Source: an uncultured Planctomycetia bacterium (GTDB lineage Bacteria; Planctomycetota; Phycisphaerae; FEN-1346; JAACEH01). Taken from it: a stretch of DNA of 64,000 bases. A program made the translations under genes and the position numbers. The stretch lies in assembly GCA_903929765.1 (NCBI GenBank), contig CAIYVX010000063.1, forward strand, positions 10,174 through 74,173. The letters run 5' to 3'. Of the stretch, positions 1-64,000 are shown one piece after another. The notes below the pieces were generated by a model, which worked only from the letters and a program-made list of their open reading frames with translations, made no database searches and was not told the DNA's origin. Within the stretch, counting starts at the first letter, position 1. Each line of letters begins with the position of its first letter.

Positions 1-528
1 GCCACCACCATGGCTTCCATGGCCGCCAATTTCACCATCGGCTCGGAAAAATTCAACGCTGTCGAATCCCAGATCCGCACCGACCTCGATCTCCTCGAAG
101 CCGCGCGACGCAAGTTCCTCGATCTCATGCACCGCGACATCGAAGCCTACTCCACCGTGAGCGCCGCCTATAAACTACCCAAGGCCACCCCCGCCGAAAA
201 GGCCGCCCGAGACGCCTCCGTCCAATCCGCCCTCTCCGAAGCCATGCTCGTCCCGCTCAAAGCCTCCAAAGTCGCCATCGACGTCCTCGAAGTCACCTCC
301 GAACTCGCCGCCATCGCCAACCCCAACCTCCTCAGCGACGTCGCCGTCGCCGCCATCCTCGCCGAGGCCGCCGTCGCCGCCAGCCGCGTCAACGTCGAGG
401 TCAACCTCAAAAGCTCCTCCAACCCCGCCCTCATCGCCTCCACCCGCCACGACCTCGACGACGCCGACCGCCTCGCCGCCCGCCTCAAATCCCTCGCCCT
501 CGACACCATCCGCAGTAGAGCCAGGTAG
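1..528 (+). CDS. Formiminotransferase-cyclodeaminase / methenyl-THF cyclohydrolase-like protein (FTCD_C family). The 5' end is probably upstream of the window, because the reading frame is already open at nt 1.
   Basis: The translation MASMAANFTIGSEKF...AYKLPKATPAEKAARDASVQSAL...NPNLLSDVAVAAILAEAA...VNLKS follows the conserved layout of the cyclodeaminase/cyclohydrolase domain. The ORF reaches the window edge in frame. Confidence 0.7.
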   Translation, partial: ATTMASMAANFTIGSEKFNAVESQIRTDLDLLEAARRKFLDLMHRDIEAYSTVSAAYKLPKATPAEKAARDASVQSALSEAMLVPLKASKVAIDVLEVTSELAAIANPNLLSDVAVAAILAEAAVAASRVNVEVNLKSSSNPALIASTRHDLDDADRLAARLKSLALDTIRSRAR

Positions 529-550
529 GTCGGGTCAACAGACCCGACAT
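525..550. repeat. REP-type palindromic element GTAGGTCGGGTC-AACA-GACCCGACAT (perfect 8-bp stem, 4-nt loop), directly after the stop codon of the preceding gene. A degenerate composite copy lies at 661-712.
   Basis: The inverted repeat is visible in the sequence. The same core recurs at 4394-4417, 8227-8250, 19772-19799, 27778-27805, 57345-57370, 57381-57402 and 60445-60472. Confidence 0.8.
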
Positions 551-735
551 CCGCTTGCCGTTTCTTTTCCGTTTCCGGGTGCCACACTTTGAAGCCCCGG
601 CTCTGCCGGGGCCAAAGTGTGTTCTTTGTCCTCATCAGAACTATTCGCCCGTTCCATGATCCTGGCCCGACATAGTAAAAAAGAAAAGGTCGGATCCACC
701 GACCCGACCTCTGCTTGCTGTTGCCTTTAAACTTA

Positions 736-1233
736 TTACTTTTTACTTTCTTCCCGCCCCGCCACATGCCGCCAAAACGTCGTCTTCGCCTCCACCTCCC
801 GCCGCGCCGTCATCTCGTCGATCTCAATCTCCACTATCGCGCAGCCCGCCAGACGTTTCGCGTCCAACTCCTTCGCCTCCGGTCGATAGACCCGATTAAA
901 GGCGTTGGCCAACTCCGCCTTCCGCGCCTCCTCCGTCACCAACTTCGCCCGCCCGAACACCAGCACGCTCCAATTGTCCACGTGGCACGGATTCCCGCCG
1001 TGGTCCTGCACCGTCCCCGTCTGCCGGCAGACGCAGAAGCAAATCCGCGGCTGGGCCGCAATCTCGTCCAGCTTCCGCCCCTCCAACGCCCCGTGAAACA
1101 CAATCCGATCCTGCACATAAGCATAGTTCAGCGGTACCGCATAAGCCTGCCCGCCCCCCGCCGTCGCCATCACGCCCCAGTCGCTCTGCCGCAACATCTC
1201 CTCGACCGCCGCTTTGTCGTTAATAAAATCCAT
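736..1233 (-). CDS. Pyridoxamine 5'-phosphate oxidase-like FMN-binding split-barrel protein.
   Basis: 165-aa ORF (MDFINDKAAVEEMLRQSDWGVMATAGGGQAYAVPLNYAYVQDRIVFHGA...) with a PNPOx/NimA-like layout and coding-like composition. Confidence 0.7.
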   Translation of the reverse strand: MDFINDKAAVEEMLRQSDWGVMATAGGGQAYAVPLNYAYVQDRIVFHGALEGRKLDEIAAQPRICFCVCRQTGTVQDHGGNPCHVDNWSVLVFGRAKLVTEEARKAELANAFNRVYRPEAKELDAKRLAGCAIVEIEIDEMTARREVEAKTTFWRHVAGREESKK

Positions 1234-1241
1234 AACTCCTC

Positions 1242-3137
1242 CTAAAGTTCCAGCGGCGAAACCACGTCGCCCTTCTTCGCCTGCAGCGCCGCAATCCGTT
1301 CCCCCTGCGCTTCCAGCGTCTTAAAGACCGCCTCCGGCACGTCCGTCTCGCTCCGGTAAATCTTCATGATCCGCTCGATCTTCTCCAGCAGTTTTACGCA
1401 CCGCACGCTGAACAGCTCGACGTATTTCTCCTTCGTAAACTCTTCCTTGCGGCACTCGCGGAAGAGCTTGGCCAGGTCGTCATAAAGCGGAATCTGCCCC
1501 GTCGGCGTCTGAATCACTTCCACCTCGCCGTGCAGCCGACGCTCGATCCACTGCACCCAGACCTTCTTGTCCAGCATCCCGCTCAAATACTTTCCGTCCG
1601 GCCCTTTGAGGAAATAGTTCACCGAAAAAATCCGCGGCGGGCTTTTCAGCTTCGCCCCGAACTCCAGGTGCCGCGCGATGTACCGCCCCGGCGGCACACT
1701 CAAAAATTGCAGGTTGCTCATCAAATCAAACGTCCGCACCCCCTGCTTCCCGATCACCGCCGCCGTCGTCTCCGACTCCAGCGTCGCCCCCTTCGTCACC
1801 GTCCCATGCACCCAGTCGAACGCCTCTTCCACCGCCACGCAAGTGTCGCTGTCGCGGCCGCCGTAAATGACCCCCTCCAGCGCCACGCCGCGCGGATTGT
1901 CGCAGGCCGCATCGTAATTCCCCAGCTTCGACAGCGAAATCGTGTACCGGGCGTTCTTGTGCGCGTGCGGAATTTCCTCCCCTGCCGCATCCTTCTTTCC
2001 CGTCTGCCACGACCCGGAAAAATTCACCCCGCTCGCCGGCGCCATCCGCCCGTCGCCCAGCCAGTACGGCGTCCCGTCACTCACCAGCACGTTCGAGAAG
2101 ATCACCTCGCCGGGCTTGGTCAGCACGTCCCAGATCAGCGGATCGCTCGCCGCCTTTACGTCCTGAATAATCCCGAAAATCCCGTGCTCCACGTTGGCCG
2201 CGCGGCACTGTCCGCCCATGATCCGCAGAAACGCCAGGTCGTCCCCCACGATCCGCTCGCCCGGAATCATCGCCGTCGAAGTCTTCCCACACGCGCTCGG
2301 AAACGCCCCGGCCAGGTACGTCACCCGCCCCTTCGGCCCGTTCACGCCCATCAGCAACATGTGTTCGCTCAGCCAGCCTTCCCGCGACGCCTTGTTGATC
2401 GACAGCCGCAGCGACAGCTTCTTCAGCCCCACGGTGTTCCCGGCGTACTGCGTGTTGACGCTGTAAACGGTGTTCTCTTCCAGATCGATGCGAATACATT
2501 TCTTGTCATGGTGCTTCGACACGCCGTCCACCGTCTCGCCGCAGGAATGCAGCAACCGGAAAAAGTCCGGCTTGTCGCCCAGCCGCCGGAACTGCTCATA
2601 GCCCTGCCGGTAGAGCAAATCCTCGCTGTGCCCGACGTAAAACGAATCCGTCACCTGCACGCAGCTAATGGCAAACTCCGACTCCGTCGGCCCCAGGCAG
2701 AAAAACCGCACCAGCGCCTGCCGCCCTTTCATGGTGTCTTTCATCCGCTCCCGCACTTCGACCAGACCCTCTTCCTTGCCGACGTGGTTGATGCGGGGCG
2801 AAAACACCACGCCCGGCGGCGCCAAATACTTCGTCGCCCCCGGATCGCGCCCCTGGTCGTTGTACCCGTCGAAGTGGACCGTGTGCCCCTCGGTCACGAG
2901 CGGCGTCTCTTCCTTCCGAGCCACCGCCTGCCCGCGAACATAAGCTATATCCGCCGGATCGTCCGTGCAGACGAACACGCTCTCAGGCTGGCACAGCGCC
3001 ACCGCCTCGGCCACAAACCGGTGCATCGCCGGGTTCCCGAGCGCCAACAGCTTCTCCAGATTCCGGGCGTCCAGCTTCGCCTTCAGAATCTCTATGACCT
3101 CCGCGCTCGCCGCATTTTCCGCTTTCTTTTTGCCCAC
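1242..3137 (-). CDS. pckG: Phosphoenolpyruvate carboxykinase (GTP).
   Basis: 631 aa. It carries the GTP-PEPCK kinase-1a P-loop SACGKTS and conserved blocks such as YNDQGRDPGATKYLAPPGVVFSPRINH and GRMAPASGVNFSGSW. Confidence 0.95.
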   Translation of the reverse strand: MGKKKAENAASAEVIEILKAKLDARNLEKLLALGNPAMHRFVAEAVALCQPESVFVCTDDPADIAYVRGQAVARKEETPLVTEGHTVHFDGYNDQGRDPGATKYLAPPGVVFSPRINHVGKEEGLVEVRERMKDTMKGRQALVRFFCLGPTESEFAISCVQVTDSFYVGHSEDLLYRQGYEQFRRLGDKPDFFRLLHSCGETVDGVSKHHDKKCIRIDLEENTVYSVNTQYAGNTVGLKKLSLRLSINKASREGWLSEHMLLMGVNGPKGRVTYLAGAFPSACGKTSTAMIPGERIVGDDLAFLRIMGGQCRAANVEHGIFGIIQDVKAASDPLIWDVLTKPGEVIFSNVLVSDGTPYWLGDGRMAPASGVNFSGSWQTGKKDAAGEEIPHAHKNARYTISLSKLGNYDAACDNPRGVALEGVIYGGRDSDTCVAVEEAFDWVHGTVTKGATLESETTAAVIGKQGVRTFDLMSNLQFLSVPPGRYIARHLEFGAKLKSPPRIFSVNYFLKGPDGKYLSGMLDKKVWVQWIERRLHGEVEVIQTPTGQIPLYDDLAKLFRECRKEEFTKEKYVELFSVRCVKLLEKIERIMKIYRSETDVPEAVFKTLEAQGERIAALQAKKGDVVSPLEL

Positions 3138-3397
3138 CGTCCCGCCCTCTCACCACGTTTTCCTTGTTTTCACTACTGTTAACCCCGCCCGGCCACGCGC
3201 CGAGCCTCGGGCAGGCGGCAATTTACCATCGCCCTGCCGGGTTGTCAAGCTTGGCTCGAACTGCCGGTTGAATTGCGCTGGGCGTCGGAAAAAAGGGAAA
3301 CAGAAATCAACAAATGCCCTGGAACCTGGGCGAGGTGGCAAGTATCATAGTGTCCTGGAGGTTCGCCGGTCTTATTCGAGAAAGGGCACGGGGCGCT

Positions 3398-4390
3398 ATG
3401 GGCCAGTCCAAGGACGAACTTAGCAAGGCCAACTTTGTCACCTTCCGGCCCCAGATCCGGGTGCTGGACTGCACGATTCGGGACGGCGGATTGATCAACG
3501 ACCACCAGTTCGACGACGATTTCGTCCGGGCCGTGTACCAGACCCTGGTCGCCGCGGGAGTCGACTACATGGAGTTCGGCTACAAAGGCTCGGCCAGCCA
3601 CTATTCGCGGACCGAGCACGGCTCCTGGCGGTTCTGCACCGAGGAGGACATCCGCCGCATCGTCGGCGACAACCCGACCGCCCTGAAACTGACCGTCATG
3701 GCCGACGTCGAGCGGACCGATTACCACACCGACATCCTGCCCAAGGATAAGAGCGTCATCGACGTGATCCGCGTGGCTACCTACATCCACCAGATTCCCG
3801 AGGCTCTGGAGATGATCAAGGACGCCCACGACAAGGGCTACGAGACCACCGTCAACCTGATGGCCATCAGCATCGTCCAGGACCGCGAACTCCAGGAAGC
3901 CCTGGAGGCCCTGGTCAAAAGCCCCGTCGACACCATCTACCTGGTCGACAGTTTCGGGGCCTATTACTTCGAGCAGATCCGCGACCTGACGCGGACTTTC
4001 CTCAGAGCTTTGAAGGGCAGCGGCAAGGAACTCGGCCTGCACATGCACAACAACCAGCAGTTGGCCTACGCCAACACGCTCGAAGGGCTGGTCCTGGGGG
4101 CCAACCGGTTCGACGTGACCATCAACGGCATGGGACGCGGGGCGGGCAACTGTCCCACCGAACTGCTGCTGGGCTTCCTGCGCAACCCCAAGTTCAAGCT
4201 CCGCCCGCTGCTCCAGTGCATCCAGGAGCATTTCATTCCGCTGCTCAAGTCGGGAAAAATGGAATGGGGCTACATGATTCCCTACATGATCACCGGGATA
4301 CTCAATCAGCACCCGCGGACGGCCATCAAGTTGCGCGAGAGCGACCAGCCCGACGACTATGTCGCCTTCTACGATCAGGTCATCGAATAA
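3398..4390 (+). CDS. HMGL-like (DRE-TIM) aldolase / pyruvate carboxyltransferase domain protein. The start could alternatively be the ATG at 3314.
   Basis: The LDCTIRDGG motif sits near the N-terminus, followed by a TIM-barrel-like sequence (HMHNNQQLAYANTLEGL, GMGRGAGNCPTELL), which is typical of the HMG-CoA-lyase-like superfamily. Confidence 0.75.
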   Translation: MGQSKDELSKANFVTFRPQIRVLDCTIRDGGLINDHQFDDDFVRAVYQTLVAAGVDYMEFGYKGSASHYSRTEHGSWRFCTEEDIRRIVGDNPTALKLTVMADVERTDYHTDILPKDKSVIDVIRVATYIHQIPEALEMIKDAHDKGYETTVNLMAISIVQDRELQEALEALVKSPVDTIYLVDSFGAYYFEQIRDLTRTFLRALKGSGKELGLHMHNNQQLAYANTLEGLVLGANRFDVTINGMGRGAGNCPTELLLGFLRNPKFKLRPLLQCIQEHFIPLLKSGKMEWGYMIPYMITGILNQHPRTAIKLRESDQPDDYVAFYDQVIE

Positions 4391-4446
4391 CGGGTAGGTC
4401 GGACCCTGGCCCGACATCCGACTGCCGTTGCTGTTGCTTCTTCTTA

Positions 4447-4495
4447 TGAAGCCACCAGCATTGCTGGGGGACACTGGTTTTTCTGTTTTAGCCGT
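4447..4495 (+). terminator. Candidate intrinsic terminator for the aldolase-like gene: an imperfect hairpin CCACCAGCATTGCTGGGGG followed by TTTTTCTGTTTT. The hairpin belongs to the CCCCCAGCAGTGCTGGGGG repeat family.
   Basis: A GC-rich stem-loop followed within 10 nt by a T-run on the plus strand, 57 nt after the stop codon at 4390. Confidence 0.45.
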
Positions 4496-4514
4496 TTGCC
4501 CGACGAGAGCCTTT

Positions 4515-6158
4515 TCACGCCTTCCGCCGATGCACAATATCGAAAAATTCTTCCAGCCTCAATAATTTCGCCGCCGCCAAATACACCCCGCCGCCCACCA
4601 CCGTCGCCGCCGCCAGCGCCGCCCAGGCCTGCGCCTTGCCCCCCGGCGCCAAGCCGCCCAGACCCGCCAACTCCATCGCCCCCCACGCCGCCGCCGTCAT
4701 CGCCGCCGTCGCCAAAACGCTCCGCCACAGCGTCGATAAATATTGCCGCAACCCCAGCCGTCCCAGCCGCCGCCGCAGCACCCACACCAGCCACAGGCAT
4801 TGTCCCCCCGCGCACAGCACCGTCGAGGCCGCCAGCCCCTCCAGCCCGAAATACCAGATCGAGGTCACGTTCAGCACAAAGTTGACCCCCGCCGCCGCCA
4901 TCGATGTCCGTACCGGCACGCGAGGTTCCTGCAACGCAAAAAACGCCCGCGTCACCAGATGTTGCACCGCAAACGGCAGCAGTCCGATCCCATAAATCGC
5001 CGTCATCCTCGCCACCTGCGGCGTGTCGGCCGGGTCGAACTTCCCGTGCTCAAACAGCACCCGCACCAGCGGCACAGCGGCGAGCGCCAGCCCCGCCGAG
5101 CACGGCAACGCGATCACTGTCGCCACGCGCAACCCCTGGTTCAGCGTCGCCGCCAGGCCCCGATGATCCACGTTCGCCGCATGACGCGCCAGCGCCGGAA
5201 AGATCGCCGTCCCCAGCGCGATGATGAACACACCCAGCGGCAACTGGTACAGCCGCTGCCCCAGGTACATCACCGAGTTGGCCGTCGCCTCCAGCGGATA
5301 TTTTATCGTGTGCCCCAGGAACTCAAACGTCGTCACCAGCCGCGCCGGGTCCGCCGCGTCCGGGTGCGGACTGAAGAACTGGGCCAGAAGTTGGTTTATG
5401 TAAATGTTAAATTGCACCACGCCCAGGGCCAGGATCATCGGCAGCATCAGCACCGCGATCTCCCGCAGGTACGGCGAGGCCAGATCCCACGCCGGCCGGA
5501 ACCGGAACCCCGCCCGCCACAGCGGCGGCACCTGCATCCCCACGTTCACCACCCCCAGCACCAGCACGCTCACCGCCAGGGCGTAAGCCTGCCGCTCCTC
5601 GTTTCCCGGCCACAGGTACCGCCCGCCCGCGCAGACCGCGATCATCCCCACGTTCAGCACCACCGGCGCCAGCGCCGGCGCCGAAAAATGTCCCCGCACG
5701 TTCAGCACGCCCTGCAACAGCGCCACCAGGCAGACCGTGATCAGAAACGGCAGCATCACCGCCGAAAGGCCCAGCGTCAGCTCAAACCGCGGGTCCGCCG
5801 CCCCGCCCCGGGCCACCGCCCAGTTGATGATCCAGATAATCCCCTCGCCGCACAGCGTCACCCCGGCCAGCAGCACCACCAGCACGGTGATGGCCAGGCA
5901 GGCCAGTTGCCGCGCCGCCTCCTCTTCCTTCTTTTCGACCAGGCGGGTGTAAACGGGCAGGAATGTGGTGGTCAGCGCCCCTTCGCCAAACAGCGTCCGA
6001 AACAGGTTGGGCAGCACGAACGCCGGCACCCAGGAATTCATCACCCCGCTCAGCCCGAACGCCGCCGCCAGGGCCATGTCGCGACCCAAGCCGGTCACGC
6101 GGCTGACGATGGTCAGGATCGATAACGTGCGGGCGTGTCTGACGAAATCGGCGGCCAC
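4515..6158 (-). CDS. murJ: Lipid II flippase MurJ (MviN).
   Basis: 547-aa polytopic membrane protein. The N-terminus ...TIVSRVTGLGRDMALAAAFG..., the overall length and the hydrophobic profile are typical of MurJ. Confidence 0.9.
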   Translation of the reverse strand: MAADFVRHARTLSILTIVSRVTGLGRDMALAAAFGLSGVMNSWVPAFVLPNLFRTLFGEGALTTTFLPVYTRLVEKKEEEAARQLACLAITVLVVLLAGVTLCGEGIIWIINWAVARGGAADPRFELTLGLSAVMLPFLITVCLVALLQGVLNVRGHFSAPALAPVVLNVGMIAVCAGGRYLWPGNEERQAYALAVSVLVLGVVNVGMQVPPLWRAGFRFRPAWDLASPYLREIAVLMLPMILALGVVQFNIYINQLLAQFFSPHPDAADPARLVTTFEFLGHTIKYPLEATANSVMYLGQRLYQLPLGVFIIALGTAIFPALARHAANVDHRGLAATLNQGLRVATVIALPCSAGLALAAVPLVRVLFEHGKFDPADTPQVARMTAIYGIGLLPFAVQHLVTRAFFALQEPRVPVRTSMAAAGVNFVLNVTSIWYFGLEGLAASTVLCAGGQCLWLVWVLRRRLGRLGLRQYLSTLWRSVLATAAMTAAAWGAMELAGLGGLAPGGKAQAWAALAAATVVGGGVYLAAAKLLRLEEFFDIVHRRKA

Positions 6159-6258
6159 GAGCGCTCCGAGATGGGCGATTTACCGCATCGGACGGCTGTT
6201 TAGGCCTCGAACGGTCCCAAATACCAGGTTTCCATCCGACCAGGACCCTTGCGACCGG

Positions 6259-7122
6259 CTAGTTCAGGTCAAAGTCCGCCCACATGTTATCCAAAGCGGA
6301 ACCGACATTGGATGTGGGATGTTGGGTCAAGTCCGTCAGGAACGGATAGTTGCAATACTTTACTGTGCCGTCAATATAGGCCACGTTGACTCCGTCCTTA
6401 TGGCGATTGGTAACACAAAGTTTGGTCGAGTCGACGTAGAAACTGTCGGCCATGAAGGCCCGGTAGGCCGGGTAGGCGTTGCTGTTTGGTCCTCCGTGGG
6501 GCATCTGAACCTGCGCCGACGTATACCCGGCCAGCCGGGGCCGGATGCTGTAGGAGGCGATGATCGTGCTGCCGGTGGCCGGTTTTCCCCCCGAGCCCAC
6601 ATTCACCTGGATGCTGGTGTCCGGGTTGCAATTGGGATTCTGCTGCCAGTAGTCATCCCCGCCGCTCGAACTCTCGTGCCACCACTGATCCTTGTCGGTG
6701 ATGGACGGGCAGACATAGTATCTCGCCGCCACCAGTTGCTGCCACGAGAGCGGCCCGAAACCCACCCCGTAGCCCCCGCCATTGCCGTTGTAGACTAGGT
6801 TGTCGAAGCCGCTGCCCGGCGAGGAGCCGCCGCTCAAACTGTAAACGTTGCCCTGGTTCTGCGTCCAGTTCACCTCGGTAGGACTCTGCAGCGGCGGGAA
6901 CTTGGTGGAATACTGGTTGGTGTAGTTCAAGTAGACCTGGGCCAGCGCCTTCAGTTGTGCCTGGCATTGGGCGATGCCGACGTGGTGCATGATCGGCCCC
7001 GACGCCACCGCCATGATCGAAAGCATGATCACGATAATCGTGATGACGATCAGCAGTTCGACCAGCGTGAATCCTGCTTTTCCTCTGGGCGTTTTTTCCG
7101 ACCTTTTCGTGCCGCTCATCAT
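6259..7122 (-). CDS. DUF1559 protein with a prepilin-type N-terminal cleavage/methylation domain (the large Planctomycetes paralog family).
   Basis: GFTLVELLIVITIIVIMLSIM matches the type IV pilin-like methylation motif. The C-terminal end NYPFLTDLTQHPTSNVGSALDNMW and a Gly/Asn/Tyr-rich core follow. Confidence 0.85.
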   Translation of the reverse strand: MMSGTKRSEKTPRGKAGFTLVELLIVITIIVIMLSIMAVASGPIMHHVGIAQCQAQLKALAQVYLNYTNQYSTKFPPLQSPTEVNWTQNQGNVYSLSGGSSPGSGFDNLVYNGNGGGYGVGFGPLSWQQLVAARYYVCPSITDKDQWWHESSSGGDDYWQQNPNCNPDTSIQVNVGSGGKPATGSTIIASYSIRPRLAGYTSAQVQMPHGGPNSNAYPAYRAFMADSFYVDSTKLCVTNRHKDGVNVAYIDGTVKYCNYPFLTDLTQHPTSNVGSALDNMWADFDLN

Positions 7123-7298
7123 CTAGCCCTTTCAGTTCGAGGAACACGAGCAACCCGCCTCTCCAACACCCCTATTTTCGCACCCCCACACGCTTTTGGC
7201 AACTGGAAAGCGAAAAAGACCAAAAAAGCGACGCCAGAATCGGTTTTCGCCCGGTTGGCGTGGTGGACTGGGATAGGTCTAAAAATTACCTTTGCCGT

Positions 7299-7327
7299 TT
7301 GCTTCCCCGGCTGAAACCGATTATAAT
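7299..7327 (+). promoter_or_regulatory. Candidate sigma70-like promoter, TTGCTT-N17-TATAAT, upstream of the zinc-ribbon protein gene.
   Basis: A perfect -10 hexamer TATAAT at 7322-7327, with a 4/6 -35 match 17 nt upstream. This sits in an otherwise GC-rich divergent intergenic region. Confidence 0.4.
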
Positions 7328-7444
7328 CCACTTGGTCTGATTCCGCACTGACGGGAAGTTCCGGGCGGCGGCCCGGAGACGGCGCTAGAATTATGATTTT
7401 TCCTCCCCCGCAACCTCGGGGGGTCTTTCTGGTGAGCAGCGGCC

Positions 7445-8215
7445 GTGCCTGTGGGGATCAACGACATGTCGATAATTGTAACCTGTTGCTGTGGCCGGCA
7501 ATTGGAAGCCCCCGATACGGCCGCCGGCCGACAGGGCAAATGTTCTCTCTGCGGCCGAACCGTCTTCGTCCCGCAACGCAATTCCCAGGAACTCGTCATC
7601 TGGTCCGGCACCGACTTCCAACTCCTCGAAGCCGCCCTGCACCAGGAATTGCCCCAGCTCCCCATCCAGCCCGCCGACCGTATTCTCGACGAGGCCGAAA
7701 AATGGGCCAAAGTCTGGAAGCTCCCCCTCGACCGCAAGCCCCACCACGCCGGCTTCGACCTCATTTGCGACATGGTCTCTTCCTGCGTCATGCGCGATGC
7801 CGCCGTCGGCATGGACAAAGTCTCCGTCCTCCACACCAACGGCGAACAGATGATCCGCGTCGCCGTCCTGCGCGGCGAACGCAAGCTCCTCCACTTCATC
7901 GCCCGCAGCGGCGAAGACGAGTACCTCTGCTGGCACCACCGCGACGCCGACGACGACGAGGCCGAGACCGCCCGCGAGCGGACCGACGTCCTCCAGTCCA
8001 TCTCCTCCGGCGTCCACTGTGCCAAGTGCGAGCACAACATGGGCTACGTCCGCGTCACCAAGGCCGGCCTCGCCCCCATCGCCGGCTACCGCTGCGGTCG
8101 CTGCGGCCGAATCTTCTGCTCCAAATGCCACGGCGCCTTCGTCCGCGGCTGCCCCTTCTGCTCCGCCGGACACGAAGCCCTCATCCTCCTCGCCGCCCGC
8201 CTCGTCCCGAAATAA
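7445..8215 (+). CDS. Hypothetical zinc-ribbon protein with cysteine clusters at both ends. The start could alternatively be M at 7466.
   Basis: N-terminal CCCGRQ...CSLCGR and C-terminal CAKCEHN...YRCGRCGRIFCSKCHGAFVRGCPFC zinc-ribbon-like CxxC pairs. The overlapping ORFs 7393..8265 (+) and 7391..8440 (-) are low-complexity Pro/Arg or Gly frames and are less likely to be real genes. Confidence 0.5.
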   Translation: MPVGINDMSIIVTCCCGRQLEAPDTAAGRQGKCSLCGRTVFVPQRNSQELVIWSGTDFQLLEAALHQELPQLPIQPADRILDEAEKWAKVWKLPLDRKPHHAGFDLICDMVSSCVMRDAAVGMDKVSVLHTNGEQMIRVAVLRGERKLLHFIARSGEDEYLCWHHRDADDDEAETARERTDVLQSISSGVHCAKCEHNMGYVRVTKAGLAPIAGYRCGRCGRIFCSKCHGAFVRGCPFCSAGHEALILLAARLVPK

Positions 8216-8226
8216 CGCAGCTTTAT

Positions 8227-8250
8227 GTAGGTTGGGCCCTGGCCCGACAT
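8227..8250. repeat. Variant copy of the REP-type element (GTAGGTTGGGCCCTGGCCCGACAT), 12 nt after the stop codon at 8215.
   Basis: It shares its flanks and the CCCGACAT arm with the 4394-4417 copy. Confidence 0.6.
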
Positions 8251-8277
8251 TCTTCTTCTGTATAACTCTTCCGCAAA

Positions 8278-8769
8278 TTAAATCGTTTCGACCACACCTT
8301 GCGAGATCAGTTCCCCCACCACCCCCGCCGCCCTCATCCCCCGCCCGACAAACCGCAACACCCGCTCTTCCGCCCCCGCCACCGCAAAATATATCTCCAG
8401 CCGATCCGCCGGCAGAGCCTCCGGCACCCGGTCCGCCCACTCAATCACCGACACTCCGTCCGCCGCCAGAATTTCATCTGACCCCAGGTCGATCATTTCC
8501 CGCGCCGCCCGCAACCGATATGCGTCAAAATGGTAAACCGGCAGCCGCCCGCGATGAATCTGCATCAGCACGAACGTCGGGCTGGTACACTCATCCGCAT
8601 CGCCCCCCAGCCCCGCCACCAGCCCCTTCGTAAAACAGGTCTTCCCCGCCCCGAGGTCCCCGAACAGGCACAACACGTCCCCCGCCGCCACCAGCGCCGC
8701 CAGCCGCGCCGCCAACCGCTGCGTCTCCTCCACCGACCGGCACCGTGCCGTCGCCTCTGTTTCGCTCAT
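8278..8769 (-). CDS. tsaE: tRNA threonylcarbamoyladenosine biosynthesis ATPase TsaE (YjeE).
   Basis: The Walker-A-like GDLGAGKTCFTKG, then PTFVLMQIH...HFDAYRL, typical of TsaE. The ATG at 8769 overlaps the thiL stop codon in an ATGA arrangement. Confidence 0.85.
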   Translation of the reverse strand: MSETEATARCRSVEETQRLAARLAALVAAGDVLCLFGDLGAGKTCFTKGLVAGLGGDADECTSPTFVLMQIHRGRLPVYHFDAYRLRAAREMIDLGSDEILAADGVSVIEWADRVPEALPADRLEIYFAVAGAEERVLRFVGRGMRAAGVVGELISQGVVETI

Positions 8770-9698
8770 TTTTTCCAATGCTCGTAACCTCCCGGCATGA
8801 GCGCCGCCGCGTGGCTGTGCTGATCGACCAGCACCCGCCCCTCCCCCGCCGCCACAATCCGTCCGATCACCGTCACCGGTACGCCCAGATCAAGTTTTCC
8901 TAGCGCCGCCGCATCTGCCGCCTCGCAGGTGAACAGCAGTTCAAAATCCTCGCCATCATTAATCGCATGATCGAGCGCCGTCCGCCCGTCTCGAGCCGCC
9001 ATTTTTTCCGCCGCCGCCGACACCGGCACCTTCGCCCCCTCGATCACCACCCCCACACCGCTCTCCTGGCAAATGTGCCCGATGTCGCTCGAAAGGCCGT
9101 CCGACAAATCCATCATCGCCCCCAGCCGCACCGCCGCCGCCAATTTTCGCGCCTCCGCAATGCGCGGCGGAAAGGTCAGGTGCCGCCCCAGGAGCGACCC
9201 GCCCAGCGAGCCGGTTACTGCCACCACTTGCCCCACCTTCGCACCATTGCGCCGCACCGGCTTTTCCGCCCACGCCAGCACCGTCACCGTAATCGCCAGC
9301 GGCGCGTCCCACGCCGTAATGTCCCCGCCCACCCACCGGCACCCGTAAGCGTCCGCGCACCGCTTGATCCCAGCAAAAATCTCCTGCGCCGCCGTCATCG
9401 CCATCGTTCGCGGCAACGCCAGCGTCCCCACCCCGCAAATCGGCTCCGCCGCCATCGCCGCCACGTCCGACAGGTTCACCGCCAAAGCCTTCCACCCCAC
9501 GTCCGCCGGCGCATCGCGCCGCAAATCAAAATGCGTCCCCTCCAGAATCGCATCCGTCCCCACCAGCACCCGCCCGCCCGTCGGCAGCCGCACTTCCGCC
9601 ATGTCGTCCCCCGACCCGATGGTCGTCACCCCATCCTCCGCCGGCAATTGCGACCGGATCCAATTGATATACGCAAATTCGCCCGAAGGTTCTGTCAT
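8766..9698 (-). CDS. thiL: Thiamine-monophosphate kinase.
   Basis: GEFAYINWIRSQL...IGSGDDMAEV...GTDAILEGTHF matches the AIR-synthase-related fold of ThiL. The first ATG is at 9698. The upstream TTG at 9716 is a less likely start. Confidence 0.85.
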   Translation of the reverse strand: MTEPSGEFAYINWIRSQLPAEDGVTTIGSGDDMAEVRLPTGGRVLVGTDAILEGTHFDLRRDAPADVGWKALAVNLSDVAAMAAEPICGVGTLALPRTMAMTAAQEIFAGIKRCADAYGCRWVGGDITAWDAPLAITVTVLAWAEKPVRRNGAKVGQVVAVTGSLGGSLLGRHLTFPPRIAEARKLAAAVRLGAMMDLSDGLSSDIGHICQESGVGVVIEGAKVPVSAAAEKMAARDGRTALDHAINDGEDFELLFTCEAADAAALGKLDLGVPVTVIGRIVAAGEGRVLVDQHSHAAALMPGGYEHWKK

Positions 9699-9716
9699 TG
9701 AAATCAACCACTCCAA

Positions 9717-10145
9717 CTAAGGATTGGTTTTCCTATTCAAGTTGTCTTCAAACAGCGCCCGGAGTTTGGGCCAATCAGTCTGAATGACCTGACCATTGTA
9801 TCTGACCAGGCCGCTCCCTCCGACATCAACCTGAACAGTATCACCTGAAGCATAGGTCAAAACCAGAAAAGCAAAGTTTTGATCCTTCATATCAGAGGAG
9901 GGGTGTCCTTCATCTACCAGGTGGCCAAAAGACGCAGCAAAATCGCTTCCCGCGGCTATCTGAGTCTTTGCCCCAGGGCCAGACATGTCTTCCCGAAGAA
10001 CATAACCGGCAGCTTTGACTGGATTCTTATCTGAAATTGTCTCCGACAACCCGGCGTCAAAGAAAGAATTGTCGCCAAAAGAAGAACACAGGAGCAATAA
10101 AACAGGGACTTTCTGGGTGCCATTAGTCTCTTCCTCCGCACTCAA
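9717..10145 (-). CDS. Hypothetical small lipoprotein encoded by a low-GC gene.
   Basis: Signal peptide and lipobox in MSAEEETNGTQKVPVLLLLCSS. The region is about 48% GC against roughly 67% for its neighbours. It lies within the operon between the isomerase genes and thiL. Confidence 0.45.
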   Translation of the reverse strand: MSAEEETNGTQKVPVLLLLCSSFGDNSFFDAGLSETISDKNPVKAAGYVLREDMSGPGAKTQIAAGSDFAASFGHLVDEGHPSSDMKDQNFAFLVLTYASGDTVQVDVGGSGLVRYNGQVIQTDWPKLRALFEDNLNRKTNP

Positions 10146-10159
10146 TCTATCTTCTCATT

Positions 10160-10983
10160 TCACAAAAGTGGGTCCAGAAACGCCATCGCCTCGTCCGCCA
10201 CCTGCCGCGCCGTCGATTCGTACGGATAAAGTTCCACCGTGATCCACCCATCGTATCCGATGTCCCGCAGGGCCGCAAACACCGCCGTATAGTCAATCGC
10301 CCCGCGCCCGGGCACCAGATGCCGATGTTCCCGCGACGGCGCAATGTCTTCCAGGTGCACGTGCCGAATCCACGGCGCCAGCGTCCGCGCCGCCTGCGCC
10401 GGGTCTTCCCCCACGCAATAAAAATGCCCGATGTCGAAGTTCAGCGCCACCTGACCGTGCGGCACCGTCCCGATAAATTCCAGAAAATCGTCCGTCCGCT
10501 CCAGCAGCAGTTTCGGCTCCGGCTCAATCAAGAGTGTCACGCCCAGCTCCCGCGCCAGCGGATAGACCATCTGAAGTCCCAGCCGATAATACTCCATCGC
10601 CTGCTCTCTGCTCATCCCCGCCGGCACCGGCCCGCCCGGCTCCAGGCTGATCGACTTCGCCCCGATTTCCGCCGCCAGGCGCAAACAATTTTCCGTATGC
10701 TCCACCCGCTGCGCCCGTACCGCCGGCGAAGGATCGATCCACGACGGATTATATGTGTCGCCCAGGGCGAAAAACGTGAACGCGTTGATGTTCGAGATTT
10801 TCAGGTTCAGTTCGCCGAGCAACTCCACCAGCCGCCGCGTCCGCCGCCGCGTCAGGTGCGGCGGATAGGCGTGCGGCACATCGGCCATAATCTCCACGCC
10901 CGCGTAACCCGCCTCGGCAATCTGCCGCACCGATTCTTCCAGGCTCACCTGCTTGAACGCATTGGTCGAAAAGGCCAGTTTCA
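10160..10983 (-). CDS. Sugar phosphate isomerase/epimerase (xylose-isomerase-like TIM barrel).
   Basis: The real start is MKLAFSTNAFKQ (ATG at 10983, overlapping the upstream stop codon in an ATGA arrangement). The rest of the 371-aa ORF in the track is G-rich read-through. The GHFYCVGEDP and ITVELYPY motifs are typical of the family. Confidence 0.8.
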
Positions 10984-11883
10984 TTTCAGCCCGATCCTCT
11001 CCAAATGCTCCCGTCCCGCCACCACCTTCTCCGCCGACCACTGCGCCGCCAGTTCCATCACCCGCACGCACGGACTTCCCGCCACCCGCGCCGCCACACC
11101 CGCCAGGTCCAACTCCCCCTGACCCGGCGGCTGATGATCGGCCGTCCGAATCATGTCGTGAATATGCACGCCCAGCAGCCGCTCCCGGAACCGTTCCAGC
11201 CACGACATTTCCGGCACCCCCGCAAAGATTTGCATCATCCGCGCGTGCCCGCAATCGTGCCAATATCCCAGCCACGGACCCACCGCGTCGAACATCGCCT
11301 GCAACTCCTCCGGGTGCGGCAAGCTGTTGTAATGGTAATGAACCTCCACCCCGACCGGAAATTCCCCCACCCGCAGGAACACCTGGTTCAGCGAATCAAT
11401 CGTCCGCGCCAGCCGGTCCGGCGCCTCCGCCGCCCGCAGCGGTTCGAGCGCCGCCAGTTCCTTGCGAAACCCCGGGCATTCGCCGTACATCTGATACAGC
11501 GCCACCAGCGCCGCCACCCGCCCCGCCAACTCGCCGCCAATCGCCCCCGCGTGCGTCACCACCGCCCGCGCCCTCAGCCGCCGGGCCAACTCAATCGTGC
11601 GACACAGGGCCTCGACCGTCGCTTGCCGTTTTGCGTCGTCCGGCGAGCCGATGTGCGACCCGCGCGGATCGATCCCCGCCTCGGCGTTGAACCCCGCCAC
11701 GGCATGAATGCTCGACACCACGATCTCGCCTGCCCGCACCGCCGCCTCAACCTCGTCGGCGTTGAGCTGGATCTTCGAAATGCCCCATTCAATCGCCCCA
11801 AACCCCAGGCGCCGCACCTGGGCCAAAGCCTCCGTCGTCGAGACCGCCGGATCATTAAACCACGCTGTTGAGAGGGAAAGCAC
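10981..11883 (-). CDS. Sugar phosphate isomerase/epimerase family protein, a paralog of the downstream gene.
   Basis: 300-aa TIM-barrel-like sequence (LGFGAIEW...VVTHAG...HYHYNSLPHPEE...HIHDM). It is translationally adjacent to both the GT4 gene and the next isomerase gene. Confidence 0.75.
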   Translation of the reverse strand: MLSLSTAWFNDPAVSTTEALAQVRRLGFGAIEWGISKIQLNADEVEAAVRAGEIVVSSIHAVAGFNAEAGIDPRGSHIGSPDDAKRQATVEALCRTIELARRLRARAVVTHAGAIGGELAGRVAALVALYQMYGECPGFRKELAALEPLRAAEAPDRLARTIDSLNQVFLRVGEFPVGVEVHYHYNSLPHPEELQAMFDAVGPWLGYWHDCGHARMMQIFAGVPEMSWLERFRERLLGVHIHDMIRTADHQPPGQGELDLAGVAARVAGSPCVRVMELAAQWSAEKVVAGREHLERIGLK

Positions 11884-13134
11884 TTAAACCAAACCTTTCT
11901 TCCGCGCCAACTCTTCAAACAACTCTTCATGCCGTTTCACAAACCGTTCCGCCGAAAACTCCTGACGCACCCAGGCTTTTCCTTCTTCCGCCATGCGCCG
12001 CGTTTCGTCCTCGTATTTCAGCGCCTGAAAAATCCCCGCCGCGATGCCTTTGGGATACCCCGGCTCCACCAGCCGTCCGCAACGCCCGTCGGCCACCAAC
12101 TCGCGCATCCCCGCCACGTCGCTCACCACCACCGGCGTCCCCGCCAGCATCGCCTCCAGCACCGCGTTGCTCATCCCCTCGTGGAAACTCGGCAGAATAA
12201 ACAGGTCCGCACGCCGCAAAATCGCCGGCACGTCCGTCCGCGGCCCCACCAGTGTCACGTACCCCTCCACCCGCATCCGCTCCACTTCAAACGCCAGCCG
12301 CGACCGCTCCGGCCCGTCCCCCACAATCCACAAATGCACCGGGCAACGCGTGTGCCGCAACAGGCCCATCGCCCACATCAGGTAAATCAAGCCCTTCTGC
12401 CGCGTCAGCCGACATGCCGTCACCACCAGCTTGTGCCCCGCCGGCACCTCCGGCAGTTGCACAGTGGCACGGGCATCTTGCCCGTGAGTCGCAGGGGCAT
12501 CTTGCCCCTGTGCCTTTGTTGCTTTTTTTTCTTCTTCACCCCTCTCCCTTGAGGGGAGAGGGTAGGGAGAGGGTGTTGCTTCTTCTTTTTCTTCGCTGTT
12601 GTTCTGTTGTTCAATCTCCCCCAACTTTATCCCCGCATGAATGACCCGAATCTTCTCCGCCGGCCAACCGTGCCCCAGCCCATATTCCCGCACCCCCGCC
12701 GAGTTGGCCACAATCGCATCCGTCCGCCGCCCCAGCCGCCGGTCCAGCCAATGGTGCAATCCCGGCTTCGGCCCGCTGTCCTGTTCCCCCGCCACGATCA
12801 CCGGCACCCCCGCCCGCAGCGCCGCCGCCCGACCGAACGCGTTCGCCGTGAACATCCACGTGTACGCAATATCCGTCTGCCGCTCTTTCAGCAGCCGCTC
12901 CAGGCGCAGCACCACGCGCAGGTCGTACTTGAACGCCTTATTCAGTATCGTTACCGGAATCCCCGCCGCCCGAATTTCCGCCTCATGCGGCCCGCCTCGC
13001 GTCAGCGCATAGACGTCCACCTCGAACCGCGCCGGGTCGAGCCGCCGAGCCAGCAGGGCCAACTGCTTCTCCGCTCCCGCCCGGTCCAGTGTCGCGATAA
13101 TCAAGGCCACCCGCAACTTTCTCATGGGAGGCAC
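11884..13134 (-). CDS. GT4-family glycosyltransferase carrying an in-frame low-complexity insertion of about 55 aa encoded by palindromic repeats.
   Basis: The N-terminal Rossmann domain (KLRVALIIATLDRAGAEKQ) and the C-terminal EGMSNAVLEAMLAGTPVV are typical of GT4. The insertion GEIEQQNNSEEKEEATPSPYPLPSRERGEEEKKATKAQGQDAPATHGQDARATVQLPE is encoded by repeat DNA at 12468-12575. Confidence 0.8.
   Translation of the reverse strand: MPPMRKLRVALIIATLDRAGAEKQLALLARRLDPARFEVDVYALTRGGPHEAEIRAAGIPVTILNKAFKYDLRVVLRLERLLKERQTDIAYTWMFTANAFGRAAALRAGVPVIVAGEQDSGPKPGLHHWLDRRLGRRTDAIVANSAGVREYGLGHGWPAEKIRVIHAGIKLGEIEQQNNSEEKEEATPSPYPLPSRERGEEEKKATKAQGQDAPATHGQDARATVQLPEVPAGHKLVVTACRLTRQKGLIYLMWAMGLLRHTRCPVHLWIVGDGPERSRLAFEVERMRVEGYVTLVGPRTDVPAILRRADLFILPSFHEGMSNAVLEAMLAGTPVVVSDVAGMRELVADGRCGRLVEPGYPKGIAAGIFQALKYEDETRRMAEEGKAWVRQEFSAERFVKRHEELFEELARKKGLV
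12468..12575. repeat. Cluster of palindromic repeats inside the GT4 coding sequence: tandem hairpins CACGGGCATCTTGCCCGTG (12468-12486) and CAGGGGCATCTTGCCCCTG (12492-12510), plus CACCCCTCTCCCTTGAGGGGAGAGGGTAGGGAGAGGGTG (12537-12575).
   Basis: Perfect 8-bp stems are visible. The first hairpin recurs intergenically at 57412-57430. The CCCTCTCCC...GGGAGAGGG type recurs at 20971-21020, 38896-38949 and 45051-45094. Confidence 0.75.
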
Positions 13135-13423
13135 ATCTTACACCGCTCCCGCCGGCAGGACAAGGCTGCGGCCATCGGCTTTGCCGTGGAAGGGACAGGG
13201 CACGCCCTGTCCGGCTGTTGTTGTGTGCGGGAAGGGGCGTTTTTTCTCCGCCCTGGCCGTACCGGCGGGAGCCGGCGCCCAAAGTTTTTTCTGCTGTTTC
13301 TTTTGTTTCTGCCGTACCTGAAGCCTGCTGTTCTGAAGTCGGCCGTTCCAAAACAGCGCGGACCAAGCCTCTGCCTTCAGAAGCCTGGTCCGCGATTCTC
13401 GTAAGCTGAAAGAACTTCCTGGG

Positions 13424-13738
13424 TTACCAGCGTCCGCCGCCGCCACCGCCGCGCCCGCCGCGACCACCACCCCCGCCGCCACCGCCGCCGGCCGCCTTGG
13501 GCTTGGCCACGTTGACGGTCAGTTTGCGCCCGTCCACATCGCGCCCGTCGAGCGCCGCTATGGCCGCCTGGGCTTGGCTGTCATCGCCCATTTCGACGAA
13601 GCCGAAACCACGCGATTGCCCCGTGGCCCGGTCGGTGATGAGCGACACACGCTGAATCTCGCCAAACTCGGAGAAAAGCTGGCGAACTTCTTCTTCGCCA
13701 AACCCGAACGGCAGATTCCCCACATAAATATTCACCAT
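13424..13738 (-). CDS. RRM-domain RNA-binding protein with a glycine/arginine-rich tail.
   Basis: NIYVGNLPF (RNP2) and RGFGFVEM (RNP1) followed by a GGGGGGGGRGGRGGGGGG tail. The start is MVNIYVG at 13738. Confidence 0.85.
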   Translation of the reverse strand: MVNIYVGNLPFGFGEEEVRQLFSEFGEIQRVSLITDRATGQSRGFGFVEMGDDSQAQAAIAALDGRDVDGRKLTVNVAKPKAAGGGGGGGGGRGGRGGGGGGRW

Positions 13739-13966
13739 CCAAGTGCTCCCGTGAACTGCAACCGAACCGGAGGCCGATCCGCGCGGTCCCGCGACCACGC
13801 TGAAAAGAGAGTGCCGCCCGTCGGCAGTCTGATATCCTATCTACAGTTGACCGCAGGGGACGGTTTAATGCAAGTTAATTCCAGCGGGATTGACGATCGA
13901 CCACCGGCCACGCCGCCACCGGACGACTTGTGCCCCACGCCGCCGTCGATTACAATTCCATTTGCT

Positions 13967-15175
13967 ATGAAAACTTCGAGGAAGGACAAGTTCGGCCGAA
14001 AGAGCATCGCGGCTCTGGCGGCCAGGAAGACGCTGTGCGTCGCCGGGCTGATGTCGGGCACCTCCGCCGACGGCGTGGACGTGGCCGTGGTCGACCTCGG
14101 GCCTGGAGGCGCGAAGGTCGTGGCTTTCGCCAGTTATCCCTATCCGAAAGAGGTTCGAGAGTTGGTCTTCGAGTTGTTCGACCCGCAGACGGCGCGGGTG
14201 GAGGCCCTCTGCCACGCCAATTTCGTGCTGGGCGAAGTTTTTGCCGAGGCCGTGTTGCGGCTCTGCCGGGAACAGGGCGTGAAACTGACCTCCATCGACC
14301 TGATCGGCTCGCACGGTCAAACCGTTTGCCATTTGCCGCAGGGAAAAAAATTCGGCGGACGGCTGATCCGCTCCACGCTCCAGATCGGCGAACCGTGCGT
14401 CATCGCCGAGCGGACGGGCATTACGACCGTGGCCGATTTCCGCCCGCGCGACATCGCCGCCGGCGGCGAAGGAGCGCCGCTGGTGCCCTTCACCGACTGG
14501 CTGCTCTTCGCCGACCCGCGCCAGACGCGCTGCGTCCAGAACATCGGCGGCATCGCCAACGTGACCTTTCTCCCGGTCGGCGGCGGCGTGGAAAAAGTCC
14601 TGGCCTTCGACACCGGGCCGGGGAACATGATCATCGACCGCCTGGCCTGGCTGGCGACGAAGGGGAAAAGGAATTTCGATAAGGATGGGGAAATGGCGGC
14701 GCGGGGACGGGTGGACACGAAACTTCTGGCAGGATTGATGGGGCATCGGTATTTCACCCGCCGTCCGCCGAAATCGACCGGCCGCGAAATGTTCGGCGTC
14801 GAGTATTCAACCACACTCTACAAATTGGCCAAAGAGGACCAGCTTGAACCGCGAGATATTCTCGCTACCGTCACCGCTTTCACCGCCCGGAGCATCGCCG
14901 ACGCCTACCGCCGGTTTCTTCCGCGTCAGCCCGACGAGGTAATCCTCTGTGGCGGCGGAGCGAGGAATCCGACGCTGGTGGCCATGCTCCGCGAGGAGTT
15001 GCCCGCATCTCGCGTCATGGTCATGGACGAACTGGGCATCAACGCCGACGCGAAAGAGGCGATTTCCTTCGCCCTCCTGGCCCGCGAAACGATTCGCGGC
15101 GCCGCCGGAAACATCCCCGCCGCCACCGGCGCCCGGCGGCGCGTGGTGCTGGGCAAGATCGTGCCGGGCAGCTAA
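13967..15175 (+). CDS. anmK: Anhydro-N-acetylmuramic acid kinase.
   Basis: The start is MKTSRKDK. GLMSGTSADGVDVAVVD is the canonical AnmK N-terminal motif, and the length is about 400 aa. The upstream part of the track ORF starting at 13574 is non-coding read-through. Confidence 0.9.
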   Translation: MKTSRKDKFGRKSIAALAARKTLCVAGLMSGTSADGVDVAVVDLGPGGAKVVAFASYPYPKEVRELVFELFDPQTARVEALCHANFVLGEVFAEAVLRLCREQGVKLTSIDLIGSHGQTVCHLPQGKKFGGRLIRSTLQIGEPCVIAERTGITTVADFRPRDIAAGGEGAPLVPFTDWLLFADPRQTRCVQNIGGIANVTFLPVGGGVEKVLAFDTGPGNMIIDRLAWLATKGKRNFDKDGEMAARGRVDTKLLAGLMGHRYFTRRPPKSTGREMFGVEYSTTLYKLAKEDQLEPRDILATVTAFTARSIADAYRRFLPRQPDEVILCGGGARNPTLVAMLREELPASRVMVMDELGINADAKEAISFALLARETIRGAAGNIPAATGARRRVVLGKIVPGS

Positions 15176-15246
15176 TCGGGTGTTTGACCGCGCCGCCAAG
15201 TTCTGCTAAACTCCCTTCAACCTTAACCCAGAAAGAAGGTAATTCC

Positions 15247-15768
15247 ATGGCGAAGAATGCGAATCCCACGTTGCTCATGACCACCAGCGAAGGCGAGGTC
15301 AAAATCGAACTCTGGCCGGACACGTCGCCGGCCACCGTCGAAAACTTCCTGACCTACGCCAAGGAGGGATTTTACGACGGCACGATCTTCCATCGCGTCA
15401 TCAAGGACTTCATGATCCAGGGCGGCGGATTCACGCCCGAGATGAAGCAGAAGGCCGTCCATGCCCCCATCAAGAACGAGGCCCGGACCGACGCGGCGAA
15501 CAACCGCGGCACCCTGGCCATGGCCCGGACCAACGACGTCAACAGCGCCACAGCCCAGTTTTTCATCAACGTCGTCGATAACGCCTTCCTGACCCATCGC
15601 GACAACACGTCGTCGGGTTTCGGCTACTGCGTCTTCGGCCAGGTCGTCGAGGGGCTGGACGTCGTGGACCGCATTCGGCAGGTGAAAACCCGCAGCGTCG
15701 GCGGCTTCGACGACGTGCCGCAAAAGCCGGTGGTGATCGAAAGCGTGAAAGTGGTCGAAGAGAAATAA
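15247..15768 (+). CDS. ppiB: Cytoplasmic cyclophilin-type peptidyl-prolyl cis-trans isomerase.
   Basis: The cyclophilin signatures [15 protein letters not shown] and ...[24 protein letters not shown]. The start is MAKNANP, with an AAGGT ribosome-binding site. Confidence 0.9.
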
Positions 15769-15785
15769 TCGAGGAGGAACCTGCA

Positions 15786-16445
15786 ATGCGAAAGATGCCG
15801 AGGACGATGTTGTTGGCGGCGCTGGTGGCGGGATATCTGGTCGGCTGCGCGCACAGCGCACCACCCAAGAGCAGCACGCCGGCAACTGCGGCGGCCACGA
15901 ATCAGGCGGCGGTTTCGGCAGCGCCGGCGAAGCCGATGAATCCGCTGATCCTGATCACGACGAGCGAAGGCACGATCAAGATTGAACTCTGGCCGGACAA
16001 GGCCCCGGCTACGGTGGAGAATTTCCTGGCCTACTCCAGGGAAGGTTTCTACGACGGCACGATCTTCCATCGCGTCATCCCGACTTTCATGATCCAGGGC
16101 GGCGGCTTCAGGGCCGACATGGTCCAGAAGCCCACCCACGCGCCGGTCAAGAACGAAGCTCGCAGCGATACGCCGAACAATCGCGGCACCATCGCCATGG
16201 CTCGGACCAACGCGATAGACAGCGCCACGGCCCAGTTCTTCATCAACGTGAAGGATAATGCGAATCTGAACCATAGCAACGACCCGCATCATGGCTTCGG
16301 TTACTGCGTCTTCGGCCTGGTGGTCGAGGGAATGGACGTGGTCGACCGGATTCGCCAAGTGCCGACGCACATGGTCGGCCCGATGGGCGATGTGCCGGTC
16401 ACGCCCGTGGTGATTCAAAGCGTGAAAGTGGTGGAACAGAAGTAG
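15786..16445 (+). CDS. ppiA: Lipoprotein cyclophilin-type peptidyl-prolyl cis-trans isomerase, a paralog of the preceding gene.
   Basis: Signal peptide and lipobox LVGC, followed by the cyclophilin core [15 protein letters not shown]. Confidence 0.9.
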
Positions 16446-16461
16446 CCCGAGGCCCGATTCC

Positions 16462-17358
16462 TTGCCAGACCGTTCTAAACTGACGACCGAGAAGCGCAAC
16501 GCCCGCAGCCGGAACATCGACCGGCTTTCGACGCGGGGCGTGGTCGAGATCATCAACGCCGAAGACGCCCGGGTGGCGCGGGCGGTGGGGCGCGAGGGCC
16601 GGCGCATTGCCGCCCTGGTCGATGCGGTGGTGGACTCTTTCCAGCGCGGCGGGCGGCTGATTTACGTCGGGGCGGGGACAAGCGGGCGGCTGGGCGTGCT
16701 GGATGCGGCGGAATGTCCGCCGACCTTTGGCGTGCCGCGAACGATGGTTCAGGGCATTATCGCGGGCGGGCGGCGGGCTTTGGTCCGCTCCGTCGAAGGG
16801 GCCGAGGATCGCCCGGCGGACGGCGCGGCCGCCGTGGAAAAGCGGCGCGTCGGGCCGAAAGACGTGGTCGTCGGCATTGCCGCGTGCGGCATAACTCCAT
16901 TCGTACACGGTGCCTTGCGGCGGGCGCGGGAACTCGGTGCGCGGACGGCTCTGGTGACTTGTGCCCCGGAGGCTCGCGGGAAGATTAAGGCCGACTTCAT
17001 CATTAATCCGGTCGTCGGACCGGAGGTCGTCACCGGCTCGACGCGGATGAAGGCCGGGACGGCGACCAAGCTGGTGCTGAACACGGTGACGACGGCGGCG
17101 ATGATCCGCCTCGGCAAGGTCCACGGCAACCTGATGGTCGATCTGCGGGCGACCAACGCGAAGCTGCGCGACCGGGCCGAGCGAATTGTCATGGAACTGA
17201 CCCGGCTGGACCGTCCGGCGGCGAAAAAACTTCTGGCGGCGGCCGATGGGGCGGTGAAACCGGCCGTGGTGATGCACTTCCGCAAGGCGAACCTGGCCCA
17301 GGCCCGGGGCATTCTGCGGCGCTGTGGCCAGTCGCTGCGCAAGGCCATGCAAGAATGA
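16462..17358 (+). CDS. murQ: N-acetylmuramic acid 6-phosphate etherase.
   Basis: The SIS-domain motifs GRLIYVGAGTSGRLGVLDAAECPPTF and TGSTRMKAGTATKLVLN, and the conserved C-terminus. Confidence 0.9.
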   Translation: MPDRSKLTTEKRNARSRNIDRLSTRGVVEIINAEDARVARAVGREGRRIAALVDAVVDSFQRGGRLIYVGAGTSGRLGVLDAAECPPTFGVPRTMVQGIIAGGRRALVRSVEGAEDRPADGAAAVEKRRVGPKDVVVGIAACGITPFVHGALRRARELGARTALVTCAPEARGKIKADFIINPVVGPEVVTGSTRMKAGTATKLVLNTVTTAAMIRLGKVHGNLMVDLRATNAKLRDRAERIVMELTRLDRPAAKKLLAAADGAVKPAVVMHFRKANLAQARGILRRCGQSLRKAMQE

Positions 17359-19022
17359 ACGGCGACAATTCGGTTTGGAATACTCTGACGCGGGCGCTGG
17401 GTTGGGGCGACGTGGCGGTGGTAGTCGCAGCCACGGCGGCGCTCTTGGTGATTGCGGCCGTGGCCGGGCGGCGGCAGAAGGACACCCGCGATTACTTCAT
17501 CGGCGAGCGGAAAATACCGGCCTTCGTCGTCTGCCTCTCCTTCGTGGCCACCGAAATCAGCGCCATGACGATCCTCATTGTCCCGGCGGCGGCCTTTGGC
17601 GAAAACTGGAACTATCTCCAACTCTTCATCGGTTCGGTCGCCGCCCGCATCTTCATCGCCTTTTTCTTCCTGCCGCGCTTCTACAAGCACAACGTCACCA
17701 GCATCTACGAATACCTACGCATCCGCTTCGGCCCGGCCACGCAGTACGCCGGATCGATCTTCTTTTTCATCACGCGGCTCCTGGCCTCCGGCATCCGCCT
17801 CTACGCCGCCTGCATGGGCATTGCCATCCTGCTCGGCGCCAGCCGCACCGCTGGCGGCGCCGTCGATGACACCTGGCTCTTCTGGACCATGCTCTTCTTC
17901 GTCCTCGTGAGCGCCGCCTTCACGGCCCTGGGCGGCATTCGCGGCGTGGTCTGGAACGGAGCTTACGAGGCGGTCTTTTTCTACGTCACCGCCGTGGTCC
18001 TCGCGGTCTTTCTGATTCTGCACTTACGCGGCAGCCCTGGCGAAATCTGGCACACCGCCGCCAGCGCCGGGCGGATGGAAGTCTTCAACTTCCGCCTCGA
18101 CATCACCGACGCCAAGACGATCTGGGCCGTGCTGCTCTTCTCCTTTTTCGTCGATGCCGCCGTTTACGGCACCGACCAGGAATTCGTCCAGCGTCTCCTG
18201 ACCGTCAAGACGCGGCAGGCGAGCCAGCGGGCCATGCTCGGCACCATCCTGGCCGGTTTTCCACTGGTCGCCCTCTATCTCTGCGTCGGCACGCTGCTCT
18301 TCGTTTTCTACCAGCAGAACCCGGCGGCCGCGCTGCCCGGCAAAACCGACGAAATCCTCCCTCATTTCGGCACGATGCTGCCGATGGGCCTCAAGGGCCT
18401 GCTGCTGGCGGCCATCGTCCTGGCCGGGATTCACCTGCCGCTCAATTCGCTTTCATCGTCATTTGTCATGGATATTTATAAACGGCTGCTGGTGCGGCAG
18501 GCTTCGGAGCGGCACTATCTGTGGGTGTCGCGCGGGTCGGTCCTGGTCTTCGGCCTGCTCTTGGGCCTGATCGCCTGGCAATTTCGTTCGAGCAAGGGGA
18601 TTCTGTGGATCGGCTTCCAGATTCTCTCCGTCACGGGCGGGGCGACGCTGGGCGTGTTCATGCTGGGCGTGTTGACCAAGCGCCGCGGGAACCGTGGGAA
18701 CGTCGTGGCCATGATCGCCAGTTCGCTGGTGATGCTGACGCTGTTGCTCCTGTCGCACGGGAAACTGTCGTGGCCGGATTGGCCGTGGCTGCGCTCGACG
18801 CTCGACGCGATGAACGATTTCAGCCGCACGAACGCTGCGGGGCACTGGGCGGCGACGGCGATTTATCATGCGGCCCACATCGGCTGGAGTTGGCTGATCG
18901 TGATCGGAACGGGGCTGACGTTCGCTCTGGGGTGGTTACTGGGGCGAAGCGGCTCCGCGACCGGAGACGAAAATCCGGTCGGACCTCTTGACAATCGGGC
19001 CAACGTTAGACAAAATGTCTAA
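17355..19022 (+). CDS. Sodium:solute symporter (SSS) family transporter, translationally coupled to murQ.
   Basis: 555 aa with about 13 predicted transmembrane segments and an SSS-type N-terminal region. The ATGA start/stop overlap with murQ is at 17355-17358. Confidence 0.85.
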   Translation: MNGDNSVWNTLTRALGWGDVAVVVAATAALLVIAAVAGRRQKDTRDYFIGERKIPAFVVCLSFVATEISAMTILIVPAAAFGENWNYLQLFIGSVAARIFIAFFFLPRFYKHNVTSIYEYLRIRFGPATQYAGSIFFFITRLLASGIRLYAACMGIAILLGASRTAGGAVDDTWLFWTMLFFVLVSAAFTALGGIRGVVWNGAYEAVFFYVTAVVLAVFLILHLRGSPGEIWHTAASAGRMEVFNFRLDITDAKTIWAVLLFSFFVDAAVYGTDQEFVQRLLTVKTRQASQRAMLGTILAGFPLVALYLCVGTLLFVFYQQNPAAALPGKTDEILPHFGTMLPMGLKGLLLAAIVLAGIHLPLNSLSSSFVMDIYKRLLVRQASERHYLWVSRGSVLVFGLLLGLIAWQFRSSKGILWIGFQILSVTGGATLGVFMLGVLTKRRGNRGNVVAMIASSLVMLTLLLLSHGKLSWPDWPWLRSTLDAMNDFSRTNAAGHWAATAIYHAAHIGWSWLIVIGTGLTFALGWLLGRSGSATGDENPVGPLDNRANVRQNV

Positions 19023-19325
19023 GTGCGAACAATCAGTCTGAAACCCTTGCGGGACTTCTGGGAGCGTCACCCTGACGCGGAGCGGCCCTTGCGGCTCTGG
19101 TACAAGACGGTCGTTTGCGCCCGCTGGGACAATTTACAGGACGTGCGACAGGATTATCCCCACGCGGACGGCATCAGGACGACCGACGGCGGCACGCTGA
19201 CCGTTTTCAACATCGGCGGCAACAAATATCGGCTGGTGGCGCGCATTCGTTATGACTATGGGTTAGTGAACGTGCGGGCCGTGTTGACGCACGCGGAATA
19301 TAATTCAGGTAGGTGGAAGGAATAG
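19023..19325 (+). CDS. higB: Type II toxin-antitoxin system HigB-family toxin (RelE/ParE fold). It has a GTG start immediately after the TAA stop codon of the transporter gene.
   Basis: FWERHPDAERPLRLWYKTV...VFNIGGNKYRLVARIRYDYGLVNVRAVLTHAEYN matches the HigB-toxin family pattern (FN[IV]GGN.[YL]R[LV]V...THAEYD). Confidence 0.85.
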   Translation: MRTISLKPLRDFWERHPDAERPLRLWYKTVVCARWDNLQDVRQDYPHADGIRTTDGGTLTVFNIGGNKYRLVARIRYDYGLVNVRAVLTHAEYNSGRWKE

Positions 19326-19328
19326 ATT

Positions 19329-19760
19329 ATGGCCGGGACAAAACATATCGTCGGGCGAGAAAAGTTGCCGGGACGGTTCGAGGAACTGGTGCGCGTGATG
19401 CCGCCGCAGAGCATCGTGGATGAGGTGCACTACGAGAACACGCTGGAGATGGTCGATCGTCTGATGGTCGTGGGTCGCCTGACCCGGGGACAGGAACTTT
19501 ACCTGGAGACGCTGGTCGAACTGGTCGAGGCCTTCGAGGCCCGGCAGCACGCCATTGAGACGGCGGACCTCACGGGGCTGGATTCTCTGCGCCACCTGCT
19601 GGAAGCCAATGAAATGGACGCTTCGGACCTGGGACGACTGCTGGGCATCCACGCCAGCATGGGGTCGAAGATTCTGAAGGGTCAACGGGCACTGACGGTC
19701 GGCCATCTGCGAAAACTTGCGAACCGCTTCAAGGTCAGCCCGCAGTTGTTCATGGATTGA
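19329..19760 (+). CDS. higA: HigA-family antitoxin (XRE-type helix-turn-helix).
   Basis: 143 aa. The C-terminal DASDLGRLLGIHASMGSKILKGQRALTVGHLRKLANRFKVSPQLF is an HTH_XRE domain. It starts 3 nt after the higB stop codon. Confidence 0.8.
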   Translation: MAGTKHIVGREKLPGRFEELVRVMPPQSIVDEVHYENTLEMVDRLMVVGRLTRGQELYLETLVELVEAFEARQHAIETADLTGLDSLRHLLEANEMDASDLGRLLGIHASMGSKILKGQRALTVGHLRKLANRFKVSPQLFMD

Positions 19761-19771
19761 AACCCATTTTA

Positions 19772-19799
19772 ATGTCGGGTCTGTTGACCCGACCTACAT
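19772..19799. repeat. REP-type palindrome in inverted orientation (ATGTCGGGTC-TGTT-GACCCGACCTACAT), 12 nt after the higA stop codon.
   Basis: Perfect 8-bp stem. Same family as 525-550. Confidence 0.8.
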
Positions 19800-19878
19800 T
19801 CTGGCGATTAGTAAAATATTATCAGGATTTCCAGAGAACCGATAAATGATCGGCTGCTGCGAGTCTGGAGGCAGACCC

Positions 19879-20460
19879 ATGGGTGAAGTCTGGAAAATAA
19901 ACCTTGCGTCATGGATCATCCAAGACGGGAACTACGGCGATTTTGCCAAGGGCGACGAGTGTGAGTTTGCCCTTGAATTCTGGCCAGAGAGGCTTGAACT
20001 CACCGAACGGGCACAACCTTGTTGCACCTGGGTTAAGGACTGCTATTACAGCGTGACTGCTCGCATTGTTATGTGCCAGGAAGACGTTTGGGTACTCAAC
20101 TTCGGCCTGCTGGCCTATCAGGAATCATCGCCGCTGAAAGGACTGGCCATCGGTGATTGTGTGGCAGGAAGGATCGGCATTGGCATTGATCCCTTTTTCT
20201 ACTCCGAGCGCCTGCACGCCTTGCCCGGTATGCCGCCGCTGAATTACTCGTGGAAGATAGAGCGAATTCTACTCCAAACCGCGCCTTTCGTTGAAACAAC
20301 AAGGCCCGGTACCGGCAAAGTATTGGTGCGTGATGAAAGCAACCGCGGCTATCGCGATATCGGTAAGACGGATGCTTGGCATGACGATGGAGGCATCGCC
20401 GAGTATCTTTTGGAGTGTCGCCACAATGAAATTACACCGGCTCAGAGGACTTTGGCGTAG
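19879..20460 (+). CDS. Hypothetical Cys-rich protein of low GC, with no family I recognise.
   Basis: A strong ribosome-binding site GGAGG sits 7 nt upstream of the ATG at 19879. GC is about 52%. The protein is MGEVWKINLASWIIQDGNYGDFAKGDECEFALEFWPE... Confidence 0.5.
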   Translation: MGEVWKINLASWIIQDGNYGDFAKGDECEFALEFWPERLELTERAQPCCTWVKDCYYSVTARIVMCQEDVWVLNFGLLAYQESSPLKGLAIGDCVAGRIGIGIDPFFYSERLHALPGMPPLNYSWKIERILLQTAPFVETTRPGTGKVLVRDESNRGYRDIGKTDAWHDDGGIAEYLLECRHNEITPAQRTLA

Positions 20461-22034
20461 ATGACTTTGTCGTCGGCGGGGGCGTAGAAGTCTTTGACGC
20501 GGGCGGCTTCGTGGTAGCCGACGCGGAGGTAGAAGGCGCGGGTGGAGTGGTAGCTGGGGCGGCCGTTGGTTTCGACGATGACCAGGCGGCCGGCGCGGGT
20601 GCGGATTTCATTTTCGGCGAAAGTCATCAGGGCCTTGCCGAGGCCGCGCGATTGGCGGCGCGGATCGACGGCGATCCAATAGATATCGAAGGTACCCTGG
20701 GCGCAGGGGGCGGGACCGTAACAGACCCAGCCGGCAGGACGGCCGTCGAGGTCGGCAGTAATAGATTGGTAATGGCCGTGATGGCCTTTGGCCAGGGCGT
20801 CGTCGAGGACTTCGCGGGCGATTTCTATTTCGTCGTCGCGGAAAAAGTCAGTGGCGATCATGAATTCGAGAATGGGGTCGCGGTCGGCGGGGAGGGAGCG
20901 GCGGATCGAAAAACTAGGGTCTGTCCCTAGTTTTTGGGAGACGTTCGTGGAGTCTGACGCACAGGGCCTCAACCCCTCACCCGGCCCTTGCGGGCCACCC
21001 TCTCCCGAGGGAGAGGGGTTAAAAGCAGCAAGGCGACGGGCGGCGTTTTCGACCAGGGTGCGGATGAACTCGTGGTAGGGGATGTTGGCGGCGGCGAGGG
21101 CGGCGGCCAGGCCGGCGTCGGAGGAAAGGTCGGGGTTGGAGTTGACCTCAATGATGGAAGGTGAGACGCGCTGGTCGAGGCGGAGATCGACGCGGACGTA
21201 GTCGCGGCAACCGAGGGCGTGCCAGGCGTCGAGGACGCACTGGCGGACGCGGTCGGCCTGGCGCGAGGTGAGCGGCGCGGGGATGATGCGATTTGTATGG
21301 TGATATTCAAATGATTCCGGTTGCCACTTGGCGGCATAGCCGACGATGCGCGGTCGGTCGTTGCCGAAGTCGGAGAAGTCGATTTCGGCCAGGGGCAGGA
21401 CCTGGGGCAGGCCGCGACGCTCGATGACGGAGACGTTGAGTTCGCGCTGGCCGACGAATTGTTCGACGAGGGCGGGCTGGTGGAACTGGTGGTGGATGGC
21501 GTGGATGGCTTCGGCGAGTTTCGGTCCCGGCTCGGAAACGACGGAATGGGCGTCGATGCCTTCGCTGGCGTCGGCGGCGACGGGTTTGACGATCCAGGGT
21601 CCGGGCGGGAGGTCGCGCGGGCGGACGGCCTGGCCGACGGGAATAAGCACGGCGGCGGGGCACGGGAGGCTGGCGGCGGCGAGGACGGCTTTGGAGCGCC
21701 ATTTGTCGAGGGTGAGGAAAAGGTTAGGCGTGTCGCCGCCGGTGGATTCTTTGCCGTAGGCGGCGCAGAGGGCGGGGACGGAGGCGGGCGAGCCGGGACC
21801 GAGGCGGAGCTCTTCGACCAGGTTGAAGACGAGCGGTTCGGGTGCGGCGGCGAGGATGGCGGGGAGGTCGGCGAGCGAGCGGAGGCCGAGGGCGCGGTAG
21901 GCGACGCCGAGTTGGCCGAGGGCGGCGACGACGGCTTCGACTTCGGCGAGGACTCCGGTGTCGCTGGCGGAGAATTTGTCTCCGGCTTCGGGAGTGTTAA
22001 AGAGAATGATAACGGCGGGAAGTTCGGCGTTCAT
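20442..22034 (-). CDS. Fusion protein with an N-terminal D-Ala-D-Ala-ligase-like ATP-grasp domain and a C-terminal GNAT N-acetyltransferase domain. The two domains are joined by a linker that is encoded by a palindromic repeat.
   Basis: The true start is MNAELPAVIILFN (ATG at 22034, overlapping the upstream stop codon in an ATGA arrangement). ATP-grasp blocks: WIVKPVAADASEGI and IIEVNSNPDLS. Linker: NPSPSGEGGPQGPGEGLRP. GNAT block: IRRSLPADRDPILEF...QSRGLGKALM...GYHE. The 5' 290 nt of the 626-aa ORF in the track are read-through across the upstream gene. Confidence 0.75.
   Translation of the reverse strand: MNAELPAVIILFNTPEAGDKFSASDTGVLAEVEAVVAALGQLGVAYRALGLRSLADLPAILAAAPEPLVFNLVEELRLGPGSPASVPALCAAYGKESTGGDTPNLFLTLDKWRSKAVLAAASLPCPAAVLIPVGQAVRPRDLPPGPWIVKPVAADASEGIDAHSVVSEPGPKLAEAIHAIHHQFHQPALVEQFVGQRELNVSVIERRGLPQVLPLAEIDFSDFGNDRPRIVGYAAKWQPESFEYHHTNRIIPAPLTSRQADRVRQCVLDAWHALGCRDYVRVDLRLDQRVSPSIIEVNSNPDLSSDAGLAAALAAANIPYHEFIRTLVENAARRLAAFNPSPSGEGGPQGPGEGLRPCASDSTNVSQKLGTDPSFSIRRSLPADRDPILEFMIATDFFRDDEIEIAREVLDDALAKGHHGHYQSITADLDGRPAGWVCYGPAPCAQGTFDIYWIAVDPRRQSRGLGKALMTFAENEIRTRAGRLVIVETNGRPSYHSTRAFYLRVGYHEAARVKDFYAPADDKVIYAKVL
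20971..21020. repeat. Palindromic repeat AACCCCTCACCCGGCCCTTGCGGGCCACCCTCTCCCGAGGGAGAGGGGTT that forms the in-frame interdomain linker of the ATP-grasp/GNAT gene.
   Basis: Outer inverted repeat AACCCCTC/GAGGGGTT, with inner hairpins GGCCCTTGCGGGCC and CCCTCTCCCGAGGGAGAGGG. Same family as 12537-12575, 38896-38949 and 45051-45094. Confidence 0.75.
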
Positions 22035-23023
22035 GGGACGATTCCGAGGCGGAGGCAGGCGCTGCGGATGATAGTGTCGATCAGTTTTTCGTAGGGGAGA
22101 CCTTCCTGGGTGGCGATCATGGGGAGGTCGCTGTGGGTGGGGTGGATGCCGGGCAAAGGGTTGAGTTCGATAAAGACGGGACGGCCGGCGGCGTCGCAGC
22201 GGACGTCGACGCGGCCCATGTCGCGGCACTCGAGGGTGCGGTAGGCGGCGAGGGCGAGGCTCTCGACCTCGTCGCGGAGCGGGCCGCGGGCCAGGGCGGA
22301 ATAGCGGACGAGCGTCTCGCACTTTTCCTTGTTCTCATAGGAATAGATGGCGTCACCGGCCTGGGGCAGGATTTCGACTTCCATGGTGCCCAGCACTCGG
22401 GCGGCGGGGCCCGTGCCGAGGACGGCGGAGGTAAACTCGCGGCCGGGGAGGTATTCTTCGATGAGGACGGGCTGGGCGAATTGTTTGAGGAGCGAGCGGC
22501 AGACTTCGCGGAGTTGGGCGGGCGAGTCGATGCGGGAGCGGGCGTCGATGCCTTTTCCGGTGCCCTCGGCCAGGGGTTTGGCGAAGAGGGGGAAGGGGAG
22601 CGCGACGGCGGCGAGGTCGGTTTCGGCGGCGACGACGTGGAAGCGGGCGGTGGGCAGGCCGGCGGCGGCGACAAGGCGTTTGGCGACGGCTTTGTCGAGG
22701 GTGACGGCGCAGGCGAGGCCGTCGCTGCCGACGTAGGGGACGCCGTAAAGTTCAAGGAGGCAGGGCACCTGGGCTTCGCGGTTTCGGCCGCGCAGGCCTT
22801 CGGCGATGTTGAAGACGAGGTCCCAGCGTTCGGCGGCGACGAGGCGGCGGCAGAGTTCCCAGGCGTGGCCGATGCGGACGGTGCGGTGGCCGAGCGAGCG
22901 GATGGCGGCGTCGAGGGCGTCGATGGTCGACGCGGAATCGAACTCGGCGACTTCCTCGGCGGTGTGGCCGCGATCGAGGTAGTCCTGGCGCAGGTCGTAG
23001 GTTAAGCCGATGGTGAGGCTCAT
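22031..23023 (-). CDS. D-alanine--D-alanine ligase family ATP-grasp protein.
   Basis: YGVPYVGSDGLACAVTLDKAVAKRL, PLFAKPLAEGTGKGI and FIELNPLPGI match the Ddl fold motifs. It is translationally coupled to the downstream ATP-grasp/GNAT gene. Confidence 0.8.
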   Translation of the reverse strand: MSLTIGLTYDLRQDYLDRGHTAEEVAEFDSASTIDALDAAIRSLGHRTVRIGHAWELCRRLVAAERWDLVFNIAEGLRGRNREAQVPCLLELYGVPYVGSDGLACAVTLDKAVAKRLVAAAGLPTARFHVVAAETDLAAVALPFPLFAKPLAEGTGKGIDARSRIDSPAQLREVCRSLLKQFAQPVLIEEYLPGREFTSAVLGTGPAARVLGTMEVEILPQAGDAIYSYENKEKCETLVRYSALARGPLRDEVESLALAAYRTLECRDMGRVDVRCDAAGRPVFIELNPLPGIHPTHSDLPMIATQEGLPYEKLIDTIIRSACLRLGIVP

Positions 23024-23032
23024 GGGGTTTAC

Positions 23033-24403
23033 CTAGAACAGTTGCTCGGCGGCGGAAACGCCGTGGCGTTGTCGGCGGCGGCCGCCGCGCGAAGTTTCGG
23101 CGGGAGCGATGGCCGAGGCGCGGCCGGTGGCCAGTTCCCAGACGCCGGGCGAGGCGGCGCCGGGCGCGGGCGGACCGGCGGGAGCGGCAGCGTGCGGCTC
23201 CGGGTAGGAGACCAGCATGCCCTCGAAGTTGCGCAGGACGGTGTGGGTCGGGCTGGTGGAGACGATGTAGTTGGGCAGGACGGGCACCTTGCCGCCGCCG
23301 TGCGGGGCGTCGATGACAAAGGTGGGAATGGCCAGGCCGGAGAGACGGCCGCGCAGGTATTCCATGATTTCGATACCGCGTGAGACGGGCGTGCGGAAAT
23401 GTTCGACGCCGCGCACCAGATCGCATTGGTACATGTAATATGGTTTGACGCGAATTTTAACCAGGGCGCGGCAGAGGCGTTCCATGAGTTGGGGGTCGTC
23501 ATTGATGCCCTTGAGGAGTACGGACTGGTTGCCCAGGGGAATGCCGGCGTCGGCCAGGCGCGTGCAGGCTTCGGTCGATTCGGTGGTGATTTCGTTGGGG
23601 TGGTTGAAATGGGTGTTGATGAAGAGCGGGTGGTATTTGCGGAGCATTTCAACCAGTTCAGCCGTGATGCGCTGGGGCATGGTGACGGGCGTGCGCGTGC
23701 CGATGCGGATAATATCCACGGTCGGGACAGAGCGGACGGCAGCGAGGACGCGCTCAAGAGATTCGGTGGTCATGGTCAGCGGGTCGCCGCCGGAGACGAT
23801 GACGTCGTGGATTTCCGGGTGCTGGCGCAGATAGGCGACGACCTGCTGGAGGCGAATCGGAGAGATTGAAGATTCGCGGGCGCCGGCGACGCGCTTGCGG
23901 GTGCAGTGGCGGCAGTACATGGCGCAGGTCGAAGTGGCGATGAGGAGGGCGCGGTCGGGATAGCGGTGGACCAGGCCGGGCACGGGCATGTCGTGATCCT
24001 CTTCGAGCGGATCGTCGCAGAGGAAGGGTGGATCGTTGAGTTCCTGGGCCTGGGGGACGCACATCTGGAAGATGGGGTCGGAGGCGTCGGGATTCTGGAT
24101 GAGCGAGGCGTAGTAGGGCGTGATGGCCAGGGGAAATTTTTCGGCGGCGCGCACGAGGGACGGCTGGCCGCGCAGTACCGGGAAACATCTGAGGAGTTGG
24201 TCGACGGAGCGGAGGCGATTTCGCATCTGCCACCGCCAGTTGTCCCAACGGTTATTGTTTTCGCGATTGAGAAGTCCGGCGGATGGGGCCGGGTCAAACG
24301 ATTCCGTGGCCGCACATGAGAGAGGAGGTTCGTCGGCGGAAACGGAGGGAGGTTCATCAAGTGAGGCTGGTGAAGCCTCCGACGAAGAAACTTTTGTCTT
24401 CAT
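23033..24403 (-). CDS. KamA-family radical-SAM aminomutase (lysine 2,3-aminomutase-like), with a low-complexity N-terminal extension of about 50 aa.
   Basis: The radical-SAM cluster TCAMYCRHCTRKR (CxxxCxxC in a KamA-type context), then VIVSGGDPL, and a length of 456 aa. Confidence 0.85.
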   Translation of the reverse strand: MKTKVSSSEASPASLDEPPSVSADEPPLSCAATESFDPAPSAGLLNRENNNRWDNWRWQMRNRLRSVDQLLRCFPVLRGQPSLVRAAEKFPLAITPYYASLIQNPDASDPIFQMCVPQAQELNDPPFLCDDPLEEDHDMPVPGLVHRYPDRALLIATSTCAMYCRHCTRKRVAGARESSISPIRLQQVVAYLRQHPEIHDVIVSGGDPLTMTTESLERVLAAVRSVPTVDIIRIGTRTPVTMPQRITAELVEMLRKYHPLFINTHFNHPNEITTESTEACTRLADAGIPLGNQSVLLKGINDDPQLMERLCRALVKIRVKPYYMYQCDLVRGVEHFRTPVSRGIEIMEYLRGRLSGLAIPTFVIDAPHGGGKVPVLPNYIVSTSPTHTVLRNFEGMLVSYPEPHAAAPAGPPAPGAASPGVWELATGRASAIAPAETSRGGRRRQRHGVSAAEQLF

Positions 24404-24570
24404 AATGTGTAACTGCTCTCCAAAAAAACCTTTGACCGATCATCCGGTGCGAGACTCCGATGGCGCAATATATAATCCTTGAGTAGGGTCAAGTCAACAG
24501 AGAATCATCGTCGTTTGGAAAAAATTTCTTTAGCGTCCCCCAATGGGGAGAAGAAAAAAGGTGGTCTAAC

Positions 24571-24590
24571 CCCCTACGGCTAGGGGGAAG
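24571..24590 (-). terminator. Candidate terminator after the stand-alone GNAT gene. On the minus strand it reads CCCCCTAGCCGTAGGGGG followed by TTAGACCACCTTTTTT.
   Basis: A 7-bp GC stem with a T6 run 10 nt downstream on the coding strand, about 110 nt after the stop codon at 24702. Confidence 0.35.
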
Positions 24591-24701
24591 GCGGGGCATG
24601 GGGTTTTTTGGTGGGGATAATTGTGGTGGGGGCTGAGGGGAGGGATTTGACAAAGCAGGCGATGATTTGACAAAGGCGAGGATGCCGGGCCAGGGCTCGA
24701 T

Positions 24702-25152
24702 CTACAATTCCAGTTCAAACATTTCGTAGGCGGCGGGGGCAAGACCGAGGGCGCGGTAGGTGGATTGAGCGGGGAGGTTTTGGCGCTCTACATAGAGGCG
24801 GAGGCCGCAGATATTTCCGGCGCGGCGGGCTTCGGCAAGGAGGTGGGCTTGGAGGGCGCGGTAGACGCCGTGGCGGCGCGCTGCGGAGGCGACGTAGACG
24901 GATTGGATCCACCAGAAGTTGGCGTTGCGCCAGTCGCTCCATTCGAAGGTAACGAGGAGTTGGCCGATGACCTCCCCTGCCCTCTCGGCGAGAAGGTAGA
25001 AACCTTTGGCGGAGTCGGCGAGGACAGCTTCTGTGCCGCGGCGGACGGTGGCGGGGTCGAGACGTTTGTTCTCGGTTTCGAGGGCCAGGGCGGCGTTGTG
25101 GGCGGCGATGAGGGAGGCGTCGGAGGGAAGAGCGCGGCGAAGGACAAGTTCG
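24702..25152 (-). CDS. GNAT-family N-acetyltransferase.
   Basis: The real start is MPELVLRRALPSDASLIAAHN (ATG at 25152). The acetyl-CoA motif region is QSVYVASAARRHGVYRALQ. The upstream 45 codons of the ORF in the track lack a start context. Confidence 0.75.
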
Positions 25153-25171
25153 GGCATTTGGGAGGCTCCGG

Positions 25172-25250
25172 AGAAAATTAAAACAGCGAATATCGAATAT
25201 CGAACACGGAACCGCAGAATCACGAAGTCAGATTCCGGTGAGAACGGTTT
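25172..25250. repeat. Truncated copy of an AT-rich complex element (AACAGCGAATATCGAATATCGAACACGGAACCGCAGAATCACGAAGTCAGATTCCGG). It is about 85% identical to the left half of the element at 50829-50949.
   Basis: Direct comparison of the two loci. This copy is locally AT-rich within the GNAT-lgt intergenic region. Confidence 0.65.
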
Positions 25251-25309
25251 GTTCTTCATGGCCACGCTACGCGTGACCATGCCACCCACCGTTTGTGGTT
25301 AGACACGAC

Positions 25310-26446
25310 CTACTTCTTTCTGCGCGGCGGCTTGTCGACGGATGCTGGGTCGGGTTGCCAGCGGAGGTCGGAATATTTGCTGTGGGGGAGCCAGAGGAAA
25401 TAGAGGATGGCGGCGGCGAAGACGAAGATGCCGACGGCCTGGGAGATGGAAAGGGAGCCGAAATAGATTTTGGCTTCGTCGACGCGGAGCATTTCGATCA
25501 GGAAGCGACTGACGGCCTTGAGGGCGAAGAAGCCGCCGATCAGGAGGCCGTGGCGCCAGCGGAGGCGGTAGCCGAGGTGGAGGACGAGGAAAATGAGGAA
25601 GGCGTTGAGGGCGCTGTAGAGTTGGGCGGGGTGGACGGGCATGGTGCGGAGGTCGCCCTGGCAGATCCGGTGGGCGTCCAGGTAGGCGGCGTAGGGAATG
25701 GAGCCGGCGGGCCAGGTGAGGCCCCAGGGCAGGTCGGTGGGTCCGCCGTAGCAGCAGCCGTTGAGGAAACAGCCGAGGCGGCCGAACATGAGGCCGAGGG
25801 CCAGGCTGGGGGCCATGATGTCGAGGAGTTGGAGCGGGTTGACACCGTAGCGGCGGCGGGCGTAGAGGAGATAGGGAATGGCGGCGAAGACGGCGAGGAG
25901 GATTCCGCCATAGGCGGTGAGACCGCCGCTGGTGACGGAAAGTGCCTGGATGAAGCCGTCGAAAGGCAGAGCGTTGGGGGAATAGCCGGCGGCCAGGGCG
26001 GCGGCGCGGGCGTGGATGATGAACCCGGCGCGGCCAAGGACGAGGGCGCCGAAGACCGCGTAAATTGTAATTGAGATAATAAAATGCTTTTTCACCTGGC
26101 GGGGGCCGGGGAGGATTCCGAAGGCGGCGGCGAGGGCGGCGCCGGCCAGTCCGGCGAGGGTCCACCAGAGGTCAAGTCCGCCGAGGAGGTTAAAACCGCC
26201 GAGCCAGTCGGGATAGCTGGCGGAATATTCGAGGACGTCGAAAAGCCGGGCGCCGACGATGCCGCCCAGGAGGGCGACGATGCCGAGGTTGTAGACGTGG
26301 TCGGGGCTGACGCCTTCGCGGCGGGCGCGCCAGGCGGCGACCAGGATGCCGGCGAGGAAGCCCAGGGCCAACATGAGGCCGTAGCCGTGGACGACGGGGT
26401 TCCAGTCGGTGAGCGGGACGTGAATCGTGAAAAGGGTCGGCTGCAT
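25310..26446 (-). CDS. lgt: Prolipoprotein diacylglyceryl transferase.
   Basis: Polytopic membrane protein carrying the Lgt signature around GRLGCFLNGCCYG. Confidence 0.9.
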   Translation of the reverse strand: MQPTLFTIHVPLTDWNPVVHGYGLMLALGFLAGILVAAWRARREGVSPDHVYNLGIVALLGGIVGARLFDVLEYSASYPDWLGGFNLLGGLDLWWTLAGLAGAALAAAFGILPGPRQVKKHFIISITIYAVFGALVLGRAGFIIHARAAALAAGYSPNALPFDGFIQALSVTSGGLTAYGGILLAVFAAIPYLLYARRRYGVNPLQLLDIMAPSLALGLMFGRLGCFLNGCCYGGPTDLPWGLTWPAGSIPYAAYLDAHRICQGDLRTMPVHPAQLYSALNAFLIFLVLHLGYRLRWRHGLLIGGFFALKAVSRFLIEMLRVDEAKIYFGSLSISQAVGIFVFAAAILYFLWLPHSKYSDLRWQPDPASVDKPPRRKK

Positions 26447-26456
26447 GAGTGGCGGG

Positions 26457-26819
26457 CTATTTCTCCAGGTAGCCGGTGAAGCGGTTCTTCTCGTCAACGA
26501 GGGCGATCTTGGGTTTCAGCGTGGCGGCCTCTTCGGGGGTGACCCAGGCGAAGCCCATGATGATGAGGATGTCGCCGACTTCGCCGAGCCGGGCGGCGGC
26601 GCCGTTGAGGACGACTTCGCCGGAGCCGCGGTCACCGGGGATGACGTAGGTTTCGTGGCGTGAGCCGTTGTTGACGTTGGCGACAAGGACAGATTCCCAG
26701 GGCAGGAGGCCGGCGCGGTCGATCAGATCGGGGTCGAGGCGGATCGAGCCGGGGTAGTTGACGTTCTTGTCGGTGAGGGTGGCGCGGTGGATTTTACTTT
26801 TTAACAACTTCAGGAACAT
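26457..26819 (-). CDS. panD: Aspartate 1-decarboxylase.
   Basis: MFLKLLKSKIHRATLTD...VNYPGSI...VANVNNGSRHETYVIPG matches PanD, including the self-cleavage GS motif. Confidence 0.9.
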   Translation of the reverse strand: MFLKLLKSKIHRATLTDKNVNYPGSIRLDPDLIDRAGLLPWESVLVANVNNGSRHETYVIPGDRGSGEVVLNGAAARLGEVGDILIIMGFAWVTPEEAATLKPKIALVDEKNRFTGYLEK

Positions 26820-26891
26820 AAGAGACATTCTCCTCTGACGAAGCACACTTTGCCCCCGAACAGCCGAGGGTCAAGACGTGGCCTCCCCATT

Positions 26892-27749
26892 TTACGCTTC
26901 GGGGCGGCACTCGACCAGCACATTATCGATAAGCCGGGCATCGCCGCAATAGACGGCCACGGCGATGAGCACCTGGCCGACCAGGGGGACGACGAGTTCG
27001 AGGGTTTCGGCGTCGACGATTTCGATGTACTCGACCTTGAGCTTGCCCTCGGCGACGAGTTCGGCGCGGATGAGGTCGGTGACGGTGCGTGGGCTGCGCT
27101 CGCCGCGTTCGACGATTTCGCGGGCTTGCTGGAGGGCGCGGGGAATGGCCAAAGCCCATTGCCGCGCTTCGGCGGAGAGGTAGGCGTTGCGGCTGGACAT
27201 GGCCAGGCCGTCGGCCTCGCGGTGGGTGGCGACGCCGATGACTTCGAGCTGGAGGTCGAGGTCGCGGACGGTGCGCTGGACGACCTTGAACTGCTGGTAG
27301 TCCTTGAGGCCGAAATAGGCGCGGTCGGGGCGGACGATGTTGAAGAACTTGAGGCAGACGGTGGCGACGCCGCGAAAGTGGCCGGGGCGGCGCGCGCCGC
27401 ACAGGCCTTCGGTCATGGCCTCTTCCTCGACCCAGGTGCTGTGGGTTTCGGCGTAAACCTCTTCGGCGGCGGGGGCAAAAATCAGGTGAGCGCCGGCCTG
27501 CTCGGCCAAGCTGCGGTCGGCTTCAAGGTTGCGGGGATAGGAGAGAAAATCCTCGGACGGGCCGAACTGGGTCGGGTTGACGAAAATGCTGAGGACGACG
27601 AAACCGTTCTCGGCGGCGCGCTGGAGCAGGGTCTGGTGGCCGGCGTGAAGGGCGCCCATGGTCGGGACGAAGCCGATGGACTTGCCGGCGGCGCGGGCGG
27701 CCTCGACGGCGCGGCGGACTTCGAGTTTGGTAGTGACGACTTCGGCCAT
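26892..27749 (-). CDS. panC: Pantoate--beta-alanine ligase.
   Basis: GFVPTMGALHAGHQTLL (HIGH-like motif) and RPDRAYFGLKDYQQ. Confidence 0.9.
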   Translation of the reverse strand: MAEVVTTKLEVRRAVEAARAAGKSIGFVPTMGALHAGHQTLLQRAAENGFVVLSIFVNPTQFGPSEDFLSYPRNLEADRSLAEQAGAHLIFAPAAEEVYAETHSTWVEEEAMTEGLCGARRPGHFRGVATVCLKFFNIVRPDRAYFGLKDYQQFKVVQRTVRDLDLQLEVIGVATHREADGLAMSSRNAYLSAEARQWALAIPRALQQAREIVERGERSPRTVTDLIRAELVAEGKLKVEYIEIVDAETLELVVPLVGQVLIAVAVYCGDARLIDNVLVECRPEA

Positions 27750-27777
27750 AAAAAAATCCTCTGACCCCTCAGTCAGG

Positions 27778-27805
27778 ATGTCGGGTCTGTTGACCCGACC
27801 TACAT
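27778..27805. repeat. REP-type palindrome (ATGTCGGGTC-TGTT-GACCCGACCTACAT) between the folK stop codon and the panC start codon.
   Basis: Perfect 8-bp stem. Same family as 525-550. Confidence 0.8.
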
Positions 27806-27814
27806 TCCGAGCAG

Positions 27815-28273
27815 TTACATTGTATCAAGCAATTGCCGAATCGTCAGGCCGGTAATTGGATCAACGGCTTGCGGAGCGATGGCGGCGAGCGGTTCGAGTA
27901 CGAACCGGCGCTCGCGCAAACGCAGGTGCGGCACGCGAAGGCGGCCGGTGGCGACTATGCGATTGCCGTAAAGAAGCAGATCGAGGTCGATGGTTCGCGG
28001 TGCCCAGCGGACGATTCGCTCGCGGCCGAGGCGGCGCTCGATGGCTTGGAGCAGGTCGAGCAGGGCTTCGGGGTCGAGGGCGGTTTCCAGCGCGGCAGCG
28101 GCATTGAGAAACTGCGGCTGATTCGGCGGTCCGCCGGCGGGCGCGGTTTCGAGATAGGGGCTGACGGCAACGACTTCGATTCCGGCGGTGGCCCGCAGGG
28201 CGGCGACGGCGGCGTCGAGAGCGGTGCGGCGGTCGCCGAGGTTGCTGCCAAGAGAGAGGAAGGCGCGCGCCAT
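27815..28273 (-). CDS. folK: 2-amino-4-hydroxy-6-hydroxymethyldihydropteridine pyrophosphokinase.
   Basis: AFLSLGSNLGDR...ATAGIEVVAVSPYLETAP...RWAPRTIDLDLL are the canonical HPPK motifs. Confidence 0.9.
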   Translation of the reverse strand: MARAFLSLGSNLGDRRTALDAAVAALRATAGIEVVAVSPYLETAPAGGPPNQPQFLNAAAALETALDPEALLDLLQAIERRLGRERIVRWAPRTIDLDLLLYGNRIVATGRLRVPHLRLRERRFVLEPLAAIAPQAVDPITGLTIRQLLDTM

Positions 28274-28287
28274 AATTATTTTCAGCC

Positions 28288-29466
28288 CTATTTTTTCAAT
28301 CCCAGCTTGGCGATGCGGGCGATGGCTTCGTCAATTTTGGCGGGTTCGACGGTCAGGGCGAAACGGATGTAGCCGTCGCCGCTGGGGCCGAAGCCGACGC
28401 CGGGAGTGCAAACGATGTCGCACTTCTCCAGGAGCAGCGAAGCCAGGGCGACGCTGGAATAGCCGGCGGGGCATTTGACCCAGACGTAAAACGTGGCGTG
28501 CGGCTCGTTAGGTTCCAGGCCGACGCTGCGCAGGCCGGCGACGAGGCGGTCGCGGCGCTCTTTGTACATGTGGCGCAGGTCGCGGATTTCGGGGCGGTCG
28601 GAGCCTTCGAGGGCGGTGATGCCGACCCGCTGAATGGCGGTGAAGACGCCGCTGTCGACGTTGCTCTTGATCTGCTGAAGGGCGGCGACGAGGTCGGCGT
28701 TGCCGCAGGCCCAGCCGAGCCGCCACCCGGTCATGTTGAAAGGTTTGGAGAAGCTGTGGAATTCGATGGTCACGTCGCGGGCGCCAGGGATTTCGAGGAG
28801 GCTCAGCGGGCGGTCGGCTTCGTCGTAAAAAACTTCGGTGTAGGCGGCATCGGAGGCGATGATGAGGTCGTGCTTTTTGGCGAAGGCGACCAGTTCGACG
28901 TAAAATTCGCGGCTGGCGCAGGCCGAGGTCGGATTGTTCGGGTAGTTGACGAAAATCAGTTTCGCTTTTTTCAGGACGGCGGCGGGAATGGCGGCGAGGT
29001 CGGGGAGGAAATTATTTTTCTCCAGGAGCGGCATGAGGTGCGGCTCGGCGCCGGCGAAGATGGAACTGGAGCGGTAGGGCGGATAGCCAGGCTCGGGGAC
29101 GAGGACGACGTCGCCGGGGTTGCAGACGGCCAGGGGAAAATGGGCGATGGCCTCTTTTGAGCCGATGGTCGGGAGGATTTCGCGTTTGGGGTCGAGTTCG
29201 ACGCCGAAGCGGCCTTTGAACCAGGTGGCAATGGCCTGGCGCAGGCCGGGATCGCCTTCGTCGAGGGCGTACTGGTGGGTCTTGGGATCGTTGGCAAATT
29301 TGGCCAGGGCGTCGACGATAAATTGCGGCGTGGGGCGGTCGGGGTCGCCGATGCCGAGGTTGAGGATCGGACGGCCGGCGGCAATGGCGGCTTTCTTCTT
29401 GCGGTCGATTTCGGCGAAGAGGTAGGGCGGGAGAACCTGAAGACGTTTTGCTTTCTCGAATGCCAT
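28288..29466 (-). CDS. dapL: LL-diaminopimelate aminotransferase (DapL-type class I aminotransferase).
   Basis: The start is MAFEKAKRLQVLPPYLFAEID. The PLP-lysine region is SFSKPFNMTGWRLGW, and the YLFAEI N-terminal block is characteristic of DapL. Confidence 0.8.
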   Translation of the reverse strand: MAFEKAKRLQVLPPYLFAEIDRKKKAAIAAGRPILNLGIGDPDRPTPQFIVDALAKFANDPKTHQYALDEGDPGLRQAIATWFKGRFGVELDPKREILPTIGSKEAIAHFPLAVCNPGDVVLVPEPGYPPYRSSSIFAGAEPHLMPLLEKNNFLPDLAAIPAAVLKKAKLIFVNYPNNPTSACASREFYVELVAFAKKHDLIIASDAAYTEVFYDEADRPLSLLEIPGARDVTIEFHSFSKPFNMTGWRLGWACGNADLVAALQQIKSNVDSGVFTAIQRVGITALEGSDRPEIRDLRHMYKERRDRLVAGLRSVGLEPNEPHATFYVWVKCPAGYSSVALASLLLEKCDIVCTPGVGFGPSGDGYIRFALTVEPAKIDEAIARIAKLGLKK

Positions 29467-29597
29467 ATTCTGGCCTTTCTTTTCCGGCAAGGGACCAACG
29501 GGAAACACCTGATTATAAATTGTGGCGGCGCGGGGTACACGAAAAAAGTGCGCGGCGTTGCGTTGGCTGCGGCGATGTGGTACTTTGTGGTTCTCTT

Positions 29598-31376
29598 ATG
29601 GCCGACCTAAACCCCATTCTCCGCCGCGAGATTTTTCCGTTCGTCGAGCGGCCGGTGCAGTACATCGGCGGCGAGGTGAACTCGGTGGTCAAAGATTGGG
29701 ACGCGACGGCGGTGCGGTTCTGCCTGGCCTTTCCGGACACCTACGCCATCGGGATTTCACATCACGGGTCGGGAATCATTTATGAAATGCTGAACGCCCG
29801 GGCAGACACGCTGTGCGAACGGACCTACCTGCCGTGGATCGACGCCCAGGACCGGATGCGGAAGGCGGGCGTGGGGCTTTGGTCGTGGGAGACACGGCGG
29901 CCGGTGGGGGATTTCGACATTCTGGGCGTCTGCCTGCAATACGAATTGCTCTACACCAACGTGCTGGCCATGCTCGACCTGGCGGGGATTCCGCTGCGGT
30001 CGGCGGAGCGGCGCGAGACGGATCCGCTGGTGCTGGCGGGCGGTCCGGGAACGAACAATCCGGAGCCGATGGCCCCGTTCATCGACCTGTTCTACATCGG
30101 CGACGCCGAGGCGGGGCTGCCGGCGGTGCTGGACGAATTTACCGCCATGAAACGGGCGGAGCCGGGGCTGCGGCGCGAAGAGAAGATTCTGCGGCTGGCG
30201 GCGAAATTCCCGTTCCTCTATGCTCCGGCGTTTTACGAGCCGAGCTACAATCCGGACGGGACGCTGCGCGAGATTCGGCCGACGCGGTCGGAGTTGCCGG
30301 CGGTGATCGAGGCGGCGTTCGTGGAAGATCTGGACGCGGCGCCGAGCGTGGTGCGGCCGATTGTGCCGTTCGCGGAGGCGGTGCATGACCGGGTGTCGAT
30401 TGAGATTATGCGGGGCTGCCCGCGACGGTGTCGGTTCTGCGAGGCGGGGCACACAAAGGGGAAGTTGCGGCTCCGGTCGCCGGAAAAAATTCTGGAAATC
30501 GCCCGGGCGGCGATTGCGGCCACGGGGTACGAGGAAATTACGCTGCTCTCTTTGAGTTCGTCGGACCATCCGGAACTGTTTCGGATTCTCGATATGCTGG
30601 ACGCGGAGTTTCGCGATAAGAACGTGTCGCTGTCGCTGCCGAGCCTGCGGACGAACGAGCAGTTAGCGGATTTGCCGGCCCTGTTGACGCGCGGGCGGAA
30701 GAGCGGGTTGACGCTGGTACCGGAGGCGGCGACTGATCGGTTGCGGCGGGCGATTGGCAAGGACATCGACGAGCAGCACCTGATCGACGGGGCGCGGGAG
30801 GCGTTTCGGCGCGGATGGATGTCGATCAAACTTTATTTTATGGCCGGGTTGCCGGGGGAAACGCCGGAGGACTTGGACGCGATTTGCGGGCTGGCGGCGC
30901 GGCTGGCGAACTTGCGGCGCGAGTTTACGAAAGGTCCGGGGCAGATCAACGTGGCGGTTTCGACTCTGGTTCCTCGGCCGCACACGCCGCTCCAGTGGCT
31001 GGCCATGCCGGACGAGGCGGCCATCGGCGAGACGCGGCGGCGGCTGCGCGAACGGTTCCGGCCGCTAGGTCACATGCACCTTAAATTTCACCACATCGAA
31101 CGGACGGTGCTGGAAGGCGTGTTAGCGCGCGGCGACCGGCGGATGGCCGCGGCCATTGAGGGGGCCTACCGGCGCGGGGCGCGGTTCGACGCCTGGGACG
31201 AGACGTTTATCTATTCGAAGTGGGTCGAGGCGTTTTCTGCGGCAGGGATCGACCCGGCGTGGTACGCCCATCGGCAGCGCGGGCTGGAGGAAGTTCTGCC
31301 GTGGTCACATATTCTGTTGGGGCTGACTCCGGAGCAATTGCGGCGACAGTATGAGGCAACGCTGGCGGCGCTGTAG
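29598..31376 (+). CDS. Uncharacterised radical-SAM protein with an N-terminal B12-binding-like domain (TIGR03960-like).
   Basis: The radical-SAM cluster IMRGCPRRCRFCEAG sits in the middle of a 593-aa protein. The N-terminal block is RPVQYIGGEVNSVVKDW. The start is MADLNPIL at 29598. Confidence 0.75.
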   Translation: MADLNPILRREIFPFVERPVQYIGGEVNSVVKDWDATAVRFCLAFPDTYAIGISHHGSGIIYEMLNARADTLCERTYLPWIDAQDRMRKAGVGLWSWETRRPVGDFDILGVCLQYELLYTNVLAMLDLAGIPLRSAERRETDPLVLAGGPGTNNPEPMAPFIDLFYIGDAEAGLPAVLDEFTAMKRAEPGLRREEKILRLAAKFPFLYAPAFYEPSYNPDGTLREIRPTRSELPAVIEAAFVEDLDAAPSVVRPIVPFAEAVHDRVSIEIMRGCPRRCRFCEAGHTKGKLRLRSPEKILEIARAAIAATGYEEITLLSLSSSDHPELFRILDMLDAEFRDKNVSLSLPSLRTNEQLADLPALLTRGRKSGLTLVPEAATDRLRRAIGKDIDEQHLIDGAREAFRRGWMSIKLYFMAGLPGETPEDLDAICGLAARLANLRREFTKGPGQINVAVSTLVPRPHTPLQWLAMPDEAAIGETRRRLRERFRPLGHMHLKFHHIERTVLEGVLARGDRRMAAAIEGAYRRGARFDAWDETFIYSKWVEAFSAAGIDPAWYAHRQRGLEEVLPWSHILLGLTPEQLRRQYEATLAAL

Positions 31377-31397
31377 GATGACGTCGCCCCATATGAC

Positions 31398-31425
31398 TTG
31401 ACTTACGTCTAGCCCGTGCTATACT
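31398..31425 (+). promoter_or_regulatory. Near-consensus sigma70 promoter TTGACT-N16-TATACT. It ends 6 nt before the hicA ATG, which implies a leaderless or near-leaderless hicAB transcript.
   Basis: TTGACT at 31398-31403 and TATACT at 31420-31425, visible in the sequence. Confidence 0.65.
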
Positions 31426-31431
31426 ATTGAC

Positions 31432-31611
31432 ATGCCGAGCGAGGTCAGATACTCGGAAGTGAAAAAGATGCTGGAAGCCAAGGGCTACCGGTTTGACCGG
31501 GTCAATGGTTCGCATCATGTCTTCGTCAAGCCCGGCTGCAACCACAAAAGCGTGCCGGTTCATGGCGGAAAGGTGAAATATGGTTACGTCAGGCAAATCG
31601 AAAAACTCTAA
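31432..31611 (+). CDS. hicA: HicA-family mRNA interferase toxin (59 aa). It is absent from the supplied ORF track because it is below the length cut-off.
   Basis: The manual translation is MPSEVRYSEVKKMLEAKGYRFDRVNGSHHVFVKPGCNHKSVPVHGGKVKYGYVRQIEKL. The G.R....GSHH.F block matches the HicA/YcfA family. Confidence 0.8.
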   Translation: MPSEVRYSEVKKMLEAKGYRFDRVNGSHHVFVKPGCNHKSVPVHGGKVKYGYVRQIEKL

Positions 31612-32047
31612 GCGCGGGAAAACTCTCGATCCGGCCCGGCCCTTCGATCCGGCGATTCTGGTCCGGGCCAGGACCATCGCCGAGCGCTATCAGATTGTGT
31701 TGGAGCGCGAGGACGATTGGTGGTACGGCCACGGGTTGGAACAGCCGGGGGCCGGAGGTGACGGGGCAACGATCGAAGCCGCCGTGGCTGACACTCGCGA
31801 AGCACTGGTCACCATAACGGCTTACATGCTCGAAAAGGGCGAACGACCGCCCGCACCGGCCAACGAAGGTCTCCGCACCGAACAGGTCAACATCCGGCTG
31901 ACGGCAGAAGAACGTCTGCATTTGGAGAGCCGCTCCCAGGCTCAAGGTTTCAGAGGGCTATCGGACTTTGTGCGGGCGGTGGCTCTGGCGGATGCTCCGG
32001 CCAAAACCGCGACCGTGGTTCGGCCGAGGCGGCGCGCTCGCAAGTGA
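31580..32047 (+). CDS. hicB: HicB-family antitoxin with a C-terminal ribbon-helix-helix domain.
   Basis: It overlaps the hicA 3' end by 32 nt. The N-terminal HicB-like fold is YQIVLEREDDWWYGHGLE...TIEAAVADTREAL, and the RHH-like block is VNIRLTAEERLHLESRSQAQGFRGLSDFVRAVAL. Confidence 0.8.
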   Translation: MVTSGKSKNSKRGKTLDPARPFDPAILVRARTIAERYQIVLEREDDWWYGHGLEQPGAGGDGATIEAAVADTREALVTITAYMLEKGERPPAPANEGLRTEQVNIRLTAEERLHLESRSQAQGFRGLSDFVRAVALADAPAKTATVVRPRRRARK

Positions 32048-32060
32048 TCGGCACACGAAA

Positions 32061-32612
32061 ATGGACTTCGTCGCCATAGATTTTGAGACGGCCAATTACG
32101 AGCGGGACTCGGCTTGTTCCATCGGTTGGGCGGTGGTCAGGAACGACGCGGTCGTGAGCAACGGCGTGCGACTGATTCGCCCGCCCTACCGGCATTTTGA
32201 ATACCGCTTTACCGAGTTGCATGGCCTCACCTGGGAGGACGTGGCGACGGCGCCGACGTTCGGGGATCTCTGGCCGGAACTTCACGAGTTGTTAGAGGGA
32301 CAAATGCTGGCGGCGCACAATGCGCCGTTTGACATGGGCGTGCTGGGGGCGCTCCTGGACCGGTACCGGCTGCGGTCGCCGAAATCGTCGTATTTCTGCA
32401 CCTGCGTGCTGGCCCGCCGGGCGTGGCCCGAACTGCCAAATCACAAGCTGGGAACCGTGGCGAGGCACCTCGGCATTCCCCTGAACCATCATCAGGCGGA
32501 ATCCGACGCGGTGGCCTGCGCGCGAATTGCTATTGCGGCGAACGTCGCTTTGGCTGCGGTTGGGCCGCCGGTGAAGACCACGAGCGTGGCCCGGCGGCGA
32601 GGTCGGAAATAA
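32061..32612 (+). CDS. DEDDh-family 3'-5' exonuclease (DnaQ/epsilon-like domain).
   Basis: AIDFETAN (Exo I), LAAHNAPFDMGVL (Exo II) and HQAESDAVACARI (Exo III). Confidence 0.85.
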   Translation: MDFVAIDFETANYERDSACSIGWAVVRNDAVVSNGVRLIRPPYRHFEYRFTELHGLTWEDVATAPTFGDLWPELHELLEGQMLAAHNAPFDMGVLGALLDRYRLRSPKSSYFCTCVLARRAWPELPNHKLGTVARHLGIPLNHHQAESDAVACARIAIAANVALAAVGPPVKTTSVARRRGRK

Positions 32613-32633
32613 ACCTGAGCAATTCCCTTCTGA

Positions 32634-33272
32634 TTACAACAGCGATTTGAGCCGCAGAATGATCAGGGCGGCGGAGACGCCGAGGATGACCAGGCCGGCG
32701 ACGCCGAGGATGTTGCGGACTTCGGGGTCGACAAAGGTGAAGGGCCGGTCAGCGATTTCCAAAACCGTAGCCAGGAGCGAGCCGGGCTTGCTCAGAATGG
32801 CGGCGAGGGGGGAGGGCTTTTTGGGGGCGGCGGTTTCGTCGGCCTTGGCGGGTTTTTCGGCGCGGGGTTTGGATTTTTTCTCCGGCTTGGCTTCAGGCTC
32901 GGCGGGCTTTTCGATCAGGCCTTGGCGCTCGGCGGCGCTGACGGCTTCGGCGGAGGCGGCGCGGCCGGCGGCGAGAGGATCGTCTGCGGGTGGCTCGGAC
33001 TTGACGGGCGGCTGGGTTGGGGCTTCCGCTTTCGGATCGGCGGATTTGGCGGTTTCCTGGGCGGCGACTTCGTCGAGTAGGACTTTCTGGGCCTCGGCGT
33101 CGCTGGCGGCTTCGTCGTCGGAGGAGTGGGCGTTGGCTTTGGCCGGGGCGGCGGCCTTGGCGGGAAAGGCGGCGTCGACTTCCTTGTCGATTTGCTCTTT
33201 CATCGCAGCTTCCAGAGGGGCGGATGCCTCCCCTTCGGCCGCAGACTCATTTTTAGATTCCTCTTCAGCCAT
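32634..33272 (-). CDS. Hypothetical Ala/Glu/Lys-rich protein with a C-terminal transmembrane anchor.
   Basis: The start is MAEEESKNE. The protein is low-complexity and acidic/basic, with a hydrophobic C-terminus ILGVAGLVILGVSAALIIL. It lies directly downstream of trmD. Confidence 0.4.
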   Translation of the reverse strand: MAEEESKNESAAEGEASAPLEAAMKEQIDKEVDAAFPAKAAAPAKANAHSSDDEAASDAEAQKVLLDEVAAQETAKSADPKAEAPTQPPVKSEPPADDPLAAGRAASAEAVSAAERQGLIEKPAEPEAKPEKKSKPRAEKPAKADETAAPKKPSPLAAILSKPGSLLATVLEIADRPFTFVDPEVRNILGVAGLVILGVSAALIILRLKSLL

Positions 33273-33304
33273 ACTACACTTTTCGACTTTCAGGGCGTCC
33301 GGCC

Positions 33305-33982
33305 TCAAATAATATCCGGGCGGCGCTGGTGGGTGCGGAGGCGGGCCTGTTCGCGGCGCCATTTTTCGATTTCGCCGTGGTGTCCGGAAAGGAGGATGTC
33401 GGGGACGGCATCGCCGCGAAATTCGCGCGGACGGGTGTACTGGGGATATTCGAGGACACCGCTGGTGAAAGACTCGTCCTGGCAGGACTGGTCGTCGCCG
33501 AGGACGCCGGGAACGAGCCGGGTGACGGCGTCGGTGAGGACCATGGCGGGCAGCTCGCCGCCGGTGAGGACGTAATCGCCGATGGAGATTTCCTCAGTGA
33601 CGAAGCGGCGGACGCGTTCGTCGATGCCTTCGTAGTGGCCGCAGATCAGGGTGAGGCGCAGTTGCTGGGCGAGGCGTTCGGCCATGGGCTGGCGGAAGGG
33701 TTCGCCCTGGGGCGTGAGGAGGATGATGGGGCCGCGGCGGTGGTCAAGAGCCTCGACGGCGGCCAGGCAGTCGGCCACGGGCTGGACCATCATGACCATG
33801 CCTGGTCCGCCGCCGAAGGGCGAGTCGTCAACCTTCTGGTGCTTGTCGTGGGTGTGTTCGCGGATATTGTGGAGATGGACGTTGACCAGGCCCTTTTCGG
33901 CGGCGATGCGCATCATGCTCTCGGAGGCGAACCCGGCAAACATTTCGGGGAAGAGCGTGAGGATGTCGACGCGGAGGGCCAT
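33305..33982 (-). CDS. trmD: tRNA (guanine37-N1)-methyltransferase.
   Basis: [24 protein letters not shown] and the SPOUT-knot region. Confidence 0.9.
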
Positions 33983-34085
33983 GAGCGAATCTCAGAAAAG
34001 AAACGTGCCGCGACCGGCTCTAGGGCCGCGCGGCACAGGTTGCTTTATAAACGACCGCATGGCTGCCAGCAGCCACCCCGCCTTC

Positions 34086-34367
34086 TTACGCCGTCGGTTC
34101 GAGCTTGGCGGCAACGGGCTTTTTGAAGAAGCCGGCCTTCTTGAGGAACGAGCGGACGGTGTCGGACGGCTGGGCGCCGACGCTGAGCCAGTACTGGACG
34201 CGGTCAGCGTTGAAGCGGACCTTTTTGTCGTCGGCGGCATGAGGATCGTAGCTGCCGAGTTCCTCGATGATGCGACCGTCGCGAGCGGAGCGGCCGTCGA
34301 TGGCATTGATGCGGTAAAACGGGCTGTTGGTCCGCCCGATGCGTTTCATTCTGATTTTTACGGCCAA
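34086..34367 (-). CDS. rpsP: 30S ribosomal protein S16.
   Basis: MAVKIRMKRIGRTNSPFYRI...GSYDP is canonical bS16. Confidence 0.95.
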   Translation of the reverse strand: MAVKIRMKRIGRTNSPFYRINAIDGRSARDGRIIEELGSYDPHAADDKKVRFNADRVQYWLSVGAQPSDTVRSFLKKAGFFKKPVAAKLEPTA

Positions 34368-34563
34368 GAGTGCGTCCTCCGATTGTCAGGACAGTTACCG
34401 CCCCGCATTGGTTTACGGGGAACCGGATAGAATAGCAGCCCGCGGCCTTTAATTCAAGCAAAATTGTGAGAAACCGTTGACATTCAACCTCAAAAACAAC
34501 AAAAAAAGCATCCTCCGGCCGTGCTGGTGGGCTTCAAAAGAAAAAGCAAAGCCAAGCAGCCCC

Positions 34564-35160
34564 CTAATTTTTGGGCTTGACGATGCCTTTGGACGCAAGA
34601 AATTTGACGACGGAATGGCCGAGGCCGCGCGAAACCATTTCTTCCCACTCTCGGAGGCTCTTGGACTGGGAGGCCAGGACGGCCTCGGAAAGAACCTTGC
34701 CGGAGGCGCGGTCGGAGAATTTGGCGTGGATGGCGAGGACGGGATTGTCGCCGAAACCGATGATGCGCAGGCCCCTGCTGTCGCCCTCGTAAAAATCGAC
34801 CACCTCGCCGGTGACGAGGATCGTTTTGCCCTGGCCCTGGAGGACGCCTTCCTTGTCGATTTCCATCTGGGCATAGGGCTGGAGGTCCGCCAGGAGCGTG
34901 AGCGGGACGGTGCCGTGCATGAAGCCGGAGGTGATCGGGCCGATCCTGATGGACTGGTAACTGGTCCAGTCGGCGGGGCCGGCCGAGGTCTCCGTGAAGC
35001 GGACGTCGTACGGCAGCGCTTCGTGGAACAGTCCTCCGGCGGCCAACTCGGCCGCGGTTTCGCAGCCGGAAACGGAGGCCAGCGCAGCCAGGGTGAGAAT
35101 CATCAACAGGCCTCGGACCAATTTTCCCTCCTCCATTGGATTGTTGGCGTCACGAGGCAC
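34564..35160 (-). CDS. Hypothetical lipoprotein.
   Basis: Signal peptide with the lipobox LAALASVSGC. There is no recognisable catalytic motif. Confidence 0.5.
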   Translation of the reverse strand: MPRDANNPMEEGKLVRGLLMILTLAALASVSGCETAAELAAGGLFHEALPYDVRFTETSAGPADWTSYQSIRIGPITSGFMHGTVPLTLLADLQPYAQMEIDKEGVLQGQGKTILVTGEVVDFYEGDSRGLRIIGFGDNPVLAIHAKFSDRASGKVLSEAVLASQSKSLREWEEMVSRGLGHSVVKFLASKGIVKPKN

Positions 35161-35211
35161 ACCCTTTGGCCCCGGTTTCGCCGGGTCTTCAAAGTGCGGC
35201 AGCCGGAAAAA

Positions 35212-35886
35212 TCAGCCCTTCCGGCGGCGCTTGGTGCAGCCGGGGCGGAAGAATTCGTTGTGGCGGTCCATGAGCTTTCGGACTTCGGCGACGGGGAGGG
35301 TTTTGACTTTGCCGAGCTGGCGGGCGTAGAAGTTGATCAGGGCGGCATGCTCGACTTTTTCCATTCTTCTCAGGGCGTCCCAGACGTCGTTGCCGCAGGT
35401 GACGGCGCCGTGGCGGTCGAGGATGACGGCGTTGTGGTCGTGGATCAGTTTTTTGATCACAAGCGGCCCCTGTTCGCTGGCCGGTGTAGCGTAGTCGCTG
35501 GTGGGGATGGAGCCGAGGGTGGCGATGACTTCGGGAATGACGCCGTCGGCGAGCGGGAAGCCGGCGATGGTGAGGGCAGTGGCCACCGGCGGGTGGGCGT
35601 GGATGACGGCGAAGACGTCGGGGCGCTCTTCGTAAACGGCCAGGTGGAGGCGGAGTTCGCTGGTGGGTTTGCCGGGGCCGCCGGAAATTTTTTTGCCCTT
35701 CAGGTCGGTGATGATCAGGTCGGTGGGCTTGATGAATCCCTTGCTGACGCCGGAGGGGGTGGCGAGGATGCGGCCGCGCGGCAGGCGGATGCTGACGTTG
35801 CCGTCGGTGGCAATAGTGAGATTTTTGTCGTAGAGAACTTGGCAGACGGCGACCATGTCGAGGCGAAGCTGACGTTCGGTTTTCAT
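35212..35886 (-). CDS. Class II aldolase/adducin-family protein (L-fuculose-phosphate aldolase / ribulose-5-P 4-epimerase-like).
   Basis: GNVSIRLP...ILATPSGVSKG...FAVIHAHPPVATAL carries the metal-binding His pattern of class II aldolases. Confidence 0.85.
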   Translation of the reverse strand: MKTERQLRLDMVAVCQVLYDKNLTIATDGNVSIRLPRGRILATPSGVSKGFIKPTDLIITDLKGKKISGGPGKPTSELRLHLAVYEERPDVFAVIHAHPPVATALTIAGFPLADGVIPEVIATLGSIPTSDYATPASEQGPLVIKKLIHDHNAVILDRHGAVTCGNDVWDALRRMEKVEHAALINFYARQLGKVKTLPVAEVRKLMDRHNEFFRPGCTKRRRKG

Positions 35887-36086
35887 TTGCACTCCTTTAT
35901 TTTTTTACAATGAGAGTTTATCCGCCTTCGAACCTTAAGCCACAATTCGTAGAGAATGAAGAGACAACCCCATCCGCCATAGACGCCCACTATTCCAGCG
36001 ATTACGCCAAGAATCAGGCCATGTTCCCGTCCGAAATCCGCTCCGAAGAAGATGCCGAATGTCAGCAAGGCGATCAGAATTAACAA
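35883..36086 (-). CDS. Possible small two-transmembrane-helix membrane protein (67 aa) in a low-GC patch.
   Basis: Two hydrophobic helices (LILIALLTFGIFFGADF and LGVIAGIVGVYGGWGCLFIL). Local GC is about 48%. It overlaps the aldolase start codon by 10 nt. Confidence 0.3.
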   Translation of the reverse strand: MLILIALLTFGIFFGADFGREHGLILGVIAGIVGVYGGWGCLFILYELWLKVRRRINSHCKKIKECK

Positions 36087-36133
36087 TTCGATCAGTGTTA
36101 TCGCCTAGGCCGTGCGGTTTTTCAAGTTTTTTC

Positions 36134-36511
36134 CTAATTGCCGTCGGAGTTTTTTATTTCGCGGACCTGGCGGATGAGGGGGAGGACGGAGAGGACGACG
36201 CTGGTGATGAGGAGAATCAGGCCGGCCGAGACGGTGATGGTGGCGGCGGGCAAGGGAAAGGCTTGGTCGAAGACGCCGCCGATGAGGAAGCCGTCGGCAA
36301 CGAGAACGTAGCCGGCCAGGGCGATGAGGAAGCGCGGGCTGGCGAAATGGAGATAGGATTTGTGGTGGAGGTGGCGGATGTAATTTTCGATGGCCCGGGC
36401 GAGGTAGGCCAGGACGACGATGGCGGCGCTGGCCAGGGCGAGGGTGGGCAGCGGGCCGGCGCGGTTGAGGAGGTCGAGGCCGCGGGTCAGGTCACTGGCA
36501 AGAATGGGCAT
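36134..36511 (-). CDS. Hypothetical membrane protein.
   Basis: 125 aa with 3-4 predicted transmembrane segments. Confidence 0.4.
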   Translation of the reverse strand: MPILASDLTRGLDLLNRAGPLPTLALASAAIVVLAYLARAIENYIRHLHHKSYLHFASPRFLIALAGYVLVADGFLIGGVFDQAFPLPAATITVSAGLILLITSVVLSVLPLIRQVREIKNSDGN

Positions 36512-36591
36512 GGGCGGTCTTCCTTCAAGGACACAATGCGGTCAACGGCATTTCTATTTCCGCGTGGCGGCAAGCAGCCACCCTACATGAC

Positions 36592-38847
36592 TCATTCCTT
36601 GGCCCCGTGTTGGCGTAACAGATCGGCCACGTCCTGGTGGTTTTTCTTGAGCGCTCCAGACAAAGGTGTTAGGCCAAACACATCTCTGGCGTTGAGATCG
36701 GCCCCTTTGTCCAGCAGCACCTTCACGGTCTCGATCTTCCCGTCCTCGGCCGCAACTTCCAGCGGCGTGCGGTTCAATTTATCTTTCGCGTCCACGGCGG
36801 CGCCTTTGGCGATCAAAAATTCCAGGATTTCATTATGCCCCATCCTGGCGGCTTGGTGAAGAGGGGTCGAGTCTAGATTGTCCCTGGCATCCACAACCGC
36901 GCCCTTGTCGATTAACAAGGCCGCAACCTCACGGGAACCTCGCCAGGCAGCTTTGTGCAACGGGGTATCTTCTTGGCGGTCTCTGGCATCAACTTTGGCC
37001 CCATGGGCGAGCAACTGTTCGGCGAGATCCTTGTGGCCCCCAAAGGCGGCTTTGTGCAGGGGTGTCATACCGCCGTCGTCTGTGGCGTCCACCGTGGCCC
37101 CGTGGGTGAGTAGGAACTCCGCGGCCACGGGCTTGCCATATGTGGCGGCGTGATGGAGCAAAGTCCCGCCCTGCTCCGTTCGAGCGTCGACCAGAGCACC
37201 TTTGACGATCAGGAATTCTGCGACAACTTTCTGGCCCTTTTCGGCCGCCAGGTAGAGCGGCGTGGCACCAAATTGGTCTTTGGCGTCCACGGCGGCACCT
37301 TGTGCTATTAGTTTTTCCGCCAACTCCAGCTTGCCCTCCTCAGCGGCCTGATGGAGCAGGGTGCGGCCCCGCATATCCCGGGTGTCGAGCTTCGCCCCCT
37401 TGGCCTTCAACAACTCCGCGGTATCATCGTGCCCGCCGATCAAGGCCAGGCGCAGGGGCGTATAGCCCATGGAGTTCATGGCCTCCAGCTTCGCGCCCTG
37501 GTCGAGCAGAAACTCCACCATCTTCCGGTCCCCCTTGCCGGCGGCCAAGTGCAAGACGGTCTCGCCCATACGGTTGGTGGTCTCGACCCTGGCCCCCTTC
37601 TCGATCAGCAATTTCGCCATATCGAGGTGGCCGGAGTAAACCGCCCAATAAAGCGGCGTTTCGCCGGCGGAGTCCTGGCCGTTGACGTCCGCCCCTTCGG
37701 CAATAAGCCGCTGGGCCAGGTGGATCAAACCTTGGGACGCAGCGACAGTCAGTTTTTTCGGGGCCGCATTAGCCTTCACCCCAGACCTTACCTGGCTCGC
37801 GGTCGTGGCACCGACCTGCGGCAGGTCCGCCTCTTTCGTGTCCACGACGCTCAGGTCGCCACGGACCAGGCGATAAAGCTCCGACCCTTTCGGCTTGTAC
37901 CAGCAGACCGGCGAAGCCTGGTCGCCAAGTTTTGCGCCCACCCCGACATAGCGAAAAGTTCCCTTGTTCAGTTCGCGAAAGCCGCTCAGGCGAATCGCGA
38001 GCGAAAGGAGTCTGCTCGTTACCTCGGTCATTTCTTTTTTATCTTTCCCCACCGCACGGTCGGGCTTATTCATGTAGTTCGCGACGATTTCTTGCGTTAT
38101 TTCCATTTTTTCGGGAAATAGGTTTTCATTATTTTCGGCCAGGAACTGCAGTCCGCCGATCAGGTCGCCCTCGGTCAGGTTGGCCAGCGAGGCATGGGCT
38201 TCCATCTTCTGATAGCCCTCCGGAATCTTGAAGCTGAACAGTTCCTGGTCGAGCGGGGGATTAATCACGATATCGCTCATTGTTTGATGCCAATGGCCCG
38301 GCTTGTCCCACTCCACGACCAGAAGTTTCTTCTGCGTGCCCCGGTCAAACCAGAACTCGGTCGTCGCGCCGTCCTCATCGGCTACGCGAAAGCCGACGGC
38401 CGGCGTCCCGCCGATGACCTTGTTCCCCAGCGGCTCACCTTTTTTCCGAGCCAGGGTTTTCAATCCGGCGAGGAAGTCTGCATGTCCCTCTTTTTCCGCC
38501 AACTCCGGGGGCGTAGGGCCGTAATCCACCAGGTTGGCAATTTTCCCCCGTGGAAGAAGGGTGAGAATCTGGCCGGCCCGAAGATCAGAGATGGTAATCG
38601 TCATAACTTCCGATTCTTTTCCCAGCCACTCCGCCCGCCGCAACAAAGGCTGACTGTAAAACTCCTTGAAGTTTTTTTCGATCACGTCGCCGTCGGGCGT
38701 CTGTTGCGAGCGATGAATATTGCAACTCATCGTCTGCATCCCGTCGAGTGTTTCTCCCAGTCCGGACAACCCTTCTGCTGAAGGTTTTGCTGCGCCGGCG
38801 CAGCCGCCGACGGCCAAGACAGCAATGACCAAGATTGCGATTTTCAT
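36592..38847 (-). CDS. Lipoprotein with an N-terminal domain of unknown function (about 360 aa) followed by about 11 C-terminal ankyrin repeats.
   Basis: The real start is MKIAILVIAVLAVGGCAG (ATG at 38847). The repeated ankyrin consensus G.TPLH.AA..GH...V..LL..GA is seen from residue 380 onward. The upstream 64 codons of the ORF in the track cross the repeat region and lack a ribosome-binding site. Confidence 0.8.
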   Translation of the reverse strand: MKIAILVIAVLAVGGCAGAAKPSAEGLSGLGETLDGMQTMSCNIHRSQQTPDGDVIEKNFKEFYSQPLLRRAEWLGKESEVMTITISDLRAGQILTLLPRGKIANLVDYGPTPPELAEKEGHADFLAGLKTLARKKGEPLGNKVIGGTPAVGFRVADEDGATTEFWFDRGTQKKLLVVEWDKPGHWHQTMSDIVINPPLDQELFSFKIPEGYQKMEAHASLANLTEGDLIGGLQFLAENNENLFPEKMEITQEIVANYMNKPDRAVGKDKKEMTEVTSRLLSLAIRLSGFRELNKGTFRYVGVGAKLGDQASPVCWYKPKGSELYRLVRGDLSVVDTKEADLPQVGATTASQVRSGVKANAAPKKLTVAASQGLIHLAQRLIAEGADVNGQDSAGETPLYWAVYSGHLDMAKLLIEKGARVETTNRMGETVLHLAAGKGDRKMVEFLLDQGAKLEAMNSMGYTPLRLALIGGHDDTAELLKAKGAKLDTRDMRGRTLLHQAAEEGKLELAEKLIAQGAAVDAKDQFGATPLYLAAEKGQKVVAEFLIVKGALVDARTEQGGTLLHHAATYGKPVAAEFLLTHGATVDATDDGGMTPLHKAAFGGHKDLAEQLLAHGAKVDARDRQEDTPLHKAAWRGSREVAALLIDKGAVVDARDNLDSTPLHQAARMGHNEILEFLIAKGAAVDAKDKLNRTPLEVAAEDGKIETVKVLLDKGADLNARDVFGLTPLSGALKKNHQDVADLLRQHGAKE

Positions 38848-38895
38848 CGTTGCTCCTTCATGTAGAATTGTTGGTGTTCGGACGGTTTGATGCAT

Positions 38896-39030
38896 AAACC
38901 CCTCACCCTGCCCGTTGGGCCCCCTCTCCCAAGGGAGAGGGGTGAAACGACAAAAGAAACGGCATCCCCCAGCAGTGCTGGGGGCTTCAAAAGAAAAGCA
39001 ATAACAGAAACAACGGCAACGCCAAGCGGA
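38896..39030. repeat. Composite intergenic repeat block made of a CCCTCTCCC...GGGAGAGGG palindrome module (38896-38949) joined to a CCCCCAGCAGTGCTGGGGG hairpin module with AACAACGGCAACGCCAAGCGG.
   Basis: The same modules recur at 47527-47600, 55566-55645, 34495-34560, 53266-53320 and 4447-4471. Confidence 0.7.
38958..38990 (-). terminator. Candidate intrinsic terminator for the lipoprotein gene 39098-39664. On the minus strand it reads GCCCCCAGCACTGCTGGGGG followed by ATGCCGTTTCTTTTGTCGTTT.
   Basis: An 8-bp GC-rich stem followed by a T-rich tract on the minus strand, about 110 nt after the stop codon. Confidence 0.45.
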
Positions 39031-39097
39031 AAATGGCATTTATTTTGGCGGCTGCAAACGGCGCAACCGCCCTACATAACTACGAAAAAACAGCCGC

Positions 39098-39664
39098 TCA
39101 TTTCGCCGGCGGCTTGGCTTCGCGGTTGAGGCGGTCGAGTTCCTGTTCGAGTTGGAGGATGCGGTCGGTGTAGGTTTTTTTGTCGGCGGCGCGGGCGGTT
39201 TCGGCGGCCTTTAATTTTTCTTCGGCGATCAGGCGATGGGCTTTTTCGTCATCGACCTTGTCTTTGCAGAGGACGCTTTCCCTGTTCTCGAGCGCCGTCT
39301 TTTCGTAAAGCTCCTGGAAGTTGGCGCCGAGTTGGCTGAGGGGGAGTTCGAGGGTGACGTAATAGGTGCCGGTGAGGGTTTTTTCGGTGGACTTGATGTT
39401 GTAGCCGCGAATGAGGGCCTCGACAAATTCGGTCGGCGGTTCGGACTTGGGTTCGGTCCGGGGGAGGATGGCTTTGTGCACGAGCTTGTCGATGGCGTCC
39501 TGGCGGGCCTGTTCGGGCGTCGCGCCGGTGCCGATGACGATCAGGGTGGTGGCCGTGGCGGGCTGGACCGGCAGGGGCACCGGGACGTAGTGCGAGACGA
39601 CGGTCGGCTCGCAGCCGGAGAAAACAAGGGCGGCGATGAGCAGGAGCGGAAATTGGATTCGCAT
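39098..39664 (-). CDS. Hypothetical lipoprotein with a C-terminal coiled-coil tail.
   Basis: Lipobox LVFSGC. The tail is AEEKLKAAETARAADKKTYTDRILQLEQELDRLNREAK. Confidence 0.55.
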   Translation of the reverse strand: MRIQFPLLLIAALVFSGCEPTVVSHYVPVPLPVQPATATTLIVIGTGATPEQARQDAIDKLVHKAILPRTEPKSEPPTEFVEALIRGYNIKSTEKTLTGTYYVTLELPLSQLGANFQELYEKTALENRESVLCKDKVDDEKAHRLIAEEKLKAAETARAADKKTYTDRILQLEQELDRLNREAKPPAK

Positions 39665-39678
39665 CGGAAGTCCTCCGG

Positions 39679-40803
39679 TTAAGCCTCAATGGGCTGGGGA
39701 TGATCGACCATGCAGCGTAAGGCGCCTTCGGGGATGCCGAAGCACTTGTTGCAGGAAATACAACGGGCCTCGTGGCTGCGGCCGGACTGGATTTTGGCGG
39801 GGAAGTCGGGTTCGCGGACGAGGGCGCGGGAGAGGCTGACCAGGTCGAGGCCCTCGCCGATGGGTCGGAGGATGACGGGTGTGGTTTTGTAGCCGCCGAC
39901 GGTGGCGACGGGAATGTGGACCCGGGCGGCGACGGCCGTGGCCAGTGGGAGAAGATAAGCTTCCTCTTCGGGCTGGTGGACGGGCCGGGCGGCGCCGAGG
40001 CCGGCGCCGGATTCCATCATGCCGCAGGAGACTTCGATCATCTGGACGCCGGCGGCTTCGAGTTGGGCGGCGGTTTCGGCAGCCTCGTCGGGTTCGATGC
40101 CGTCAGGCGGAAGAAAATCGGAGCCGTTGAGCTTGACCAGAAGGGCCTTGTCGGCGGGGAGCTTGCGGCGGACGGCTTCGACGATTTTGAGCGGCAGTCG
40201 GCGGCGGTTGGCGGGGTCGGGTCCGCCCCAGGAGTCGGAACGTTTGTTGGTGTGGGCGGAGAGACATTCGGAGAGGAGGTAGCCGTGGGCCAGGTGCAGT
40301 TGGACGCCGTCGAAACCGGCGGCGACGGCACGGACGGCAGCGTCGGCAAAGGCGGGGATGAGGTTTTCGAGTTGCTTGTCGGTGAAATCATTTAGAGCGG
40401 TGCCGGGCGGCGGGAGCGGGGCGGCGGGGTCGTTGGGAGCGGGGACGGCGCCGCGAAAATAGCCCTGGCGACCGGCGTAGTTTAGTTGGGCGACGAGCGG
40501 GGCGCGGGTGAGCGGGCGAAGGGCAGCGAGGAGTGGTTTCCATGCGGCTGCGTGGGCGTCGGCGGAAAGGCCGGACTGGCGGGCGGAGGCGCGGCCGTTG
40601 GCGTGGACAAAGGCGTGGCCGAAGATGATCAGGCCGACGCCGCCGCGGGCGAGGTCGCCGTAGATGCGGGACATGGGGGCGGCCAGCGGCAGACCGGCGA
40701 GGTCGGCGGCAGCTTCGCCGGTGGCGGAGCGAATCAGGCGGTTGGTCGCCGTGAGCGGGCCGATGGCGACGGGATGGAAGATAGATTCGACGTTCATGTG
40801 CAT
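39679..40803 (-). CDS. NADH:flavin oxidoreductase (Old Yellow Enzyme family).
   Basis: TIM-barrel OYE blocks: IFGHAFVHANGRA, GFDGVQLHLAHGYLLSECLS and GGYKT. Confidence 0.85.
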   Translation of the reverse strand: MHMNVESIFHPVAIGPLTATNRLIRSATGEAAADLAGLPLAAPMSRIYGDLARGGVGLIIFGHAFVHANGRASARQSGLSADAHAAAWKPLLAALRPLTRAPLVAQLNYAGRQGYFRGAVPAPNDPAAPLPPPGTALNDFTDKQLENLIPAFADAAVRAVAAGFDGVQLHLAHGYLLSECLSAHTNKRSDSWGGPDPANRRRLPLKIVEAVRRKLPADKALLVKLNGSDFLPPDGIEPDEAAETAAQLEAAGVQMIEVSCGMMESGAGLGAARPVHQPEEEAYLLPLATAVAARVHIPVATVGGYKTTPVILRPIGEGLDLVSLSRALVREPDFPAKIQSGRSHEARCISCNKCFGIPEGALRCMVDHPQPIEA

Positions 40804-40933
40804 GAGCTAAATCTCCTGCGGAAGTTGACCGGTCGGCGCTCACGCGCCGCACGCGGCGATGTCGGCTATTATACACTATCGACAGGGAAGGCAAAGGGCG
40901 TGGAGGCGATATCGGGGGAGTTAGGGCGGTTGT

Positions 40934-41671
40934 CTAACTGGCAGCCATGGCGGCAATCTTTCCGGCCAGCGTGGCGGCGAAGCGGCGCGGGCTGGACAGG
41001 TCGCTGGCGACTGTTGAATCGCCGGTTTTGACGGCCTCCGATTTGGTCAAGACCAGCGCCGCCGCATCATAGAGTTGTTCCTGGACCAACTTGCGGCAGA
41101 GGATTTCATAACGAGCGGCATAACTGGTCTGGCTGAACTCCGGAAGGGCAGCAAAGTGCGGCGACGTAAACCGCACCGGGGTAGTTGAGCCAGGGCATTC
41201 TTCCAGAACGAAGAAAAAGCCCAGGAATGGCTTGGGGCTTTGGCCGAAAGCGCCTTCACGAAAGGCGGTGTTGAGGTCGGTGGCGTTGCCGAGGGCCTCT
41301 TCGACGCGGTTGTTGAAATTGTTGCCGAAAGAAGGTCCGACCTGCGATTTGAACTCGACGGCGGCGACCAGCCGGCCACCGCTGACAACCAGCAAATCCC
41401 AATTTTTGGTCGGGCGATAGAAACCGGGAATGGTCAGTTGGCCGCGTTTCCTAGTATAGACTTCGGCACCCGCCAGACCATTATCCAAAATGATTTCGCG
41501 GACCAAGTCGATAAAGCCGTCAAGGTTTTTGCCGGCGGTGACGCCGGAGCGGTTGCCCTGATCGGCACTGCCGCGAGTCGCCTGGCTCTTGGCGGCGCGG
41601 ACTCTGGCCCGCCAGAAGTGACGAACGGCTGAGGGCATCATTCGATCCAGCGCTGAGATGTTGACGGCCAT
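40934..41671 (-). CDS. Putative type II restriction endonuclease (tentatively XhoI/PaeR7I-like), assigned mainly by its operon context with the DNA methyltransferase.
   Basis: 245 aa. The acidic/lysine block DLLVVSGGRLVAAVEFKSQ resembles a PD-(D/E)xK-type core. It lies 8 nt downstream of the methyltransferase gene. GC is about 59%, below the local average. Confidence 0.5.
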   Translation of the reverse strand: MAVNISALDRMMPSAVRHFWRARVRAAKSQATRGSADQGNRSGVTAGKNLDGFIDLVREIILDNGLAGAEVYTRKRGQLTIPGFYRPTKNWDLLVVSGGRLVAAVEFKSQVGPSFGNNFNNRVEEALGNATDLNTAFREGAFGQSPKPFLGFFFVLEECPGSTTPVRFTSPHFAALPEFSQTSYAARYEILCRKLVQEQLYDAAALVLTKSEAVKTGDSTVASDLSSPRRFAATLAGKIAAMAAS

Positions 41672-41679
41672 GTCGGCTC

Positions 41680-42684
41680 CTATCCCACCAACTCAAGTTC
41701 ATGGTGGCTGCCCAGGACGGCGGAGTGTTTGTGGAAGCGTTGGGTGGCGGCTTTCAGGTACGCATCGTCGATTTCGACGCCGACGCTGTTGCGGCCGGTG
41801 AGCCAGGCGGCGATGGCGGTGGTGCCGGAGCCGAGAAAGGGGTCGAGAACGGTGTCGCCGACGAAGCTGAACATGCGAATCAGGCGGGTGGCGAGTTCGA
41901 GCGGATACGGCGCCGGGTGGTGGCGAGTGGAAGCGCCGGGAACGTCGGCCCAGATTTGCCGGAACCACTGCTTGTGCAAGGCGTCGGGAATGACGCTGAA
42001 AGCGCGTTCGAGAAAACCGGGGCTGCGGTAGCCGCCGGGCTTTCGCTGCATGAGAATGAATTCGATGTCGTTCTTGATGATGGCGTTAGGTTCGTAGGGC
42101 TTGCCGAGGAAGCCGCCACCGTTGCCGGCGGCTTCGAGTTTGGCATTGGCGATTTTGTACCAGATGATGGGGGCCAGATTGTCGTAGCCCAGGTTGCGGC
42201 AATGCTCCTGAATCGAGGCGTGCAGCGGAACCACGGTGTGGCGGCCGTCGTTTTTGCGCCGGGAGAGGCAAACGTCGCCGACGACACAGATGAGGCGTCC
42301 GCCGGGAACCAGAGCGCGAAAACAGTGCGTCCAGACGCGGTCAAGTTCTTTCAAGAACGTCTCGTAGTCGGCTACGCTGCCGAGCTGTCCTTCGCTCTCG
42401 TTGTACTGTTTCAGCGTCCAGTATGGCGGTGACGTCAGGACGAGGTGGACACTCTCGTCTGGCAAAAAATCCAAGTGCCGCGCGTCGGAGCGCCGGAGTT
42501 CGTGCCGCGTCGGCAGCGTCGGCAGGATCGCTTCTATTTCGCGGATGGCGGATTCGTCCTTGGCCAACTCGGGAATCGCCTGCTGGGTTTTTTGAAGGCG
42601 GAGAATGTTGTCGGAGGCGTATTCCCGAAGAATGGCTTCCTTCGACGCTTCGCCGAAACCCAGGATGGAATGAGCCTTTCGCAT
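41680..42684 (-). CDS. Site-specific DNA methyltransferase of the beta class (N4-cytosine or N6-adenine), with a permuted motif order.
   Basis: Catalytic motif IV LVLTSPPYW, followed later by AdoMet motif I DTVLDPFLGSGTTAIAA. This arrangement is typical of the N6_N4 methyltransferase family. Confidence 0.85.
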   Translation of the reverse strand: MRKAHSILGFGEASKEAILREYASDNILRLQKTQQAIPELAKDESAIREIEAILPTLPTRHELRRSDARHLDFLPDESVHLVLTSPPYWTLKQYNESEGQLGSVADYETFLKELDRVWTHCFRALVPGGRLICVVGDVCLSRRKNDGRHTVVPLHASIQEHCRNLGYDNLAPIIWYKIANAKLEAAGNGGGFLGKPYEPNAIIKNDIEFILMQRKPGGYRSPGFLERAFSVIPDALHKQWFRQIWADVPGASTRHHPAPYPLELATRLIRMFSFVGDTVLDPFLGSGTTAIAAWLTGRNSVGVEIDDAYLKAATQRFHKHSAVLGSHHELELVG

Positions 42685-42779
42685 GCTTCCGCCGTTCCGT
42701 AATCATCAGACAGAGCCTAATGTAATCGTAGAGGGGCGGGGCGGCAAGCTATTAGTTGCCAAAGTGCCATCATTCTCTT

Positions 42780-43781
42780 TTAGCGGCTGGCAACGATGGG
42801 CAGGTCGGCGGTCGTTGCGTCGGGGCTGGGGGCGGCGGAAAAGTGGACGGGGGTGCCGATGGCGACGAGGCGGGAAAGGCGGAGGGCGTCCCAGTTGGTC
42901 AGGCGGAAACAACCGTGCGAGCCGGTTTTGCCGATCAGTTCGGGGGTGGGGGAGCCGTGCATGCCGTAGCCGGGCAGCGAGAGGCCGATCCAGCAGAGGC
43001 CGACGGGGTTGCGCGGGCCGGGGGGAATGAGGAGCTTGTGGTCGATGCCGTGGACGTCGGGCCACTTGGCGGGGTCGAAGGTGTAGTTGGGGTTGACGGA
43101 GATAACGGTGACGCGGGCATCGCCGGAGGGAAGCTTGGCCTTGTCCTTGGCGATGGAACAGTGGATGAGGGCGATCTCTATTCCGGTTTCATAAACACGG
43201 ATGACTTTTTCTGATAGATTAATGTCGATACGGTCTGGGTGTGGCACGTAGGAATAAATGGTGGCTCCATCGGTGATGTTGGGGACTTTCAGTTTGTCGC
43301 CGACTTTGAGGTCAGACATTTTCAGGCCGGGATTGAGGCGGGCGAGGCAGGCGCGGGAGGTGTGGAACTTTTCGGCGACGAGTTCCTCGAGCGACGGATA
43401 GCGGAGGCGGTCGAGGCGGCTCTTTTCGAGCCAGCCCTTGGGGGCCGGGGCGACGTCGGCGAGGTCGGCGGCGAGGACGACGTAGGTTCTTATGGCGGGC
43501 CATAGTGGTATTGTTTCGCGGAGGGATGAGTCGAGTTCTCCGGTTACCGGGAGTTCCTTGAGTCGCTGGAACTCGCGCATGGCCAGGTGTGTCTTCGCGC
43601 CGGGGTTGCCGTCGATCAGTCCGGGAGAGAAGCCGAGACCGTCCAGTTGTATCTGCCATGAGAGGTTGGTTTCGAATGTGTCTGGGCCGGTCGGCGGCGT
43701 CTCGGCCCGGATGGTGGACCCGGTGATCAGAAGAATGAGGGCGGCCGCAGAGAGCGCGGCGGCGCGCAGGGAGAGAGTCAT
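42780..43781 (-). CDS. L,D-transpeptidase (YkuD fold) with an N-terminal peptidoglycan-binding domain.
   Basis: Signal peptide. The PG_binding_1-like block is LDGLGFSPGLIDGNPGAKTHLAMREFQ. The catalytic block is GMHGSPTPELIGKTGSHGCFRL (His...Cys). Confidence 0.85.
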   Translation of the reverse strand: MTLSLRAAALSAAALILLITGSTIRAETPPTGPDTFETNLSWQIQLDGLGFSPGLIDGNPGAKTHLAMREFQRLKELPVTGELDSSLRETIPLWPAIRTYVVLAADLADVAPAPKGWLEKSRLDRLRYPSLEELVAEKFHTSRACLARLNPGLKMSDLKVGDKLKVPNITDGATIYSYVPHPDRIDINLSEKVIRVYETGIEIALIHCSIAKDKAKLPSGDARVTVISVNPNYTFDPAKWPDVHGIDHKLLIPPGPRNPVGLCWIGLSLPGYGMHGSPTPELIGKTGSHGCFRLTNWDALRLSRLVAIGTPVHFSAAPSPDATTADLPIVASR

Positions 43782-43859
43782 GGCACAGGTCTCCAGATGA
43801 GGTGAGGGCCACTTTTAGTATGATTATCGGCGGTTGGCGGAAGAATCTGAAGTTGCGGA

Positions 43860-44393
43860 TTATTTCGCCAGGCCGAACCAGTCCCACTTCACGGGCTTAG
43901 CCGTAGTGTTGGTGCGGAAATCCTTGAACCAGAGGAGCTTCTGGTCGAGAAAGGAGGCCTGGCGGGAGTAACTGGGTTGGCCGCGGGCGTCGGCGGTGGG
44001 GTCGAAGCTCCAGAGTTCGCAGCGGCGACCGGCGAGGCGTTCGGCGGGGTCGGTGACGTCTTCGACGGCTGCGGGACGGCCCCAGGCCATGCGGACCTCG
44101 TCGGTGCTCATACCTTCGACGAGGCGGCCTTTGCGGATGAGGGCCTGACGCTCGGGCGGGACAGCCTGCCACTTCTGGTAGACGCCGATCTCCTGGCAAT
44201 AAAGAAGGAGTTGGACGTCGTCGCGCTGGTCCTTTTCCATGAGGCGGAACTGGGCGGCCTGGTCGGCCGTCATGAGGCGGAGGTAGATATCGTGTTTGGT
44301 CAGGTCGCCCCTCAGGCCGGCCTGTTGCTGGGCGGTGCAGCCGGCAAGAAGTGCGAGGGCGACGACGATAAGAAGGAGTTTCGGTCGGCTCAT
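43860..44393 (-). CDS. Hypothetical lipoprotein.
   Basis: The real start is MSRPKLLLIVVALALLAGC (ATG at 44393). The longer ORF in the track overlaps hpt in another frame. Confidence 0.6.
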   Translation of the reverse strand: MSRPKLLLIVVALALLAGCTAQQQAGLRGDLTKHDIYLRLMTADQAAQFRLMEKDQRDDVQLLLYCQEIGVYQKWQAVPPERQALIRKGRLVEGMSTDEVRMAWGRPAAVEDVTDPAERLAGRRCELWSFDPTADARGQPSYSRQASFLDQKLLWFKDFRTNTTAKPVKWDWFGLAK

Positions 44394-44412
44394 ATTTATC
44401 CTTGTCCTAAAG

Positions 44413-44946
44413 TCAGACTCCGGGCCGCAGTACGGCAATGTGCGGCAGGTTGCGGTAGCGGCCATTGAAATCGAGGCCGTAGCCGACGGCGAAGAGATTG
44501 TCGATCGGGAAGCCGACGAGGTCGGGCGGCGGCGAGTCGGGGGCGGCGCAGCCGGTTTTCTGGAGCAGAACGACGACATGGACTTCTGCGGCGCCGAGGT
44601 CGCGGAGTTGGGCGGCGGCGTGGGTGATGGTTCGACCGGTGTCGAAGATGTCGTCGACGAGGATAACGTTGCGGCCGCGCACGGCGTCGGGGAGAGTGGC
44701 CCGCTGGCCGAATTCGAGGGGTCCGCATTTGGTGCCGCGATAGGAGCGGCAATAGACGAATTCCAGGTCGAGCGGGATGGGCATCTGGCGGACAAGGTCG
44801 GCCAGGAAGAGGACGCAGCCGTGCATTATTGCGACGACGAGGGGGTCGCGGTGGCGAAAGCGGTCGGTCAGTTCGCGGCCGATTTCGGCGACGCGGCGCG
44901 AGATGGCGTCGGCGGGAATGAGGATGCGGTCGAGGTCCTGGTCCAT
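44413..44946 (-). CDS. hpt: Hypoxanthine phosphoribosyltransferase.
   Basis: The PRPP-binding motif VILVDDIFDTGRT and the HPRT family layout. Confidence 0.9.
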   Translation of the reverse strand: MDQDLDRILIPADAISRRVAEIGRELTDRFRHRDPLVVAIMHGCVLFLADLVRQMPIPLDLEFVYCRSYRGTKCGPLEFGQRATLPDAVRGRNVILVDDIFDTGRTITHAAAQLRDLGAAEVHVVVLLQKTGCAAPDSPPPDLVGFPIDNLFAVGYGLDFNGRYRNLPHIAVLRPGV

Positions 44947-45050
44947 GATGGCGGGGATTATAGCAGAACGGCAACGACGGTGGACAGTGGGTAGTGGTCA
45001 GTGGACAGTGAACAGCAACGACAGCACTCCTGGATTCGGATGAAACTGGT

Positions 45051-45094
45051 GTCACCCGCACCCTACCCTCCCCCGTCAAGGGGGAGGGGTGAAG
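45051..45094. repeat. Palindromic repeat GTCACCCGCACCCTACCCTCCCCCGTCAAGGGGGAGGGGTGAAG.
   Basis: Variant of the CCCTCTCCC...GGGAGAGGG family with outer CACCC/GGGTG arms. Confidence 0.6.
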
Positions 45095-45105
45095 AAGCAG
45101 CCGGA

Positions 45106-46461
45106 CTACTTTTTCTCGGCGGCGTGGTAGGGCTTGACCACGTCTTCCCAGAGTGACTGGGTGAGTTGATAGCTCCAGACGCAATGATTGGCGTCGGTGA
45201 CTTCTTTACTGGCGTGACCCTTCGAGTAGTCGTAGTAGCCGTGTTCGAGTTTGTAGAAGAAGTCGGGGATGCCGATGTTCAGGCGGGCGAGGCATTCGTC
45301 GGCCTGCGGCCCGGGCTTCCAGTAGCCGCCGACGACCAGAACGAGATGATTGAGGAGGTTGGTGATAAATCCGGAGTAGGCGTAGTCCATGTCGCTGCGC
45401 GGCCCGCCGCCGTCCATGGAGTCGAGTTCCTTCAACATGCCGATTTTGCCCTTATTGGGCAGCTTGTCTGCCCCGGAGGCGAGGCAGCCGGCGCCGGTGT
45501 CTTTGAAACCTTTGCCGCCGTTGAGGCCGGCACTGACCGTGGCGCCATAGGTGAAGGTGGTCAGCTTGTAATAGAGACCCATCAGGTCGTCCAGATGCTG
45601 TTTCTCGTAGCGGTAGTTGCGGATACCGGCGGCGATGGTCGGGCCGTCGGGAGCGGGCGAGGTGGGATGATCGGCTTTCCAGTTGAACGCCTTATAGGTG
45701 TTGGTCAGGCCGGCGGCTTTGAGTTGGGCGACAAAGGCGTCGTGGTCGTAGGCGTTGAGGATGCGGTTGGCCTGGGCCGGTCCGCCGAAGAAGACGGAAG
45801 TGGCGATCAGGTTGCCGAACATGCCTTCGCGGAAATTGGGGTTCCAACCGCGGTTGAAGTTGAGGTCGCCGTCGATGGCCACGGGCTTCGGGACGCCGCC
45901 GGAAGCGTCGCTGGTGGTGAAGGCGGAGCCGACGAGCTCGGCTTTCATAACCAGGGCGATCTTGGCCTTTTCCTCGGGCGTAAACTGATTCCAGACGCGC
46001 GGGGTCATGCGGGCGACGGCCAGGGCCGCGGTGACCTGGAGTTCGTGCTGGGCCGGATAGCCGCCGTTGGCGGTCGGACTGCTTTTTGCGGAGATGACGC
46101 CGTTGCGGATCTGTTCGAGAAGCCGGGCGTCGGCGGCGGTGTTGCCCTGCCAGGCCGCCAAGGCCAGAACCATGGGGCTGCCGCCGTTGAAGCCGCCGTC
46201 GGTGTGGGCGCCACCATTGAAGTCGCGGTTAAAGTGCATAATACGGACGGCGCTGGCGGACTCGACGGTCTTCTGCGGCACCGGAGGGAGCTTGATCTTG
46301 GCCGCAGGAAGCGGAGGCAAACCCGAGTCAACATTGTTCGACGCCACCGCGACGACGCTGGTCGCGGAGTCGGCGGCCCAGGCGACGGAGCAGAGGCTGG
46401 CCGAGAGGGTAAGCAGAATGAACAGGCCGGCTAGATACTTGGAAGTCATGTGATTCCTCAC
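45106..46461 (-). CDS. Hypothetical secreted protein.
   Basis: N-terminal signal peptide (LFILLTLSASLCSVAWA), 451 aa, with no recognisable motif. Confidence 0.55.
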   Translation of the reverse strand: MRNHMTSKYLAGLFILLTLSASLCSVAWAADSATSVVAVASNNVDSGLPPLPAAKIKLPPVPQKTVESASAVRIMHFNRDFNGGAHTDGGFNGGSPMVLALAAWQGNTAADARLLEQIRNGVISAKSSPTANGGYPAQHELQVTAALAVARMTPRVWNQFTPEEKAKIALVMKAELVGSAFTTSDASGGVPKPVAIDGDLNFNRGWNPNFREGMFGNLIATSVFFGGPAQANRILNAYDHDAFVAQLKAAGLTNTYKAFNWKADHPTSPAPDGPTIAAGIRNYRYEKQHLDDLMGLYYKLTTFTYGATVSAGLNGGKGFKDTGAGCLASGADKLPNKGKIGMLKELDSMDGGGPRSDMDYAYSGFITNLLNHLVLVVGGYWKPGPQADECLARLNIGIPDFFYKLEHGYYDYSKGHASKEVTDANHCVWSYQLTQSLWEDVVKPYHAAEKK

Positions 46462-46614
46462 AAAAAGGTGTCCGGAAAAGACGTCGGATGAAGTTGTAAC
46501 GCCGGTCAGGGAAAAATGTTCTCGAAAATATCCGTTACGGCAAAGAAAAAAGCGGCCCCGGAGAGAATACCGGAGCCGCAGTGGTGATAAAGCTAATTGA
46601 ACAACCGGTCCAAG

Positions 46615-47373
46615 TTACTTGGCGGGCTTGTCGATGCTGAGCAGTTCGATCTCGAAGTGCAGCGTGGCGTTGGCCGGGATGCGCGGCGGATTGCCATGTT
46701 CGCCGTAGCCCAGCGCGCCGGGAACCCAGATTTCGTACTTCGAGCCGACCTTCATTTTCTGGAGGATTTCGGTCCAGGCGGGAATGACCTGGGTGACGGG
46801 GAAGCTGGCGGGCTGGCCGCGCTTGTAGGAACTGTCGAACTCGGTGCCGTCGAGGAACTTGCCGGAGTAGTTGACGGTGACGGTATCAGTGGTGGTAGGA
46901 ATGTCGCCGGCGCCTTCCTTGATCACTTTGTACTGGAGTCCGTCGGGTAGGGTTTTGACGCCGTCCTTGGATTTGTTGTCGGCGAAGAACTTGTCGCCTT
47001 CGGTCTTGTTCTTTTCGCCCTCGACTTTGGCCTTATCCATCATTTTGGCGCGCATCTGGCTGTCGAAGTTCTTCAGGATCTGCATCACCTCTTCGTCAGT
47101 GAGGACGGTTGTGCCGGCCAAGGCGTCGCCGATGCCCTTGCCGACGAGGGCAGGATCGACCTCGACGCCCTGGGACTTCATGTTGCGTCCGATGCTGGAG
47201 CCGATGGCGTAGCTGACCTTTTCCTTGTCGGTCTTGAAGAGGGCCAGGCCGCTGGAAGTGGCGGCGGGTGCGGCGCTGCTGGCGGCCGGAGGGCCAATGG
47301 TAATGTTCTGGGCTGAGGCGCCCGCAGTCAGGAACAGCGCTGCCACAAAGGCCAACAGAGAAACGGTTTTCAT
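46615..47373 (-). CDS. fkpA: FKBP-type peptidyl-prolyl cis-trans isomerase (FkpA/Mip-like, periplasmic).
   Basis: Signal peptide, a helical dimerisation region, and the C-terminal FKBP domain YSGKFLDGTEFDSSY...VIPAWTEIL...PGALGYGEHG. The ribosome-binding site GGAGA lies 7 nt upstream of the ATG at 47373. Confidence 0.85.
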   Translation of the reverse strand: MKTVSLLAFVAALFLTAGASAQNITIGPPAASSAAPAATSSGLALFKTDKEKVSYAIGSSIGRNMKSQGVEVDPALVGKGIGDALAGTTVLTDEEVMQILKNFDSQMRAKMMDKAKVEGEKNKTEGDKFFADNKSKDGVKTLPDGLQYKVIKEGAGDIPTTTDTVTVNYSGKFLDGTEFDSSYKRGQPASFPVTQVIPAWTEILQKMKVGSKYEIWVPGALGYGEHGNPPRIPANATLHFEIELLSIDKPAK

Positions 47374-47554
47374 AATCATCTCCTCGGTATCTGAACTAAT
47401 TCCGCCACCCAGCCGCTTGGCGCTGCCCCCGACAGCAGCAACGCGACGGCACGAAGGGACTATCATAGCAAGGTGCGGGCGGATGGCAAGGGAGAAAGGT
47501 CGTGGAAAGGCCGTGGACCGTGAGCAGTAACAACAGCAACGGCAGAAACAACAG

Positions 47555-47590
47555 CATCCCCCAGCAGTGCCGGGGGCTTCAAAGGCAACA
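47555..47590 (-). terminator. Candidate terminator for gene 47602-49614. On the minus strand it reads GCCCCCGGCACTGCTGGGGG followed by ATGCTGTTGTTTCTGCCGTTGCTGTTGTT.
   Basis: Repeat-family hairpin located directly after the stop codon. The downstream tract is only moderately T-rich. Confidence 0.4.
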
Positions 47591-47601
47591 ACAGCAAAAG
47601 A

Positions 47602-49614
47602 TTAATGGTGCGGGGCGAGGCCGGAGTGCGGGGGCCAGGCGGAATGCGGGGGCCAGGCGGAGGACGGTGGCCAGGGGTGGCGGGCGTCGCGATGGACGTC
47701 GCGATGGTCGTCGAGGATGTGACCGAAAATAACAGGGTAGCCTGAGGGCCAGGGCCAGGCGGCGCCGTAGGCCGGAGCCGGGACAGGAAAATTGCCCCAG
47801 GAGGCCGGGGTTTCGACGGGCGGCGGGGCGGCTTCGCCGCCGAGGGCTTCGATCATTCGGAGGCAGATTTCCTGGCGACGGCGGGCGATGCGGATTTCGT
47901 TGTGCCGCCCGGCGATTTGGTCGGGCGTCAGGATGATGCGGCTGCCTTTGATGGAACTCGCGGGCACGACCGGCGATTGGGCGGCGAGTTGGATGTCGAG
48001 TTTTCTGGCCTGGTCGTCGTAGGCGGCGGCGAGGCTGCGGAAGGCTTTGATCAGGGCGGCCTGATTGGCTTGCAGGGCGGTGGTGTCAATCGAGGGTCGT
48101 TCAAAGGTACCGACAGAGACGAAGGCGGCGCCGATGGCGTCGACGTAAGCGTCGCGGACGGTCGGGTCGGGATTGGCCAGGACAACAGCATCATCGACCA
48201 GGAAGGTCTGAGCGCGGGCCCTGGTGCGGCGGGCGTCTTCGTTGGCCGGAGCGATCTTGGCGAGCCAGCCGAGGGCCCAGAAGGCGGCGCGGCGCGGTTC
48301 GGGGGCGTTGGCGCGGTTGAGGGCGGCGCGGCTGAGGGCGTCGGCGGCGTCGAACTTGGGGGCGGCAGCGCGAACGGTTTCCTCGATGGCAAAGGCGGAG
48401 AGGAAATCGTTTTTGAGGCCGATGCGGCCGATTTCAATGCTGAGGTGCGGCCAGCGTTTGGCCTCGTCGAGGGCGTGGATCTGGAGGGCGCGTTTGACCT
48501 GGGCGACGAGCGGCGCATCGGCCGCGGCGAGTGGGCAGAGGCCGCGAATTTCGCCGGCGGCGATGAAAACGAGCCACTCGGTGGAGGCCTTGAGATTGAC
48601 GCGTCGCCAGAAGGCGAAGGGCGCGGCCGGGTCGGCACTTTCGCCGAGGACAAAAGCCGGGGCGCGGACGGTTTGGCTGGCGGCGCCGCCGCGAAGCGAG
48701 GTTTGAGAGTCGAAGACGGCTTCACTGGCCCAGGCGTCGCCGAGACGGGTCCAGGGAGAAACGCCGGTCAACCGGCCGACGAAAATCGAGTCGCTGGCGG
48801 CGACGAGGTCGACGGGGCCGACGGTGGCGTAGAGCAGGTCGGGGATGAAAAAGAGGGCCGGGGCGAGGGCGGCGGCGGGCGTGGGCACGCCGGGTGTCGG
48901 TACGTCGGCGGGAAGCGGCGGGACCAGGGAGGTTACGGGCGCCGGCGAGGGGGCGACGACGACCGGGGCTGAGACGGGGGCCACGGGCGGGGTAGCGCTG
49001 GCGGCGCTGGTCACATTCCAATTGACGGGGTTGAAGCCGGTGCTGGGCGTGACCGTGACAACGGGCGGAGTTGGGGCCGGTTGGCCGGAGGGCACGATGG
49101 CCGCGGGCTGGCCGGAAGGAATTTCGGCGATGGGCGCGGCGGGGACAGCGGACTGGGCGGAGATCAGGGGATGGCTGTGCGGCTGGGAGATGGTGAACGG
49201 GATCATGGTGAACTCGGCAGCGTTGTGGGCGGTCCGGGCGATCTGCCAGATCAGGACGGCGACAATAATGAGGAGAATGGAGGCAGTCACGGCGGCGAAG
49301 ACGGCCCAGCGCGAGCGTCCGGCGGCGGCGAGGATGAGGGCTTCCAGTTGCGGGACGGGCATGGAGTCGAGCCAGGAAACTTCGTCGGGGGTGAGTTCGA
49401 CCTCGGCGTCGTCGGCGGCCGCGGCACGCTGCTGGAGGAGTGCGGCCTTGAAGCCGGGGTCTTCAGCGGCGAGCTTGAGCAACATCAGGACGCCCGGAGG
49501 ACAGGAGAGCAAGACTTTTCGCCGGCTGTCTTTAGCGTAAGCGTAGGTCCAGGAAGAATCAGTCATTTCAACGTCGGAACCCTGTTTTTCTCGCGGCTCT
49601 TGGGCATCGGTCAT
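47602..49614 (-). CDS. Large hypothetical protein with one central transmembrane helix, a Pro/Ala/Val-rich segment and a Trp-Pro-rich C-terminal tail.
   Basis: 670 aa. Transmembrane helix: AVFAAVTASILLIIVAVLIW. Tail: HPWPPSSAWPPHSAWPPHSGLAPHH. No family I recognise. Confidence 0.5.
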   Translation of the reverse strand: MTDAQEPREKQGSDVEMTDSSWTYAYAKDSRRKVLLSCPPGVLMLLKLAAEDPGFKAALLQQRAAAADDAEVELTPDEVSWLDSMPVPQLEALILAAAGRSRWAVFAAVTASILLIIVAVLIWQIARTAHNAAEFTMIPFTISQPHSHPLISAQSAVPAAPIAEIPSGQPAAIVPSGQPAPTPPVVTVTPSTGFNPVNWNVTSAASATPPVAPVSAPVVVAPSPAPVTSLVPPLPADVPTPGVPTPAAALAPALFFIPDLLYATVGPVDLVAASDSIFVGRLTGVSPWTRLGDAWASEAVFDSQTSLRGGAASQTVRAPAFVLGESADPAAPFAFWRRVNLKASTEWLVFIAAGEIRGLCPLAAADAPLVAQVKRALQIHALDEAKRWPHLSIEIGRIGLKNDFLSAFAIEETVRAAAPKFDAADALSRAALNRANAPEPRRAAFWALGWLAKIAPANEDARRTRARAQTFLVDDAVVLANPDPTVRDAYVDAIGAAFVSVGTFERPSIDTTALQANQAALIKAFRSLAAAYDDQARKLDIQLAAQSPVVPASSIKGSRIILTPDQIAGRHNEIRIARRRQEICLRMIEALGGEAAPPPVETPASWGNFPVPAPAYGAAWPWPSGYPVIFGHILDDHRDVHRDARHPWPPSSAWPPHSAWPPHSGLAPHH

Positions 49615-49762
49615 GGTCAGGCTCTCCTGGAAAGACGTTACATAGGATATTATCGCTTTTAACGTCCCGGACCGCCAACAATTTTATGATTGGATGGGCG
49701 GAAAAACCAGAACCTGTCGCCCCTACACAGAAGGGAGGCGGGCGGCTATACTCGTCGGGGCT

Positions 49763-50818
49763 ATGAGCGACGGCAGGGCGCGGTCATATTATCTGGAGTT
49801 GGTTTCCGGGCGGGCGCGCGGGACGGGGGCGGCCTGCCTGCGGGGACTGCTGGCCTGCGGGGAAGTGCCGTACCGGGCGGCGATGGCGGCGCGGCGGGCG
49901 TGGTACGCGATGGCGGCGCGGCGGGTGGAAATGCCGGTGATTTCGGTGGGCAACCTGACGCTGGGCGGGACGGGGAAAACGCCGCTGGTGGCCTGGCTGG
50001 CGCGGCTGCTGGTGGAGTCGGGGCGGCGGCCGGTGATCGTGTCGCGGGGGTACAAGCGGCAGGCGGGCCGGGTGGGCGACGAAGCGGCGGCGCTGCGGCT
50101 GGAGTTGCCGGAGACGGTGGGGCAGATTGAAGCGGCGGATCGCGTGGGGGCGTTGCGGTGCGTGGCGGCGGAGAAGAAATTCGACGTGGCGATACTGGAC
50201 GATGGGTTTCAGCACCTGAAATTGCGGCGCGATTTGGATTTGCTGCTGATCGACGCGATGCAGCCGTTCGGGTACGGACGGGTGATTCCGCGCGGGTTGC
50301 TGCGCGAGCCGCTGTCGGCGATCGGACGGGCGGACGCGGTGATTTTGACGCGGACGGATTTGGTGGCGGAGGCGGAGTTGGAGCGGATCGAGGCGGAAGT
50401 GCGGCGGCATTTGCGGCCGGGAGCTCCGCTGGTGCGGGCGGCGCACGTGGCGACGCACCTGGTGGGGCAGGACGGGCGACGCGAGGCGGTGGAGAGTCTG
50501 CGCGGGGCGGCGGTTTATGCGTATTCGGGGCTGGCGAATCCGGACGGGTTCGTGGGGACGCTGGAAGGGCTGGGTACGCGGGTGGTGGGGCGGCGCGACT
50601 TTGCGGACCATTATCACTACACGGCGGCAGACCTGGACGATATTATGTCGGCGGCGCGGACGGTGGGGGCGGCGCGGGTGGTGACGACGACGAAGGATTT
50701 GGTGAAGGTGGCGGGAACGGAACAGAACGTGACGGCGCTGGCGGTGGAGATTCAGTTTGTGAGCGGGGGAGAAGAGCTGTCGCGGTTGGTATCGGAAAAG
50801 GTCAAAGGCAACCGGTAA
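49763..50818 (+). CDS. lpxK: Tetraacyldisaccharide 4'-kinase.
   Basis: The P-loop VISVGNLTLGGTGKTP and the length of about 350 aa. The start is MSDGRARSYY at 49763. Confidence 0.85.
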   Translation: MSDGRARSYYLELVSGRARGTGAACLRGLLACGEVPYRAAMAARRAWYAMAARRVEMPVISVGNLTLGGTGKTPLVAWLARLLVESGRRPVIVSRGYKRQAGRVGDEAAALRLELPETVGQIEAADRVGALRCVAAEKKFDVAILDDGFQHLKLRRDLDLLLIDAMQPFGYGRVIPRGLLREPLSAIGRADAVILTRTDLVAEAELERIEAEVRRHLRPGAPLVRAAHVATHLVGQDGRREAVESLRGAAVYAYSGLANPDGFVGTLEGLGTRVVGRRDFADHYHYTAADLDDIMSAARTVGAARVVTTTKDLVKVAGTEQNVTALAVEIQFVSGGEELSRLVSEKVKGNR

Positions 50819-50828
50819 CGGGTCAGGC

Positions 50829-50949
50829 AAAAACGGCGAATATCGAATATCGAACATCGAGCCGCAGAATCATGAAGTCAGACTCCCGATCCGGAATCTG
50901 ACTTCGAGATTCGATATTCGTTATTCAATATTCTGCGGTTCGCCGTTTC
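50829..50949. repeat. AT-rich element of about 120 bp with nested, partly permuted inverted repeats: outer AAACGGCGAA/TTCGCCGTTT, CCGCAGAAT/ATTCTGCGG, CGAATATCGAA/TTCGATATTCG, and a central hairpin GAAGTCAGA...TCTGACTTC.
   Basis: It sits directly after the lpxK stop codon. A truncated copy is at 25172-25250. Its GC content is far below that of the flanking DNA. Confidence 0.7.
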
Positions 50950-50986
50950 TGGAAGACATCACCTTCGCGGCTGAAGTTAACAGGCA

Positions 50987-51943
50987 ATGGAGGCCACAGA
51001 AATGATTAACCGTAAGCAGTACGAGCCGCTGGATCTTTCGGGGCTGAAGACGCGGAGCATCACGGAGCGGAAGCACCTGGTGACGGTGAAGGGTTTCGGG
51101 CGGGTGCCGCCGGAGCCGGCGACGATGGCGGAATTTCTGGCGAGCCTGCCGGTGACGCCGGTGACGCAGGCACTGGGGGCGGTGGCGGACGCGGTGGTGC
51201 GGGCGCATAAAGAGGATGCCCCGGTGGTGTTTGCCATGGGGGCGCACGTGATCAAGGTGGGGCTGGCCCCGTTTGTGATCGACCTGCTGGAACGCGGGGT
51301 GCTGACGGCGGTGGTGCTGAACGGCGCGGGGGCGATTCACGATCTGGAAATTGCGCTGCAGGGGGAGACCTCGGAGGACGTGCGGGCCGGGCTGGAGGAC
51401 GGGACGTTCGGGATGGTCGAGGAGACGCCGGCGCTGATGAACGACGCGGCGAACCTGGGGCGGCATCGCGGTCTGGGGCGGGCCATCGGGGATTTGATCG
51501 ACGAAGACCCGGACGAGTTTCCCCATGCGGAACTGTCGATCCTGGCGGCGGCGAGTCGGCTGGACGCGACGGCGACGGTCCATGTGGCCATCGGGACGGA
51601 CACGGTGCACATGCACCCGGAGGCCTCGGGCGGAACGATCGGGGCGGCCAGCATGCTGGATTTTCGGAAAGTCTGCGCGGTGGTGATGGACATGCACCAC
51701 GGGGTGTGGTGCAACATCGGGTCGGCGGTGGTGCTGCCGGAGGTGTTCCTGAAGGCGTTCACGGTGGCGGTGAACCTGGGGGCGGATCTGGCGGAAATCA
51801 CGACGGCGAACTTCGACCAGATTCAGCATTACCGGCCGCGGCAGAACGTGGTCGAGCGACCAACGCAGCACGGGTACTCGCTGACTGGGCACCACGAGAT
51901 CATGGTGCCGCTGGTACACCAGATGATTGTGCAGCGGCTATAA
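50987..51943 (+). CDS. Deoxyhypusine-synthase-like (DHS-family) protein.
   Basis: The block VFAMGAHVIKVGLAPFVIDLLERGVLTAVVLNGAGAIHDLEIAL lines up with the DHS block [45 protein letters not shown], and the downstream HVAIGTD / NIGSAVVLPE blocks also correspond. This is recalled similarity and has not been searched. Confidence 0.55.
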   Translation: MEATEMINRKQYEPLDLSGLKTRSITERKHLVTVKGFGRVPPEPATMAEFLASLPVTPVTQALGAVADAVVRAHKEDAPVVFAMGAHVIKVGLAPFVIDLLERGVLTAVVLNGAGAIHDLEIALQGETSEDVRAGLEDGTFGMVEETPALMNDAANLGRHRGLGRAIGDLIDEDPDEFPHAELSILAAASRLDATATVHVAIGTDTVHMHPEASGGTIGAASMLDFRKVCAVVMDMHHGVWCNIGSAVVLPEVFLKAFTVAVNLGADLAEITTANFDQIQHYRPRQNVVERPTQHGYSLTGHHEIMVPLVHQMIVQRL

Positions 51944-52011
51944 GTGCGGGTCGCACTTGCGGTGTGACGGAAATCGAGCAACAATGGTTTCTGTAATGAT
52001 TAACTGGAGGT

Positions 52012-52647
52012 TTGACCATGACGGAACCGGAAAATAATAATCCTCGTCCAACAACGCCAGAATGGAGTGCGCCGTCGAAACCGACGGAAGTGCCAACGGT
52101 GCCGCCGTGGCCGCCGGCAGGGTCGGCCGCGCCGGCGGCCAAGTCTAAGGGCTTGAGCCGGACGTGGTGGATCGTGCTGGGCGTGGGCCTGGGTTGCCTG
52201 ACGCCGCTCTTGCTTGGCGTCCTGTTCTTCGCTGGAGTGATGTTCTGGAAGAGTTCTGCGCATATTCGCAACGTCCGCAATACCCAAGAGTTCACGTTCC
52301 GGCACATGCAGCCGCCGGGCCTTTCGAGGGAGACTCCCGATTCGCCCTATGCAGCGCACGTCCGGACGTGGCAACATGGGAATCGCGGCGCTCCGGCGGA
52401 CGGCGATCTGGGGAAATTCCGGAAACAGTTGGACGAATGGGTGTTCGCGGAGAACGGCGAGCGTGTCCAGCGGGACTTAGGCGAAGTGACAAGCTTTGCG
52501 GCCTCGACGGAGTTCGCTTCGGAGGGGACGAGCGGAGTGAGCGTGGTGACGCTGGGTGGCACGGGGAGCCGGAAGGTGCGGCTGTATGTTTCGTTCTCGC
52601 AGGAGGTGGGCGGGGCGTGGGAGTTTAAGCTGAATATGTACAGATAA
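52012..52647 (+). CDS. Hypothetical membrane-anchored protein.
   Basis: A Pro-rich N-terminus followed by one transmembrane helix (WWIVLGVGLGCLTPLLLGVLFFAGVMFW). 211 aa. Confidence 0.45.
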   Translation: MTMTEPENNNPRPTTPEWSAPSKPTEVPTVPPWPPAGSAAPAAKSKGLSRTWWIVLGVGLGCLTPLLLGVLFFAGVMFWKSSAHIRNVRNTQEFTFRHMQPPGLSRETPDSPYAAHVRTWQHGNRGAPADGDLGKFRKQLDEWVFAENGERVQRDLGEVTSFAASTEFASEGTSGVSVVTLGGTGSRKVRLYVSFSQEVGGAWEFKLNMYR

Positions 52648-52717
52648 CGGCAGGCTTCAAGGACAGCCACGGCCGACGGATAAGGCCTTTCATTGCTGGT
52701 GCGTGCAAGCACGCCTC

Positions 52718-53221
52718 CTACCCATGCAATTCGTGGCAGCGTTGGCTGGCTTCGGCCAGGGCGGCGAGGTGGAGGCGTTCCTCGGCGACGATGCGCTCAA
52801 AGGCGGCGACGGCGGCCTTGGAGTCGGTGAAGCTGATCATTTCCTGGTAGAAAAGGAGGGCGTCGCGCTCGGCGCGGATGCCGACGGCCAGCGCGGCGAT
52901 GTCGTCGGCGGCCTCGGCCAGCAGGCGGGCGGGCGTGCCTTTCTCGGAAAAGACGTGCGAGGCGACCAGGTGCTGGACGTAGTCGGCGGTTTCGTCGTCC
53001 TCGACGGCGTCGGGGGTGCGCGGTTCGGCAAGAAGTTTCTTCTGGAGATCCTCGAACAAGCCGAGGTGCTGTCGTTCCTCGCCGGCCAGGTGGAGGAACA
53101 TTTTCTTGACGTAGGGGTCGCGCGTCTTCTCGGCGGCGCGGGTGTAGAAGTCGAGGCCGCACTGTTCCATGGCCGTGGCGATTTTGACGGCTTCGAGGTC
53201 GTCGAAGAACATGGATGACAT
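52718..53221 (-). CDS. Rubrerythrin-like ferritin-like di-iron protein, with no rubredoxin domain.
   Basis: Two E..H di-iron motifs (LAGEERQHL and VAEERLHLAAL) in a four-helix-bundle-sized protein of 167 aa. Confidence 0.7.
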   Translation of the reverse strand: MSSMFFDDLEAVKIATAMEQCGLDFYTRAAEKTRDPYVKKMFLHLAGEERQHLGLFEDLQKKLLAEPRTPDAVEDDETADYVQHLVASHVFSEKGTPARLLAEAADDIAALAVGIRAERDALLFYQEMISFTDSKAAVAAFERIVAEERLHLAALAEASQRCHELHG

Positions 53222-53236
53222 GGGCAGCCTCCCAAA

Positions 53237-53273
53237 GAAATTAAAAGTGAAAAATTAAAAATGCAAAATTAAC
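53237..53273. promoter_or_regulatory. AT-rich motif GAAATTAAAAGTGAAAAATTAAAAATGCAAAATTAAC, 16 nt upstream of the start codon of the rubrerythrin-like gene (in that gene's 5' UTR on the minus strand).
   Basis: It shares the core TTAAAAATGCAAAATTAA with 54501-54524 and with the reverse complement of 54634-54669. Confidence 0.5.
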
Positions 53274-53317
53274 GGCAAAAGAAACGGCGGAAAAAACGGC
53301 AACGCCAAGCAGCCACC

Positions 53318-54481
53318 CTACTTTCTACCGAAGGGGCTGATTTCGCGAAGGCGGCGCACGATGCCGGGCAGAACTTCGATGACTTTGTCCACGTCGGCGG
53401 CAGTGTTGTAAATCGAGAAAGAGAAACGAATCGAGCCGTGGGCGGCAGTGAAGGGGACGCCCATGGCGCGGAGAACGTGGCTGGGTTCCAGCGACCCCGT
53501 GGTGCAGGCCGAGCCGCTGGAGGCACAGATGCCGTGCTGGTCGAGCAGCAACAGGATGGCTTCGCCTTCGATGAATTCGAAACTGATGTTGGTCGTGTTG
53601 GGGAGGCGGTGAGCGGAGTCCCCGTTGACTTTGGCGTCGGGGCAACGGGCGAGAAGTTCGCGTTCGAGGCGGTCGCGGAGGGCGGCGACGGCGGTGTTCT
53701 CCTTATCCAGGTTGGCCAAAACCAGATCGGCGGCGCGGCCGAGGGCGACGAGGTTGGGCACGGCTTCGGTGCCGGCGCGGCGGTTGGATTCCTGGTGGCC
53801 GCCAAGCAGGAAGGGCGAGAAGCGGGTGCCGCGACGGACAAAGAGGGCGCCGACGCCTTTGGGAGCATGGAGCTTGTGGCCGGAAAGGCTCAGGAAATCG
53901 ATGGCCGAATTGGCCAGGTTGATCGGGACTTTGCCGACGGCCTGGACGGCGTCAGTGTGGAAGAGAGCGCCGTGGTCGCGAGCAATGGCGGCGCATTCTT
54001 CAACGGGGAAGATGACGCCGGTTTCGTTGTTGGCCCACATGACGCTGGCGACCGCAGTTTCGTCATCGACCGCAGCGCGGTACTGGTCCATATCCAATCG
54101 GCCCTGATGGTCGACGCCGACTTCGGTCAGGCGGAGGCCCTGGGTGTCGTGCAGGTGGCGGCAGAGGGTGCGGACGGCGGGGTGCTCGACGCGGGTGGTG
54201 ACGACGTGGCGGCGGTCGGGCAGCGTGGCCAGGGCGGAGAGGATGGCGGTGGAGTCGCTTTCGGTGCCGCAGGAGGTGAAGATGATTTCACTGGGGTGGG
54301 CGCCGAGGAGTCGGGCCAGGGCCTCGCGGGCTTCGCTGATGCGGTTCATGACCAGGCCGCCGAAGGTGTGGATGCTCGATGGGTTGCCGTAGGATTCGCG
54401 GAGGTAGGGCAACATGGCCTCAAGAACTTCGGGGGCGACGGCGGTGGTGGCGTTGTTGTCAAGGTAAACGACGTTGGGCAT
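53318..54481 (-). CDS. nifS: Cysteine desulfurase.
   Basis: The start is MPNVVYLDNNATT. The PLP-lysine motif is SGHKLHAPKG, and the active-site cysteine region is SSGSACTTGS. Confidence 0.9.
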   Translation of the reverse strand: MPNVVYLDNNATTAVAPEVLEAMLPYLRESYGNPSSIHTFGGLVMNRISEAREALARLLGAHPSEIIFTSCGTESDSTAILSALATLPDRRHVVTTRVEHPAVRTLCRHLHDTQGLRLTEVGVDHQGRLDMDQYRAAVDDETAVASVMWANNETGVIFPVEECAAIARDHGALFHTDAVQAVGKVPINLANSAIDFLSLSGHKLHAPKGVGALFVRRGTRFSPFLLGGHQESNRRAGTEAVPNLVALGRAADLVLANLDKENTAVAALRDRLERELLARCPDAKVNGDSAHRLPNTTNISFEFIEGEAILLLLDQHGICASSGSACTTGSLEPSHVLRAMGVPFTAAHGSIRFSFSIYNTAADVDKVIEVLPGIVRRLREISPFGRK

Positions 54482-54490
54482 CGGTGGAGT

Positions 54491-54524
54491 CCTTAAAATC
54501 AATGCAAAATTAAAAATTAACAGC
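54491..54524. promoter_or_regulatory. AT-rich motif CCTTAAAATCAATGCAAAATTAAAAATTAACAGC, 10 nt upstream of the nifS start codon.
   Basis: On the nifS coding strand it reads as an AU-rich leader, TTAATTTTTAATTTTGCATTGATTTTAAGG, that runs up to the ribosome-binding site. Confidence 0.5.
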
Positions 54525-54633
54525 AAGAGTACCGCCGGCCACCTGGCTAGCCGGGAGCCGCGAGTTATGTAGGGCGGCTGCTTGACAGCCGCCATGTCAA
54601 AAGATCGTTTTCCGCTTGATGTTGCTGCTTCTT

Positions 54634-54669
54634 TTCAATTTTTAATTTTGCATTTTTAATTTTTAATTG
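54634..54669. promoter_or_regulatory. Inverted copy of the AT-rich motif (TTTCAATTTTTAATTTTGCATTTTTAATTTTTAATTGC), 5 nt downstream of the nifU stop codon.
   Basis: It is the reverse complement of the 54501-54524 core. Together the two copies form an inverted repeat about 110 nt apart within the nifU-nifS spacer. Confidence 0.5.
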
Positions 54670-54673
54670 CCTC

Positions 54674-55525
54674 TCATGCCACCTGCTCGACGTGAATCGT
54701 TTCGTCGACGAGTTCGCGGAGCTTCTGTTCAACCACGCTCTTGAGGGTGAACTGGCTGACGCGGCAGTTGGAGCAGGTGCCGCGCAGGGCGACGGTGACT
54801 TTGGCCCGGTCGATGTCGATGATTTCGATGTCGCCGCCGTCGTTGCGGAGCCAGGGCCGGATTTCGCGTTCGACGACTTCCTCGATGCGCTTGACGCGTT
54901 CGAGGTTGGTAAGCGGACGCTTTTGCGCGGCGGGGGAAGCCGCCACGGCTTTGCCCGTCGCGGGTTTCGCATTAACATGGTCGATGATTTTCTGAATTTC
55001 CTTGTGACAGCCGCCGCAACCGCCGCCGGCCTTGCAATAGTGGGTGACCTGCTCGATGGTGGTCAGGCCGTGTTCGCGAATGACTTTTTCGATGAGCTGG
55101 TCGGTGACGCCGAAGCAGCGGCAGACGACGGTGCCTTCGGCCACGGCCAGGGTTTCGTGTCGGTAGGCGGCGATGGCTTTTTCGAGGGCTTCCATGCCCA
55201 TGACGGAGCAGTGCATTTTGGCTTCGGGCAGGCCCTGGAGGAAATCGGCAATGTCGTCGTTGGAAAGCTTGGCGGCCTGGTCGAGGGTCATGCCCTTGAT
55301 CATTTCGGTGACGGCGCTGGAACTGGCGATGGCCGAGGCGCAGCCAAAGGTCTGAAAGCGGGCGTCGAGGATGCGCTGGGTGGCCTTGTCGATGCGGAGA
55401 GTCAGCTTGAGAGCGTCGCCGCAAGTAATGTTGCCGACCTCGGCGACGGCGTCGGGATTTTCGATTTCCCCGACGTTGCGCGGATGGAGGAAATGGTCTT
55501 TGACCTTTTCACTGTAGTCCCACAT
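54674..55525 (-). CDS. nifU: Fe-S cluster assembly scaffold NifU (three-domain type).
   Basis: The N-terminal IscU-like domain (GNITCGDALKL, FQTFGCASAIASSS, HCSVMGMEAL), a central domain with CRCFG and CGGCH Cys pairs, and the C-terminal NifU domain GTCSNC. Confidence 0.9.
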   Translation of the reverse strand: MWDYSEKVKDHFLHPRNVGEIENPDAVAEVGNITCGDALKLTLRIDKATQRILDARFQTFGCASAIASSSAVTEMIKGMTLDQAAKLSNDDIADFLQGLPEAKMHCSVMGMEALEKAIAAYRHETLAVAEGTVVCRCFGVTDQLIEKVIREHGLTTIEQVTHYCKAGGGCGGCHKEIQKIIDHVNAKPATGKAVAASPAAQKRPLTNLERVKRIEEVVEREIRPWLRNDGGDIEIIDIDRAKVTVALRGTCSNCRVSQFTLKSVVEQKLRELVDETIHVEQVA

Positions 55526-55565
55526 GGTGAGTCCTTTCAGAACAGCAGTCCTCAGTCTTCAGGCA

Positions 55566-55645
55566 CAGCAACTGCAGAAACACCGGCGTCCCCCAGCAGT
55601 GCTGGTGGCTTCAAAAAAAGAAGCAACAACGGCAACAGCCCCGTC
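55566..55645. repeat. Copy of the repeat family CAGAAACA-CCCCCAGCAGTGCTGGTGGCTTCAAAAAAAGAAGCAACAACGGCAACAGCC, 40 nt upstream of the nifU start codon.
   Basis: Same modules as 38945-39030 and 47527-47600. Confidence 0.65.
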
Positions 55646-55981
55646 TCACTTCATTCTAGCGGGAGGAGCGTACGGCGGCAAGCGGTGATTTACGGGTCGT
55701 TTTCTGTTGACGAGGGCAGGGAGGCGGAGATAGAATGCTCGGTCGCAGGCGGGTCCGTTGACGTGGGCCCTGGTGATGTGGAAGAAGTCGAGGTCGGCCC
55801 GAGACGGGAACGAGGCGTATTCCCTGGAGTCAGAGCATGTAGCGAGCGGCATTAAGATCCTCGGCGTCCCGAAGAAGTTCGAGGCGTCTGCCGCGCCAGA
55901 GGCGCGGCCTGTAGGTGGGGTCCGCTCGCAGCGCTCCACTTTTTTGTTTTTATATGGCCAGGCAGGAAGCAAGGAGAAGGT

Positions 55982-57340
55982 ATGAACAATGAATTGTTGC
56001 GGCTGATCGACGCGATCGCCCGCGAGAAGAACATCGACCGCGAGGTGGTGCTCCAGGGCATCGAAGGGGCGCTGCTCAGCGCCGCCCACAAGCATTGCGG
56101 GATGACGGCCAACGTGGTGGCGAGCATCGACCGGATCACGGGGGCGATGAGCGTGACCTGCGACGGCAAGGAGCTCGACCCGAAACACCTGGGGCGGATA
56201 GCAGCCCAGGCGGCCAAACAGGTGCTGATCCACAAGAACCGCGAGGCGGAGCGGAGTTCGATCTTCGGCGAGTACCAGGGCCGCAAGGGTTCGATCATTT
56301 CGGGCCAGGTTTCGCGGGCCGAGGGCGGGAACATCGTCGTAAACCTGGGCCGGGTGGAGGGCTTTTTGCCGCGCTCGGAGCAGATTCCCGGCGAGGCGAT
56401 TCACGAGGCCGACCGGATTCGGGCGTTGATTTTCGACGTGCGCGAGGCCGGCAACCAGGTCAAGATCATCCTGTCGCGGACCAGTCCGGACTTCATCCGG
56501 CGGCTGTTCGAGCTGGAGGTGCCGGAGGTGGCCGACCGGATCATCGAGATCAAGGGCATCGCCCGCGAGGCGGGACAGCGGACGAAAATCGCGGTGACGT
56601 CGATCGACACGCGGGTGGACGCGGTGGGGGCGTGCGTGGGAATTCGCGGCTCGCGGATCAAAAACATCGTGGAGGAACTGGGCGGCGAAAAAATCGACAT
56701 CGTGCGCTTTAACGAATCCTCGCAGGTGTTCATCGCCAACGCCCTGCGGCCGGCCCTGGTGGAAGACATTTTCCTGAATCACGAACTGGGCCGGGCGACG
56801 GTGATCGTGCCGGAAGACCAGTTGAGCCTGGCCATCGGCAAGCGCGGCCAGAACGTGCGCCTGGCGGCGCGGCTGACGGGATGGGACCTGGACATCATGA
56901 TGGCGGGCGAGTTCGCCCAGCAGCGGGACAACGCCGTCAAGGTGCTGGCCGAGGTGCCGGGGATGGACCAGGCCCTGGCGGAGCGGATTGCGGCGGCTGG
57001 GTTTGTGTCGCTGGGCGACATTGCCCGGCTCGACCCGCAGATTCTGACGCGGTTCGAAGGGGTGAACGAACAACTTTCGCAGGACATTATCAACTTCTCG
57101 GCCGAGTATGTGCGGCAGCTTGAAGCGGCCAAGACGGAGGAGACGGTGGCGTTGGCGTCGGCGACGGCGGAAGGTGAATTGATCGCGGGCGCGGAGTTGG
57201 CCGAGAACGCCCCGGACGCGCCGAGCGAAGGTCTGGCGGAGGTTCTGGACGCGGAAGGCGCGGCGGCGGAAGGTGAAAAAGCCGTCGAGAAACCGGCGGA
57301 AACCGAGAAGCCGGGTGAGGCGGAGAAGCCGAGCGCGTAA
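55982..57340 (+). CDS. nusA: Transcription termination/antitermination factor NusA.
   Basis: The N-terminal NusA domain ([20 protein letters not shown]), the S1 domain, and the KH domains with [22 protein letters not shown] and [21 protein letters not shown]. Confidence 0.95.
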
Positions 57341-57344
57341 GCAA

Positions 57345-57402
57345 GTAGGTCGGGTCAACAGACCCGACATTATCAGTAGCACGTCGGGTCTGTTGACCCG
57401 AC
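57345..57402. repeat. Tandem inverted pair of REP-type palindromes (GTAGGTCGGGTC-AACA-GACCCGACAT and ACGTCGGGTC-TGTT-GACCCGAC), 5 nt after the nusA stop codon. A CACGGGCAAGATGCCCGTG hairpin follows at 57412-57430.
   Basis: Two perfect 8-bp-stem hairpins in opposite orientation, 10 nt apart. The third hairpin is identical to the one inside the GT4 gene. Confidence 0.8.
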
Positions 57403-57460
57403 TAACGTTCTACAAAGCTCACGGGCAAGATGCCCGTGCTACTGTAAAGGGAGAGCCTCA

Positions 57461-60436
57461 TTGAGCATCCGAGTTTACGGCCTCTCAACTGAGTTGGGCG
57501 TTACCAGCAAGAAGTTGCTGGAACTGTGTCAGCTTGAGGGGATCGACGCGAAGAGCCATGCGGCGACGCTGACCGAAAGCGAAGCGACCCGTCTGCGCGT
57601 GCGGATCAAGGCGGATTCCGAGCCGGCGGCTAAGGCGGCGGAGACACCGGCGGCAGAGCCGGCTCCGGCGGCGGAAGGGGCGAAGTTGGCGTTCGCGCCG
57701 AAGCTGGGTGCGGTGCGACGGCGACCGCCGCAAAAAGGCGTGGCCATAGAAGAGGCCAAGGCGAGCCCCGCGGCGGCGACCGCGGAAGCGGTCGTGGCGG
57801 CGGTTCCCGCCGTGGCGGTCGCTGCTAAAGTTGAGTCAGCGCCGGCAACACCAGCGGTCGCGGCGCCGGTCGAGGCGGCGGAGGTCGCTGCGGCGGCGCC
57901 GGTCGCGGAGCCTGTGACGGCAGCGCCGACGGAAGCTGAGACGGAAGCGCCGGCGGCCGAGGTCGTCTCGGAGCCAGAAACTCCGCCGACCGAGATAGCA
58001 CCGCCCAAGAAGAAAAAAGTTTCAATTGATGAGTTTGTGGTCGAGGTGCCCAAGGCCATCGGCCGCATCGAAGGCATTGTGCCGAAGAAGATTCCGGTCC
58101 GCGACCGGGATCGCAAAAAAGGGCGAGAGAAGAAGGAAGAAGAGAAGCCGGCGGAAGCGGGTGGTCGGGCTCATCCACAGTCGATTGGACTACCGCCGGA
58201 GCAAACGGAAGCGGGCAAGAAGGCCAAGGAGATCGCCTCTCGGGCGATTCGTGAAGCGCACAAGCAGTCGCCGAGCCAGAAGGGCCTGATGGCGGACACA
58301 AACCGTCCGCAATCGGGTCGGTCGGCCAGCGCCGGCGGCCGTCGCGGGGCTGCCGCGGCGAGCGGGGGCGTGGCAGAGGCAGCGCCGGGACCGCGCGGCG
58401 GGCCATCGCGCGGCGGGGCTTCGCGCGGCGGGGCCGGCGGCGAACCGGACGCTCCTGAAACTGATGAGCGTAAGGGCGTTAAGCCGGTCAAACGGTCGCA
58501 GGACGCCCGGCGGCGCGACAAGGTGGAATTGGACTCGGACATCGGGGTTCTGGCGGCGGGGCACGTCCGGCTGGAGCGCGGCGAGCCGATCCGCAAGACC
58601 TATACGGAACGGCGGCGCCGGCAGCGGCCGCTGAAGACGAAGAAGGCGGACGAACCGCTGCACGGCGGGGCGGTGGAGATTGAAGAGCCGATTACGATCA
58701 AGTCGTTCTGCGCGGCCTTGGGCGTTCAGGCCAGCGCGGTGATCGCGCGGCTGATGCGCAGCGGGGTGATGGCGACGGTAAACCAGGCCCTGGCGACGGA
58801 TCAGGCGGAGGCGCTGGCCATCGAGTTCGGTGTGGAACTGAAGGTGAAACAGCAACTGGACGTGGAAGAGTCGATTGCGGCGGCCGTCACCGGGAGCGAC
58901 GGCGAAGGCGAAGAGCCGGGCGTGCGTCAGCCGCGAGCGCCGGTGGTAACGTTCCTGGGTCACGTCGACCACGGCAAGACGAGCTTGATGGACCAGATTC
59001 GCCGGACCAACGTGGTTTCGGGCGAGGCCGGCGGGATAACGCAGCACATCGGGGCCTACCGGGTTCAGGTGGGCGAGCGGGCCGTGACGTTCCTGGACAC
59101 ACCGGGTCACGAGGCGTTTACGGCCATGCGGGCCCGCGGGGCGCGAATCACGGACATCGTGGTGCTGGTGGTGGCGGCGGACGACGGCATCATGCCGCAG
59201 ACCGACGAGGCGATCAATCACGCCCGGGCGGCGAAGGTGCCGATCGTGGTGGCGCTCAACAAGGTGGACAAGCCGGAGGCGAACTTGCAGCGGGTGCTGG
59301 GCCAGTTGGCCGAGCGCGACCTGGTGCCGGAAGAGTGGGGCGGCAAGACGATTGTCATTCAGACCGCAGCGACGACGGGCCAGGGCATTCCGGAACTGCT
59401 GGAAGCCCTGACACTGGAAGCGGAAATGCTGGAACTGGGCGCGGTGCCGGACCGGTTGGCCCGCGGAACGGTGATCGAAGCACGAATGGACGAGGGCCTC
59501 GGTCCGGTCACGACGGTGCTGGTGCAGGATGGCACGCTGCGCGTGGGCCAGGCGATTCTGGCCGGGACGGCCTTCGGTCGCGTGCGGGCGATGACGGACG
59601 ACGCAGGACGGACGGTGACGGAAGCGGCGCCGAGCATGCCGGTGCGGGTCAGCGGGTTTTCGGCGGTGCCCAACGCGGGAGACCGGTTCACGGTGCTGGA
59701 AAATCTCCAGGCGGCGCGCGAGTTCGCCGAGCAGCGGGCCGACAAGACGCGGCAGGCGGCGCTGGTCTCGCGCAAGCACGTCACGCTGGAAAAGTTGATG
59801 GAGCAGATGGCGGCGACCGAGGTGAAGATGCTCAACGTCATCCTCAAGGGCGACGTGCAGGGCTCGGTCGAAGTGCTGAAGTCAGCCATCGGAGAGTTGA
59901 AGCACCCGGAAGTTCAGGTGGCGGTGCTGCACGCGGGGGTCGGGGCGATCAACGAGAGCGACGTGATTCTGGCCGACGCCAGCGACGCGGTGATCATCGG
60001 CTTCGGCGTCATTGCCGACGACACGGGCCGGGCTTTGGCCGAGCAGAAGGGCGTGGACATCCGGGTTTACACGATTATTTACCAGGTCATCGACGACCTC
60101 AAGGCGGCGCTCCAGGGCATGCTCAAGCCGGAGAAGAAGCAGCAGGTGGTCGGGCATCTGGTGGTGCGAACCACCTTCAAGGTTTCGCGCGTGGGGACGA
60201 TTGCGGGTTGCTACGTCACCGACGGCGTGTTCCGGCGAGCCAATCCGGTGCGCGTCAGCCGGCACGGCGTGGTGGTCTACGAAGGCAAGATCGATTCGCT
60301 GAAACGGTTCAAGGACGACGCCAAAGAAGTGGCGTCGGGGTTGGAATGCGGGTTGAAGATCGCCGGGTTCGACGACATCAAGGCCGATGACGTGGTGGAG
60401 TCAATCGAGACGATTGAAATCAAACGCACGCTATGA
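57461..60436 (+). CDS. infB: Translation initiation factor IF-2.
   Basis: TTG start. The N-terminus is Ala/Pro/Glu-rich. The G-domain is [12 protein letters not shown]...DTPGHEAF...NKVD, followed by the C-terminal beta-barrels. Confidence 0.95.
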
Positions 60437-60444
60437 GCCTACGG

Positions 60445-60472
60445 ATGTCGGGTCTGTTGACCCGGCCTGCAT
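60445..60472. repeat. REP-type palindrome (ATGTCGGGTC-TGTT-GACCCGGCCTGCAT), 9 nt after the infB stop codon.
   Basis: Same family as 525-550. The stem has one mismatch. Confidence 0.7.
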
Positions 60473-60475
60473 AAT

Positions 60476-60757
60476 ATGGTGGTAGGCGTACTGGAATTCG
60501 AGGTGGTCATCCGCGAGTCGCAGTCGCTGAAGGATAAGCGTCGCGCCGTGAAGGGGTTGAAAGATCGGCTGCGGCACCGCTTTCCGGTGTCGATTGCGGA
60601 GGTGGATTACCTGGAGCACTGGCAGCGGAGCGGGCTGGGGGCGGCGATCGTTTCCAACGATGCTCAGTATGCGACGGAAGTGCTGTCGAAAGTGGTGGAT
60701 TTTGTGCGGAACTCGGTGACGGTGGAGTTGGTTGACTATTCTATAGAGACTTTCTAG
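60476..60757 (+). CDS. DUF503 family protein (YlxP-like), in the conserved position within the nusA-infB operon.
   Basis: 93-aa ORF MVVGVLEFEVVIRESQSLKDKRRAVKGLKDRL, typical of DUF503. Confidence 0.85.
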   Translation: MVVGVLEFEVVIRESQSLKDKRRAVKGLKDRLRHRFPVSIAEVDYLEHWQRSGLGAAIVSNDAQYATEVLSKVVDFVRNSVTVELVDYSIETF

Positions 60758-60823
60758 GCCACGAAGACATGGCGGCAAACAACGGCCGCCATGCCACCCG
60801 GCCCTTGTGGTTTGGAGACAAAC

Positions 60824-61279
60824 GTGGTAACCAGTCGGCGGTGTCTGCGCGTGGCCGAGGTGATCAAGCAGATCACGAGCCGCGTCATCCTCTACGAACT
60901 GGCCGACCCGCGTGTGGGGTTTGTGACGGTGACAGAGGTGGACGTGGCGCCGGACATGCGCTCTGCCCAGGTCAAGATCTCGGTGCTGGGAGACGAGACG
61001 CGCGGGCGGCTCTGTATGGCGGCGGTGCGGCGGGCGGCGGGCCGGATTCAGGGCGAGGTCAACCGGGAACTGGGCATGAAGATCCTGCCGCGATTGCACT
61101 TCGTTCTCGACGACAGCGTGAAGAAGAGCGTGGAAATATCGCGGCTGATGCACCAGGCCGCATCAGAGTACCGCACGCCGGCGGACGGCGAAGCGGAGGT
61201 CCCGGCGGGCCAGGACGAAACGAAAAAGCCGGCCGAGGACGAGGATGAGAATCAGGAGAGTGGGGAGGACCTTTCATAA
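60824..61279 (+). CDS. rbfA: Ribosome-binding factor A.
   Basis: RVAEVIKQITSRVILYELADPRVGFVTVTEVDVAPDMRSAQVKISV is the RbfA KH-like fold. Likely GTG start at 60824, 5 nt after a GGAGA ribosome-binding site. The ATG at 60791 is an alternative. Confidence 0.85.
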   Translation: MVTSRRCLRVAEVIKQITSRVILYELADPRVGFVTVTEVDVAPDMRSAQVKISVLGDETRGRLCMAAVRRAAGRIQGEVNRELGMKILPRLHFVLDDSVKKSVEISRLMHQAASEYRTPADGEAEVPAGQDETKKPAEDEDENQESGEDLS

Positions 61280-62109
61280 TGAGATCGTTCGCCGAGCGTC
61301 AGGCCGGCCTGCAAAAGGCGGTCCGGCCGCTGCGTAAAAAATTCGGCAAGCAGCAGATGGCGTCGGGCGAGGACGTGGCCCTCCAACTGGTGCGTTTCCT
61401 CCTGCTGGAGGAAAGCAGCCACGCGGAGGTGAACGAGGCCATGGTCCGGATTCCGGCGGGCTTTGTCGATCTCAACGAACTGCGGATCAGCTTCCCGGAG
61501 GAGATCGCCGAGGTCGTGCCGGGGGTAAGCTTCATCCAGCGGAAGGCCTCGCGGATCACGCAACTGTTCAACGCCATGTTCCTGCGGCACAACACGATGA
61601 CCTGGGAATTCCTGCGAACCTACAACATCCGCGACCTGCGGCAATACTTCGAGAAGATTGACGGCGGCGACGCAGTGCTGAGCGCGGCGGCGGTGATGCT
61701 GTTGTCGCCGGGCCACGCGATTCCGGCCGACAGCGACGTGCGGCGCACGCTGGGGCGGCTGGGCCTGACGGAGCATGGCGAGGACGTGGCGGCGCTGCAG
61801 GGGTTCCTGGAACGTGCGGTGGCGAAGGAACAGGGCTACGAGACGTGGGCGCTGCTGCACCGGCTGGCGGAAACGGTTTGCGTGGTTGGTGAGCCGGCCT
61901 GCGCCAAGTGCCTGCTGCACGGATTCTGCCCGACGGGAATTGATAAGCTGACGAAGAAGGCAAAGAAGAGCGAGACGAAAACGGAGAAGAAGCCGGAGAA
62001 GAAGAAACCGGCTGGGAAGAAACCCACGGCGAAGAAACCCAAAGCGGCGGTGAAGATGGCCGCGAAGCCGGCGGGGAAGAATAACCAGAAGAAGAAAAAG
62101 AAGAAGTGA
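61279..62109 (+). CDS. HhH-GPD (endonuclease III-like) superfamily protein with a [4Fe-4S] loop and a long lysine-rich C-terminal tail resembling histone H1.
   Basis: The C-X6-C-X2-C-X5-C Fe-S cluster loop CVVGEPACAKCLLHGFC is at the C-terminal end of the catalytic domain. It is followed by the tail KKAKKSETKTEKKPEKKKPAGKKPTAKKPKAAVKMAAKPAGKNNQKKKKKK. Confidence 0.6.
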   Translation: MRSFAERQAGLQKAVRPLRKKFGKQQMASGEDVALQLVRFLLLEESSHAEVNEAMVRIPAGFVDLNELRISFPEEIAEVVPGVSFIQRKASRITQLFNAMFLRHNTMTWEFLRTYNIRDLRQYFEKIDGGDAVLSAAAVMLLSPGHAIPADSDVRRTLGRLGLTEHGEDVAALQGFLERAVAKEQGYETWALLHRLAETVCVVGEPACAKCLLHGFCPTGIDKLTKKAKKSETKTEKKPEKKKPAGKKPTAKKPKAAVKMAAKPAGKNNQKKKKKK

Positions 62110-62125
62110 TTAGGAAATTAAGGAT

Positions 62126-63001
62126 TTGGCGATGGGCAAATTGAAACTCGGGCTGCCCAAAGGGAGCCTTCAGGAATCGACGTTCGATATGCTGCGGCGA
62201 GCAGGGTTCGACATCGACGCGGGGTCGCGGAGCCTCTATCCGTCGATCAACGATCCGGAGTTGGAAATCGTTCAGTTCCGGGCTCAGGAGATGTCGCGCT
62301 ACGTCGAGGACGGTGTGATTGACGCGGGGCTGACGGGCTTCGACTGGATCACCGAGAACGGGTCGGCCGTGGTCGAGGTGGCGGAGTTCGTTTATTCCAA
62401 GGCCAAGCTGGTGCCGGTGCGCTGGGTGCTGGCGGTGCCGCAGGAATCGAAGGTCCAGTCGGTTCAGGACCTTGAGGGCGGCATCGTGGCCACGGAACTG
62501 GTCAACGTGACACGGAAATATTTCGAGGAGCGCAAGATCAAGGTCAAAGTGGAGTTTTCGTGGGGGGCCACCGAGGGCAAGGCGCGCCTGCTGGACGGGA
62601 TCGTCGACGTGACGGAAACGGGGTCGAGCCTGCGGGCCAACGGGCTGCGAATCGTCGAAACGCTGATGACCAGCACGACGCGGTTCATCGCCAACCAGGC
62701 GGCGTGGGATGACGCGTGGAAACGTGATAAGATCGAGAGCCTGGCGCTCTTGATGAAGGGCGCGCTGGCGGCGCGGGAAAAAGTCGGACTGAAGATGAAC
62801 GTGCCGCGGGCGGCGCTGGAGAAGGTGACCAAGCTGCTGCCGGCGGAGAAAAGCCCGACGGTGTCGAACCTGCTGGATTCGGACTGGGTGGCGATTGAAG
62901 TGATCTTGCCGGACGTGGAGGAACGTCGCCTCGTGCCGCTGTTGAAGAAGGCGGGGGCGACGGGGATCATCGTCTATCCGTTGAACAAGGTGGTGCCGTA
63001 G
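62126..63001 (+). CDS. hisG: ATP phosphoribosyltransferase (long form with C-terminal regulatory domain).
   Basis: KLKLGLPKGSL...DAGLTGFDW and a HisG_C-like C-terminus. 291 aa. Confidence 0.9.
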   Translation: MAMGKLKLGLPKGSLQESTFDMLRRAGFDIDAGSRSLYPSINDPELEIVQFRAQEMSRYVEDGVIDAGLTGFDWITENGSAVVEVAEFVYSKAKLVPVRWVLAVPQESKVQSVQDLEGGIVATELVNVTRKYFEERKIKVKVEFSWGATEGKARLLDGIVDVTETGSSLRANGLRIVETLMTSTTRFIANQAAWDDAWKRDKIESLALLMKGALAAREKVGLKMNVPRAALEKVTKLLPAEKSPTVSNLLDSDWVAIEVILPDVEERRLVPLLKKAGATGIIVYPLNKVVP

Positions 63002-63036
63002 GTCGTCCGTGATGCATTCCGGCTTGGGAAGCTGAA

Positions 63037-64000
63037 ATGAAAAAGTACGGTCCCTTTGCTGCCTGTGCGGCGCTGGTCGCGTCGGCGGCCCTCTTTTGCA
63101 CCCCCCTGCCCGTCCCGGCAGCGAATTCAGCCACCTCAGCCCTAGCCGCCCATCCGATCGCGCCGTCATCGGCCACCTCGGCGCGGGCGGCGGCCGGTTC
63201 GCAATCGTTCTACCATTACGGCTTGGCGACGGAAGCGCTGAAAGCGAGCCGGCTGAGCGAGGCGATCGCGGAGTACAAAAAAGCGGCCGAGCTGGACCCG
63301 CAGAGTTCGCTGATTCAGCGCGAACTGGCCTCGGCGTATCTGGCGGCGCACGAGCCGCTGGAAGCTGTGGCGGCGTACCGGCGGGCCGTGACCCTGGATC
63401 CCAAGGACGTCGAATCGTTGTACAACCTGGGCCGTGCGGCGGTGGGGGATAAGGATTATCCGGCGGCGCTGGGGTATTTCCAGAAGGTACTCGAGCAGTC
63501 GAGCGAGCCGTCGTCGGACCGGCTCTGCGGCCTGGCCCTGTATCAGATCGCAGCGCTTTACGACGCGCAGGACCGGACCCGCGATGCGGCCCAGGCGTTT
63601 GAACGGCTGGTGCAGTGGCTGGGGGCGGCGCCGGCGCGGACGCTGGAGCAGGCGGACGTGGCCTGGCTGGCGTCGTCACGACAATCGCTGGTGGCCAAGA
63701 CGGTTCAGCTTTACCTGCGCGACAAGCAGCCGGAACGGGCGGTGAGGTTCCTGCGGCAGACGGCGCCGGAGATTCTGGATCAACCGAAATTCGCTTCGGC
63801 GGTGGTGGTCATGTTGCTCCAGGAAAAACAGTATGAGCCGGCGCTGGAAGTGGCGCGGCTGATGCAGAGCCGCCGCCCGGACGAGGCCGCGGGCTACCAG
63901 ATGGTGGTCCGCGTGTACGACGAGCGGAAGGACGCCGAGGGTTGCGTCAAGGCCCTGCGGCAGTTCGCGGCGGAGAAGCCCAAGGTGGCCTTCATCCGCC
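63037..64000 (+). CDS. Secreted tetratricopeptide-repeat protein, partial (it continues past the window end).
   Basis: My own translation from the ATG at 63037 is MKKYGPFAACAALVASAALFCTPLPVPAANS (signal peptide) followed by TPR-like units (AIAEYKKAAELDPQSS, AVAAYRRAVTLDPKDVESLYNLG). The frame is open to nt 64000. It is not in the ORF track because no stop codon falls inside the window. Confidence 0.55.
   Translation, partial: MKKYGPFAACAALVASAALFCTPLPVPAANSATSALAAHPIAPSSATSARAAAGSQSFYHYGLATEALKASRLSEAIAEYKKAAELDPQSSLIQRELASAYLAAHEPLEAVAAYRRAVTLDPKDVESLYNLGRAAVGDKDYPAALGYFQKVLEQSSEPSSDRLCGLALYQIAALYDAQDRTRDAAQAFERLVQWLGAAPARTLEQADVAWLASSRQSLVAKTVQLYLRDKQPERAVRFLRQTAPEILDQPKFASAVVVMLLQEKQYEPALEVARLMQSRRPDEAAGYQMVVRVYDERKDAEGCVKALRQFAAEKPKVAFIR

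Follow-up and report, generated by a model that had tools for sequence, protein, structure and literature searches.

A BoxC/PIT/TM-type palindromic repeat as a likely in-frame passenger in the interdomain linker of a planctomycete ATP-grasp–GNAT protein

BoxC repeats, also described as PIT (potential intrastrand triplex) or TM_ECO elements, have been described from E. coli and over 260 further bacteria (Holder et al., Nucleic Acids Res 2015; PMC4666352), and earlier BoxC/PIT work by Bachellier et al. and Hoyne et al. is cited in the same paper. In E. coli, TM elements are reported to be always intergenic and to have no association with mobile elements; TM loci go together with local variability of the genome, and PIT elements display neither promoter nor terminator activity (PMC4666352). 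Given this reported intergenic position and the missing link to mobile elements, any mobility of the class is putative. The loops of these repeats are short (2–5 nt in E. coli and 1–6 nt in the ITxF definition; PMC4666352), with a range of 0–10 nt for Hoyne et al. as cited there. Rickettsia palindromic elements (RPE), reviewed along with other intragenic repeats of the MITE/ERIC type (PMC10969869), are short palindromic repeats that occur between genes and in frame within unrelated housekeeping genes, where they add a conserved peptide at fold-compatible sites such as loops and linkers.

The window analysed here, a 64 kb stretch of planctomycete DNA, encodes a protein that combines an ATP-grasp domain with a GNAT acetyltransferase domain and carries a palindromic repeat in the linker between them. 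The features of this gene are as follows.

20442..22322, minus strand: open reading frame of the ATP-grasp + GNAT protein, with the likely start methionine at 22034; 530 residues.
21021..22034, minus strand: ATP-grasp (D-Ala-D-Ala-ligase-like) domain, residues 1–338, from Pfam and the AlphaFold model.
20965..21030, minus strand: 66 bp repeat unit (22 codons), BoxC/PIT/TM-type by sequence, translated as AAFNPSPSGEGGPQGPGEGLRP, residues 336–357.
20971..21020, minus strand: 50 bp core, with mRNA-strand arms identical to those of E. coli TM_ECO no. 17.
20907..21038, minus strand: linker block without homology at the DNA level to the linker of the orthologous locus L001; 132 bp, against 111 bp in L001.
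20909..20935, minus strand: second, unrelated perfect hairpin, AAAAACTAGGG-5 nt-CCCTAGTTTTT, directly before the first GNAT strand.
20445..20912, minus strand: GNAT acetyltransferase domain, residues 375–530 (PF00583/PF13508/PF13673); stop codon at 20442–20444.

Pfam places Dala_Dala_lig_C (PF07478) at residues 146–329 (E = 3.9e-19) and GNAT at residues 402–511. In the AlphaFold model (mean pLDDT of 92) the last ATP-grasp helix comprises residues 320–338 and the first GNAT strand residues 375–379, from which point onward the GNAT domain has a pLDDT above 90; the intervening residues 339–374 are modelled as coil, with pLDDT values below 50 only at 351–372. The open reading frame, Pfam and the model boundaries at 338/375 confirm that the element is read in frame in the predicted protein, between the two domains, as had been proposed from the DNA sequence. 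The presence of both domains on one polypeptide fits membership of the ATP-grasp–GNAT fusion family, as do the family-invariant residues, which are kept in 46 of 46 columns across both domains. With its confidently predicted domains and intact invariant residues, the protein looks functional as judged from the model. Its linker is 43 residues long and the repeat unit provides 22 of these, so that the repeat can be called a linker donor in the descriptive sense. The tryptic peptide predicted for the repeat-containing protein is LAAFNPSPSGEGGPQGPGEGLR. A literature search for the kamA/ATP-grasp/ATP-grasp–GNAT cluster gave nothing relevant.

The 50 bp double-hairpin element at 20971–21020 (AACCCCTCACCCGGCCCTTGCGGGCCACCCTCTCCCGAGGGAGAGGGGTT; 0 matches expected in shuffles) is borne out by its sequence, inverted repeats and folding. 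Its size needs revision: the 50 bp form a real core, but the repeat unit is ∼66 bp in length (20965–21030), with bounds taken from comparison with other copies (a match in the contig L079 and the family alignment). The inverted repeats in the core are CCCTCTCCC/GGGAGAGGG (9 nt, 100%) and AACCCCTCACCC/GGGAGAGGGGTT (12 nt, 92%), two pairs that use one common G-rich arm, and a small GGCCC-loop-GGGCC hairpin also lies inside it. On the mRNA strand, CCCTCTCCC (21017–21009), TC and GGGAGAGGG (21006–20998) are followed by the second loop, T GGCCC GCAA GGGCC (20997–20983), and by the third arm, GGGTGAGGG (20982–20974). Folding, computed for Watson–Crick pairs only, gives two hairpins and an outer closing stem, with energies of −31.3 kcal/mol for the plus strand (z = −2.6) and −37.7 kcal/mol for the mRNA strand (z = −2.9). 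The core is read in frame as NPSPSGEGGPQGPGEGLRP (residues 339–357), and the frame actually read is the only one of the three that is open on the coding strand of the 66 bp unit.

The three 9 nt blocks CCCTCTCCC, GGGAGAGGG and GGGTGAGGG are identical to those of E. coli no. 17 (Table 1 of PMC4666352), and, as a pyrimidine block followed by its purine complement and a further G-rich block, they are able, by sequence, to form C-G*G triads. The element further resembles BoxC/PIT/TM repeats in being multi-copy and GC-rich, in having no associated transposase and in the high local variability of its loci. It differs in its loops: the first is of 2 nt, whereas the second is of 15 nt, contains its own GGCCC/GGGCC hairpin and so lies outside the short-loop definition, although the short loop is present in the window copies at 45051 and 12540. 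Further differences are the A-rich tails that form part of the unit, the genic and in-frame position of the 20971 and 12534 window copies, in contrast to the always intergenic copies of E. coli, and the planctomycete host, in which the triplex is putative. We assign the element, from its sequence, to the known BoxC/PIT/TM class, as a form with a hairpin-bearing second loop.

The family has four copies in the window, two of which are genic (20971 and 12534). Besides the linker copy, the corresponding features are as follows.

12475..12603, minus strand: insertion of 129 bp (43 residues) in the interdomain linker of a GT4 glycosyltransferase; TM-type core 12529–12576, TPSPYPLPSRERGEEE.
12534..12587: fourth window copy, in frame inside the GT4 glycosyltransferase gene.
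38897..38949, plus strand: intergenic copy upstream of a lipoprotein/ankyrin gene with likely start MKIAILVIAVLAVGGC.
45051..45094, plus strand: shorter copy that lacks the middle hairpin; it is probably intergenic and lies immediately downstream of the open reading frame 45106..46461 on the minus strand.

The original prediction of an intergenic repeat family holds in that the copies at 38897–38949 and 45051–45094 are real, but the 12534 copy lies in a gene, so that not every member of the family is intergenic. The GT4 coding sequence spans 11884..13125 and encodes an N-terminal domain (residues 20–171) and a C-terminal domain (residues 232–388) according to Pfam. The 43-residue insertion is clean, sits between the two Rossmann domains and is absent from all seven of the closest homologues (89–58% identity); a database protein 100% identical to the insertion-bearing form exists.

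Outside the window, the same architecture was found on more than 120 metagenome contigs, which is a lower bound. Eight to nine of 127 metagenome copies (∼7%) lie in frame inside real genes, as called by Pfam checks of the spanning open reading frames; a GC3-based filter for such copies was overly stringent and overlooked even the linker copy of the window. One of them, at 505–570 of L079, is a 66 bp copy that is 97% identical and lies in frame within coaE on another metagenome contig, where it cuts the Pfam CoaE match in two; it is read in the same frame as the window unit, and both give the 20-residue peptide (A/I)FNPSPSGEGGPQGPGEGLRP. Further in-frame copies were found in UvrC, hydantoinase B, SMC, Sua5, a TMEM260-like protein and an MmeI methylase, and between two CCG domains. 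The middle hairpin of TM-class copies is conserved in structure and variable in sequence: the spacers (middle hairpin, second loop) comprise 112 distinct sequences and 71 distinct stem arms, and 95% of those with a length of at least 12 nt form a stem of 4 bp or more. After the TM unit there often comes a CCACGG or a CCCCCAGCAGTGCTGGGGG hairpin.

Searches for carriers of the repeat peptide used short low-complexity queries and were uninformative: a 44-residue tandem query against a word index gave one irrelevant candidate, and HMMER, run with a 33-residue window segment over all of 1.84 billion representatives, gave no match at E ≤ 0.001. A blastn search of E. coli genomes with the 71 nt element gave no match, probably because the loops differ and low-complexity sequence is filtered; the connection with E. 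coli BoxC/TM was drawn from the literature by comparison of the arms and not from blastn.

The behaviour of the repeat recalls that of RPE in several respects. It is short and palindromic, lies both between genes and in frame within unrelated genes (ATP-grasp–GNAT and the coaE of L079, and also GT4, UvrC, SMC and hydantoinase B) and adds its peptide at sites compatible with the fold, here the linker coil and the GT4 interdomain region. Unlike RPE, however, the unit measures ∼66 bp rather than ∼100–150 bp, the host is free-living and high-GC, and the genic fraction is much lower (∼7% of the sampled copies; two of four in the window); there is no TIR/TSD evidence of transposition here. A sequence relationship to RPE is not expected, since size, GC content and host differ. 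With regard to the terminal inverted repeats and target-site duplications of MITEs, the ends of the element (AACCCCTC...GAGGGGTT) are inverted and no target-site duplication is evident at the window flanks, at the L079 flanks or on comparison of filled with empty GT4 sites. REP/BIME sequences, which are mobilised by RAYT transposases, are likewise small palindromes outside genes that combine with other repeats into mosaics, but the unit does not have the 5′ GTAG tetranucleotide conserved in REP. The linker palindrome of one homologue (P0050; L130) begins with GGTAGGG, unlike the window element. The whalefall-1 RNA (RF01762) shares with the element a CUCUCC/GGAGAG hairpin, a variable second hairpin and a single-stranded GGGUGAGG tail in the same order, but the score in a 181 nt search was 17.6 bits (E = 0.023) against a gathering score of 37. 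At the Rfam gathering threshold no match was obtained within the window, nor for whalefall-1 in 20 related loci, and this sub-threshold similarity was set aside as a resemblance rather than membership.

The linker block contains a further palindrome. The hairpin at 20909–20935, of CTAGGG type (z = −3.4), is translated as (Q)KLGTDPSF(S), has one open frame per strand and is present as a single copy within the window; it holds two of the 20 CTAG sites of the window, in which ∼217 would be expected. Its candidacy as an internal intrinsic terminator was unsupported by a simple scan, the T-run being part of the stem. The same hairpin is present twice, in the same reading frame, in L002, the relative closest in protein identity (86%), in which the ATP-grasp reading frame stops after a CTAGGG hairpin and no GNAT domain follows downstream. 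This relative is a short Logan contig (SRR26084408), which also carries a truncated ABC-transporter gene and may be a repeat-mediated chimera or a genuine rearrangement. The closest fused orthologue, L001 (80% identity in amino acids, 87–88% in nucleotides), does not contain the element. BLASTN of L001 against the window gives 87–88% identity in both flanks, with a break at window positions 20907–21038 (L001 positions 3041–3151), and the region downstream of the gene differs between the two. The linker hairpin of L001 belongs to another repeat family, which is intergenic in L079, L110 and L127.

Homologues of the 530-residue protein number 613. Among the 120 listed, at least 118 are full-length proteins with both Pfam domains at 48–57% identity, 116 of which are 495–590 residues in length and two of which are shorter (P0114, 470 residues; P0002, 346 residues). 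No repeat-derived peptide was found in the linkers of the listed homologues, a set that misses the query's identical protein although this is on record, so that absence from it is not evidence of absence. The median linker is 25 residues in length (5–95%: 21–43), and only eight of the 120 have one as long as 43 residues; the window linker thus exceeds the usual length by roughly one repeat unit. Fused loci were also found in Planctomycetota, Verrucomicrobiota, Bacteroidota and Desulfuromonadales MAGs in a contig scan of species-representative genomes (best match 52% identical). The linker gap of the Verrucomicrobiota locus L006 is 69 nt shorter, and the fused loci L005 and L007 have short linkers with neither the repeat nor a strong palindrome (z = −0.1 and −0.7, respectively). 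The long linkers of other homologues carry unrelated strong palindromes (L130, z = −6.1; L131, −4.4; L132, −4.9; L003, −3.25), and at least five different palindrome families occur in the ATP-grasp–GNAT linker across lineages; judging from these comparisons, the linker appears to be a general landing site for palindromes. L003 is the only split locus seen, and its palindromic insert brings a TGA. Because the split locus is the one with a stop-bearing palindrome, repeats at this linker tend to break the gene apart rather than join it. Taken together, the comparisons show that the ATP-grasp–GNAT fusion is ancestral and older than the repeat.

These data bear directly on the origin first suggested for the gene, namely that two adjacent genes were fused when an intergenic repeat lost its stop codon, with the repeat family acting as a domain-fusion vector. 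The linker is indeed built of palindromes of intergenic type (the TM unit and the CTAGGG hairpin), and the ATP-grasp reading frame stops within it in the relatives L002 and L003. The same fusion with no repeat-derived linker is nevertheless found in at least 118 of the listed homologues (∼50% identity) and in four phyla; where the repeat is absent the domains are not separate genes, since L001, the nearest fused orthologue, and L005 and L007, with their short linkers, are all fused. Moreover, the split L003 is itself the carrier of palindrome and stop, and a history of splitting and renewed fusion within a small clade would be unparsimonious. Fusion by the repeat is thus extremely improbable. 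An artefact, whether an assembly error hiding a stop or frameshift or a decaying gene with a chance open frame, is also very unlikely. Assembly is error-prone in GC-rich palindromic repeats, the probability of finding no stop in 44 random codons at 63% GC is ∼0.29 and L002 may be chimeric; on the other hand, an identical 530-residue product is found on contigs of two ENA assemblies, which are possibly not independent of the window data, and L135, from one ENA assembly, matches the window at 100% identity across 4016 bp, linker included. On the coding strand each palindrome has a single open frame, which is the one read, and the downstream domain stays in register, the 46 invariant residues are intact, both domains are modelled with confidence and the GT4 case is matched by an identical database protein.

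A different possibility is that palindromes at this domain boundary are selected at the nucleic acid level: as mRNA structures at which the ribosome pauses while the ATP-grasp domain folds, as processing, stability or termination signals that uncouple the two halves, or as DNA structures that promote rearrangement. Such a function would agree with the recurrence of at least five palindrome families in the same linker, with a middle hairpin that retains its structure while its sequence varies (112 spacers, 71 stem arms), with the genomic variability of TM loci in E. coli (PMC4666352) and with the difference between the window and L001 downstream of the gene. Most homologues, with their median linker of 25 residues, contain no such structure, however, so that the enzyme can do without it; the palindromes each belong to a genome-wide, mostly intergenic repeat family, no terminator-like site was called at the linker hairpins, PIT elements acted neither as promoters nor as terminators in E. 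coli (PMC4666352), and a permissive linker accounts for the recurrence without any function. We consider selection of this kind unlikely.

The reading that we favour, and hold to be likely, is that the element is a tolerated in-frame passenger in the linker of an enzyme that was already fused, and not the cause of the fusion. The element is one copy of a multi-copy BoxC/PIT/TM repeat, with a small variable hairpin in its second loop, and as a ∼66 bp unit it would have come to lie in the poorly conserved linker of the fused ATP-grasp–GNAT enzyme. Its persistence there may be explained by a unit length that is a multiple of three, by its being read in the only stop-free frame of the coding strand and by the nature of its Gly/Pro/Ser/Glu-rich disordered peptide, which would merely lengthen a flexible tether between independently folded domains. 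Such passenger behaviour would resemble that of RPE and other intragenic MITE/REP-like repeats. Parsimony and the existence of a 97% identical copy in an unrelated gene suggest that the element was gained by insertion here rather than lost in L001, and it is probably near-neutral with respect to selection.

More tentatively, and perhaps somewhat less probably than not, BoxC/TM-type repeats may represent a cross-phylum class that repeatedly enters coding sequences in frame, is kept mainly in interdomain linkers and surface loops, supplies Gly/Pro/Glu-rich disordered peptides and splits fused genes when it brings a stop codon, as in L003. Permissive linkers would then be recurrent landing pads, and the middle hairpin would hint at an unknown copying or recognition mechanism.

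The account of the repeat as a gene-fusion vector, attractive but wrong, is hereby removed. In-frame genic copies in several phyla widen the picture of the BoxC/TM class, for which an always intergenic position is reported in E. coli, and the common variant with a hairpin in the second loop would escape loop-limited searches. For annotation, PSPxGEG...GEG/VRG peptides inside conserved proteins are real insertions and not necessarily frameshift artefacts, and odd long linkers in multidomain proteins are worth checking for palindromic DNA. Flexible interdomain linkers emerge as safe harbours in which palindromic repeats, whether selfish or prone to form structures, can be harmlessly translated.

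The ATP-grasp–GNAT protein is encoded on the minus strand and carries the repeat in its linker, with the following layout.

20442..22322, minus strand: ORF of the fusion, with a plausible start methionine at 22034 giving a 530-residue protein
20971–21020: the 50-bp palindromic element, present exactly as quoted in the original prediction and lying on the non-coding strand of the ORF
20965–21030: the full repeat unit of ∼66 bp (22 codons) as judged from comparison with related contigs, with a GCCTCAA head and A-rich tail

Pfam assigns a D-Ala-D-Ala-ligase-type ATP-grasp domain to residues 146–329 and a GNAT acetyltransferase domain to residues 402–511. In an AlphaFold model (input of 120 homologues), both domains are confident (mean pLDDT of 92), the final ATP-grasp helix ends at residue 338 and the first GNAT strand starts at residue 375; the intervening residues 339–374 are coil and predicted to be disordered, with pLDDT below 50 at 351–372. 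The element can be translated in frame as NPSPSGEGGPQGPGEGLRP (residues 339–357), and both this reading and its proposed position between the end of the ATP-grasp domain and the first GNAT strand are confirmed. The proposed double hairpin is also borne out, the fold consisting of two small hairpins and a closing outer stem (z of about −2.6 to −2.9 versus shuffles). The mRNA strand reads CCCTCTCCC-TC-GGGAGAGGG-T GGCCC GCAA GGGCC-GGGTGAGGG, and two alternative C-rich arms are available as pairing partners for its G-rich arm, GGGAGAGGGG.

It had been proposed that an intergenic repeat fused two adjacent genes upon losing its stop codon. Searching 5.8 billion proteins yielded 613 homologues; of the best 120, at least 118 are full length with both Pfam domains (48–57% identity), and 116 of these are 495–590 residues long. 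Fused loci also occur in MAGs assigned to Planctomycetota, Verrucomicrobiota, Bacteroidetes and Desulfuromonadales by their labels. The linker is the sole unalignable stretch, and the repeat peptide is absent from every other sequence in the alignments. With the nearly invariant residues R334 and R378 as anchors, the median linker among the 120 homologues is 25 residues (5–95%: 21–43); that of the window is 43, a length reached in only eight of them. The nearest fused orthologue (P0001 on contig L001; 80% amino-acid identity) is 87–88% identical in DNA on both sides of the linker, with homology stopping exactly at the linker (window 20907–21038 versus L001 3041–3151). Fused orthologues thus exist without a repeat-derived linker, the very observation named beforehand as refuting the proposal: the fusion is ancestral and was not caused by the repeat, which can be called a linker donor only descriptively, while its role as a fusion vector is not supported.

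The three 9-nt arms of the element are those of the Escherichia coli BoxC/PIT/TM_ECO 'intrastrand triplex motif' (TM), a copy of which reads CCCTCTCCC TGA GGGAGAGGG TTA GGGTGAGGGG (Table 1 of Holder et al., 2015; PMC4666352). This motif is without demonstrated function, is tied to local genome variability and in E. coli is 'always located intergenically' (PMC4666352). In contrast to TM_ECO, the window copy has a second loop of 15 nt that holds its own hairpin, an architecture that is common among metagenome copies. A pattern scan of metagenome contigs matched more than 120, a lower bound, with GC contents of 0.40–0.74. Since the 125 copies in L010–L129 contain 112 distinct spacers and 71 different stem arms, and 95% of spacers of at least 12 nt fold with at least 4 bp, spacer structure is kept while sequence varies. 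The first two arms of these copies are almost always separated by a hairpin, differing in sequence from copy to copy, and loop 1 is most often GCAAG. The Rfam whalefall-1 motif has the same layout, with the window match of 17.6 bits lying far below the threshold of 37.

The family had been taken to be intergenic, which holds for the window copy at 38897 and probably for that at 45051; a fourth window copy, previously unnoticed, lies within a gene. In-frame copies within genes, with Pfam support across the site or on both sides, account for eight or nine of 127 metagenome copies. The in-gene copies include the following.

12534–12587 of the window: within a GT4 glycosyltransferase
12475–12603 of the window, minus strand: the GT4 insertion that contains this copy, in CDS 11884..13125
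505–570 of L079 (JGI Ga0316226_1102580): TM-type copy in coaE, in frame and 97% identical over 66 bp
UvrC: in frame, Pfam-supported
Hydantoinase B: in frame, Pfam-supported
SMC: in frame, Pfam-supported
Between two CCG domains: in frame, Pfam-supported
Between YrdC and Sua5_C domains: in frame, Pfam-supported
TMEM260-like protein: in frame, Pfam-supported
MmeI methylase: in frame, Pfam-supported

The L079 copy, the closest to the window element among the matches listed, lies in a dephospho-CoA kinase gene, splits its Pfam CoaE match in two and is read in the same frame as in the window (peptide AIFNPSPSGEGGPQGPGEGLRP), the two having a 20-residue peptide in common. Upstream, L079 45–156 holds a second, intergenic TM copy and a CCACGG hairpin. 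In the GT4 protein, alignment with seven homologues (89–58% identity; 370–372 residues versus 413 in the window) reveals that the two Rossmann domains are separated by a clean 43-residue insertion, NNSEEKEEATPSPYPLPSRERGEEEKKATKAQGQDAPATHGQD, which none of the seven has. The insertion also holds a 24-bp tandem duplication (GQDAPATH/GQDARAT). At L041 7223–8272, a TM-type element lies where a truncated N6 DNA-methylase ORF meets, in the same frame, a DUF559 endonuclease-like domain.

The ATP-grasp–GNAT linker also carries palindromes of other families, listed here with copies elsewhere and with two short linkers for comparison.

20909–20935, window linker: another perfect hairpin, unrelated to the TM element, AAAAACTAGGG-5 nt-CCCTAGTTTTT, read KLGTDPSF
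L001 3090–3114, L127 79–103, L079 131–156 and L110 1191–1218: (GTG)CCACGG-stem-loop-CCGTGC family
L130 (P0050): long linker, z of −6.1
L131 (P0060): long linker, z of −4.4
L132 (P0066): long linker, z of −4.9
L005: short linker, z of −0.1
L007: short linker, z of −0.7

The genome is strongly depleted in CTAG (20 sites in the window versus ∼217 expected), yet the hairpin at 20909–20935 is a perfect CTAGGG...CCCTAG palindrome holding two of the 20. It occurs twice in L002 (1068–1096 and 1123–1150), in the same frame as in the window and both times read NKLGSYPS; the copies are inverted and lie between truncated ATP-grasp and ABC-transporter ORFs, an arrangement reflecting either a genuine rearrangement or chimerism of the Logan contig. 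The L001 linker contains a different hairpin, CCACGGTCGGCTTGCCCGACCGTGC, of a family that is intergenic and adjoins TM copies in L079, L110 and L127; this CCACGG family, in frame in the L001 linker and intergenic beside TM copies elsewhere, suggests BIME-like mosaics. The long linkers of the more distant homologues (L130–L132) are strong palindromes of unrelated families, whereas short linkers are not; one of the long-linker palindromes is GGTAGGGTGCGTACC...GGTACGCACCCTACC, REP-like with a GTAG head. Read-through is the usual outcome for linker palindromes, with one exception that splits the gene: in L003 (MAG, uncultured Planctomycetaceae), a 55-codon palindromic spacer (7003–7167; z of −3.25) starts with TGA directly after the ATP-grasp domain, leaving ATP-grasp and GNAT as separate ORFs in the same frame, so that the gene appears to have undergone fission at the linker.

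Mosaic intergenic repeats are abundant in this genome, and the fusion gene itself belongs to a conserved cluster.

19772–19801, 27778–27807, 57381–57410 and 60445–60474: 30-nt hairpin repeat ATGTCGGGTCTGTTGACCCGACCTACATTC, four copies, two identical
38941–38991, 47533–47583, 55565–55615 and 34487–34537, also 577–628 and 35159–35204: further small palindromic repeats
20442–24403, minus strand: conserved cluster, also in L001, L130, L131 and L135

Further small palindromic families combine an A-rich tail with CCCCCAGCAGTGCTGGGGG, or have the form CACACTTTGAAGCCCCGG...CCGGGGCCAAAGTGTG. The cluster, found in several phyla, has stop codons that overlap start codons and encodes a lysine-2,3-aminomutase (KamA-like radical SAM), an ATP-grasp ligase and the ATP-grasp–GNAT fusion; its product is possibly a β-lysine-derived compound, and a literature search for such a cluster gave no relevant match. 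The segment immediately downstream of the fusion gene, adjoining the repeat-bearing linker, is variable. In the window (19023–20460) it holds a HigB/HigA toxin–antitoxin pair and a 204-residue ORF with no Pfam match; the orthologous position in L001 (3654–6842) is taken up by genes for a PMT_2-like protein and a B12-binding radical SAM protein.

On the coding strand, the 66-bp unit and the CTAGGG hairpin each have one open frame of three, and each is read in that frame; the GNAT domain downstream of both stays in register and all 46 family-invariant residues are present. Two ENA assemblies, possibly sharing the window's own data, have contigs on which an identical 530-residue product is called, and one of these contigs is 100% identical to the window over 4016 bp. 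Together, these sequence features argue for a maintained gene and against the frameshift or assembly artefact that had been a concern. Parsimony and the 97% identity to the copy in the unrelated coaE gene suggest that the element was gained in the window lineage, where it would be near-neutral. No target-site duplication was found in the window flanks, the L079 flanks or the filled versus empty GT4 sites, and no transposase was seen. At the domain boundary, the palindromes could conceivably have a role as RNA or DNA, one that most members of the protein family can dispense with. The element is similar to the Rickettsia palindromic elements (PMC10969869) in being a palindromic repeat in frame within a gene, and is another example of this known phenomenon. 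It belongs to a known repeat class, BoxC/TM, here at a kind of site from which the class has not been reported. The permissive ATP-grasp–GNAT tether accumulates palindromic repeats from many families.

Follow-up and report, generated by a model that had tools for sequence, protein, structure and literature searches.

Three AT-rich arrays of 7-nt repeats, located in the spacers of a nifU-nifS-rubrerythrin locus, are best read as the arms of an intergenic insertion of the hairpin type. The proposed element resembles an intervening sequence (IVS), lacks an ORF, and acts, if at all, at the RNA level; we give this reading somewhat better than an even chance. In origin the element is probably selfish or near-neutral and not a regulon-specific signal. 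This RNA-level hairpin model takes the place of a tempting wrong annotation, that of an operator for Fe-S or oxidative-stress genes. The window referred to throughout is the whole 64 kb stretch of DNA that was analysed, and the features discussed are collected in Table 1.

Anatomy of the locus

The AT-rich islands (copies 1, 2 and 3, at 53233-53274, 54492-54528 and 54626-54674) are the three longest of the window, whose GC content computes as 63%, not the approximately 67% assumed in the first-pass annotation. As the coordinates confirm, all three occupy spacers among nifU, nifS and the rubrerythrin/ferritin-like gene (rbr); the + strand is A-rich at copies 1 and 2, with copy 3 as their inverted complement. 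The 18-mer TTAAAAATGCAAAATTAA, for which 100 shuffles give an expectation of 0 matches, is found exactly at only two places in the window, 53255-53272 (+) and 54642-54659 (-). Copy 2 does not match it even with 3 mismatches allowed; what it has in common with the 18-mer is limited to the 13-nt core AATGCAAAATTAA, out of register. An assembly artefact can be discounted for the nifU-nifS spacer, which two independent ENA assemblies reproduce without a difference. Shuffles and assemblies together bear out the islands as real, and the three identical assemblies, which come from one population, show no polymorphism or 7-nt indels.

Rather than a 25-mer repeated three times, as previously described, the repeat unit is a 7-nt tandem heptad, AAAATTA or AAAATGC and its complement. 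TRF with period 7 counts 5.0 copies at 53238-53272, 2.1 copies at 54506-54520 and 5.3 copies at 54632-54668, and the remaining 62 kb of the window contain no further array of this kind. The arrays have the properties of tandem heptanucleotide repeats, with units running head to tail at period 7 in intergenic positions, upstream of ATGs in the case of arms 1 and 2. Inspection by eye revealed no flanking direct repeat that would indicate a target-site duplication.

Table 1. Features of the nifU-nifS-rbr region (window coordinates)
Feature	Position	Strand	Evidence
Sigma-70-type promoter TTGCCG-17-TAGAAT, 5' of nifU	55653-55681	-	promoter scan
nifU (NifU proper, 283 aa)	54674-55525	-	TIGR02000, 373 bits
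A-rich heptad arm (copy 3)	54626-54673	-	TRF, inverted-repeat pairs I1-I4
GC-rich core, ~100 nt, between A-arm and arm 2	54529-54625	-	three small hairpins in folds
GTAG-tagged REP-like GC hairpin in core, GTAG GGCGGCTG CTTGA CAGCCGCC	54569-54593	+	sequence
U-rich heptad arm 2 (copy 2)	54492-54528	-	TRF, inverted-repeat pair I4, local MFE fold
nifS (387 aa)	53318-54481	-	TIGR03402, 616 bits, aligned from residue 5
Second REP-like copy, GTAGGGTGGCTGCTTG..., overlapping nifS stop codon	53298-53321	-	inverted-repeat pair I13, alignment
12-nt period repeat GCAAAAGAAACG, 3.3 copies, between REP-like copy and arm 1	53263-53302	.	TRF
U-rich heptad arm 1 (copy 1)	53233-53274	-	TRF, inverted-repeat pair I3, duplex energy, 1.5 kb MFE fold
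Rubrerythrin/ferritin-like gene (rbr, 167 aa)	52718-53221	-	PF02915

On the mRNA, the A-arm reads AAUUAAA AAUUAAA AAUGCAA AAUUAAA AAUUGAA and begins 4 nt past the nifU stop codon. Arm 2 ends 9 nt before the nifS ATG, directly 5' of an AAGGA Shine-Dalgarno sequence, and arm 1 ends 15 nt before the ATG of rbr, 5' of a GGGAGG Shine-Dalgarno sequence; the distances given earlier (5, 10 and 16 nt) were each one too many. The REP-like hairpin in the GC-rich core reads GTAGGGCGGCTG-CTTGA-CAGCCGCC, placing a GTAG tetranucleotide beside a GC-rich palindrome, and its 16-mer has three close copies in the window against 0.87 expected. Together with arm 1, the second REP-like copy forms a module of about 100 nt that is an inverted paralogue of 54569-54669. 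The module of GTAG-REP-like hairpin, linker and heptad array is present twice, in inverted orientation, and a third array accompanies it. Tracts of GTTGCTG flank the heptad arrays at the locus.

The promoter motif upstream of nifU is also present in related loci (L203/L204, L205 and L206), one of which (L206) keeps the synteny of rbr as well, and it is probably the start of a nifU-nifS-rbr transcript. All three copies are intercistronic and lie more than 1 kb downstream of this conserved promoter. An Rfam scan of 52600-56000 at E <= 1 returned 0 matches.

Predicted pairing of the arms on RNA

Copies 2 and 3 had been proposed to form an inverted pair, and they do complement each other over 27 nt at 85%; copy 1, however, is the better match for copy 3, with 23 nt of perfect complementarity and 41 nt at 80%. 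Computed duplex energies are -44.7 kcal/mol for the A-arm with arm 1 and -36.0 kcal/mol for the A-arm with arm 2. The local minimum-free-energy fold pairs the A-arm with arm 2, and the fold of 1.5 kb gives it arm 1 as partner. The RNA of the 216-nt nifU-nifS spacer folds at -69 kcal/mol (z = -3.6), a value that 0 of 200 shuffles equalled, and the computed folds span -69 to -73 kcal/mol. They contain a long AU stem, in which terminal inverted arms enclose the element; at the foot of this stem, the end of nifU with its stop codon is paired to the SD-AUG stretch of nifS. This predicted structure supports the earlier proposal of a pairing between copies 2 and 3 on a polycistronic mRNA that could sequester the nifS leader. 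Pairing of CATG at the nifU end with either start codon is a trivial palindrome and was given no weight.

These folds suggest how the element might work. The A-arm that follows the nifU stop codon would pair co-transcriptionally with U-rich arm 2 into a stem of at least 27 bp, so that this stop codon would face a partly buried nifS initiation region. The modelled stem could thereby couple translation of nifS to ribosomes terminating at nifU, and by analogy with rRNA IVSs the AU duplex would be a likely substrate of RNase III. In an alternative conformation, the A-arm may pair with arm 1 and bury the rbr leader instead. The anatomy, the complementarity of the arms, their wide distribution and their association with PF05635 genes are shown here; action of the elements at the RNA level is inferred.

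Distribution of the arrays and competing readings

Exact and relaxed searches of about 80 orthologous nifS loci of GTDB genomes showed that the motif is not conserved there, and it is also missing from the nifU-nifS loci of the closest relatives. At nifU nucleotide identities of 91% and about 77-79%, relatives have repeats of other kinds at these sites. Behind the nifU stop, locus L204 (91%) has a CGAATAT/ATATTCG hairpin, L205 (91%) an (AAAAGTA)n array whose partner arm is not seen because the contig ends there, and L038 a CCGAAAT hairpin, while in L206 the spacers are filled by GTAG-REP hairpins. At this position, architecture thus recurs across relatives while sequence differs. The order of the arms, A-rich or T-rich first, also differs among other heptad families. 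With 47 nt between T-arm and ATG in L204, a juxtaposition of stop and start codons is not general and was rejected as a universal rule.

More than 120 metagenome stretches contain the same 18-mer, and hairpins that contain it were found in Verrucomicrobiota and cyanobacterial contigs; cluster look-up places three loci (L147, L089 and L183) in Verrucomicrobiota. Tetranucleotide similarity was tried as a means of placing GC-rich metagenome loci in the lineage of the window and set aside as not discriminating, because loci of Deltaproteobacteria score equally high. Within the GC-rich subset (GC >= 0.45, n = 27), an inverted T-rich partner lies no more than 350 nt away at 16 loci, and the T-rich strand abuts a start codon at about 11. 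The latter include solo arrays, without a partner, at L155, L129, L088 and L107. Several loci show the order stop codon, A-arm, loop, T-arm and ATG between co-directional genes, for example birA and coaX on a Verrucomicrobiae contig, and most of the metagenomic hairpins have loops other than GC hairpins. In other phyla the 18-mer adjoins coaX, tsf, an SDR gene, tRNAs and an rRNA spacer, and one hairpin that contains it separates tRNA-Ile from tRNA-Ala in an rRNA operon. This is a spread without functional bias, the very pattern that the first-pass annotation had set against its own operator proposal.

Translation offers the first competing explanation, which we consider unlikely but worth weighing: the U-rich heptads could form an AU-rich enhancer or standby site, or tandem sites for a protein with a footprint of about 7 nt (S1 or a cold-shock protein), with the A-arm as an anti-enhancer. 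Such a role would suit arms 1 and 2, which finish just before the two ATGs, and the T-rich strands at start codons in about 11 of the 27 GC-rich loci, solo arrays included. It also has a parallel in the TAACTGA heptamer direct repeats of Beggiatoaceae, Cyanobacteria and Bacteroidetes, which lie mostly a few nucleotides upstream of start codons, and in CspB, which binds T-rich heptamers with one protein per heptamer (MacGregor 2015, PMC4679880). Copy 3, an A-rich stretch of the mRNA behind a stop codon, does not fit this picture, and neither do three loci (L017, L018 and L029) where the A-rich strand abuts the nifU ATG, nor the distant T-arm of L204. Arrays that flank tRNAs or sit in an rRNA spacer further argue against it, these being sites without translation.

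Less probable still is an element that works as DNA, whether as internal promoters, as an AT-rich cruciform or supercoiling sink, or as a site for a nucleoid- or heptad-binding protein (omega-type ribbon-helix-helix or PF05635 pentamer). The omega repressor of pSM19035 binds arrays of 7-bp heptads, and AT islands in a GC-rich genome are easily melted. The DNA strand itself folds at -38.9 kcal/mol (z = -3.9), better than shuffles, and the minimal -10 pattern TAnnnT is matched by every TAATTT heptad. A scan with the sigma-70 consensus nevertheless found no -35/-10 pair at any array, although the lineage uses a standard TTGCCG-17-TAGAAT promoter, and a promoter at copy 3 would run antisense to nifU. 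Attempts to read the T-rich arms by hand as -35/-10 pairs (TTGCAT or TTGCCG with TAATTT) were dropped because spacing and matches differ between copies. No heptad-binding protein is encoded in the window, and we know of none for these arrays. In favour of a DNA-level role, there are paired tandem heptanucleotide or octanucleotide arrays in Geobacter metallireducens that are annotated as putative global-regulator sites (PMC2700814).

An intrinsic, possibly bidirectional, terminator or attenuator between cistrons (A-tract, hairpin, U-tract) has little probability. An A-rich 5' arm and a U-rich 3' arm read alike on both strands, and weak terminator-like sites do coincide with the arrays on the - strand (54537-54521 and 53317-53298), but the number of such sites in the region does not clearly exceed that in shuffles (7 vs 4.1 +/- 1.6). 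Moreover, the element lies inside an operon, immediately before a ribosome-binding site, and the mostly non-GC loops of the metagenomic hairpins and the opposite arm order of other heptad hairpins also speak against termination.

Finally, an operator bound by one transcription factor common to Fe-S, iron or oxidative-stress genes, although suggested by three copies that cluster at functionally related genes and nowhere else in 64 kb and by a quasi-palindromic core (TTAA-N3-TGCA-N3-TTAA), is barely credible and already largely refuted by the lack of the motif at some 80 nifS loci and in relatives with other repeats at the same sites, by the intercistronic position of the copies far downstream of the conserved promoter, and by the identical 18-mer beside unrelated genes in other phyla. 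To our knowledge, the motif also fits none of the IHF, Fur, PerR and IscR consensus sequences.

Relation to PF05635 elements and other heptamer repeats

The likeness of the hairpin insertion to IVSs is drawn from elements that carry a gene. Inverted heptad arrays flank all nine of the distinct PF05635 elements examined. One of them (L093) has AAAATTC/AAAATGC arms, the sequence type of the window, and two others (L217 and L227) have AAAAGGT arms of the type seen in L205. In the preferred reading, the window element is a relative, without an ORF, of IVS elements whose gene-bearing form has a PF05635 gene (S23p, a four-helix bundle) between inverted heptad arrays. Such elements occupy short spacers, whether from stop to start codon of co-transcribed genes, beside tRNAs or in rRNA. 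Neither jackhmmer nor a 120-sequence HMM run on six-frame translations detected a PF05635 gene or remnant in the window, and none was found in the hairpin cores. As the window has no such gene, the link to IVSs rests on shared arm type and architecture.

As in the S23p/PF05635 IVSs of 23S rRNA, a long stem built from inverted arms prolongs a helix while the flanks stay next to each other, tandem heptamers lie within the arms, and the distribution is sporadic and horizontal in appearance. In the IVS of Coxiella burnetii, tandem heptamers flank the S23p ORF, their copy number differs by strain, and RNase III cleaves at the first repeat (PMC4990558). The stem is an RNase III substrate in the published case, and the window element, with an AU-rich duplex of at least 23-27 bp, is a candidate for such cleavage. 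The window element differs in having one A-arm and two U-arms, in residing in an intercistronic mRNA spacer and not in helix 25 or 45 of 23S rRNA, and in lacking an ORF. Some rRNA IVSs likewise have no ORF.

A broader and much more tentative proposal is that heptad hairpins make up one cross-phylum, IVS-like selfish family. Its ORF-less miniatures, which would colonise stop-start gaps of operons, tRNA flanks and rRNA, would derive from the PF05635 form. A PF05635 pentamer, or another factor with a 7-nt footprint, might read the heptads, and at the present locus the A-arm might toggle translation between NifS and rubrerythrin. Removal by RNase III, and a stem that holds the flanks side by side, could explain why such elements are tolerated.

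Tandem heptamers have been noted repeatedly and never explained, as STRRs, TAACTGA repeats, Geobacter sites and Coxiella IVS repeats. Identical heptads in Planctomycetota, Verrucomicrobiota and Cyanobacteria, the hairpins that they typically form across the gap from stop to start codon, and the arrays flanking PF05635 genes suggest that these scattered observations concern one class of mobile IVS-like hairpin element. If so, the very large PF05635 family, whose function is unknown, would gain a context.

Each of the known systems shares part of the picture. TAACTGA repeats are likewise short intergenic heptamer arrays in distant phyla, often just 5' of start codons; their downstream genes show no functional pattern, and their function is not established (PMC4679880). 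Their heptad sequence is different, and they are nearly all direct repeats (one indirect set is reported), unlike the complementary inverted arms of the window. The G. metallireducens sites, of which there are tens in intergenic regions, are similarly paired 7- or 8-nt tandem arrays on opposite strands, and their GTTGCTYN-like octads resemble the GTTGCTG tracts beside the window arrays; sequences and phylum differ, and protein binding there is only a hypothesis.

Cyanobacterial STRR heptanucleotide repeats, reportedly described by Mazel in 1990, are said to be dispersed tandem heptamers as well, and Vioque in 1997 is said to have described one inserted in a stable RNA gene, that of RNase P RNA. 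They have other sequences and were reportedly described for heterocystous cyanobacteria. Intercistronic REPs stabilise upstream mRNA. Like REP/BIME elements, the window element fills operon spacers with small hairpin repeats, and its module includes a GTAG-tagged GC hairpin; REPs with this tag are among those described (PMC3733652). The AT-rich heptad arms, in contrast, have neither the GTAG tag nor a GC palindrome and are built of tandem units.

The arrays also have a practical consequence for annotation, as gene callers run through them and lengthen ORFs. The listing of ORFs yields a spurious nifS of 425 aa, which starts at 54595 and continues across arm 2; the gene really begins at the ATG at 54481, in agreement with the gene call in L001. 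In the same way, CoaX is called with 279 instead of 253 aa.

Heptad arrays in the nifU-nifS-rbr spacers

The nifU-nifS-rbr locus, in which rbr is a rubrerythrin/ferritin-like gene, holds in its spacers the three longest AT islands of the 64 kb window (copies 1 to 3), whose GC content is 63% rather than the roughly 67% given by the first-pass annotation. These islands are real, since the nifU-nifS spacer is identical at every base in two further assemblies and the 18-mer TTAAAAATGCAAAATTAA has no match in shuffles. Although they had been described as three copies of one 25-mer, Tandem Repeats Finder shows period 7 in all three (5.0, 2.1, and 5.3 copies), and the islands are tandem heptads. Three islands do exist, but the exact 18-mer occurs only in copy 1 and, inverted, in copy 3; copy 2 has in common with them only AATGCAAAATTAA, a core of 13 nt whose register is shifted.

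Coordinates of locus features, REP-like copies, and PF05635-type genes next to nifU
Feature	Position	Strand	Remark
nifU	55525..54674	-	gene
nifS	54481..53318	-	gene
rbr (rubrerythrin/ferritin-like)	53221..52718	-	gene
AT-rich island, copy 1	53233-53274		nifS-rbr spacer
AT-rich island, copy 2	54492-54528		nifU-nifS spacer
AT-rich island, copy 3	54626-54674		nifU-nifS spacer
REP-like copy, GTAGGGYGGCTGCTTG...	53306-53321	-	16-mer of GTAG hairpin; overlaps nifS stop codon
REP-like copy, GTAGGGYGGCTGCTTG...	36571-36586	-	16-mer of GTAG hairpin; just past a stop codon
REP-like copy, GTAGGGYGGCTGCTTG...	54569-54593	+	inverted, within nifU-nifS spacer
PF05635-type gene + arrays	L029:3463-3890, L018:1355-1790, L017:850-1250		between upstream gene and nifU; three different MAGs

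On the mRNA, copy 3 is an A-rich arm (AAUUAAA AAUUAAA AAUGCAA AAUUAAA AAUUGAA), while copies 1 and 2 are U-rich arms 1 and 2, with 3' ends just 5' of the Shine-Dalgarno sequences of rbr (GGGAGG) and nifS (AAGGA), respectively. The earlier spacings are corrected to 15 nt (copy 1) and 9 nt (copy 2) before the ATG and 4 nt past the nifU stop codon (copy 3). Arm 1 is abutted by 3.3 copies of a repeat with a 12-nt period, GCAAAAGAAACG (window 53263-53302).

Between copies 3 and 2, which lie 100 nt apart, complementarity extends over 27 nt (85%); copy 1, at 1.35 kb, is a still better complement of copy 3, with a perfect stretch of 23 nt and 80% over 41 nt. The proposal that copies 2 and 3 pair over the nifS leader agrees with the predicted fold: the 216-nt spacer RNA reaches -69.1 kcal/mol (z = -3.6; 0 of 200 shuffles match), with three GC hairpins inside one long AU stem. 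When the flanks are extended a little, the final nifU codons, together with the stop codon, pair with the nifS SD-to-AUG stretch at the stem base, and this stable predicted hairpin occludes part of the region where nifS translation starts. Copy 1 is the better partner of copy 3, with predicted duplex energies of -44.7 kcal/mol for arm 1 and -36.0 kcal/mol for arm 2, and when the full 1.5 kb is folded, the A-arm pairs with arm 1 in the minimum-free-energy structure. Because the models allow both pairings, the single A-arm is predicted to be able to sequester either U-rich leader. A region scan found no match to Rfam families.

A GTAG-tagged GC hairpin lies in the core of about 100 nt that copies 3 and 2 enclose. 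Its 16-mer has three close copies in the window against 0.87 expected, and a REP family in this genome is suggested. Since the hairpin and T-rich heptads recur at a second site, a module of about 100 nt (GTAG hairpin, linker, and T-rich heptads) is present twice, mutually inverted in alignment. Upstream of nifU, a sigma-70-type promoter, TTGCCG-17-TAGAAT (55653-55681, minus strand), lies about 125 nt before the ATG and is kept in four relatives (L203/L204, L205, and L206).

Hairpin repeats in relatives and metagenomes

The motif was not found at 80 nifS loci of GTDB genomes (the top match, from a Phycisphaerae MAG, has 74% NifS identity); closer relatives were obtained through NifU homologues. 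At 91% nifU nucleotide identity, L203/L204 carry in the nifU-nifS spacer a hairpin of another heptad (CGAATAT ... ATATTCG), and L205 has (AAAAGTA)n directly 3' of the nifU stop. The L205 contig ends within this array (2159-2198), with the partner arm out of view; heptad arrays may break short-read assemblies. L206 (79%) keeps the nifU-nifS-rbr order and has two GTAG-REP hairpins in the nifU-nifS spacer (6115-6253) and six in the nifS-rbr spacer (7424-7733). Their sequence is CGTAGGGACAGGGCTTGTCCCTGTCCG, and GTTGYTG-rich tracts set the copies apart; at least one more lies downstream of rbr (8229-8415). An AATTTCC/GGAAATT heptad hairpin occupies the upstream side of L206 nifU, and in a Sedimentisphaerales locus (L038) nifU and nifS are separated by a CCGAAAT-heptad hairpin. 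Since hairpin repeats recurrently fill this spacer while its sequence is not conserved, a sequence-specific operator is excluded. The pattern suggests either turnover of elements or selection acting on structure instead of sequence.

Scanning metagenome contigs for the 18-mer gave at least 120 stretches among the matches listed. Those in AT-rich contigs resemble chance occurrences within genes. Among the matches listed, 27 loci lie in contigs whose GC fraction is 0.45 or more, and there the 18-mer is again part of heptad arrays: 16 of the 27 are followed on the 3' side, at no more than 350 nt, by a T-rich partner in inverted orientation, only two have it on the opposite side, and in about 11 the T-rich strand adjoins a start codon. 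Several loci reproduce the window's exact layout between co-directional genes (stop codon, A-arm, short GC loop, T-arm, ATG), including the birA-coaX spacer of L147, which cluster look-ups place, with L089 and L183, in Verrucomicrobiota. A hairpin with the 18-mer separates tRNA-Ile from tRNA-Ala in an rRNA operon (L151:3446-3519), heptad hairpins flank tRNA genes in L076 (6706-6811, 9215-9530) and L111 (1-114), and a T-array lies between putative rpsB and tsf, identified from translation (L088). The tRNA-adjoining sites are stable-RNA processing contexts. Gene neighbours of the metagenome matches show no functional bias toward Fe-S genes, the outcome named beforehand as counting against a shared Fe-S/oxidative-stress operator, and the original regulatory reading is mostly unsupported.

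Association with PF05635 elements

In three MAGs, a small gene lies directly 5' of nifU inside inverted heptad arrays (GAGTTTT ... AAAACTC). Pfam assigns it to PF05635, the 23S rRNA-intervening sequence (IVS) protein S23p, in L029 and L018, and jackhmmer matches the L017 gene; such elements may insert preferentially near nifU. All PF05635 genes examined are flanked by inverted heptad arrays, in a very large family (more than 7,900 matches among 8,000 candidates scored). Arm sequences vary. L093 has the window's type (AAAATTC/AAAATGC), and about 300 nt from its PF05635 element the 18-mer occurs in a hairpin that lacks an ORF; this contig has a phycobilisome-linker-like gene, and the nearest homologues of its PF05635 protein are cyanobacterial. 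The two PF05635 genes of L156 have CTACTAG-type arms, a Verrucomicrobiota family in an ABC-transporter operon (L207) has GAATAGG, and a cyanobacterial family (L217) and L227 (Pyrinomonadaceae) have AAAAGGT/AAAAGTA, as in the array after L205 nifU.

The PF05635 proteins of these last three groups (within P0121-P0240) are 65-70% identical between Cyanobacteria, Verrucomicrobiota, and Acidobacteria, unusually high across phyla, which suggests, on sequence comparison, that whole elements moved by horizontal transfer. In the cyanobacterial contigs (L217-L226, e.g. L217:1390-2000), the order is T-arm, ORF, A-arm, about 55 nt, and a second T-arm. The gene lies among toxin-antitoxin-like genes (HepT/MNT, XisH/XisI, DUF4258/DUF2283), and its neighbours differ from contig to contig, suggesting mobility. 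In the Verrucomicrobiota ABC-transporter operon (L207-L216), the element separates two MacB/FtsX permease genes; its first heptad shares bases with the stop codon upstream, and its 3' arm finishes a few nt before the next ATG. Jackhmmer and HMM searches found no PF05635 gene or remnant in the window.

A proposed hairpin insertion acting on mRNA

The window's element very probably belongs to the widespread heptad-array class, and it is probably related to PF05635/IVS elements. The Coxiella burnetii IVS, a "selfish" element, occupies helix 45 of 23S rRNA and encodes S23p; its ORF is preceded by tandem GACAGAT heptamers that differ in number among strains, and the first repeat is an RNase III cut site (PMC4990558). 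Because the window's element has the arms and heptads of such IVSs without their ORF and rRNA location, we place it with elements that work like an IVS, outside the IVS class proper. The closest other systems are TAACTGA heptamer repeats (PMC4679880), paired heptanucleotide and octanucleotide arrays of Geobacter metallireducens (PMC2700814), cyanobacterial STRRs, and REP elements (PMC3733652). Heptad arrays as a kind are already known; in the part of the literature covered, we found no description of heptad-armed hairpins in mRNA spacers or of general heptad-array flanking of PF05635 genes.

We somewhat favour an ORF-less IVS-like hairpin insertion acting on mRNA, with the arrays as its arms; that the effect runs through the RNA hairpin is plausible at a little under even chances. 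The short intercistronic spacer would tolerate the insertion because the stem would hold the stop codon next to the start codon. In mRNA spanning nifU, nifS, and rbr, the hairpin would couple nifS initiation to nifU termination and present RNase III with a minimum of 23-27 bp of AU duplex. Arm 2, the local partner, would pair first during transcription, and alternative A-arm/arm 1 pairing could change how much NifS is made relative to rubrerythrin.

Translational enhancement by the U-rich arms, or their use as tandem S1 or Csp sites, is unlikely; CspB binds T-rich heptamers at one protein per heptamer (PMC4679880). Still less probable is a DNA-level role as promoter, cruciform, or site for a heptad-binding protein: the DNA strand likewise folds better than shuffles, but the scan found no promoter-like pair at any of the three arrays. 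A terminator is very improbable, and a regulon operator hardly credible given the other hairpin repeats in relatives and the lack of Fe-S bias elsewhere.

False N-terminal extensions arise where ORF listings or gene callers read through heptad arrays. A 425-aa nifS ORF (window 53318-54595, minus strand) extends falsely through the array, the true nifS having 387 aa, and CoaX in Verrucomicrobiae contigs is called at 279 aa against 253 aa.
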